Below, in pieces: positions 1-23,907 of a DNA stretch of 23,907 nucleotides (positions are counted from its first letter, which is position 1; every line of letters begins with the position of its first letter). The translations under genes and the position numbers were made by a program. A model generated the notes under the pieces. The model ran no database searches. It saw only the letters and a list, made by a program, of their open reading frames with translations, and was not told where the DNA came from. Origin of the DNA: Nanobdellota archaeon (lineage in GTDB: Archaea; Nanobdellota; Nanobdellia; Woesearchaeales; JACPBV01); NCBI GenBank assembly GCA_034660355.1, contig JAYEIZ010000331.1:1-23907 (forward strand), in the 5' to 3' direction.

Positions 1-12
1 TTTGTATCCCAT
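1..12 (-). CDS. 5' end of an unidentified gene running off the left edge (only ATG-GGA-TAC-AAA visible)
   Basis: The reverse complement of 1-24 reads GAGGTG-AAAAAA-ATGGGATACAAA. That is a GAGGTG Shine-Dalgarno 6 nt before an ATG at 12..10. Too short to identify. Confidence 0.3.
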
Positions 13-28
13 TTTTTTCACCTCTATA

Positions 29-52
29 TTATCTAGTTATATAACTAGATAA
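29..52. promoter_or_regulatory. 24-bp perfect palindrome ttatctagttat|ataactagataa in the promoter region of the left-edge gene; candidate operator
   Basis: Positions 29-40 are the exact reverse complement of 41-52. On the minus strand a TTTATATA box (65..58) lies just upstream, so the palindrome sits about where transcription would start. Confidence 0.5.
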
Positions 53-176
53 CTTATATATAAACTTTTCGGTTTTAGAATACAAAAAATAGAAATGTCT
101 TATCGAGAGAAAGTGCAAAAGTTTAATTTATAATAAGTAAAGAATACAAATAAAACACAAAATTCTTAGAAATAAT

Positions 177-569
177 CTATTTCTTAGCCTTATCATTAAA
201 TTTCTTAAAACTTTCAACTAAATCAATCATGTATTTACCTTCTTCCATCTTGAATATTAATGGTTCACCTTTGAATAGATGCACTAAGTCCAGCTCGTAT
301 TTTCCTGGTTTTAGAACTCTGATTGCTTCGAGGTCAAGAACAACAGGTTCATCCTTATCAACCTCGCTGCCAACTAAATCAAAAACGTCTTTTTCTATCT
401 GTTCTTTATCCTCAGGAGTTAGCTTAATGTTAGCAGCTAGCTTTTCGGCTTCTTCTATTTTTTCCTTCCTTACATAGAAAAAGAGTTTACCACCGCATTT
501 ACACCCTTTTATTATTTCAGTAGCTCCATCTTCATAGAATGTACTGCATCTTACACATTGGTGTGGCAT
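177..569 (-). CDS. Archaeal Zn-ribbon protein (DUF2072 / OapC-like)
   Basis: N-terminal CxxC...CxC (C5,C8,C23,C25: HQCVRCSTFYEDGATEIIKGCKCGG). Third gene of the conserved archaeal GTPase-DUF2073-Zn-ribbon trio. The start lies 1 nt after the upstream stop. Confidence 0.7.
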   Translation of the reverse strand: MPHQCVRCSTFYEDGATEIIKGCKCGGKLFFYVRKEKIEEAEKLAANIKLTPEDKEQIEKDVFDLVGSEVDKDEPVVLDLEAIRVLKPGKYELDLVHLFKGEPLIFKMEEGKYMIDLVESFKKFNDKAKK

Positions 570-570
570 T

Positions 571-960
571 TTATTTCTTCTTTTTTGGTTTTATATCCTT
601 AGTAAACAGTTCTATCTTATTGGGATCCTTCTTGATTTGTTTTACCACAGTAGCTGGACCTATTACAGTAAATCCTTGTCTGTCTCCAAGTAACATGTTA
701 ATTACTCCATTTTTGATTCCGTTGAAAAAGCCCTCATCTTTCTTTGGGGGGTTGATAACAGCTAATTCAATTCCTTTGAATTTGTTATCAATCTCTTCCA
801 TTGTTATCTCTATCAGGTCTTTTTCCTCTTCTTCCTTTAATCTTCCCTGTAGTAATACTATTTTGTTCTGCTTTGCTATATCGAGTAACTTATTTACTCT
901 CCTAGCAGGTCCCAGATGCTCTATCTCTGAATACGGAACAAATTGCAAAACTAATCCCAT
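571..960 (-). CDS. Conserved archaeal protein (DUF2073 / OapB-like)
   Basis: 129-aa ORF between the GTPase and the Zn-ribbon gene, with GAGGTG 4 nt upstream of the ATG. The family call rests on synteny and size; I recognise no catalytic motif. Confidence 0.55.
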   Translation of the reverse strand: MGLVLQFVPYSEIEHLGPARRVNKLLDIAKQNKIVLLQGRLKEEEEKDLIEITMEEIDNKFKGIELAVINPPKKDEGFFNGIKNGVINMLLGDRQGFTVIGPATVVKQIKKDPNKIELFTKDIKPKKKK

Positions 961-973
961 TTTACACCTCTTT

Positions 974-1606
974 TTATACTAAAGCAAATAAACCTTCATA
1001 AAACTTGTCAATATTATTCCCATACTTTCCAGATATGCCGACAACTTCATATTGTGGAAATGCTGCCTGAATCTTCTTTATCTTTGCTTTCTTAAGATCG
1101 ATCTTGTTTGCTATAATCAATACAGGGATGTCTCTTGCCTGTAAGTTACCGATTATAGTTATATTAACCTGTGAGTAAGGGTCTTTTGTTGCATCTAAAA
1201 CTATAACAACAGTATCCATTTCATCAAGCCATTTTATAGCATCTATAACTCCTTTTGTTGCTTCTTTTGCTCTTGATTTAGCCTCTTTTTCTTTCATTCC
1301 TACCTTTAGGAAATCTTCGTAATCTATCTTTGTTGCTATTCCTGGCGTGTCAACAAGATTGAAGTTAAGCTCTTTTCCTTTAGATTTTATTGTTATCTGC
1401 TCTTTTATTTGGATTTCTCTGGTTTCGTGAGCCACATTACTTACACTACCCATGTCTTCCCCTAACCAATCCTGGCAGATTCTATTAGCTAGAGTAGTCT
1501 TTCCACCATTTGGCGGGCCATATAGCCCTAACCTAATCTGTTTTTTCTTCTTAAAAATATTTCTAAGAACCTTGTTTATGAATTTCTTAACAATACTTAT
1601 TACCAT
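974..1606 (-). CDS. Small P-loop GTPase (OapA-like, Era/HSR1-type)
   Basis: G1 GPPNGGKTT, G3 DTPG, G4 NKID. First gene of the trio. Confidence 0.8.
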   Translation of the reverse strand: MVISIVKKFINKVLRNIFKKKKQIRLGLYGPPNGGKTTLANRICQDWLGEDMGSVSNVAHETREIQIKEQITIKSKGKELNFNLVDTPGIATKIDYEDFLKVGMKEKEAKSRAKEATKGVIDAIKWLDEMDTVVIVLDATKDPYSQVNITIIGNLQARDIPVLIIANKIDLKKAKIKKIQAAFPQYEVVGISGKYGNNIDKFYEGLFALV

Positions 1607-1685
1607 TTAACTCCACTCTTTAATCTTAAATTTACATTCTATTAGTTTATATATTTTGTGTTTTTTTAACTCTGAGATAGAAACT

Positions 1686-1693
1686 TTTAAATA
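1686..1693 (+). promoter_or_regulatory. TATA box (TTTAAATA) for the 1716 gene; probably a leaderless transcript
   Basis: Archaeal TTTAWATA consensus 22 nt upstream of the ATG at 1716. No SD in between. Confidence 0.45.
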
Positions 1694-1715
1694 AATTCCT
1701 TTTCTGTTCAGTATT

Positions 1716-2267
1716 ATGGATAAAGTAGTAAAAACAGATATATTATTTGTTCTTTCAGATGTTATAGATATATTAAAGGTTAAAGAAGAACGAGATACTG
1801 TTGATTTGAAAGAGTTAAGTAATCATACCATACATAATGCTTCTATCTTTCAAGATGAAGATAGTGTAAGCATAGCAATACTAATTTATTCTTTGTCTAA
1901 GGTTATTGAAAGAAGAGAGGGAAAACTGAACTATAATTCTTTGTTGAGTCTATTGAAATCAGCGAAAGACAACCTTGAAGCTGGAAAATTCGACATTTAT
2001 AGAAATAATATAGAGAAGATATTTAATTTTATTTCCACAGTGGACTCTAAGTTAGAGCTCTATGTTGAGGAAGTTGTAGGCCAGGCACAGATAAAGAAAA
2101 GTAGCAAGTTGTATGATCATGGGATCTCTTTAGCGAGAGCATCTGAACTTATGGGGGCTTCTCAATGGGATTTAATGTCTTATATTGGGAAAACAACACT
2201 GACTAATCTGGGTGGGGGAGTATCTATTAAAGATAGGCTTAATTATACAAGGAGTTTATTTAGATGA
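1716..2267 (+). CDS. Helical protein with a C-terminal UPF0175/COG2886-like HTH (antitoxin-like) module
   Basis: The C-terminal LYDHGISLARASELMGASQWDLMSYIG resembles the UPF0175 'ISLGKAAELLGMSRWEF' HTH. I do not recognise the ~120-aa N-terminal extension. The stop overlaps the next ATG (ATGA at 2264-2267). Confidence 0.5.
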   Translation: MDKVVKTDILFVLSDVIDILKVKEERDTVDLKELSNHTIHNASIFQDEDSVSIAILIYSLSKVIERREGKLNYNSLLSLLKSAKDNLEAGKFDIYRNNIEKIFNFISTVDSKLELYVEEVVGQAQIKKSSKLYDHGISLARASELMGASQWDLMSYIGKTTLTNLGGGVSIKDRLNYTRSLFR

Positions 2268-2968
2268 AAGCGTTAGTATTTGATACAGGGCCAATCATAA
2301 GCTTAACCTTGAATAATCTTCTTGGGCTCTTAACTAACCTTAAACCCAAATATAAAGGTTATTTTTATATTACTCCTGCAATAAGAGATGAAGTAATAGA
2401 CCGCCCATTAAATTCAAAGAAGTTTAAGTTTGAAGCATTACAAGTTCTAAGAAGCTGGCATAATAATATTCTTGAGGTTTTTGAAGATCCCCAGTTGAAT
2501 AAAAAAACAAATGATTTGATGGACTTAGCAAATCAATGTTTTGAAGCTCGTGGTAATTACATCCATATTGTTCATTTTGCTGAAATCTCAGGAGTAGTTG
2601 CTACTGTAATGACTAAAGCAGAAGCTTTTGTTGTTGATGAAAGGACAACCCGGTTATTAATAGAGCATCCAGAGAGATTAAGAAGTATATTATCAAGAAA
2701 ATTACATACTAGTGTTACTGTAAATAAGAAAAACTTAAGGCAGTTTCTAGACTTTGCAAAGGGAGTAAAGCTAATAAGATCAGCAGAGCTTGTTACAATT
2801 GCATATGAACTGGGTTTACTAGATAAGTATATAGTCAATATACCTAATCCTAAAAAAACACTTTTAGAAGCAGTTCTTTGGGCAGTAAAACTTAATGGTT
2901 GTGCTATTTCAGAAAGAGAAGTGGTTGAGATAATTAAGATGGAAACTAAATCCCAAAGCTTTAAATAA
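2264..2968 (+). CDS. PIN-domain nuclease-like protein (COG2405/DUF3368-like, enlarged)
   Basis: MKALVFDTGPIISL (beta1 Asp), ITPAIRDEV (Glu), HFAEISGVV and AFVVDERTTRLL (Asp), then a C-terminal SAELVTIAYELGLL helix as in COG2405 PIN proteins. Translationally coupled to the HTH gene. Confidence 0.55.
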   Translation: MKALVFDTGPIISLTLNNLLGLLTNLKPKYKGYFYITPAIRDEVIDRPLNSKKFKFEALQVLRSWHNNILEVFEDPQLNKKTNDLMDLANQCFEARGNYIHIVHFAEISGVVATVMTKAEAFVVDERTTRLLIEHPERLRSILSRKLHTSVTVNKKNLRQFLDFAKGVKLIRSAELVTIAYELGLLDKYIVNIPNPKKTLLEAVLWAVKLNGCAISEREVVEIIKMETKSQSFK

Positions 2969-2989
2969 ATTCTTAGATTAACTTTTCAT

Positions 2990-4513
2990 GTGATAAAAGG
3001 CCAAATAATTTCTGGGGAACATGGGAAAATTCTTATTAGGCAGAAAGCAGATTCAGATATAGAACTTGGAGAGCTTCTTGTTACAGAAACAGAAGATTCT
3101 AAGGTTTTACTGCAAGCAGTAAATCTTTTGTATGGTTCGCAATTATCCCAGCAAAACCTAGAGTTGATATCTGGAATGGGTTTAGAGGATAATGATAAAT
3201 TAGAATTTATGGACCCTAAATTAAGGAATTATAATCTGGCTGTGTTGAAGAATTTAATAACAATCAAAGAAAATAATGCAGGAATATCTAAGAAACTGCC
3301 TAGTTTTTTTTCTTCTGTCAAAAGCCTTGAGAAGAAGGACCTTAAATTTCTTACTCAACCAAAAAATCCCTTGTTTCTTGGCAATATCAGGAGCGGAAGT
3401 AAGGTTTTAGATTTTCCAATATATCTAAATGGTGAAGATGCACTTTCTCACCATATATTGGTGCCGGCAACAACTGGCAGGGGCAAATCTAACTTATGTT
3501 CGGTAATTCTATGGGAAGCGACATCTAATGATTATTGTGGTTTTTTGGTGCTGGATCCTCATGATGAATATTACGGCAGAAACAAATTGGGATTAAAAGA
3601 CCATCCTTCCAAAGAAAAAGCAGTATATTATACACCTAACGATGTTCCTCCGGGTGGGAAAACATTAAAGATTAATCTTAAATTAATAAAACCTCAGCAC
3701 TTCAACGGTGTTGTAGATTGGTCAGATCCTCAAACACAAGCACTATATCAATATTATAAGGAATATGGGGGTGAATGGATTGAAGCTATAGTTTTAGATA
3801 AGCCATTAAAAGCAGATTTCTTTGAAGGAACATTATCAGTTGTTAAGAGGAGAATAATGTCACTATTGGATCTAGAACTTACCAATAATCAGCTCTTTTG
3901 CAACGGAATATTTGATTTGCAGGCAGGCGAAACTACTATTGCAGATATATGTAATGAATTAGAGGGAGCAAAGACCGTAATAATAGATACATCAGATTTC
4001 CAAGGCAGTGTTGAAATACTAATAGGGGGCCTAATCACAACTGAAATCTTTTCAAAATATAAGCGATACAAAATGAAAGGTTTGTTGAAAGAAAAACCAG
4101 TCATATCAGTAATATTAGAGGAAGCGCCTCGCGTATTAGGCAAGGATGCATTAGAAAAAGGCCCAAATATATTCTCAACAATAGCAAGAGAAGGAAGAAA
4201 ATTCAAAGTAGGGTTATTTGCAATAACGCAATTACCCTCATTAATCCCAAAACAGATATTAGCTAATATGAATACAAAAATAATCTTAGGTATAGAGATG
4301 CAGCCTGAACGTGATGCAATAATACAAAGTTCAGCTCAGGATCTTTCAGATGATGATAGAAATATTGCTTCTTTGGATAAAGGGGAAGCAATCATTAGCA
4401 GTAATTTTGCAAAGTTTGCAACCCCTATAAAAATCCCATTATTTGAAGACTTTGTTAAACAAGATAAAAAAGAAGATGTTAAGAAGGATTTCTCAGGAGT
4501 AAGTTTGAGCTAG
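2990..4513 (+). CDS. HerA-like FtsK/HerA-superfamily ATPase (DUF87, HAS-barrel + P-loop)
   Basis: Walker [12 protein letters not shown], Walker [31 protein letters not shown] (the HerA 'REGRKyG...SQrP' motif), and an N-terminal barrel-like [15 protein letters not shown]...GELLV. GTG is the only in-frame start after the stop at 2966. Confidence 0.8.
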
Positions 4514-4798
4514 TTATTCTTTTCTTTTGAATATTTTTGCAATTGGAGTGCTCTTTAAATTTATTGTTCCATCATGCCTTACTATTGGAACACCCACTTT
4601 AAGGTGCCTTAGTTTTAATTTATCTTTACCTTTTTTATCCCCTAACTGGATGATGGGCATATCATCCTTTCCGAAATCTTGTGTTAAGCCCACTAATTGC
4701 CTGCAATTAAATGCTCCGCCATGATGGAAAAGCCTTTTGTCAAATGTAACATGAAATAGACTTCCGGATCCTGTTTCGATAATGAACTCTTCTTTCAT
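4514..4798 (-). CDS. Hypothetical 94-aa protein
   Basis: Intact ORF with a BRE/TATA (TTAAATAT at 4830..4823) 24 nt upstream of the ATG. No motif recognised. Confidence 0.45.
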   Translation of the reverse strand: MKEEFIIETGSGSLFHVTFDKRLFHHGGAFNCRQLVGLTQDFGKDDMPIIQLGDKKGKDKLKLRHLKVGVPIVRHDGTINLKSTPIAKIFKRKE

Positions 4799-4894
4799 AA
4801 TAATACTAATTTTCTTAATTGAATATTTAATCTTTTCTGTTTTATTCTCTTTTTATGCGATAATATTATAAATTATCCTAGAATACCTTTTCTC

Positions 4895-6103
4895 ATGAAA
4901 TTTGCTCATCTGGCAGATTGCCACATAGGTGGGTGGCGCGACCCTAAGCTAAAGAATATAGCAGCACAAGCCTTTGAAAAAGCAATAGACTTGTCTTTAG
5001 GTAAAGATGTAGATTTTGTAGTAATTTCTGGAGATTTATTTAATACGTCATTGCCTTCTATTGATGGGCTAAAGCTAGTTGTGAGAAAATTAAAAGAGTT
5101 GAAAGATAATAATGTTCCAGTTTACATGATTGCAGGTTCACATGATTTTTCTCCATCTGGAAAAACAATGCTTGATGTTTTAGAGGGAGCTGGATTAGCT
5201 ATAAATGTAGTTAAAGGAGAAGAGATAGATGGAAAATTAAGGCTAAATTTTACAGTAGATAAGAAGACAGGAGCTAAGATTACTGGGTTACTTGGTAAAA
5301 AAGGTGGGCTAGAGAAAGGATATTATGAAGACTTATTGAAAGAAGAGCTGGAGAATGAAAGCGGTTATAAGATATTCTTATTTCATTCCTTGCTTTCTGA
5401 GCTAAAACCAAAGGAGTTAGAGAAAGTTGATTCTCAACCATTGAGTTTACTTCCTAAGAACTTCAATTACTATGCTGGCGGCCATCCGCATATTGTTACT
5501 GATTCAGCTATAGAAGGTTATGGTACAATAGCTTATCCTGGCCCTTTGTTTCCAAACAACTTCAGAGAACTAGAGACATTGGGTAGTGGCGGTTTTTATA
5601 TTGTTGAAGACAATAAACCAAGATTTGAACCAATACAGATTTATAATACATTTCATATCAAGATTAAAGCAGACCATAAAAATCCTCAAAAGATTACTGA
5701 TGAAATACTTGATGTGATAGATGGCAAGGAATTTAATGATACTATTATTACAATAAGGATAGATGGAACTTTAGAGAGTGGAAAGCCAGCTGATATAGAT
5801 TTTAAAAGAATATTTGAAAGGTTGTATGAGAAGAGCGCTTACTTTGTTATGAAGAACACTACTTCTTTGGTTTCTAAAGAGTTTGAAGAGATAAAGATAG
5901 ATGCTAAGAATGTAGGGGATGTAGAAGAGAAGATAATCAATGAACATCTGGGCAAGATCAAGATTGAGGATTTAAGTGTAGAAAAAGAAAAAGAGTTGAC
6001 TAAAGAATTAATGAATGTTTTATCATCAGAAAGGGGAGATGAGAAGGTAGCTGATTTTGAGAAAAGAATCCAGGAAGATGTTGAGAATATTTTAGGATTA
6101 TAA
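4895..6103 (+). CDS. mre11: Mre11/SbcD-family calcineurin-like metallophosphoesterase
   Basis: Motif I HLADCHIG, II ISGDLFN, III AGSHD (Ser where Mre11/SbcD normally has GNHD), IV LFHS, V GGHPH. The C-terminus is a charged helical tail. Confidence 0.7.
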   Translation: MKFAHLADCHIGGWRDPKLKNIAAQAFEKAIDLSLGKDVDFVVISGDLFNTSLPSIDGLKLVVRKLKELKDNNVPVYMIAGSHDFSPSGKTMLDVLEGAGLAINVVKGEEIDGKLRLNFTVDKKTGAKITGLLGKKGGLEKGYYEDLLKEELENESGYKIFLFHSLLSELKPKELEKVDSQPLSLLPKNFNYYAGGHPHIVTDSAIEGYGTIAYPGPLFPNNFRELETLGSGGFYIVEDNKPRFEPIQIYNTFHIKIKADHKNPQKITDEILDVIDGKEFNDTIITIRIDGTLESGKPADIDFKRIFERLYEKSAYFVMKNTTSLVSKEFEEIKIDAKNVGDVEEKIINEHLGKIKIEDLSVEKEKELTKELMNVLSSERGDEKVADFEKRIQEDVENILGL

Positions 6104-7522
6104 TTTTATTAGATCTTTTAGGATTTCTAGTACTTCTTTAGGGCTTGCTTTGCCTCTGCTTTCTTTCATAACCAAGCCCACAACAAAATTCAAAGCTTTT
6201 TCTTTTCCAGCTTTGAACTCTTCAACAGCTTTTGCGCCTTCTTTTATTGCTTCTTTACAAAGTTTTTCAATCTCTCTACTATCATCCATTAGTTCTAAGC
6301 CTTCTTTCTTAACGTGTTCCTTAATGTCAAATGCTTCTTCAACTAGCTTTTCTATAATCTTTTGTGCAACATTCTCTGTTATTTTCTTATCCTCAATCAA
6401 CTTTAACAAATCAATCAAGTGTATATGCTGGATTTCTGTTTCAGCTAGCTTTTTTTTGTTATAGTTTAATACTCTGGCTAGTTCTCTTCTTACCCATTTT
6501 GCAGCCAGCTCAGGATTTATTGCTGTTGAAACGGCTTCAAACATCTCTGCTAAAGCCTTATCTTTTGAAATTACCTTAGCCATCTCTTCTTTTATTCCGT
6601 GCTTTTTTGTGAATTTCTCTAACTTTTCATGTGCTAACTCGGGCATATTCTTTTTTATCTCACTAACCCATTCTTTTGTTAGCTCAATCTTGACTAAATC
6701 AGGATCCATAATATAACCATAATCTGCTTCAGTCTCCTTTGTTCTTAATGAGAATGTAAGGCCTTTTTCAGAGTCCCAAGCACGTGTTTCTTGCTTTAGC
6801 TTCTTGCCTTCTTCAATATCTCTTTTCTGCCTTATTACTTCGTACTTTAAGGCTCTTTCAATATCCTTAAATCCAGTAATGTTTTTTATTTCACTTCTTA
6901 TATAACCCGATTCTTTTATAGAAACATTAGCATCTGCTTTTATAATACAATTATCAACATCAAATATCTCTAAGTATCCTAATATTGTTATTAATTGATT
7001 CATAAAGTCACGGGCTTCTTCTGGAGAAGTCATATCTGGTTCAGTCACAACTTCCACTAATGGATCGCCGCTTCTATTGTAGTCAACTAAGACAAACTTC
7101 GAATCTCTTATTCCTGCTGGATGAACTAAAGCGGCAGGATCCTCTTCCATGTGTATTCTTACTAAGCCAATCTCTTTACCTTTTTCAAGTTTCATTGCGC
7201 CTTCTGTTGCTAAAGGGACTTCGTATTGAGATATTTGGTAATTCTTTGCCATGTCTGGATAAAAATATGATTTTCTTGAGAATATGAGTTCTGGAGAAAT
7301 TTTAGAGTTAGTTGCTAAAGCTAATTTTATAGCATATTCAACTGCTTTTTTATTTAATACTGGTTTAGAACCTGGATGGCCTAAACAAACTTCACAACAT
7401 CTGGTGTTTGGTTGTTCTCCATCTTCTCCAGCCCGTTTACAGCCACAGAATAGCTTACTTTTAGTAGCTAATTCAACATGGCATTCAATACCTATAACAA
7501 TATCTGATGTGAATTTTTCCAT
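6098..7522 (-). CDS. gatB: Asp/Glu-tRNA(Asn/Gln) amidotransferase subunit B
   Basis: VIGIECHVEL, CEVCLGHPGSKP, DYNRSGDPLVEVVTEPD, and a GatB/YqeY-like tail. I prefer the ATG at 7522 (MEKF...; GAGGT 5 nt upstream) over the track start at 7537. Confidence 0.9.
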   Translation of the reverse strand: MEKFTSDIVIGIECHVELATKSKLFCGCKRAGEDGEQPNTRCCEVCLGHPGSKPVLNKKAVEYAIKLALATNSKISPELIFSRKSYFYPDMAKNYQISQYEVPLATEGAMKLEKGKEIGLVRIHMEEDPAALVHPAGIRDSKFVLVDYNRSGDPLVEVVTEPDMTSPEEARDFMNQLITILGYLEIFDVDNCIIKADANVSIKESGYIRSEIKNITGFKDIERALKYEVIRQKRDIEEGKKLKQETRAWDSEKGLTFSLRTKETEADYGYIMDPDLVKIELTKEWVSEIKKNMPELAHEKLEKFTKKHGIKEEMAKVISKDKALAEMFEAVSTAINPELAAKWVRRELARVLNYNKKKLAETEIQHIHLIDLLKLIEDKKITENVAQKIIEKLVEEAFDIKEHVKKEGLELMDDSREIEKLCKEAIKEGAKAVEEFKAGKEKALNFVVGLVMKESRGKASPKEVLEILKDLIKL

Positions 7523-7523
7523 C

Positions 7524-8108
7524 TTACCTCGCATCATGCTTATTTCCTTCTGTCATAGGCATGCAAATTACCTCATTTATTACTAAGTTCTCCATGAAAT
7601 CACCTGAGTATGCGCTTCTTAGTATAACTGCTGTGTCGCAACCTTTGCTTGTTCCTGCAACAACTAATATATTTTCTCCTGCAGGAATTACTCCATTATC
7701 TGTTGCCATTAAAGAGACCTCTACACAAACCTTAATCCCTTCACAAAAGGTTCTATATGTATCTGCTACAATAAGTAAGGGATAGGTGCCTGACCATCTT
7801 TTAGCAATTGATCTTTCTCCTGCACTAAGGGTATGAGTTGAATTAACCAATTTTATTTCTTTTTCCTTTAGTTTAGATGAATTCTCTTCAAGAGCTTCTT
7901 TTTTTTCGGGTTTCATCCCAGCATGGTAGCTTACACAAACAACATTCTCACAAACACCTGCAAACTTAAGTGCAGTTTCGCCCGTTCCTGAAGCAACCAC
8001 TAACTGCTTAATATCTCCTTCTACTATTCTTCTTTTAACTGCTTCAATACATTCATCTGTATTGCTTCTGCCTGGTTTTTCAAAATAGATTATTTCTTTT
8101 TTGATCAT
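7524..8108 (-). CDS. Pyruvate-kinase C-terminal-domain-like protein (MTH1675/AF0103-like family), function unknown
   Basis: ~190-aa archaeal protein starting IIYFEKPGRSNTDE...VVASGTGETA, typical of that family as I remember it. ATGA overlap with the gatA stop (8105-8108). Confidence 0.5.
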   Translation of the reverse strand: MIKKEIIYFEKPGRSNTDECIEAVKRRIVEGDIKQLVVASGTGETALKFAGVCENVVCVSYHAGMKPEKKEALEENSSKLKEKEIKLVNSTHTLSAGERSIAKRWSGTYPLLIVADTYRTFCEGIKVCVEVSLMATDNGVIPAGENILVVAGTSKGCDTAVILRSAYSGDFMENLVINEVICMPMTEGNKHDAR

Positions 8109-9514
8109 TTTCCTATAGCACTCGCTGCTTGTATTAGCTTTTCTTCTTGTAGATGATCTCCTATAAGCATCATTCCAATTGGCATCTTTTCTTTGCTAAA
8201 GCCAACTGGTACATTTATGTGAGGCATTCCAGCTAAGTTGGGCCCTACTAATAAGATATCAGCAAGATAATTTTCTAGAGGGGTCATCTTCTCTATTTCA
8301 GAGAACTTCTTTGGTAAGAACGGAACTGTCGGCGACACTAGAACATCAACTTTCTTAAACACTTTTTTGTACTCTTCAATTATCTTTGTTCTAACCTTAG
8401 CAGCTTTTAGATAGTAAGCATCTCTATAGCCAGCCATCCTTGCAAAGGTTCCTAAGATTATTCTTCTTTTGGCTTCTTCACCAAAATTTTCAGATCTGAC
8501 TTTTGTGAAATAATCATTAAAACTTCCTTCTAATTTCTTAGTTTCTCCATACCTCATACCACACAGTTTTGCAAGATTAGTGGATGCCTCAGATGGTGCT
8601 AGGATATAATATGAGGGTATTCCATATTCTACAGTTAAAGGAGTAGATACTTCTTCATATTTTGCTCCTTGCTGCTCTAATTCTTTTATACCTCTCCATA
8701 CTGCTTCTTTTACTTCAGGATCTATGTCATTAAATCCTTCTTTTAAAACTCCTATTTTTAATCCCTTAATGTCTTTACCAATTGATTTACTATAATTTCC
8801 ATTTTTAATATCAAGAGATGTAGAATCCTTCTTGTCATAACCTGACATTACTTCCAGTGATAGTGCTAGATCATTGATATTCTTAGATATTGGCCCTACC
8901 TTATCAAATGAATTTCCATAATCAATTAACCCGTATCTTGAAACTAAGCCATAAGTGGGGCATAAACCATAAACACCACAAAGAGAGGCCGGAGAAGCTA
9001 TTGAGCCCCCTGTTGATTCACCATAAGAAACTAATGGAAATGAAGATTTTTGTGCAATGCCTGCAGCGCCACCTGAGCTTCCACCTGTTGCATATTCTCT
9101 ATTAAATGGATTTTTAGGAATTTTAAAACCTAAACCTACATTTACAGAAAATGCACCAAAACCGAACTCGTCTTGTGATGTTTTGCCTATGACAATTGCT
9201 CCTTCATCAATTGCTTGTTGGACACAAGTTGCATTAAATAAGGGCACATATCCTTTTAATATAGAAGATCCTGCTGGACTTTCGACATTTTTTACACATA
9301 TACTGTCCTTAACAGCCAAAGGTATGCCTGCTAGCTTCCCCTTAGGATTCTTACTCAAAGCCTTTGCTTGTTTTAATGCAAGTTCTTCTGATATATTGTT
9401 GAAATAGTTGTATTCTTTATTTATTTTTTTAGTTTCTTCAATTACTTTATGTATATGTTCAATTACATCAATTTCTTTATTTCTTACTTTTTCTGAGAAT
9501 TCATTGATGCTCAT
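8105..9514 (-). CDS. gatA: Asp/Glu-tRNA(Asn/Gln) amidotransferase subunit A (amidase signature family)
   Basis: Amidase signature GGSSGGAAG; KDSICVK; ~470 aa. ATGA overlap with the upstream cyclophilin stop. Confidence 0.9.
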
Positions 9515-10032
9515 TTTATAGTTATCTTTTTTATCACAACATCTTCTAAAGGCTTGTCATTATGTCCTTTCTCTACATTGCCTATTTCTTTAACAACTTC
9601 CATTCCACTAACTACTTTTCCAAATACTGCGTGCTTTCCATCAAGCCAAGGAGTTGGGGCTAATGTTATGAAGAATTGTGAACCTCCGGTGTTAGGACCA
9701 CGATTAGCCATCGATAAAACACCTTCAGAATCATGTTTTAGTTCTTCATGAAACTCATCCTCTATTTCATAACCTGGTCCGCCACTACCATCTCCGTTAG
9801 GATCTCCACTTTGTAGCATAAAACCATCAATAACCCTATGGAATATTAATCCATCGTAGAACCCTTTTTCTGTTAGATCAATAAAGTTCTTAGTTGTAAT
9901 CGGAGTTTTATCTGTAAAAAGTTCTATCTCAAATTCTCCCATCGAAGTTTCAAAAACTGCTTTTTTCATATTATCACCCGTTGAACATCCAGCTAAAAAT
10001 AAAACCAATATCAAAGATAGCAACCTTTTCAT
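9511..10032 (-). CDS. Cyclophilin-type peptidyl-prolyl isomerase with signal peptide and lipobox
   Basis: [46 protein letters not shown]-terminal [19 protein letters not shown]. The ATG at 10032 follows a G8 tract and avoids overlap with gatC, so I prefer it to the track start at 10077. Confidence 0.85.
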
Positions 10033-10045
10033 AATTCCCCCCCCT

Positions 10046-10330
10046 TTAAACAGCCATTGGCCCTTTAAAGTAGCCATCCTTCTTTTCTTTTGAGTTTTTC
10101 AATGCTTCTTCTTGGCTTAAACACTTTTCTATCTTGTCTTCTCTCATTACATTCTTTAACTCAACAGGCTGAAAAGAAGGTTTAGTATTAGATGTATCTA
10201 CCTTATCAAGGCTAGAACAATGCTCCATAATCTCTTTTAATTGAGGTATAAATTTCTTTATCTCTTCTTCAGATAACTTTAATCTAGCTAACTCTGCTAC
10301 GTGTTCGAGTAATGCTTTATCTATTTTCAT
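10046..10330 (-). CDS. gatC: Asp/Glu-tRNA(Asn/Gln) amidotransferase subunit C
   Basis: [22 protein letters not shown]...NVMREDK...DGYFKGP matches the GatC pattern; 94 aa. Confidence 0.85.
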
Positions 10331-10397
10331 TATGAGGTGAATTGTTATAGGTTTGTTTAAATAATTTACGGCTTAATCTCCTGGTTTTTTTCGAAAC

Positions 10398-12161
10398 TTA
10401 GCTGCCTTTCCAGGATTCTCTTTTTTTCTCAAAAGTGATTGCCAAATTGTTAATAACCAACTTATTATTTGGACTGAAAGATAAGATTTTCTTAAATATT
10501 TTTATTGCAGAATCGTATTCGCCTTTTGTACCATATATCTCTCCGAGATGGTTACATAGTTCAATATTAGCAGGCTCAACTTCTATTGCCATCTTAAAGA
10601 CATCTATTGCTTCATCATATTTCCCTTGTTTAAATAGGAATATGCCCTTATTCTTATAAGCAATTAAGTTTTCAGAATCTGTTGTTATTGCCTTATCAAA
10701 AAAATCAATGCAACTAGAATCATTTTTCATAGCTAGAAGAACAGCCTTATTCATAAGCGCTTCTGAAGAACTACAATTCAGAATAATCGCTTCATTGATC
10801 AGTTCTAGAGCATCATCAAATTTTTTACTTTTCATCTGAATATGGGCAAGGTTTATCAGATCTTGAACTCCTTTTCCATTATCCATTATCTTTTTTAGCT
10901 CTCCTTCATTATATTGAAATTTAGCTTTTAAGATTCTAACGAATTCGTTAATATGCTGTACATATCTATTTAGTTCTTGTAAACTTTTTTCTTTAGTATA
11001 AAAGATAGTCTCATCTTCTCTTTCCACCCAATCGGAATCATAGATAAATTTTTGGTCTTTTGCCAGCCCATAAATTCCAGTCCCCGGAGTGAGTTGCATT
11101 ACATAAGTAAAGGTAGAAATGGGCTTTGTTTCCTCAATAAGCTTCATGGTTTCTCTGATAGTATCGTCAGTTTCTCCAGGACTGCCTACAATAATAAAAT
11201 AATTGAGATTAAAGCCCAACCTCCTGGTTAATTCTGCAGCCTTTCTTATTTGTTCTATAGTAATACCTTTCTTAAGGTTGTTTAGAATCTTCTGAGAACC
11301 AGATTCTATACCATAGCTTATTGTAACACAACCCGCTTTCTTCATCCAGCGCAATCTATCTTCACAAACCAGATTTACCCTCGACCTACAATCCCAGGTT
11401 ATCTTTAGATTTCTTTTAATAATCTCTTTGCATATATCTATTGTCCTATTCTTATCAAAAGTGAATGTATCATCAGATATAATAAAAGAGGATATATCAT
11501 ATTTTTTATTCAATATTTCAAGCTCATCAACAACATTTTTTGCACTTCTAAGTCTTATCTTTTGCCCCCATAAATTTGGAGTATCGCAAAATACACATCT
11601 GCCCGGACATCCTCTTGAAGTGATTATTCTTTTGTATCTAAAATGATTAGCAGGTATCGGAAGTTCATCAAGATTTTCCAATGGCTCCCTAAAACCATTA
11701 TTAATAATGCCATTATCAAACCTATATGCAATTCCCTTAATGTTTTTAAGAGATCTACCTTCATTTAACTCCTGGACAACATCCAAGAAAGTTATTTCAC
11801 CCTCGTTAAAGACAATAACATCAACATCACCATAGTTCTCCATTAATTGATTGTACATTATAGATGCGTGCGGTCCTCCAAAAATAACTTTTATATCTCT
11901 ATTTATGGTTTTAACTAAGTTAGCGAGCTTAACACAAGTATGCCTATTAAAAGTGTAACACCCTATTCCTATTATATCTGGATTCTTCTCTCTTATTATA
12001 CCCTCACATTCTTTCCAGCCCTTATTTGATAAGCTTAGAATCTCTGTATCTATGTTGTTTTTTAGAAGAAGGGCAGCAATATACCGAAGTCCATTAGGGA
12101 TTATATTCTGTTGAATATTAACTATTAAGGGATTTGTTTTAAATAATAATAAAATCTTCAT
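10398..12161 (-). CDS. B12-binding-domain radical SAM enzyme fused to C-terminal TPR repeats
   Basis: N-terminal Rossmann-like B12-binding region, radical SAM CPGRCVFC (Cx3Cx2C), and about 4 TPR units at the C-terminus (e.g. GKYDEAIDVFKMAIEVEP, GEYDSAIKIFKKILSFSP). Confidence 0.8.
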   Translation of the reverse strand: MKILLLFKTNPLIVNIQQNIIPNGLRYIAALLLKNNIDTEILSLSNKGWKECEGIIREKNPDIIGIGCYTFNRHTCVKLANLVKTINRDIKVIFGGPHASIMYNQLMENYGDVDVIVFNEGEITFLDVVQELNEGRSLKNIKGIAYRFDNGIINNGFREPLENLDELPIPANHFRYKRIITSRGCPGRCVFCDTPNLWGQKIRLRSAKNVVDELEILNKKYDISSFIISDDTFTFDKNRTIDICKEIIKRNLKITWDCRSRVNLVCEDRLRWMKKAGCVTISYGIESGSQKILNNLKKGITIEQIRKAAELTRRLGFNLNYFIIVGSPGETDDTIRETMKLIEETKPISTFTYVMQLTPGTGIYGLAKDQKFIYDSDWVEREDETIFYTKEKSLQELNRYVQHINEFVRILKAKFQYNEGELKKIMDNGKGVQDLINLAHIQMKSKKFDDALELINEAIILNCSSSEALMNKAVLLAMKNDSSCIDFFDKAITTDSENLIAYKNKGIFLFKQGKYDEAIDVFKMAIEVEPANIELCNHLGEIYGTKGEYDSAIKIFKKILSFSPNNKLVINNLAITFEKKRESWKGS

Positions 12162-12261
12162 AATAGGGGGATAGTGTTTTTGTTTAAATTATTTATGTTA
12201 AAATGAATTAATACAAAGATTTTTAAAGTATAACTATTGAAATTCTCGTAGGGAGAATTTT

Positions 12262-12900
12262 ATGAAATACGATCTTCATATACATACGCATTATTCAGCA
12301 TGCTCTATCTTAAAACCTAAGACAATTTTAAAAGTAGCAAAAAAAGCAGGGCTTGATGGGATAGCGGTTAATGATCACAACACTATCAAAGGAGGAGTGG
12401 TTGTTTCTAAGGAGAATAAAGATAAGGATTTTGAGGTTATTCCTGGAATAGAGTTAGCTACGGATAGAGGCCATCTTTTGGGGTTATATGTTAATGAGGA
12501 AATAAAGTCAAGAGATTTCTTTGAAGCAGTTGATAGTATAAGGAAACAAGGAGGATTAGCAATTATTGCCCACCCTTTTAGAATTGTTCCTCATTTAAGA
12601 TCAAATATCAAGTCTATTGATGTTAAGAAACACTTAGATGCTGTTGAGTGTTATAATGCGAGAACTTCATATTTCGGTAATAAATCTGCTATGAAGTTTG
12701 CAGATAAGTTCGATCTAGCTAAAACTGCCGGTTCAGATGCACATTTTTCATTTGAGATAGGTAGGTGTGTTACTAGATTTGATGGAGATATTACTAATGC
12801 TATAAAGAAACAGAAGACTCAGGTGGAGGGCAGCAATGTAACTGGGCTTTTAGGATCTACTTTCAGTTTTTTTGAAAAACATCTTTTAAGGAGGAGATAA
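12262..12900 (+). CDS. PHP-domain metal-dependent phosphoesterase
   Basis: DLHIHTHYS, DGIAVNDHN, IIAHPF, GSDAH: PHP His/Asp metal ligands. The stop lies 1 nt before the carS ATG. Confidence 0.8.
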   Translation: MKYDLHIHTHYSACSILKPKTILKVAKKAGLDGIAVNDHNTIKGGVVVSKENKDKDFEVIPGIELATDRGHLLGLYVNEEIKSRDFFEAVDSIRKQGGLAIIAHPFRIVPHLRSNIKSIDVKKHLDAVECYNARTSYFGNKSAMKFADKFDLAKTAGSDAHFSFEIGRCVTRFDGDITNAIKKQKTQVEGSNVTGLLGSTFSFFEKHLLRRR

Positions 12901-12901
12901 T

Positions 12902-13441
12902 ATGTGGTTTTTTGTGTTGCAGTGCTTTTATTTTATGCTTCCAGCGTATTTTGCAAATATGGCTCCAGTTATAGCTAAGAATTGGTTGAAGTTTTTAGCG
13001 GTTCCTGTTGATTTTGGAAAGAAGGCAGGGGATAGAGAGATATTTGGAAGAAACAAGACATTTAGGGGCTTTGTTTTTGCAGTATTGTTTGCAATATTGG
13101 TAACTTATGCCCAGCTCTTTTTATACAGATTTGATTATTTTAGAAGTCTTAGCTTTGTTAGTTATTCAAATTGGATTTTGTTGGGTTTTTTATTTGGTTT
13201 TGGAGCTCTTTTTGGAGATTTAGCTGAAAGTTTTGTTAAAAGAAGGCTTAGGATAAAATCAGGACAGAAGTTTTTTCCTTGGGATCAGCTTGATTTTGTT
13301 ATTGGCGCTTTGATCTTTGTCAGTATTTTAGTTGACCTAACTTTAAGTTGGATATTAGTTGTTATACTTATCAGCTTTATAGGCCACATTTTAGTAAATC
13401 ACTGTGCATATTACCTAAAGATAAGAAAAGAAAAATGGTAA
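12902..13441 (+). CDS. carS: CDP-archaeol synthase (CDP-2,3-bis-O-geranylgeranyl-sn-glycerol synthase)
   Basis: It aligns by eye along its whole length to A. fulgidus CarS: MLPAYFANMAPV, PVDFGK...FGRNKTFRGF, GALFGDLAESFVKRR, DQLDF, and the C-terminal YYLKIRKEKW. GGAGGAG SD upstream. Confidence 0.85.
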   Translation: MWFFVLQCFYFMLPAYFANMAPVIAKNWLKFLAVPVDFGKKAGDREIFGRNKTFRGFVFAVLFAILVTYAQLFLYRFDYFRSLSFVSYSNWILLGFLFGFGALFGDLAESFVKRRLRIKSGQKFFPWDQLDFVIGALIFVSILVDLTLSWILVVILISFIGHILVNHCAYYLKIRKEKW

Positions 13442-14052
13442 CCTTGATAATATTATTCTCTATTTTGTCGTTATTTGTATTATTTCTTATATTTTATAAG
13501 TTCATCTTTTTAAGAGATCCAAAAAGAGAGTATCTTGAGGGTGATAATATAGTTGCTCCTGCAGATGGAAAGATAATAAATATTATGAATATTGATAAGA
13601 AAAATGTTAGAATAAGAAAAGGATTTTTAGGGAAGGTAAATACTCTTTGTTCTGATGTTATAACAGAAGGGTATTTGATATCTATTTTTATGTCTGTATT
13701 TGATGTGCATGTTAATAGAGCACCTATTGATGGAGAAATTTTATCTGTTAAGCATAAGAAAGGAAAGTTCTTTATGGCTTTTGATATTGAAAAGAGCTTT
13801 CTTAATGAAAGCAACGAAATTATTCTAAAAACAAAAATAGGAAAGATAAAGGTAATACAGATAGCTGGTTTTTTAGCTAGGAGGATACAGTCTTTTGTTA
13901 AGCCGAAGCAAAAGGTTAATAAAGCTGAGAGGATAGGCAGGATAGTATTGGGAAGCCAAGTAAGCTTAATACTTCCTAAGAATGTTAGATTATTGGTAAA
14001 TGTGGGGGATAGGGTTAAAGCTGGAGAGACTTTAATCGCAAAAAATGTTTAG
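13435..14052 (+). CDS. psd: Phosphatidyl/archaetidyl-serine decarboxylase proenzyme
   Basis: FLRDPKRE, APADGKI, FMSVFDVHVNRAPIDG, and a self-cleavage-type LGS near the C-terminus. I chose the ATG at 13435 (the ATGGTAA overlap with the carS stop) rather than 13348, which lies inside carS. Confidence 0.8.
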   Translation: MVTLIILFSILSLFVLFLIFYKFIFLRDPKREYLEGDNIVAPADGKIINIMNIDKKNVRIRKGFLGKVNTLCSDVITEGYLISIFMSVFDVHVNRAPIDGEILSVKHKKGKFFMAFDIEKSFLNESNEIILKTKIGKIKVIQIAGFLARRIQSFVKPKQKVNKAERIGRIVLGSQVSLILPKNVRLLVNVGDRVKAGETLIAKNV

Positions 14053-15091
14053 AAAAAGGTTTAAGATCAAGAATCCTTTTACTTTGCTCTTTTTGAGACT
14101 ACTTTTACCTATAGTTATATTTCTACTGATATTATTTGATAATTATAGGATTGCCCTGTATCTTTTTGTTTTGACTGCTTTTGTTGCCTTTTTAGATGGT
14201 TTCTTATCAAAAAGACTCAAGAGAAAATCTCAATTAAGATCTATATTTGATCCCTTTGCTGATAAATTTCTTATTAATATAATAGCTGTTACTTTATTTT
14301 TTAAGGGCATGCTGCCTTTTTGGGTTATGATTATTTATTTGGGTAAAGATTTATTTGTTGTGTTTGGAGCTTTGTTTATTCTTTTTAAGAATCACAAAAC
14401 AATCTTTAGAACAAACGTTATTGATAAGATATCAGTCTTTATACAGATGTTTGCCCTGTTTGTTGTTTTTATGGGCCGCTTAGATTATATTTTGATATAC
14501 ACTTCAATAATCTTCATTTTAATTTCATTTGTAGTTACTTTATTTAGGTCCGGTATAAGGGTTGTGAGGTATAAAACTGATTTAGAGGAGATAAGATTTA
14601 GGAAATTATTAAAGTTGCCTGACCTTTTTACTTTTTTCAATGCACTTATGGGTTTAAGTGCAATACTTTTCGTTATAAATGGAAGATATACTGCTGCAGT
14701 AATCGCTTTGTTGTTTGCTGTTCTCTTTGATTATTTGGATGGTAAGATAGCAAGACTGATAAAAAGGGAAGGAGATTTTGGCAAACAGTTAGATTCATTG
14801 GCAGACACAATTAGTTTTGGTGTTGCACCTGCAATCCTGGGTTTTACATTAATACAGACTAATTTTGCTGTAATTGTCTTTGCATTATTCTTGTTTGCAG
14901 GGGTTTTGAGATTAGCAAGATATAATATTATGGAGTTTAGCGGCGAGTTTTCTGGGATGCCTATAACAATTAATGGCGTAGTAATACCTTTAATATACTT
15001 TTTTAGTGTTCCTGCTGAGATATATCCTTATATCTATTTGTTCTTAGCAATATTGATGGTCAGCCCACTTAAATTTAAGAAGTCGTTCTAA
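14045..15091 (+). CDS. pssA: Tandem CDP-alcohol phosphatidyltransferase: PgsA-like N-terminal domain fused to archaetidylserine-synthase (PssA-like) C-terminal domain
   Basis: Two copies of the DGx2ARx8Gx3Dx3D spacing. The N-terminal copy is DGFLSKRLKRKSQLRSIFDPFADK (A->S, R->K, G->R; DPxADK is PgsA-like). The C-terminal copy is the canonical DGKIARLIKREGDFGKQLDSLAD (LDSLAD is PssA-like). 348 aa, multi-TM. Confidence 0.75.
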   Translation: MFRKRFKIKNPFTLLFLRLLLPIVIFLLILFDNYRIALYLFVLTAFVAFLDGFLSKRLKRKSQLRSIFDPFADKFLINIIAVTLFFKGMLPFWVMIIYLGKDLFVVFGALFILFKNHKTIFRTNVIDKISVFIQMFALFVVFMGRLDYILIYTSIIFILISFVVTLFRSGIRVVRYKTDLEEIRFRKLLKLPDLFTFFNALMGLSAILFVINGRYTAAVIALLFAVLFDYLDGKIARLIKREGDFGKQLDSLADTISFGVAPAILGFTLIQTNFAVIVFALFLFAGVLRLARYNIMEFSGEFSGMPITINGVVIPLIYFFSVPAEIYPYIYLFLAILMVSPLKFKKSF

Positions 15092-15549
15092 AAGATAAAG
15101 TACAAAGCTATTGTTATTATAATGAAGATAACGCTTTTTAAGATATTAATGAAAGTTTGTTTCTTATCTTTGTTTGTCAATAAACTTCCGGTGGGCAATC
15201 CATATAAGAAGATTAATGAGGATTCTAGAACCCACAAATTTAATATTTTTGAGGACAAATAAAATATTATTGCCAATATGATATAAATATAGATTGATTC
15301 ATTGAATTTAAAATAATTCTTCAATAAATGAATAATTATAAAAGTCAATGTTAGTAAGATTATAATATAATCAATTTTAATATAAATCAATAGGAAAATA
15401 AAAACCAATAATAGAATTATCTTTTGTAACAGAATAAAATATCTCTTTCCTGCTTTTAGCTCTTCTTTTGCTATTATTGCTAAAGCAAATCCTATAAATA
15501 ACCCCAGATAACAGATTATAGCAGTTAGAGAGTAATTTAAGAAATTCAT
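15088..15549 (-). CDS. Hypothetical integral membrane protein (4-5 TM, I/L/F-rich)
   Basis: Uniformly hydrophobic 153-aa ORF. ATGA overlap with the rpiB stop (15546-15549). Confidence 0.55.
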   Translation of the reverse strand: MNFLNYSLTAIICYLGLFIGFALAIIAKEELKAGKRYFILLQKIILLLVFIFLLIYIKIDYIIILLTLTFIIIHLLKNYFKFNESIYIYIILAIIFYLSSKILNLWVLESSLIFLYGLPTGSLLTNKDKKQTFINILKSVIFIIITIALYFIF

Positions 15550-15980
15550 AATGCATCCATTTCTCCAACTCTTCTTTTATGCTTTTTTTCTTCAGAAGGT
15601 TTTGTCTTGAGAAATGTTTCAATTACCTTTTTGTAGTTCTCTGCTGTTTGAGTTCTTGAACCTAAACAGAGAATATTAGCATCATTATGTTCTTTTGCCA
15701 TCTTTGCAGTGAGTTCATCATAACATACTGCTGCCCTTATACCTTTAAACCTATTTGCTGTTATGCTCATACCTATTCCTGTACCGCATATCAATATTCC
15801 TATTGCTTTTGTTTCTGTGACTTTCTTTGCAACTTTTTGTGCTATTAAAGGGTAATCTACGGATTCTTCAGAGTTAGTACCTAAATCTTCAATCTCGTAC
15901 TTTAATTCGGTTAAGTATTTCTTTATATCTTCTTTTAGCTTAAAACCAGCGTGATCTGATCCAATTATTATCTTGCTCAT
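15546..15980 (-). CDS. rpiB: Ribose-5-phosphate isomerase B (RpiB/LacAB family)
   Basis: IIIGSDHAGFKLKE, ILICGTGIGMSITANR, HNDANILCLG. Confidence 0.85.
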   Translation of the reverse strand: MSKIIIGSDHAGFKLKEDIKKYLTELKYEIEDLGTNSEESVDYPLIAQKVAKKVTETKAIGILICGTGIGMSITANRFKGIRAAVCYDELTAKMAKEHNDANILCLGSRTQTAENYKKVIETFLKTKPSEEKKHKRRVGEMDAL

Positions 15981-15986
15981 GTTAAA

Positions 15987-16385
15987 TCACTCAATCCTTA
16001 AACTTTTTAAATCTTTTGTTAAACCTGGCACAAAATCATAATTACTGAATTCTTCTTTATCTACCCATTTGAATTCTACATTCTCATGGCAGAGTTTTAC
16101 TTCTTTACTCTCTACTTCGCATAAGTAGACCGCAACAACCCATTTTTTACCTTTTTCTTTATCAATAATCTCGATTATATTTCCTGTTTTTATTATCTTA
16201 GCAGCTAGACCGGTTTCTTCTTTTATCTCTCTAATGCAAGAGTCTTCTGCAGGTTCAAACTCTTTGACAAAACCAGAACAAAAACTCCATTTATTTGGAT
16301 AATTGTAGTCGTTTGGCGCTTTTTTTAGTATTAAGAACTTATCTTTGTTCTTTACAATTCCTGTAACGACAAAATGAGTTTTCAT
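15987..16385 (-). CDS. Nudix hydrolase
   Basis: Nudix box GFVKEFEPAEDSCIREIKEETGL (Gx5Ex7REUxEExGU). I prefer the ATG at 16385 (MKTHFVV...), which forms an ATGA overlap with the upstream stop; the track start is 16406. Confidence 0.8.
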   Translation of the reverse strand: MKTHFVVTGIVKNKDKFLILKKAPNDYNYPNKWSFCSGFVKEFEPAEDSCIREIKEETGLAAKIIKTGNIIEIIDKEKGKKWVVAVYLCEVESKEVKLCHENVEFKWVDKEEFSNYDFVPGLTKDLKSLRIE

Positions 16386-16624
16386 TCCCATTTGCTGTGC
16401 CCCCATTGAATTAGCATATCTGCTTTCTCTTTTAGGTCTGGAGTGTCACAAGCTCCAAAACAAGAATTTAACCAGATAATGACCTTTACATTAGTTTGTT
16501 CTTCTATTTTATCTGTTATTTCCTTTGCTTTTGGTTTTAGACCTTCAGGTAATTGAATGCAGACGGTTTTAGCATTAGATTTCTTTATTTCTTTAATAGC
16601 ATTCTCTAGTTCTAGATTGTACAT
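16382..16624 (-). pseudogene. dph2: N-terminal ~80-aa remnant of diphthamide synthase Dph2 (normal length ~330 aa)
   Basis: AIKEIKKSNAKTVCIQLPEGLKPKAKEI...SCFGACDTPDL...MLIQWGHS aligns with the first ~80 residues of P. horikoshii Dph2 (...GAKRVLIQSPEGL...YGACDPAD...LIHLGHS). It then ends in KWE-stop, and the Nudix gene follows directly. Confidence 0.7.
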
Positions 16625-16664
16625 AAGAAAAAGAAAAGATTGCTATATTAAAAAATTAACTGAT

Positions 16665-17111
16665 TTAAAGCCGAATAATATGCTGTACCTTATAATTGGT
16701 TATCCTTTGCTCTAAACTAGAAACACTATCAGCAGGCAATTTTGAACCAATTCCAAAGTAAGGGGTGTTTGGTTGGATTAGGTAACTTTTGTTATTATTA
16801 ATCCTAGCTACAACTTCAGTCAATGTTTTGTGATTGTAACCTTCTTTTCCTTCTTTTAATTCATCATTTACTAATCCTAATAAGCTATTTGCTTCTCTAC
16901 CTGATTCCACATTAAAGTAACTATCTCCGATTTGTACATATAGGGGAATATCTCCATCATAAAATATAGATGCTTTTAATGGGCTGACCCCTTTATCTTC
17001 TTTACCTGATTGATTACCGCATGCGGCACCCAGCGTTAAAACTCCCACAGCGCCAGCCGATACACCTGCAGCACTCTTTAAGAAACTTCTTCTACTTATT
17101 TTATCATTCAT
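16665..17111 (-). CDS. Secreted protein of unknown function with a twin-arginine signal and possible lipobox
   Basis: Canonical Tat motif SRRSFLK, a hydrophobic stretch, then LGAACG. GGTGA SD 6 nt upstream of the ATG. Confidence 0.6.
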   Translation of the reverse strand: MNDKISRRSFLKSAAGVSAGAVGVLTLGAACGNQSGKEDKGVSPLKASIFYDGDIPLYVQIGDSYFNVESGREANSLLGLVNDELKEGKEGYNHKTLTEVVARINNNKSYLIQPNTPYFGIGSKLPADSVSSLEQRITNYKVQHIIRL

Positions 17112-17127
17112 AAGATTTCACCAACTT

Positions 17128-17271
17128 TTATTCATTCAAGAATAATTCATCCATTTCAAAAGAACTTAGCTTCTTCTTATTAAGTATTGCCATTTTTGGT
17201 TTTCTACCATGGCTTCCCCTTATTTCGTCTAATTCAAAGTCTTCGTCTTTTGATTCAAACATGTCTTCCAT
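17128..17271 (-). CDS. Unannotated small ORF, 47 aa, acidic (MEDMFESKDEDFELDEIRGSHGRKPKMAILNKKKLSSFEMDELFLNE)
   Basis: Hand-translated; below the ORF-track length cutoff. GGGTGA SD about 5 nt upstream of the ATG, and same strand as the flanking genes. No homology recognised. Confidence 0.35.
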   Translation of the reverse strand: MEDMFESKDEDFELDEIRGSHGRKPKMAILNKKKLSSFEMDELFLNE

Positions 17272-17305
17272 TTCATTCACCCAAAAATTTTTCAAATTTT
17301 TTCTA

Positions 17306-17335
17306 GTGCAGTAAAAAACTTCGTTTTTTATGCAC
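17306..17335 (-). promoter_or_regulatory. 13-bp stem-loop with one bulge and a 3-nt loop (gtgcaGtaaaaaac-ttc-gttttttatgcac); possible attenuator or terminator
   Basis: Read directly from the sequence. It spans the stop codon of the 40-aa ORF and contains or is followed by T6/T5 runs on the transcribed strand. Confidence 0.45.
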
Positions 17336-17450
17336 CACCTATAAAGCCTAATTTCTCATATTCTCTGAGCTTTTTTACTTCTTTATCTACCTCTTTTCTG
17401 TTCTCTTCCTTTATTCCATCATTAGTGCTTATCTTTTCTAGTAAACTCAT
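17328..17450 (-). CDS. Unannotated small ORF, 40 aa (MSLLEKISTNDGIKEENRKEVDKEVKKLREYEKLGFIGGA)
   Basis: Hand-translated. The ATG lies 26 nt downstream of a strong BRE/TATA (GAAAGG-TTTATATA), which is leaderless geometry. No homology recognised. Confidence 0.35.
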   Translation of the reverse strand: MSLLEKISTNDGIKEENRKEVDKEVKKLREYEKLGFIGGA

Positions 17451-17476
17451 AATAGAATATAACTAAAAATAGGTTG

Positions 17477-17490
17477 TATATAAACCTTTC
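17477..17490 (-). promoter_or_regulatory. BRE/TATA promoter (GAAAGG TTTATATA)
   Basis: Reverse complement of 17477-17490. Consensus archaeal TATA with a purine-rich BRE, 26 nt upstream of the ATG at 17450. Confidence 0.55.
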
Positions 17491-17518
17491 TATTTTGTTG
17501 TTATTTAAAAGTAGTAAC

Positions 17519-17830
17519 TTATTTTAGGCCAATCTTAGTATAGTTCTTACAGTCTAAACAATAATAAATTACCATCCTGTTTCTCGTCCTGACTCTACAG
17601 TTTACTGATGGTATCAATACTCCGTCACAGCGCTTACAAAGCTGCCTCTTGATTGTTTTAGGAAGCCTTATTTTGTGCTTCATATAAAGAAACTTTATCT
17701 TTTTAGAATATGTTTTAGAGAGCCTCTTATTTCCCTCTTTGTAGGCATTTTTAGCCCTTTTTAGCAATTTAGGGATTATTTCCTTGGCTTCCTTCTTTGC
17801 TTTGAGCTTTTTTAAGATTCTATTCCTCAT
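17519..17830 (-). CDS. rnp4: RNase P protein component 4 (Rpp21/Rpr2 family)
   Basis: Basic N-terminal helices followed by the zinc ribbon CKRCDGVLIPSVNCRVR...YYCLDCKNYT (CxxC...CxxC), typical of archaeal Rpp21. Confidence 0.8.
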   Translation of the reverse strand: MRNRILKKLKAKKEAKEIIPKLLKRAKNAYKEGNKRLSKTYSKKIKFLYMKHKIRLPKTIKRQLCKRCDGVLIPSVNCRVRTRNRMVIYYCLDCKNYTKIGLK

Positions 17831-17855
17831 ATCTTGTATTATATTTGTTAATGGT

Positions 17856-17869
17856 TATATTAACCTTTC
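17856..17869 (-). promoter_or_regulatory. BRE/TATA promoter (GAAAGG TTAATATA) for rnp4
   Basis: Reverse complement of 17856-17869, 25 nt upstream of the ATG at 17830. It is nearly identical to the 17477-17490 element. Confidence 0.5.
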
Positions 17870-17943
17870 TTTTTGATTATTATGTAAAAAATGTTTTACA
17901 AAATAGAAAAGTTTATATTCTAAATGTATATTATACTTTACAT

Positions 17944-18141
17944 ATGTATGCAAATAGTATAATGAAATATAGGAGATTATTGAAATTGAGGCAATCAGAC
18001 TTAGCAGAAGACCTAGGTGTTACTAGGCAGACTATAAATGCAATCGAGAATGGGAAGTACCTTCCTAATATGGAGTTAGCTTTTAGATTAGCAAAGGCAT
18101 TTAACTGTAATATTGAAGATATATTTTACATAAACAAATAG
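17944..18141 (+). CDS. XRE-family helix-turn-helix transcriptional regulator (COG1476-like)
   Basis: LRQSDLAEDLGVTRQTINAIENGKYLPNMELAFRLAKAFNCNIEDIF is a classic Cro/CI HTH. The start is ambiguous: ATG 17944 or 17962, and each lies ~25 nt from a TATA-like box. The TTG start at 17845 in the track reads through promoter DNA. Confidence 0.8.
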   Translation: MYANSIMKYRRLLKLRQSDLAEDLGVTRQTINAIENGKYLPNMELAFRLAKAFNCNIEDIFYINK

Positions 18142-18173
18142 TTTTTAAATTCTTCTTAATTTCCTTATTTAAA

Positions 18174-19439
18174 ATGTTTAACTTTCTTAAGAGGCTGTTT
18201 TTTGAGCAGGAGAAACCAAAGGTAGTAGAGAAAGAGGAGATTGAACCAGATAATCTGGAGAATTGGTTTCAACATAAAACTAATAAGGTGTATAGTGACT
18301 TAGATGTAAGTGTTAAGAAGCTAAAAGGTAACATAGAAGAGAATGTTCTAAAAACAAAAGATAATCTAGCTTTGTTAGGCACAGCAAAACTTCATAATCC
18401 TAAGATAAGTGTTAGGGAAAAGCAATTTATGGAAGGCAATAGGAAGGCATATATTCTTGGAGTTAATAATTTCTTAAGATCAGTTAGGTTAGAGGAAAAA
18501 GAATATCTAAAATTGCTGGAATTATGTTCTGATTTTGGTCTTAAATTGGATAAATTTAGTAAATCAACTGCGCGCCCATATCATATCTTACAGGAATTTT
18601 TTGCTAATGAGAGCAAGAACATAGCAATCAACATAAAAAATCTAGAATCTTCAATCAAGGGGCTTGAAAGTAGTATAAAGAATACACATATAGATCAGAT
18701 AGATAAGACCAAAGAAGAGATAATCAGCTTGAACAATAAAATAAAACAAAAAAAGGATCTTGATAATTTATTAGGGGAGAAGGGTAAGATTAAGGAAGGA
18801 TTAATCAAAAATAAGGAAGAAATCAGCAATAAACTAAGTGAGTTACTTAAAAGCAAAGAATATGCCCATCTTAATGATTTGAAAGCTAATAAAGAGGTCT
18901 TTTTAGCTAGTATAAGGGAGCATAATACGAAGGTAATTCATGCTTTTTCTGTTATGGAAAAGCCATTGAAGAAGATGGTTCGAGTTGTTTTAGAGGATGC
19001 TAATCTGTTAGAGGAATATATGAAAGATTCTGTTAATGCTTTAATAAAGGATTCTAATCTGAAGATAATCGGCTTATTAGTTAAATTGAAAAACAACATT
19101 AATAATTATACTTTGGAACTTAAGGATAAGAAAAGAGAAAAGGTTCTTGAAACAATTAGCGGGTTAACAGAGGAATTTCTTAGGGAGTTTATCAACAAGC
19201 ATAAAGAACTAAATGAGAAGTTAGAGAATATAGAAACAGAGATTGATACAAATGGGTCTCTTAAAGAGGAGAATAAACTTAATTATGAATTGAGTAATGT
19301 TAATGATAATCTTGAAAAAGTGGGTGATGAGATCAATAATAATCATAAAGAGTTAGGTAAGATAGATATAAAAGAAATGAAACATAGTTTACAAAAAGAA
19401 ATGAACAATTTGTTGAAGGCAGAGATTGTTATTTCTTGA
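18174..19439 (+). CDS. Hypothetical 421-aa K/E/N-rich coiled-coil protein
   Basis: Long intact ORF with heptad-like helical sequence throughout and no enzymatic motif. Short internal peptide repeat LESSIKGLESSIK. Confidence 0.6.
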   Translation: MFNFLKRLFFEQEKPKVVEKEEIEPDNLENWFQHKTNKVYSDLDVSVKKLKGNIEENVLKTKDNLALLGTAKLHNPKISVREKQFMEGNRKAYILGVNNFLRSVRLEEKEYLKLLELCSDFGLKLDKFSKSTARPYHILQEFFANESKNIAINIKNLESSIKGLESSIKNTHIDQIDKTKEEIISLNNKIKQKKDLDNLLGEKGKIKEGLIKNKEEISNKLSELLKSKEYAHLNDLKANKEVFLASIREHNTKVIHAFSVMEKPLKKMVRVVLEDANLLEEYMKDSVNALIKDSNLKIIGLLVKLKNNINNYTLELKDKKREKVLETISGLTEEFLREFINKHKELNEKLENIETEIDTNGSLKEENKLNYELSNVNDNLEKVGDEINNNHKELGKIDIKEMKHSLQKEMNNLLKAEIVIS

Positions 19440-20661
19440 GATAATCTTTATTACCTCTTAGTGCTTCTAATGCTTCTAAAGTGCCTTTTGTGTAAAGTTG
19501 TATTGATGCTCCCCCCCCTGTGGAGATTACTTTGTTAGGGATTCCTTCTGACGCTGTTATTGAATCGCCACCACCAATAATTACATAAGCATCTTTGTTA
19601 ATTGCATTTTTGAAGTCGTCTGTTCCTTTGGCAAACGGAAATTCTCCATTGACTTCTATATCGCTAATGCCAATATTCCCAAACCACATAACCACTTGTG
19701 CTTTAGCTATATCTTCTCTGATTTTGTCATCTACTACAATATCTGCTATTATATAACCTTCTGGTACGCCGTCTTTAATCTCTATTGCCTTTATATCGCT
19801 GTAATCTTCTTTTTTTGCTATTACAACCTTATCTGCTAAAACTAGGTTGCTTGCATTTTCTACAAGCTCTTTTCCTTTCCCAGTATAATCATTACTCTTT
19901 TCAGCTACCATGGAAGAACCTACATCAATTCCTTTTCCAGCCATAACTATGTTGTAGATTGCGCCACCAATAAGAACAGCATCAACTGATTTATACAGTT
20001 TACCTGCTGCGTTTGTTTTTTCTTTTAGCTTTGCACCACCTATGACTAAAAGCTTATATCCTTCTTTTTTCCTCGCTTCTTCCCAGAGCTTAAGCTCTTT
20101 GTCCATAAGGAAACCTGCAACAGCTGGTTTGTTTTGTTCTATTAGGTAAAGTGGCACACCAAATGAAGAAGCATGTGCTCTATGCGCTACTCCGAAACCA
20201 TCAAATACATATATGTCTGCAAGTTTTGCAAGAGATTCTATAAAGATAGGATCATTTTTTCCTTCTCCCTCATGCAACCTTAAGTTTTCAAGCATTACAA
20301 CAGACCCATCTTCCATCCCATTCACAATACTTTCTACCTCAGAGCCAACACAATCTGGGGCAAGCCTGACTTCTTTACTTATGAGGTCTCCCAGATGAGC
20401 AACAACAGGCGCCAGACTCGAATCTTTTTTGGCTTCTTCGAGTGATTTGCCTGATTCCAATTCTTCTTGAGGCCTTCCAAAATGAGCCATGAGAATTATT
20501 TTTGCATTATTCTTAATTAGATAATTGATGGTTTCTAAAGATTCCCTTATTCTTGTATCATCTTCTACTTTACCTTTCTTTACTTTGACATTATAGTCAA
20601 CCCTTACAAGAACTCGTTTTCCAGAAACATCTAATCCGTCTAATACTTTATATTCCCCCAT
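19429..20661 (-). CDS. pgk: Phosphoglycerate kinase
   Basis: GKRVLVRVDYNV, FGRP, GFGVAHRAHAS, IGGGDS, STGGGASIQL. I prefer the ATG at 20661 (GGGGGTGA SD upstream) to the GTG at 20670. Confidence 0.9.
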   Translation of the reverse strand: MGEYKVLDGLDVSGKRVLVRVDYNVKVKKGKVEDDTRIRESLETINYLIKNNAKIILMAHFGRPQEELESGKSLEEAKKDSSLAPVVAHLGDLISKEVRLAPDCVGSEVESIVNGMEDGSVVMLENLRLHEGEGKNDPIFIESLAKLADIYVFDGFGVAHRAHASSFGVPLYLIEQNKPAVAGFLMDKELKLWEEARKKEGYKLLVIGGAKLKEKTNAAGKLYKSVDAVLIGGAIYNIVMAGKGIDVGSSMVAEKSNDYTGKGKELVENASNLVLADKVVIAKKEDYSDIKAIEIKDGVPEGYIIADIVVDDKIREDIAKAQVVMWFGNIGISDIEVNGEFPFAKGTDDFKNAINKDAYVIIGGGDSITASEGIPNKVISTGGGASIQLYTKGTLEALEALRGNKDYLKK

Positions 20662-20706
20662 ATGATTCACCCCCTAATAAATAATTTTATGCTGATTATA
20701 TAAGCT

Positions 20707-21858
20707 TTATTGTCTTTTACTTAATAGTTTGCCTAGCCGCTCTAAAGGTTCGCCAAGGATGCTTTTTTTGATGTCAATAGCATCATAATTGCATATTTCA
20801 TGACAACAGAAACATCTTATACAGTCTTTTTTATTGATCCATGCAACTTGCTTTTTGCCATATTTTTTTAGGTGAATTGTTTTAGCAGGACATATCCTTA
20901 TACATTCTTGGCAAGCTACACATTTCTTGCTGTTTACTTTGGGTTTTGAGACTATGAGGTTATGTATAATCTCATGTACAAATTTTGGTAACCCAAACTG
21001 AATAGAATTGACTTCAGGATGCTTAAAATTAATCTTTACCTCATCCAGTTTCTCACCAGTGATCTTTATGTTTTCTATGAAATCCTTTTCTTTTAGTCTT
21101 AGACCAACCCTATTTGTCCAGAAATCTAATGGGTTAAAGCTTACTACCTTACACATGACTATATCGAGAGCCAGAGCATCATGAGATGATGCAATCAATC
21201 CAACTTTTTTTGATGTGCCGTTAGTTGGGCCATTGCCTTCCATGCCAAATACTGCATCAATTATGTTAATATTAGGCTTAATGAAGTTATGAACATCTAA
21301 TAGCATCATTGCAAACTTCTCTTTATCAGCTAATTTTAGATGCAACTTACTTTTGTTGAGTCCTGGTATAAATCCAAAGGTGTTTTTTACTGCAAATGTA
21401 ATTCCCATCTGTACGTGTGTTTTTAGCTTTGGAAGATTGATTATGTAATCAACTTCATCAATAATCTTTGCAAAATCGTGCCTTTTTATCAGCATAGCAT
21501 CTTCTATCAGATAGCTTTTCTTATCTGTAAAATCTACAAAAGGAACGTTTTCTTCCTTGCAAACATCCAATATTCCGCAAACTTTAGCAGTGGTTTTAGG
21601 ATCATGAAAACCGGGACCATCACCAACAAAAACATTACATTTCTTTTCTTTCAGAAGTTTTATCACTGCTTTTACGATAGAAGGATGAGTAGTTGTATTC
21701 GTGTTTGGGTGAGATGGCCTTAGTAAATTAGGTTTTATCAAAACTTTAGAATTATCTTTTATCTTTAATCCATCAATCAGTTCAACACTTTTCTTAACAG
21801 CATTGTAGACTTCTTTATCATCATATGAAGAACATTTTACCAGGGATACTTTTTCCAT
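20707..21858 (-). CDS. DUF362-domain protein with C-terminal 2x[4Fe-4S] ferredoxin domain
   Basis: DUF362-like N-terminus (KVLIKPNLL...TTHPSIVKAVIKLLKE...VGDGPG) and two Cys clusters, CVACQECIRICP and CIRCFCCHEICN. Confidence 0.75.
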   Translation of the reverse strand: MEKVSLVKCSSYDDKEVYNAVKKSVELIDGLKIKDNSKVLIKPNLLRPSHPNTNTTTHPSIVKAVIKLLKEKKCNVFVGDGPGFHDPKTTAKVCGILDVCKEENVPFVDFTDKKSYLIEDAMLIKRHDFAKIIDEVDYIINLPKLKTHVQMGITFAVKNTFGFIPGLNKSKLHLKLADKEKFAMMLLDVHNFIKPNINIIDAVFGMEGNGPTNGTSKKVGLIASSHDALALDIVMCKVVSFNPLDFWTNRVGLRLKEKDFIENIKITGEKLDEVKINFKHPEVNSIQFGLPKFVHEIIHNLIVSKPKVNSKKCVACQECIRICPAKTIHLKKYGKKQVAWINKKDCIRCFCCHEICNYDAIDIKKSILGEPLERLGKLLSKRQ

Positions 21859-21897
21859 AGTGGTGAGTAGTGCTGTTTTTTTTATAAGGGTTTTGTT

Positions 21898-21915
21898 TGG
21901 TAAAATAAAAAAAAA
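21898..21915 (-). terminator. Oligo-T tract directly after the pyrophosphatase stop (archaeal-type intrinsic termination signal)
   Basis: The transcribed strand reads TAA-TTTTTTTTTATTTTACC immediately after the stop at 21916-21918. Confidence 0.45.
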
Positions 21916-23907
21916 TTAAATAAAAAGCGGTAGGAAAACTAACGCTATGATTGAGATTAGTTTAATGAGTATGTTAAGGGCCGGAGAGCTTGTATCTTTG
22001 CAAGGGTCCCCTACGGTGTCTCCGATAACTGCTGCTTTATGGGCGTCGCTTCCTTTACCACCAAAATGACCTGCTTCAATATATTTCTTAGCATTATCCC
22101 ATGTAGCACCGGCATTAGCCATAAACACAGCCATTAAAAATCCAACAACTGTTGCTCCTGCGAGTAATCCCCCAACAGCCTCTACCCCTAAAAATATACC
22201 TACTAAAATAGGTGTAACTAATGTTATTAAAGTGGGAAGTATCATCTGTTTTAGTGCAGCCCCAGTTACAATTGAAACGCATTTTTCGCTATCTGGCTTT
22301 GCCTTTCCCTGCATCAGCCCTTTTATCTGCTTAAACTGCCTTCTAACCTCCTGAACAATACTCTCTGCAGCTCTTCCTACTGCCTTCATGGCCAGAGCTG
22401 AGAAGACAAAGGGTAACACTCCACCTATGAACAATCCGATAATAACCGTGGGTGTTGTTATATCAATTACAGTTGCTTTTCCTGTTAATTGTGCAGCTAC
22501 TTGTGTGAAAGATGCAAATAACGCTAAAGCAGTTAATCCAGCTGAACCAATAGCAAATCCTTTTCCTATTGCTGCTGTAGTATTCCCTATAGCATCCAGC
22601 CCTTCACACCTTTTTCTTGCATTCCCGCCTAGTTTTGCCATCTCTGCAATCCCTGCAGCATTATCTGCAACAGGGCCATAACAATCTGTAGCTAAAGTTA
22701 TACCTAAAGTTGAAAGCATACCAACAGCTGCAATTGCAATTCCATATAGCCCTGAAAAATGATATGATACATAAATTGCAAGGCAGATAGTTAAAACTGG
22801 TATTAATGTAGAGAACATACCAACAGATAAGCCTTGAATCAAATTAGTTCCTGCTCCAGTCTGTGCTGCTTCAGCAACCTCTTGAGTTGGCTTTTTATGG
22901 TCAGATGTATAATACTCTGTAGAGAGCCCAATTATTATCCCACCAACAAGTCCAGCAAGCATAGAATAAAAAACACCTAAGCCGTGAGAGTTAGGAATAA
23001 TGTATCCTATGACAAAGAATGATAAGATTGCCATAATAACAGAAGCGCCCCATATTCCTTTATCTAATGCGTGTTGTGCTTTTCCTTTAGTAACCCTAAC
23101 AAAGAATGTTCCAATTATTGAAGATAGTATGCCGAGGCCAGCTAAGATTAAAGGCAAAATAACATATCCTTTATCTATCTTTGTTGCTATACCTAAGATT
23201 GTAGTACCAATGACCATTGCTGCAATTATAGAATCAACATAACTCTCAAAGAGATCTGCTCCCATTCCGGCTATGTCGCCAACATTATCTCCTACATTAT
23301 CTGCAATTACTGCAGGATTTCTTGGGTCGTCTTCTGGGATGCCTGCTTCTACCTTTCCAACAAGATCAGCTCCAACATCAGCAGCTTTTGTAAAAATTCC
23401 TCCACCAACCCTTGCAAAAAGGGCAATTGATGAAGCGCCAAAACCGAATCCATAGATTATATTTGGGTCGCCAAATATTAAGTAAAGAAGTGTAACTCCT
23501 AGCAACCCTAGACCAACAACACATAGCCCCATAACTGTGCCTGAAGAAAAAGCGATATTCAATCCTTCATTTATGGATTTCTTAGATCCTTCAGTTGTTC
23601 TAGCATTTGCTTTTGTGGCAATTCTCATCCCAATATTTCCTGCAACTGCAGAGAATACTGCTCCAATAACAAATGCCATTGCAATATTAGACCCAATAAA
23701 AAAATACAAGGCAATAGCAACAACCAATGCAAATACTGCCAGTATTTTATACTCTTTACTGAGAAAAGTCATAGCCCCCTTATGGATAAGCTCAGAGAGC
23801 TCCTTCATCTTCTCATTTCCAGCAGATTTTCTCATTACACCTATACCTTTATGTAATGCAAATAACAAAGATAACACACTAATCCCAAGTATTACATATA
23901 ATATCAT
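21916..23907 (-). CDS. hppA: Membrane-integral ion-translocating pyrophosphatase (V-PPase), K+-dependent type
   Basis: DNVGDNVGDIAGMGADLFESY, GNTTAAIGKGFAIGSA, DNAKKYIE, GDTVGDPCKDTSSPALNILIKL. The ORF begins with an ATG exactly at the window edge, so the N-terminus may be complete or slightly truncated. Confidence 0.9.
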   Translation of the reverse strand: MILYVILGISVLSLLFALHKGIGVMRKSAGNEKMKELSELIHKGAMTFLSKEYKILAVFALVVAIALYFFIGSNIAMAFVIGAVFSAVAGNIGMRIATKANARTTEGSKKSINEGLNIAFSSGTVMGLCVVGLGLLGVTLLYLIFGDPNIIYGFGFGASSIALFARVGGGIFTKAADVGADLVGKVEAGIPEDDPRNPAVIADNVGDNVGDIAGMGADLFESYVDSIIAAMVIGTTILGIATKIDKGYVILPLILAGLGILSSIIGTFFVRVTKGKAQHALDKGIWGASVIMAILSFFVIGYIIPNSHGLGVFYSMLAGLVGGIIIGLSTEYYTSDHKKPTQEVAEAAQTGAGTNLIQGLSVGMFSTLIPVLTICLAIYVSYHFSGLYGIAIAAVGMLSTLGITLATDCYGPVADNAAGIAEMAKLGGNARKRCEGLDAIGNTTAAIGKGFAIGSAGLTALALFASFTQVAAQLTGKATVIDITTPTVIIGLFIGGVLPFVFSALAMKAVGRAAESIVQEVRRQFKQIKGLMQGKAKPDSEKCVSIVTGAALKQMILPTLITLVTPILVGIFLGVEAVGGLLAGATVVGFLMAVFMANAGATWDNAKKYIEAGHFGGKGSDAHKAAVIGDTVGDPCKDTSSPALNILIKLISIIALVFLPLFI

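Follow-up and report, generated by a model that had tools for sequence, protein, structure and literature searches.

The locus described here lies in a stretch of 23,907 nucleotides from a Nanobdellota archaeon (contig JAYEIZ010000331.1), referred to below as the window. Three open reading frames follow one another on its forward strand. The first, at positions 1716-2267, encodes P1, an all-helical protein of 183 amino acids with a UPF0175-like helix-turn-helix (HTH) at its C-terminus. The second, at 2264-2968, encodes P2, a predicted nuclease of 234 amino acids with a VapC-type PIN domain. The third, at 2990-4513, starts with GTG and encodes a 507-amino-acid ATPase of the HerA family, hexameric type. 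The P1 stop and the P2 start share the sequence ATGA at 2264-2267, a four-nucleotide overlap; the P2 stop codon, TAA, ends at 2968, so that exactly 21 nucleotides separate it from the HerA GTG at 2990. A preliminary description had listed three co-directional frames, this overlap, this gap and a series of short protein motifs, and every one of them is present in the sequence. Further along the same strand, at 4895-6103, is a fourth gene that the preliminary description missed; it encodes a 402-amino-acid Mre11-like metallophosphoesterase.

The genes around P1, P2 and HerA are housekeeping genes throughout the window, as judged by a Pfam scan of its open reading frames; neither Rad50 nor NurA was found in that scan. 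An RNA gene scan of the whole window returned no Rfam families and no tRNAs, and a scan for promoters and terminators of bacterial type is uninformative for an archaeon. One further candidate, a 421-amino-acid frame at 18174-19439 considered as a possible NurA, is a coiled-coil protein without matches.

What kind of protein is P2? It had been proposed to be a PIN protein rather than NurA, and its predicted structure bears this out. The AF2 model is of high quality (pLDDT 91, pTM 0.85), and when it was compared with the PDB by Foldseek the top-ranked matches were nearly all VapC/PIN proteins, the best with a probability of about 1.0 and a target TM of 0.6-0.68; no NurA structure was among the PDB matches listed. 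Also matched were Nmd4, SMG5/6, Utp23 and Utp24, the PIN proteins of eukaryotic RNA decay and rRNA processing. As in VapC-like members of the PIN superfamily, P2 combines an alpha/beta/alpha fold with three to four acidic residues at strand ends. The motifs FDTGP, AIRDEV and VVDERT in its translation contain D7, E43 and D125/E126, all constant within the family. In the model D7 follows strand 1, E43 lies in the helix spanning residues 38-49 and D125 follows the strand at 121-123; a fourth acidic residue, E/D175, sits in an RSxE motif. Among the inspected sequences, the most distant of which share 29-33% identity, D7, E43 and D125 never vary, and position 175 always holds E or D. The predicted catalytic residues of P2 are D7, E43, D125 and E175. 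P2 also carries two extra elements, a helical insertion of about 40 amino acids at about 127-168 and a helical C-terminal extension at about 196-233.

The family to which P2 belongs is less directly established. Precomputed annotations place PF11848 (DUF3368) on most P2 homologues, usually flagged as weak or faint. These assignments were not reproduced with the Pfam copy that we used, which gave no PF11848 match at E<=1 for P2 or for 59 relatives, and a search of sequences against the PDB did not find a link to COG2405/PF11848 either. The putative link of P2 to COG2405/PF11848 is based on the weak precomputed matches together with the fold.

P1 is a more unusual protein. Its N-terminal 125 or so amino acids form a helical domain marked by the invariant motif ELSNHTIHNASIFQDEDS; after it comes the UPF0175-like HTH, at about residues 128-160. 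The AF2 model (pLDDT 75) contains nine helices. A fold search with it returned generic helical bundles and no meaningful match, and neither profile nor fold searches found recognisable relatives of the N-terminal domain. The HTH had been described as of UPF0175 type, and the likeness holds up as a C-terminal, sub-threshold one. Matches to PF03683 (UPF0175) below threshold occur in 44 of 47 members of the P1 family, and all those inspected fall on the C-terminal HTH segment. The gathering score is 27.9 bits; the C-terminus of P1 in the window reaches 12.5 bits (E = 0.12), and the best family member, at 20.6 bits (3.6e-4), still falls short. To judge by these scores, P1 resembles UPF0175 without qualifying as a member.

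The two genes travel together. In 86 of 88 loci P1 immediately precedes P2, and the four-nucleotide overlap is kept in 71 of 87. Natural fusions of the two make up 22 of the 150 representatives listed at 50% identity; these proteins are about 400-430 amino acids long, the part homologous to P2 spans about 185-410, and in all six that were read the N-terminus is clearly P1-like. P1 has 661 homologues, none of them annotated by Pfam, and P2 has 1294 in the databases; the alignments sampled have mean column identities of 72% and 62%, respectively, so the observation is beyond chance. When P1 and P2 were compared, as single sequences and as profiles, with Pfam, NCBIfam, PADLOC and PDB sequences, nothing scored above threshold. 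In the literature on PIN-HerA pairings, on NurA in Woesearchaeota and DPANN, and on DUF3368, we found no description of the P1-P2 pair.

A genome scan located P1-P2 relatives in 387 species-representative genomes. Each of the 80 best loci belongs to a separate assembly, in every case a MAG of Woesearchaeota/Nanoarchaeota type with conserved core synteny; viral contigs (IMG/VR), plasmids and phages yielded no relatives. P1-P2 is apparently a vertically inherited, single-copy pair. The genes do have the arrangement of a type II toxin-antitoxin (TA) locus, being small, adjacent and overlapping. They do not show the patchy, mobile, multi-copy distribution of such loci: synteny is kept over 80 assemblies, no relatives turned up in the viral, plasmid and phage sets, and fusions account for 22 of the 150 listed representatives. 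The earlier suggestion that P1 acts as an antitoxin-like gate fits poorly with the fusions and with strictly vertical, apparently single-copy inheritance.

The third gene had been called a HerA-family ATPase, correctly so. Its product matches the Pfam family DUF87, 'Helicase HerA central domain', at 9e-25 and the solved Sulfolobus HerA (PDB 4d2i) at 4.8e-24, and the motifs TGRGKS (Walker A), ILEEA (Walker B) and REGRKF...TQLPS can be read in the 507-residue translation. The match to the HAS-barrel is weak (E = 0.065 in Pfam). The NCBIfam models HerA_Thermprot (1.2e-28) and helicase_HerA (2.2e-26) also match, both far below their equivalog cut-offs; the canonical HerA model gives 99.8 bits against a cut-off of 800. 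The NCBIfam anti-phage models score lower still, at 38.6 bits (HerA_antiphage, cut-off 800) and 28.6 bits. PADLOC HerA models are partially matched, at up to 85 bits, and PADLOC has no match for P1 or P2. In one relative, L001, the HerA orthologue contains an intein. Set against Sir2-HerA and DUF4297-HerA, the locus has neither their effectors, nor an anti-phage equivalog, nor a variable context. The neighbouring genes are housekeeping genes, and the earlier idea of a defence analogue is therefore unsupported.

Downstream of HerA, the product of 4895-6103 matches Pfam Metallophos at 1.2e-13 and the NCBIfam model Mre11_Pyroc over residues 1-386 (3e-31; 108.7 bits, where the cut-off is 600), and no Rad50 adjoins it. 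In 8 of 31 loci the Mre11-like gene overlaps or abuts HerA (gap <=13 nucleotides), and because it does so in many relatives we regard the two as a canonical herA-mre11 pair. The Mre11-like gene is the steadier, usual downstream partner of HerA.

Promoter elements also divide the locus. A BRE/TATA-like element, TTTTAAATAAATTC, lies at 1685-1698 on the forward strand, 17 nucleotides 5' of the P1 ATG, which points to a P1-P2 transcript with little or no leader. At a similar distance from the P1 start, most related loci have TTTA(A/T)ATA preceded by a run rich in A; no convincing operator palindromes were found in the region upstream of P1. The same 14-mer occurs just twice in the window, at 1685 and 2959, with 0.13 occurrences expected. 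The second copy, CTTTAAATAAATTC, at 2959-2972 on the same strand, runs across the P2 stop codon, 17 nucleotides 5' of the HerA GTG, from which we conclude that HerA has its own promoter. An equivalent TATA precedes HerA in the window and in the close relatives L001, L004-L006, L008-L010, L040 and L044, and in other relatives a TATA plus GGGTGG is found there. For the Mre11-like gene of the window, a separate TATA-like box lies at about 4860-4875. As a specific signal for the co-regulation of P1 and HerA the 14-mer is unproven, and we rejected that reading because the 14-mer fits the general BRE/TATA consensus that precedes P1 throughout the clade.

Does HerA belong with P1 and P2? The preliminary description had grouped the genes as a three-gene module. 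The comparison of loci upholds the conservation of P1 with P2, and it does not do so for HerA, whose association with them is loose and confined to one clade. The gap between P2 and HerA has a median of 1147 nucleotides and is <=200 nucleotides in 16 of 54 cases; the genes that come between are unrelated (CorA, TrmB, HATPase_c_3). Downstream of P2, HerA is present in 22 of 37 loci and Mre11 in 24, as against 17 for the unrelated GatB. In the remaining 15 loci P1-P2 has no HerA nearby, and nine loci keep Mre11 near P2 without HerA. A divergent ATPase hidden between P2 and Mre11 in the HerA-less loci was looked for, and none is there. Beyond the clade, neither HerA nor Mre11 lies beside P1-P2 in any of the five distant lineages examined; XPD adjoins it instead. 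A minority of loci are tighter. In five (L013, L021, L028, L051 and L069) HerA begins within 10 nucleotides after P2 with no visible promoter, and L069 is a tight P1-P2-HerA-Mre11 array; some lineages thus do express these genes as a single operon. On balance, a HerA that lies a median of 1.1 kb away, has its own BRE/TATA and is missing from distant lineages is probably a looser neighbour of P1-P2 and not part of one three-gene system.

We consider it probable that the locus consists of two adjacent units, the P1-P2 pair and a HerA-Mre11 DNA-repair pair. P1 and P2 are translationally coupled, and in some relatives they are joined in one fused protein. They would descend from the COG2405-PIN/UPF0175-HTH family, which is TA-like, and would have turned into a vertically inherited, apparently single-copy housekeeping pair in Nanoarchaeia (Woesearchaeota and relatives). 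For P2 we predict the activity of a PIN endonuclease that depends on Mg2+. P1 would form a complex with it as a stable partner and not as a labile antitoxin, its HTH and lineage-specific helical domain serving in nucleic-acid targeting or regulation. It is the recurrent neighbours, HerA/Mre11 in one clade and XPD in others, that suggest a role of P1-P2 in DNA metabolism. HerA and Mre11, in turn, would be a housekeeping DNA-end-processing pair with promoters of their own. Conserved synteny in Woesearchaeales would make neighbours of the two units, and in this window read-through between P1-P2 and herA is possible.

A closer connection between the units can be imagined. No NurA (PF09376) adjoins HerA among the Pfam-annotated neighbours in the nine loci listed, and none is among the scanned frames of the window; HerA may therefore need another nuclease partner. 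P1-P2 could be that partner for HerA (and Mre11) in end resection in Woesearchaeales, with a PIN dimer docked on the HerA hexamer in the place of the NurA dimer and the HTH of P1 helping to engage DNA. The shared strand and the 21-nucleotide gap in the window speak for such a partnership, as do the presence of HerA in 22 of 37 loci, the five loci with gaps of <=10 nucleotides, and the four-gene array of L069. So does XPD, another repair helicase, beside P1-P2 in distant lineages. Archaeal repair also offers a precedent for a PIN domain working with a hexameric ATPase in PINA (5yww, 5f4h; PMC6061704), which is among the fold matches of P2. Against these points stand the separate promoter of HerA, the frequent insertion of CorA and TrmB, the 15 loci and five of five distant lineages without a nearby HerA, and the nine in which Mre11 but not HerA is kept. 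GatB, moreover, has no relation to P1-P2 and is retained nearly as often as HerA; synteny inertia thus suffices to explain the proximity of HerA. VapC-type PIN proteins are, finally, typically RNases. We regard the partnership as doubtful. Its fuller evolutionary form, a non-orthologous displacement in which a domesticated TA-type P1-P2 replaced NurA as the nuclease arm of HerA (and Mre11) resection in Woesearchaeales and docks on the HerA hexamer, is unlikely.

P1-P2 might also act on RNA. It would then be a lineage-specific nuclease for the processing or turnover of tRNA, rRNA or mRNA, comparable to other PIN proteins that have been domesticated, with no functional connection to HerA, Mre11 or XPD. 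The nearest folds, VapC RNases and the eukaryotic RNA-decay and rRNA-processing proteins, agree with this, as do the core position and vertical inheritance of the pair; loci in distant lineages have ribosomal proteins S17e and L16 and Alba among their neighbours. Yet the neighbours that recur are DNA-repair genes, in two separate contexts, and the HTH of P1 is of a DNA-binding type. We judge this reading quite unlikely. That the locus is a classical type II TA or a HerA anti-virus system, in which P1 gates a P2 toxin and HerA does the sensing or activating, on the model of Sir2-HerA and DUF4297-HerA, is very improbable: the gene order (HTH before PIN, overlapping) and ancestry fit predicted COG2405/UPF0175 TA pairs and PADLOC HerA models give their partial matches, but the natural fusions, the conserved core synteny of the best 80 loci, the lack of relatives on viral contigs, plasmids and phages and of PADLOC matches for P1 and P2, the wholly housekeeping window, and an Mre11-paired HerA that is closer to canonical than to anti-phage models all argue against it.

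P1-P2 is an uncharacterised, unannotated predicted nuclease pair, strongly conserved across a large uncultivated class of DPANN archaea; genomes in this class are highly reduced, so genes kept so consistently are likely to matter. The pair looks like a clear case of a PIN/HTH module of TA type that has settled into a housekeeping role as a stable enzyme, passed on vertically and in some relatives fused. Should it work with HerA/Mre11 or with XPD, it would show DNA-end processing without an adjacent NurA in these archaea. Should it work with none of them, it would serve as a caution that tight spacing in compact, syntenic genomes does not by itself define a functional module.

How does the locus compare with known systems? 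Like Sir2-HerA and DUF4297-HerA, it places a HerA-family ATPase gene next to the gene of a candidate effector enzyme. The effector here is of another family, P1 and P2 have no PADLOC match, and the genes are vertically inherited in a housekeeping context, with no relatives found on mobile elements. PINA, an archaeal Holliday-junction helicase of PIN-ATPase-KH architecture (5yww, 5f4h; PMC6061704), likewise brings a hexameric ATPase together with a PIN domain and appears at ranks 42 and 49 of the fold matches of P2, a weak match with a TM of about 0.3. PINA is a single polypeptide whose ATPase is not of the HerA family, whereas here the genes are separate and loosely linked.

In thermophilic archaea herA, nurA, rad50 and mre11 form one operon (PMC7776575). 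The present locus is similar in that the gene of an Mre11-like phosphoesterase comes after that of a HerA-family ATPase, often overlapping it, with a nuclease gene nearby. It differs in that the nearby nuclease, P2, has the PIN fold and not the RNase H-like fold of NurA, in the absence of Rad50 and NurA from the window, in scores of HerA and Mre11 far below the NCBIfam equivalog cut-offs, and in the position of P1-P2 upstream of herA with loose linkage to it.

UPF0175 is reported to occur exclusively with COG2405 (Matelska 2017, PMC5499597), and that paper presents the COG2405 (DUF3368, PF11848) PIN and the UPF0175 (PF03683, COG2886) HTH as a predicted type II TA pair, citing Makarova et al. 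for UPF0175. P1-P2 shares with this pair an HTH gene 5' of an overlapping PIN gene on one strand, a VapC-type fold with conserved acidic residues, the sub-threshold UPF0175 likeness of P1 and the precomputed PF11848 annotation of P2 homologues. Both proteins miss the Pfam thresholds, however, and each has been elaborated: P1 by the helical domain of about 125 amino acids, P2 by the 40-residue insertion and the C-terminal extension. And unlike mobile TA loci, P1-P2 is inherited vertically across a whole archaeal class, keeps a core syntenic position and at times takes the form of a single fused protein.

The window is close to the entire 24-kb contig of a Nanoarchaeota (DPANN) MAG. It encodes, on the forward strand, the three open reading frames that the preliminary description grouped as a candidate new module: a 183-aa protein, P1 (1716-2267), a 234-aa protein, P2 (2264-2968), and a 507-aa HerA-family ATPase with a GTG start (2990-4513). 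Direct reading of the sequence confirms their coordinates, the ATGA overlap between P1 and P2 and the 21-nt gap between P2 and HerA, and every motif quoted earlier is found in the translations. The NCBI proteins U9O94_11265 and U9O94_11270 are 100% identical to P1 and P2. We argue that P1-P2 is probably a domesticated PIN nuclease derived from COG2405/UPF0175, with an obligate HTH/helical partner, core to Nanoarchaeia and separable from the housekeeping herA-mre11 genes that it adjoins.

P2 had been described as a PIN domain rather than NurA, and structure prediction upholds this. The AF2 model, built from a 52-sequence alignment, has a pLDDT of 91 and a pTM of 0.85. In a Foldseek search of the PDB the top ranks are almost all VapC/PIN structures (3zvk, 5x3t, 1y82, 9h6a and others), the best with probability ~1.0 and target TM of 0.6-0.68; NurA is absent among the PDB matches listed. 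Compared with a minimal PIN domain, the model has an extra helical insertion of ~40 aa and a C-terminal helical extension. Active VapC enzymes carry a D-E-D-E/D residue pattern. In the P2 family D7 (at the end of strand 1), E43, D125-E126 and R172 are invariant, and position 175, in an RSxE motif, is E or D in every sequence inspected, down to 29-33% identity. Conservation of D7, E43, D125 and E/D175 thus fits the active pattern.

P1 is modeled by AF2 as all-helical, with nine helices (pLDDT 75), and a fold search found no relatives of the model. Neither P1 nor P2 has a significant match in Pfam, NCBIfam, PADLOC or PDB sequences. In 44 of 47 family members the C-terminal segment of P1 has a sub-threshold match to UPF0175 (PF03683; best 3.6e-4), and so does that of distant orthologues. 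UPF0175 exclusively accompanies COG2405/DUF3368 PIN proteins (Matelska et al. 2017, PMC5499597). Most P2 homologues carry a precomputed PF11848 (DUF3368) annotation, which in one case bears no flag (E ≤ 1e-5); these hits did not reappear when hmmscan was run with the Pfam copy used, and the Pfam model may have been changed or withdrawn. Given these sub-threshold and unreproduced matches, the label 'UPF0175-like HTH plus COG2405-like PIN' holds as a statement of ancestry, not of threshold-level family membership.

How tightly are the two genes bound together? In a scan with one genome per species, 387 genomes had relatives; the 80 best loci each lie in a different assembly, and all of these are Woesearchaeota/Nanoarchaeota-type MAGs. 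Of 88 eligible loci among 89 related ones, 86 have P1 immediately upstream of P2, and in 71 of 87 the two genes overlap by 4 nt. Furthermore, 22 of the 150 best 50%-identity representatives are proteins of ~400-430 aa with P2 homology at ~185-410. In all six long proteins read, the N-terminal half is clearly P1-like and linker lengths differ; these are genuine P1-P2 fusions. No relatives were found in the IMG/VR viral contigs, plasmids or phages searched. This pattern is the signature of a vertically inherited, stable two-subunit enzyme; the coupling, fusions, distribution and lack of mobile-element relatives do not fit a mobile toxin and its labile antitoxin. The conserved residues, the translational coupling and the fused proteins lead us to infer that P2 would be an active metal-dependent nuclease and P1 its stable targeting subunit. 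A P1-P2 locus of Woesearchaeota type, with 50-65% protein identity and the same synteny, also occurs in many GTDB records (binchicken/SRP co-assembly MAGs; L006-L011, L017, L021 and many others) that bear the title 'uncultured Methanosarcinales archaeon', which seems to be a placeholder or a mistaken taxonomic assignment.

The ATPase belongs to the HerA family, as claimed: it matches Pfam DUF87 (9e-25), solved Sulfolobus HerA (4d2i; 5e-24) and NCBIfam HerA models (1e-28 and 2e-26, far under the equivalog cut-offs). Is it a third member of the unit? P1-P2 might replace NurA and act on HerA, a reading we think possible at best. The best evidence for a functional tie comes from five loci (L013, L021, L028, L051, L069) in which HerA begins 10 nt or less past P2, its upstream sequence being P2 coding sequence, among them the tight P1-P2-HerA-Mre11 array of L069. 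These genomes are, however, very compact; in L069, for instance, a convergent GatB gene likewise abuts Mre11. Elsewhere the linkage varies. The P2-to-HerA gap has a median of 1147 nt, is 200 nt or less in 16 of 54 loci, and holds unrelated genes (a CorA transporter, a TrmB-like regulator, two HATPase_c_3 genes). Of the loci with a gap of about this size, L024 was checked: there a CorA-family Mg2+ transporter gene (5477-6643; Pfam 1e-24) lies between P2 and HerA and overlaps the P2 end. The gap is similar (1.1-1.5 kb) in some 20 others, where this gene may be present too. Of the 37 non-redundant loci that extend 9 kb or more beyond P2, 22 have HerA downstream, 24 have Mre11 and 17 have the functionally unrelated GatB. 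Because GatB is kept nearly as often as HerA, conserved synteny alone can account for their co-location. In nine loci Mre11 but not HerA lies near P2, with no other ATPase between P2 and Mre11. In five distant lineages sampled (P2 identity 29-38%) P1-P2 is intact, with neither HerA nor Mre11 within 10 kb.

Transcription signals also separate HerA from P2. A BRE/TATA-like element, TTTTAAATAAATTC (1685-1698, +), lies 17 nt before the P1 ATG, and a near-identical 14-mer, CTTTAAATAAATTC (2959-2972, +), overlaps the P2 stop exactly 17 nt before the HerA GTG. Their shared form, (T/C)TTTAAATAAATTC, has only these two copies in the window against 0.13 expected; one of 100 shuffles reached that number. 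The same box precedes HerA in close relatives; others have TATA and then GGGTGG. HerA therefore has its own predicted promoter, even when abutting P2, except in the five loci with gaps of 10 nt or less. The proposal of a new three-gene HerA-PIN system finds support only in part. The 14-mer is most likely the clade's strong BRE/TATA consensus, though it leaves room for shared regulation of P1 and HerA. In most loci an A-rich stretch and a TTTA(A/T)ATA box precede the P1 start at a nearly constant distance, which suggests leaderless transcripts.

A steadier partner of HerA than P2 is Mre11. The preliminary description overlooked an Mre11-like phosphoesterase gene (4895-6103, +; Metallophos 1e-13), whose Mre11_Pyroc alignment (3e-31) spans nearly the full protein at a score below cut-off. 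In relatives the two genes often overlap or abut, with no more than 13 nt between them in 8 of 31 loci. In the window a 94-aa ORF (4514-4798, -) lies between them, where relatives often have HerA and Mre11 overlapping. It has no Pfam, NCBIfam or PADLOC match and no tblastn homologue in the 89 related loci, and is either an orphan gene or spurious. Orthologues of neighboring genes contain inteins: HerA of L001 (9920-13534), 1204 aa long, carries Intein_splicing and LAGLIDADG domains, and ArvA of L089 (7294-9360), 688 aa long, has an intein too. In L040 the best HerA tblastn match (~12822-13787) covers residues 167-489 only, beginning beside Walker A, a hint that the gene is interrupted.

The rest of the window consists of housekeeping genes: GatC, GatA and GatB, cyclophilin, a radical-SAM protein, CDP-archaeol synthase, phosphatidylserine decarboxylase, CDP-alcohol transferase, RpiB, NUDIX, Rpp21, PGK and H+-pyrophosphatase. 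A complete ArvABC/OapABC operon (177-1606, -) encodes OapC (177-569), OapB (571-960) and OapA/ArvA (974-1606), the last a small Arf-like GTPase that drives the formation of extracellular vesicles in Haloferax (PMC10927574). The operon diverges from P1, with 109 nt between them, and its position upstream of P1-P2 is conserved in 31 of 58 related loci. The sole hint of a role for P1-P2 in DNA metabolism is the recurrence of repair genes beside it, HerA/Mre11 in one clade and XPD in others; we regard a housekeeping RNase unrelated to its neighbors as unlikely. All five distant lineages have an XPD-type helicase gene (DEAD_2/Helicase_C_2) upstream of P1-P2 on the opposite strand (L084 7019-8938; L085 6312-8198; L086 163-2055; L087 6936-8825; L088 7506-9365), ~1.3 kb away or nearer in four; this could be a functional tie or mere synteny. 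In L088 ArvABC, NUDIX and XPD are all linked to P1-P2. Elsewhere in the window, a 421-aa K/E-rich coiled-coil protein (18174-19439, +), without Pfam or PDB match, adjoins an HTH_3 regulator (17845-18141); considered as a candidate NurA, it was rejected as not NurA-like.

A classical toxin-antitoxin or HerA-based defense system is very improbable: nothing in the gene content, or in PADLOC searches of P1 and P2, points to a defense island, and anti-phage HerA models (NCBIfam) score below canonical ones on the ATPase.

We thus favor a two-subunit enzyme, probably descended from the COG2405/UPF0175 family, beside separable herA-mre11 genes. No description of the P1-P2 family was found in the literature searched; the family is uncharacterized, while PIN and HTH pairs are themselves known. 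The pairing of HerA with Mre11 is already known biology; in thermophilic archaea herA, nurA, rad50 and mre11 lie in a single operon (Haloferax review, PMC7776575).

Follow-up and report, generated by a model that had tools for sequence, protein, structure and literature searches.

A short PHP phosphoesterase gene linked to membrane-lipid genes in DPANN archaea, a tentative candidate for an archaeal lipid phosphatase

In a Woesearchaeota/Nanoarchaeota (DPANN) archaeon, we found that a short PHP/PHP_C phosphoesterase gene heads an essentially gapless operon of four co-directional genes, followed by CarS, Psd and a tandem CAPT gene, and that the same PHP family lies near lipid-type genes in most of the DPANN loci sampled. 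From its sequence and gene neighborhood, we tentatively propose that the PHP enzyme may be a phosphomonoesterase for lipid-linked phospho-alcohol phosphates, a role assigned by guilt by association. The original prediction had named it as a candidate for a missing lipid phosphatase. Its recurrent lipid linkage and its distinctness from TrpH favor that view, but the operon's own need for a phosphatase, which was part of the argument, fails. Dephosphorylation of archaetidylglycerol-phosphate (AGP) and archaetidylinositol-phosphate (AIP) is a step without an experimentally assigned archaeal enzyme, and the PHP gene is a cloneable candidate for an archaeal lipid phosphatase. The features of the window, that is, the whole 23,907-nt stretch of DNA analyzed, are collected in Table 1.

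Table 1. Operon genes and neighboring features in the window.
Feature	Position	Strand	Basis or remark
B12/radical-SAM/TPR gene	10398-12161		divergent, upstream of the operon; sub-threshold matches only (HpnJ, ladderane-type rSAM)
Putative promoter/RBS region	12220-12261	+	inference from reading the sequence
Four-gene operon	12262-15091	+	
PHP/PHP_C metal-dependent phosphoesterase, short, 212 aa	12262-12900	+	Pfam PHP, PHP_C; NCBIfam all sub-cutoff
CDP-archaeol synthase CarS, 179 aa	12902-13441	+	PF01864 E 8e-38; NF003114 154 bits, cutoff 148
Archaetidylserine/phosphatidylserine decarboxylase Psd, 205 aa	13435-14052	+	PF02666 E 4e-45; NF003685 201 bits, cutoff 183
Tandem CAPT protein, 348 aa	14045-15091	+	two CDP-OH_P_transf stretches
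Tandem CAPT N-half, PgsA fold, degenerate motif	14045-14578	+	TIGR00560 81 bits, below cutoff 109
Tandem CAPT C-half, archaetidylserine synthase (PssA)	14579-15091	+	TIGR00473 124 bits, cutoff 107
TM153 membrane protein	15088-15549	-	no Pfam/NCBIfam match; converges on the operon, the stops overlapping by 4 nt
H+-pyrophosphatase	21916-23907		

Near-zero spacing of the four genes had been claimed, and the ORFs reproduce it, with a 1-nt gap between PHP and CarS, a 7-nt overlap between CarS and Psd, and an 8-nt overlap between Psd and the CAPT gene (the Psd length is counted from an internal ATG, codon 30 of the TTG-started ORF as listed). The 1-nt gap and the 7-nt overlap are also present in L081, a relative whose PHP protein is 73% identical. 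Close gene spacing is ordinary in archaeal operons; the non-trivial point is the same gene set returning across many genomes, not the tight spacing. Ahead of the operon, we read from the sequence an A/T-rich, TATA-like TTTTTAAAG (12220-12228) as a putative promoter element, and GGGAG (12251-12255), 7 nt ahead of the PHP ATG, as a putative ribosome-binding site.

The CarS, PssA and Psd logic put forward for the operon holds, as all three enzymes pass their curated cutoffs (Table 1). CarS converts archaetidic acid into its activated form, CDP-archaeol, from which archaetidylserine is made by the C-half of the tandem transferase and then decarboxylated to archaetidylethanolamine by Psd. Near the C-terminus of Psd, the translation contains LGSQ, a G-S site of the self-cleavage type and the predicted cleavage site. 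The PssA C-half carries the canonical DxxDGxxARx8GxxxDxxxD motif as DYLDGKIARLIKREGDFGKQLDSLAD, with all seven motif residues (D229, D232, G233, A236, G246, D250 and D254) invariant in 50 homologues, and its Foldseek match is M. jannaschii PSS (7pow/7b1k, 32% identity). Compared with the archaeal pathway from CDP-archaeol through archaetidylserine to archaetidylethanolamine, all of whose three enzymes are present here, this cluster differs in that a degenerate PgsA-like domain precedes PssA in a fusion protein, the PHP gene comes first, and GGGPS and DGGGPS, which act upstream, are reportedly missing from the host lineage. Relatives are reported without core ether-lipid synthases, yet CarS, PssA and Psd are retained, and the operon bears on membrane building or remodelling in genome-reduced DPANN archaea.

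The N-half of the tandem protein had been predicted to make AGP, which must then be dephosphorylated. PgsA is indeed its closest family match and S. aureus PgsA (7drj) its Foldseek match, but its score falls below the PgsA equivalog cutoff (Table 1) and its motif, AFLDGFLSKRLKRKSQLRSIFDPFAD, follows the pattern AFLDGFLSK..R...D...D instead of DxxDGxxARx8GxxxDxxxD. Among 22 Psd-linked, locus-derived fusions, Asp1 is A, S, G or T in all 22 and never Asp, Gly2 is always R, K or H, and the x8 spacer has indels, with deletions of 1-3 residues. Among 50 database fusions, D4 (D73) is the only invariant residue, as against all seven in the C-half. The claim is therefore not sustained: with this motif degenerate, AGP is probably not made by the N-half, which is probably a non-catalytic pseudo-domain. 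Having lost the conserved catalytic motif and kept the PgsA fold, it would most likely be a built-in pseudo-dimer partner, and the fusion to PssA would be a tidy case of a membrane transferase that carries a pseudo-enzyme domain. As the N-half is probably dead, the operon would make archaetidylserine and archaetidylethanolamine and need no phosphatase. Alternatively, the N-half could be an active, unusual AGP synthase, so that the operon itself yields the phosphatase substrate. Besides the fold and the family match, D2, G1, D3 and D4 persist in the window clade, and the N-half of one related fusion (L013) is fully canonical; against the substitutions above, and with a separate true PgsA encoded in many relatives, we regard such activity as highly doubtful. 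Of the close relatives, only L081 was followed out to 10 kb from the PHP gene, and that stretch contains no PgsA gene.

The PHP protein itself appears to be an intact member of its superfamily. Both domains score above their Pfam cutoffs (PF02811 PHP, 37.4 bits, cutoff 26.4; PF13263 PHP_C, 49.7 bits, cutoff 21.3), and the AF2 model (pLDDT 92.7) has a distorted (beta/alpha)7 barrel that matches PHP structures with a Foldseek probability of 1.00 and TM-scores of 0.60-0.71. The site residues D4, H6, H8, C14, D38, H39, E64, H104, E129, N132, R134, D159 and H161 are in place. Across 79 homologues, the metal ligands H6, H8, E64, H104, D159 and H161 are invariant, bar one H6Y; the family-specific residues E129, N132, R134 and N140 are also invariant, and all DPANN members have Cys14 in place of the third-site Asp. 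The C-terminal tail is hydrophobic and basic, a weak hint of membrane contact as far as sequence can tell. In DPANN members, it is no classical amphipathic membrane helix, since its hydrophobic moment is low (0.15-0.25); non-DPANN members reach higher values (0.55-0.6). Among 1.84 billion representatives, a profile search returned 1156 family members at E<=1e-30; their only multi-domain forms are PHP-SAM methyltransferase, ATP-grasp fragment-PHP and PHP-PHP, with no fusion to CarS, CAPT or UbiA among them.

Among solved structures, the best matches in both sequence and fold are phosphoesterases of nucleotides and RNA and not lipid enzymes, namely 3e0f/3o0f, RNase AM (YciV; 7ug9, 9etk) and Cv1693 (2yb1). 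With this TrpH/RNase AM and Cv1693 branch, the PHP protein has in common the (beta/alpha)7 barrel, the N-terminal HxH, the bridging Glu, the C-terminal DxH and PHP_C. However, it lacks the inserted helical domain of TrpH-type proteins (~100 aa, in proteins of ~290 aa), which the profile alignment skips (residues 84 to 185 of 3e0f, 92 to 180 of 7ug9), and is therefore some 80 residues shorter. It also differs in the Cys at metal-ligand position 14 and in its genomic partners, which are membrane-lipid enzymes and not RNA or nucleotide genes. The scores against the RNase RNM and bisphosphate phosphatase equivalogs are 54.6 bits (NF047791, cutoff 375) and 50.5 bits (NF041577, cutoff 400). Lacking the insertion domain and scoring far below these cutoffs, the candidate survives the test of grouping with TrpH/RNase AM and, judged by its sequence, is not an orthologue of either. 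JGI annotates relatives as TrpH. The short stand-alone PHP proteins TM0559 (2anu) and PsfC (7rty) are similar in size and give the top TM-scores (0.71), but their identity to the PHP protein is just 18-20%; TM0559 has no assigned function, and we know of no lipid context for either.

We compared gene neighborhoods at 54 DPANN and 24 non-DPANN PHP loci, three genes either way. A lipid-type gene occurs in this range at 43 of the 54 DPANN loci, so the linkage of PHP with lipid genes is recurrent. CarS adjoins PHP at 22 of these loci and lies within three genes at 32; for true PgsA (N-half 182 bits against TIGR00560, cutoff 109) the counts are 15 and 23. The tightest and commonest adjacency is PHP followed by CarS on one strand, and the linkage outlasts rearrangements (PHP>CarS>, PgsA< PHP>, PHP> PgsA<, PHP> CarS<). 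No gene of the predefined lipid-type set was found within three genes at 11 DPANN loci and 14 non-DPANN loci, although at two of those 11 a GDPD or divergent PAP2 gene adjoins PHP. A PAP2-family gene is present in a few PHP clusters and is an alternative phosphatase there. Outside DPANN, the PHP homologue adjoins a UbiA enzyme at 10 of the 24 loci (Methanobacteriales, Archaeoglobi, Asgard and others). This UbiA passes the decaprenyl-phosphate phosphoribosyltransferase model (NF008977, 271 bits, cutoff 234), and the operons also carry a flippase-like protein, with gaps of -28 to 74 nt. Some other non-DPANN loci resemble glycan clusters, with ATP-grasp, deacetylase and GT2 genes.

Taking the two settings together, the PHP enzyme would most likely act at the cytoplasmic membrane face as a phosphomonoesterase, with the terminal phosphate of lipid-linked phospho-alcohol phosphates as its target. 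Its substrate in Woesearchaeota would be AGP, possibly also AIP, from a separately encoded PgsA-type enzyme, and the window would have retained the PHP-CarS pairing with the PgsA gene outside the operon. In other archaea, the substrate may be polyprenyl-phospho-ribose-5-phosphate from the neighboring UbiA enzyme. The product of decaprenyl-phosphate phosphoribosyltransferase carries a 5-phosphate, which mycobacteria remove with a dedicated phosphatase. In this mycobacterial decaprenyl-phosphoribose pathway, a UbiA-type DPPR synthase is followed by a phospholipid phosphatase, and the non-DPANN PHP homologue sits directly downstream of UbiA, where a 5-phosphate phosphatase would be expected; the mycobacterial enzyme, however, is a PAP2 membrane protein and not a PHP protein.

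The proposed reaction, in which phosphatidyl- or archaetidylglycerol-phosphate loses its terminal phosphate, is that of the PGP phosphatases PgpA, PgpB (PAP2), PgpC/PgpP/Gep4 (HAD) and PTPMT1. These arose several times (PgpA, PAP2, HAD, PTP), and activity of PHP on AGP would add a further, independent, non-homologous origin. The PHP protein has no homology to any of them: its Pfam matches are PHP and PHP_C only, with no PgpA (PF04608), PAP2, HAD or PTP match, and no Pgp model appears among its NCBIfam matches. Like PgpP, it is predicted to be a soluble protein that would be peripheral at most; in Firmicutes, PGP is dephosphorylated mainly by PgpP, which is soluble and peripherally attached, and the Gram-positive PGP phosphatase was found only in 2025 (PMC11804483). 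The original prediction also held that the archaeal AGP phosphatase had not been firmly identified. One published account names no archaeal enzyme for dephosphorylating AGP or AIP and calls the bacterial PIP phosphatase unidentified (PMC9385802). Our literature searches found no link between PHP and PGP phosphatases and no archaeal UbiA-PHP link. It is possible, if somewhat doubtful as a whole, that the short PHP/PHP_C family supplies the archaeal phosphatase for AGP and/or AIP in Woesearchaeota and for polyprenyl-phospho-ribose-5-phosphate in methanogens, Archaeoglobi and Asgard, that it forms a further non-homologous PGP-type class, and that it may work with TM153.

Other roles have to be weighed against a lipid phosphomonoesterase. 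Were the PHP protein an unrelated housekeeping nucleotide phosphoesterase (a pAp phosphatase or an RNase AM-like 5'-3' exonuclease), its lipid neighbors would reflect inherited gene order. Its nearest structures and the TrpH annotation of relatives are in line with such a role, as is a DHH/DHHA1 neighbor at one locus (L016). Moreover, the unrelated genes RpiB and NUDIX are almost as syntenic with PHP within DPANN, which puts part of the PHP-lipid linkage down to lineage inertia. We nevertheless consider this role unlikely, given the missing insertion domain, the low equivalog scores, and a membrane-lipid linkage that is found again in remote phyla, there with another partner enzyme, and that has outlasted several rearrangements.

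The frequent pairing with CarS can also be read in terms of scavenging: PHP could be a phosphodiesterase (phospholipase D- or C-like) that strips head groups from host-scavenged ether lipids, after which CarS re-activates the archaetidic acid for new head groups. This would fit the order and strand of the PHP-CarS pair, the GDPD gene that follows PHP in L048, and the presence of diesterases such as RNase AM in the PHP superfamily. Four related MAGs, MP5_5_87 (L005), YT1_767 (L006), Yap2000.bin4.8 (L008) and YT1_182 (L009), are reported without GGGPS and DGGGPS (PMC8421398), which would leave CarS without a de novo substrate; two of them, L005 and L006, have the gene order of the window. The idea of lipid scavenging in DPANN thereby gains literature support, although the missing genes could reflect MAG incompleteness. 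The UbiA/flippase operons of lipid-autonomous Methanobacteriales and Archaeoglobi are left unexplained by it, and we know of no lipid diesterase in the PHP family; on balance, head-group stripping seems improbable. CarS and the decaprenyl-phosphate phosphoribosyltransferase class, to which the two commonest partners of PHP belong, both release PPi, and PHP might hydrolyze PPi from CarS and the PRPP-dependent UbiA, or another soluble by-product, and so pull the membrane reactions forward. PHP domains were first proposed to act as pyrophosphatases. However, the window already encodes an H+-pyrophosphatase, adjacency to PgsA would be unexplained because CAPTs release CMP, and to our knowledge no stand-alone PHP pyrophosphatase has been characterized, which makes a by-product hydrolase very unlikely.

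Two further genes flank the operon. The upstream B12/radical-SAM/TPR gene was considered as a lipid-modifying partner and set aside; since it is absent at the same position in L081, it is not a conserved partner. Downstream, TM153 is not recognizable as PgpA or PAP2: a Pfam search with 18 members gave no match even at a threshold of E<=1, and NCBIfam gave none either. Every organism-named one of its 149 homologues is from Woese- or Nanoarchaeota. TM153 is persistently linked to PHP and CarS, lying within three genes of PHP at 24 of the 54 DPANN loci, and is a possible membrane partner of PHP; in L018, L020, L024 and L036, it is directly upstream of PHP on the same strand.

The four ORFs of the operon share one strand, exactly as originally predicted: the first two genes are 1 nt apart, the second and third overlap by 7 nt, and the third and fourth by 8 nt. 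They encode a short metal-dependent phosphoesterase (PHP), CDP-archaeol synthase (CarS), archaetidylserine decarboxylase (Psd) and a tandem CDP-alcohol phosphatidyltransferase (CAPT).

Positions of the operon genes and of other features discussed in the text
Feature	Position	Strand	Length	Remark
OapC and OapB genes	177-960	-		left end of window, beside a GTPase gene
B12-binding + radical SAM + TPR protein	10398-12161	-	587 aa	divergent from operon
ORF 1, PHP	12262-12900	+	212 aa	
PHP codon 14	12301-12303	+		third-metal-site ligand
ORF 2, CarS	12902-13441	+	179 aa	
ORF 3, Psd	13435-14052	+	205 aa	ATG start is codon 30 of mechanically listed TTG ORF
ORF 4, tandem CAPT	14045-15091	+	348 aa	
TM153	15088-15549	-	153 aa	~5 transmembrane helices
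Short ORF	16382-16624	-	80 aa	matches only the N-terminal 56 of 302 positions of the Diphthamide_syn model
DUF362 protein	20707-21858	-		fused to 4Fe-4S dicluster domain

The same 1-nt gap and 7-nt overlap were found in L081, a related locus whose PHP is 73% identical. The 100-nt A/T-rich spacer 5' of the PHP gene contains a TATA-like TTTTTAAAG that may act as a promoter and, 7 nt before the PHP ATG, a putative ribosome-binding GGGAG. Downstream, the end of the tandem CAPT gene and that of the convergent gene for the membrane protein TM153 overlap by 4 nt. The remaining genes of the window (G+C ~32%) are archaeal housekeeping genes (OapB/OapC, HerA, Mre11-like, GatCAB, RNase P subunit Rpr2, PGK, an H+-pyrophosphatase, RpiB and NUDIX); the host is a Woesearchaeota-type DPANN archaeon. 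A replication origin may lie near the OapC and OapB genes. The 587-aa protein gave only sub-threshold matches (HpnJ, ladderane-type lipid radical SAM, BchE). We rejected it as a conserved operon partner and regard it as a local insertion, because its gene is absent at the corresponding position in L081, where GatC lies immediately 5' of PHP.

The three lipid enzymes of the operon are ordinary, and their predicted identities were borne out by scores above curated cutoffs. CarS exceeded its equivalog cutoff (NF003114, 154 bits vs 148), as did Psd that of NF003685 (201 bits vs 183), with its LGSQ G-S site present. In the 348-aa protein, CDP-OH_P_transf was matched twice: the stretch at residues 187-346 scored above the archaetidylserine synthase (PssA) cutoff (TIGR00473, 124 bits vs 107), and that at residues 7-168 was PgsA-like but below threshold (TIGR00560, 81 bits vs 109). 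Its AlphaFold model (pLDDT 80, pTM 0.74) matched M. jannaschii phosphatidylserine synthase (32% identity) and S. aureus PgsA (22% identity).

Both halves were compared with the CAPT signature D1xxD2G1xxARx8G2xxxD3xxxD4. In the C-half motif, DYLDGKIARLIKREGDFGKQLDSLAD, D229, D232, G233, A236, G246, D250 and D254 are invariant among 50 homologues. We compared the N-half motif, AFLDGFLSKRLKRKSQLRSIFDPFAD, across 22 Psd-linked fusions from other genomes and 50 database homologues. Among the 22 fusions, D1 is A, S, G or T and never Asp, G2 is always R, K or H, positions D2, G1 and D3 vary, and the x8 spacer carries deletions of 1-3 residues; D4 (D73) is the sole invariant motif position among the 50 database homologues. 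Judging from its motif, the N-half probably lacks catalytic activity. It keeps conserved residues of its own (F41, F49, P91, Q134, D147) and is therefore under selection; the simplest role would be that of a pseudo-partner supporting the PssA half structurally. One fusion, in locus L013, has a canonical N-half motif, pointing to an ancestor in which the PgsA-PssA fusion was active. The original prediction took the PgsA-like half as the operon's source of archaetidylglycerol-phosphate (AGP), with PHP as a candidate for the missing AGP phosphatase. Given the degenerate catalytic motif and the sub-cutoff TIGR00560 score, this source was not upheld, and we strongly doubt that the N-half synthesises AGP. 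The products of the window operon are CDP-archaeol, archaetidylserine and archaetidylethanolamine; no step requires a phosphatase, and the window-specific argument for PHP is therefore weakened.

The PHP protein has the Pfam domains PHP and PHP_C, and every NCBIfam match fell below cutoff, the best being a generic CehA/McbA metallohydrolase domain (75 bits vs 80). It scored 55 bits against RNase RNM (cutoff 375) and 51 bits against 3',5'-bisphosphate phosphatase (cutoff 400), and a profile search of PDB sequences returned weak matches only (3e0f, RNase AM 7ug9, 9etk, TM0559, PsfC). Unlike TrpH-type proteins, it lacks an insertion domain of ~100 residues, which is skipped in the alignment. In Foldseek, its confident AlphaFold model (pLDDT 92.7) reached a TM of 0.71 with TM0559 and PsfC and of 0.60 with the PHP domain of RNase AM, and no lipid enzyme was found among the Foldseek matches. 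PHP thus did not group with TrpH/RNase AM; it is a member of a distinct short PHP subfamily and not an orthologue of these proteins.

The family is a large one, with 1156 representatives at E<=1e-30. Among 55 DPANN and 24 non-DPANN homologues, D4, H6, H8, D38, H39, E64 and H104 are invariant except for one H6Y, and E129, N132, R134, N140, D159 and H161 likewise. Residue 14 is Cys in 55/55 DPANN and Asp in 18/24 non-DPANN homologues, which looks like a metal-ligand swap and may reflect an altered metal preference or a redox sensitivity. Every member has a short C-terminal tail, hydrophobic then basic; being of low model confidence and not strongly amphipathic in DPANN, it gives only a weak hint of membrane contact. 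Multi-domain members (database proteins P0400, P0466, P0453 and P0405) comprise PHP-SAM methyltransferase, ATP-grasp fragment-PHP and tandem PHP-PHP proteins; there are two clusters of the methyltransferase fusion, and the annotation of one, from a subsurface metagenome, is ubiquinone O-methyltransferase.

A locus scan with one genome per species yielded 80 loci, whose genes were called, clustered and annotated by cluster, and neighbours were counted in the 54 usable DPANN loci. CarS was adjacent to PHP in 22/54 and within three genes in 32/54. The corresponding counts were 15 and 23 for a PgsA-type CAPT, 11 and 15 for a PlsC-like acyltransferase, 1 and 20 for the Psd-linked tandem CAPT (degenerate N-half + PssA), and 4 and 24 for TM153. 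Any lipid-type gene lay within three genes in 43/54, a recurrent linkage, and PHP keeps a lipid gene as its neighbour in no fewer than five distinct local layouts; in 2 of the 11 "no lipid gene" loci, GDPD or a divergent PAP2 adjoins PHP. The synteny of PHP with RpiB and NUDIX is almost as strong in these loci, so gene-order inertia contributes to the linkage within the DPANN lineage.

Two forms of PgsA-type gene occur: a single-domain one (173-185 aa), and a second tandem CAPT of ~345 aa that in most cases diverges from PHP across a gap of ~40-60 nt. The latter, on the opposite strand upstream of PHP (L022-L027, L032-L034, L041, L043, L050, L052, L054, L063), has canonical motifs in both halves, and its N-half, with 182 bits on TIGR00560 (cutoff 109), is by this score a true PgsA. 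The most widespread layout is Psd-(N-methyltransferase)-[pseudoPgsA-PssA]> <[PgsA-X] PHP> ... CarS> <TM153 <RpiB; in the window clade, Psd and the PssA fusion are relocated behind CarS and no PgsA is nearby. The small SAM methyltransferase between Psd and the PssA fusion (L022, L023, L025, L027, L034, L039, L041, L043, L052) best matched ornithine-lipid N-methyltransferase OlsG and phospholipid N-methyltransferase PmtA, both below cutoff, and its gene position suggests that it N-methylates archaetidylethanolamine. The PlsC-like gene (PF01553, H(x)4D motif) within this archaeal head-group cluster lies just 3' of PHP, convergent and often with a 4-nt overlap (L015, L021, L022, L025, L026, L028; same placement in L033, L034, L052 and others), and hints at ester-lipid or lyso-lipid chemistry.

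Outside DPANN, 10/24 loci encode a UbiA enzyme no more than three genes away from the PHP homologue (38-48% identity); they come from Methanobacterium, Methanobacteriaceae, Archaeoglobi, a "Halobacteria" bin, an unclassified archaeon and four Asgard (Heimdall-, Hod-, Promethearchaeota; L062, L065, L077, L078), where PHP is convergent with EamA + UbiA. The UbiA neighbour scored above the decaprenyl-phosphate phosphoribosyltransferase (DPPR synthase) equivalog cutoff (NF008977, 271 bits vs 234). This class yields polyprenyl-phospho-ribose-5-phosphate, from which a dedicated phosphatase removes the 5-phosphate in mycobacteria. Six loci (L056, L067, L069, L072, L074, L079) share the order UbiA-PHP-flippase-like (LPG_synthase_TM)-DUF362 with gaps of -28 to 74 nt, L072 with an additional GT87 glycosyltransferase, and this operon looks like a polyprenyl-phospho-sugar pathway. 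Some of the other non-DPANN loci resemble glycan/small-molecule clusters (ATP-grasp, polysaccharide deacetylase, GT2, B12 radical SAM), a setting with which the PHP-family fusions agree, and not with lipid enzymes.

The products of PgsA and DPPR synthase share a lipid-P-alcohol-P architecture, so one phosphomonoesterase chemistry would explain both contexts. We tentatively favor, as the best-supported reading of the genomic association, that PHP is a membrane-proximal phosphomonoesterase acting on lipid-linked phospho-alcohol phosphates; in the window it would have been retained beside CarS, with the presumed substrate-forming PgsA encoded elsewhere. The cross-phylum association is at odds with an unrelated nucleotide phosphoesterase held near lipid genes by inertia, which we consider unlikely even though it agrees with the closest structures. 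A pyrophosphatase pulling CarS and the PRPP-dependent UbiA reactions would suit the two contexts, but it is without known precedent and the window already encodes an H+-PPase, making this quite improbable.

PHP could also be a diesterase that strips head groups off scavenged lipids and feeds CarS. The Woesearchaeota subgroup J MAGs YT1_182, Yap2000.bin4.8, YT1_767 and MP5_5_87 were reported with the MEP pathway and without GGGPS and DGGGPS (Huang et al., 2021; PMC8421398); they correspond to our loci L009, L008, L006 and L005, respectively. Since L005 and L006 share the window gene order (PHP identity 66-69%), a CarS without de novo substrate is plausible in the window organism. Head-group stripping suits this missing core pathway and the PHP-first gene order. 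It does not fit the UbiA operons found in archaea that are autonomous for lipids, and we doubt it.

For the AGP and archaetidylinositol-phosphate steps, a 2022 review names no enzyme from archaea; in it the phosphatidylinositol-phosphate phosphatase counts as unidentified, and AGP is given as a substrate that E. coli PgpA can use (PMC9385802). Only in 2025 was PgpP (YqeG), a HAD enzyme that is soluble and attached peripherally, recognised as the main phosphatidylglycerol-phosphate (PGP) phosphatase of Firmicutes (PMC11804483); it sets a precedent for catalysis of this step by a protein that is not integral to the membrane. Our literature search found no PHP protein tied to PGP/AGP, or to UbiA in archaea. 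PHP is a specific candidate, amenable to cloning, for a step whose enzyme is still sought, and the case for it is entirely one of genomic association. Against the searched literature, three features appear new: the cross-phylum recurrent association of a distinct short PHP subfamily with enzymes whose products are lipid-P-X-P intermediates, the fusion of a degenerate PgsA-like pseudo-domain to PssA, and the lineage-specific TM153 as a possible partner.

TM153 had no match in Pfam or NCBIfam. Among its 149 homologues, all organism-named ones belong to Woesearchaeota/Nanoarchaeota; E29 and E30 are kept without exception and K32 almost so. In most loci its gene lies 1-2 genes away from CarS or PHP; in L018, L020, L024 and L036 it immediately precedes PHP, with both genes on one strand. 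A 79-86-aa counterpart of the 80-aa ORF recurs in 25 related loci, and in L081 it is a called gene; the ORF may encode a conserved mini-protein or represent a split Dph2. DUF362 genes recur near PHP homologues in DPANN and non-DPANN loci (L030, L036, L056, L061, L067-L069, L072, L079), with PHP and CarS flanking the DUF362 gene in L030.
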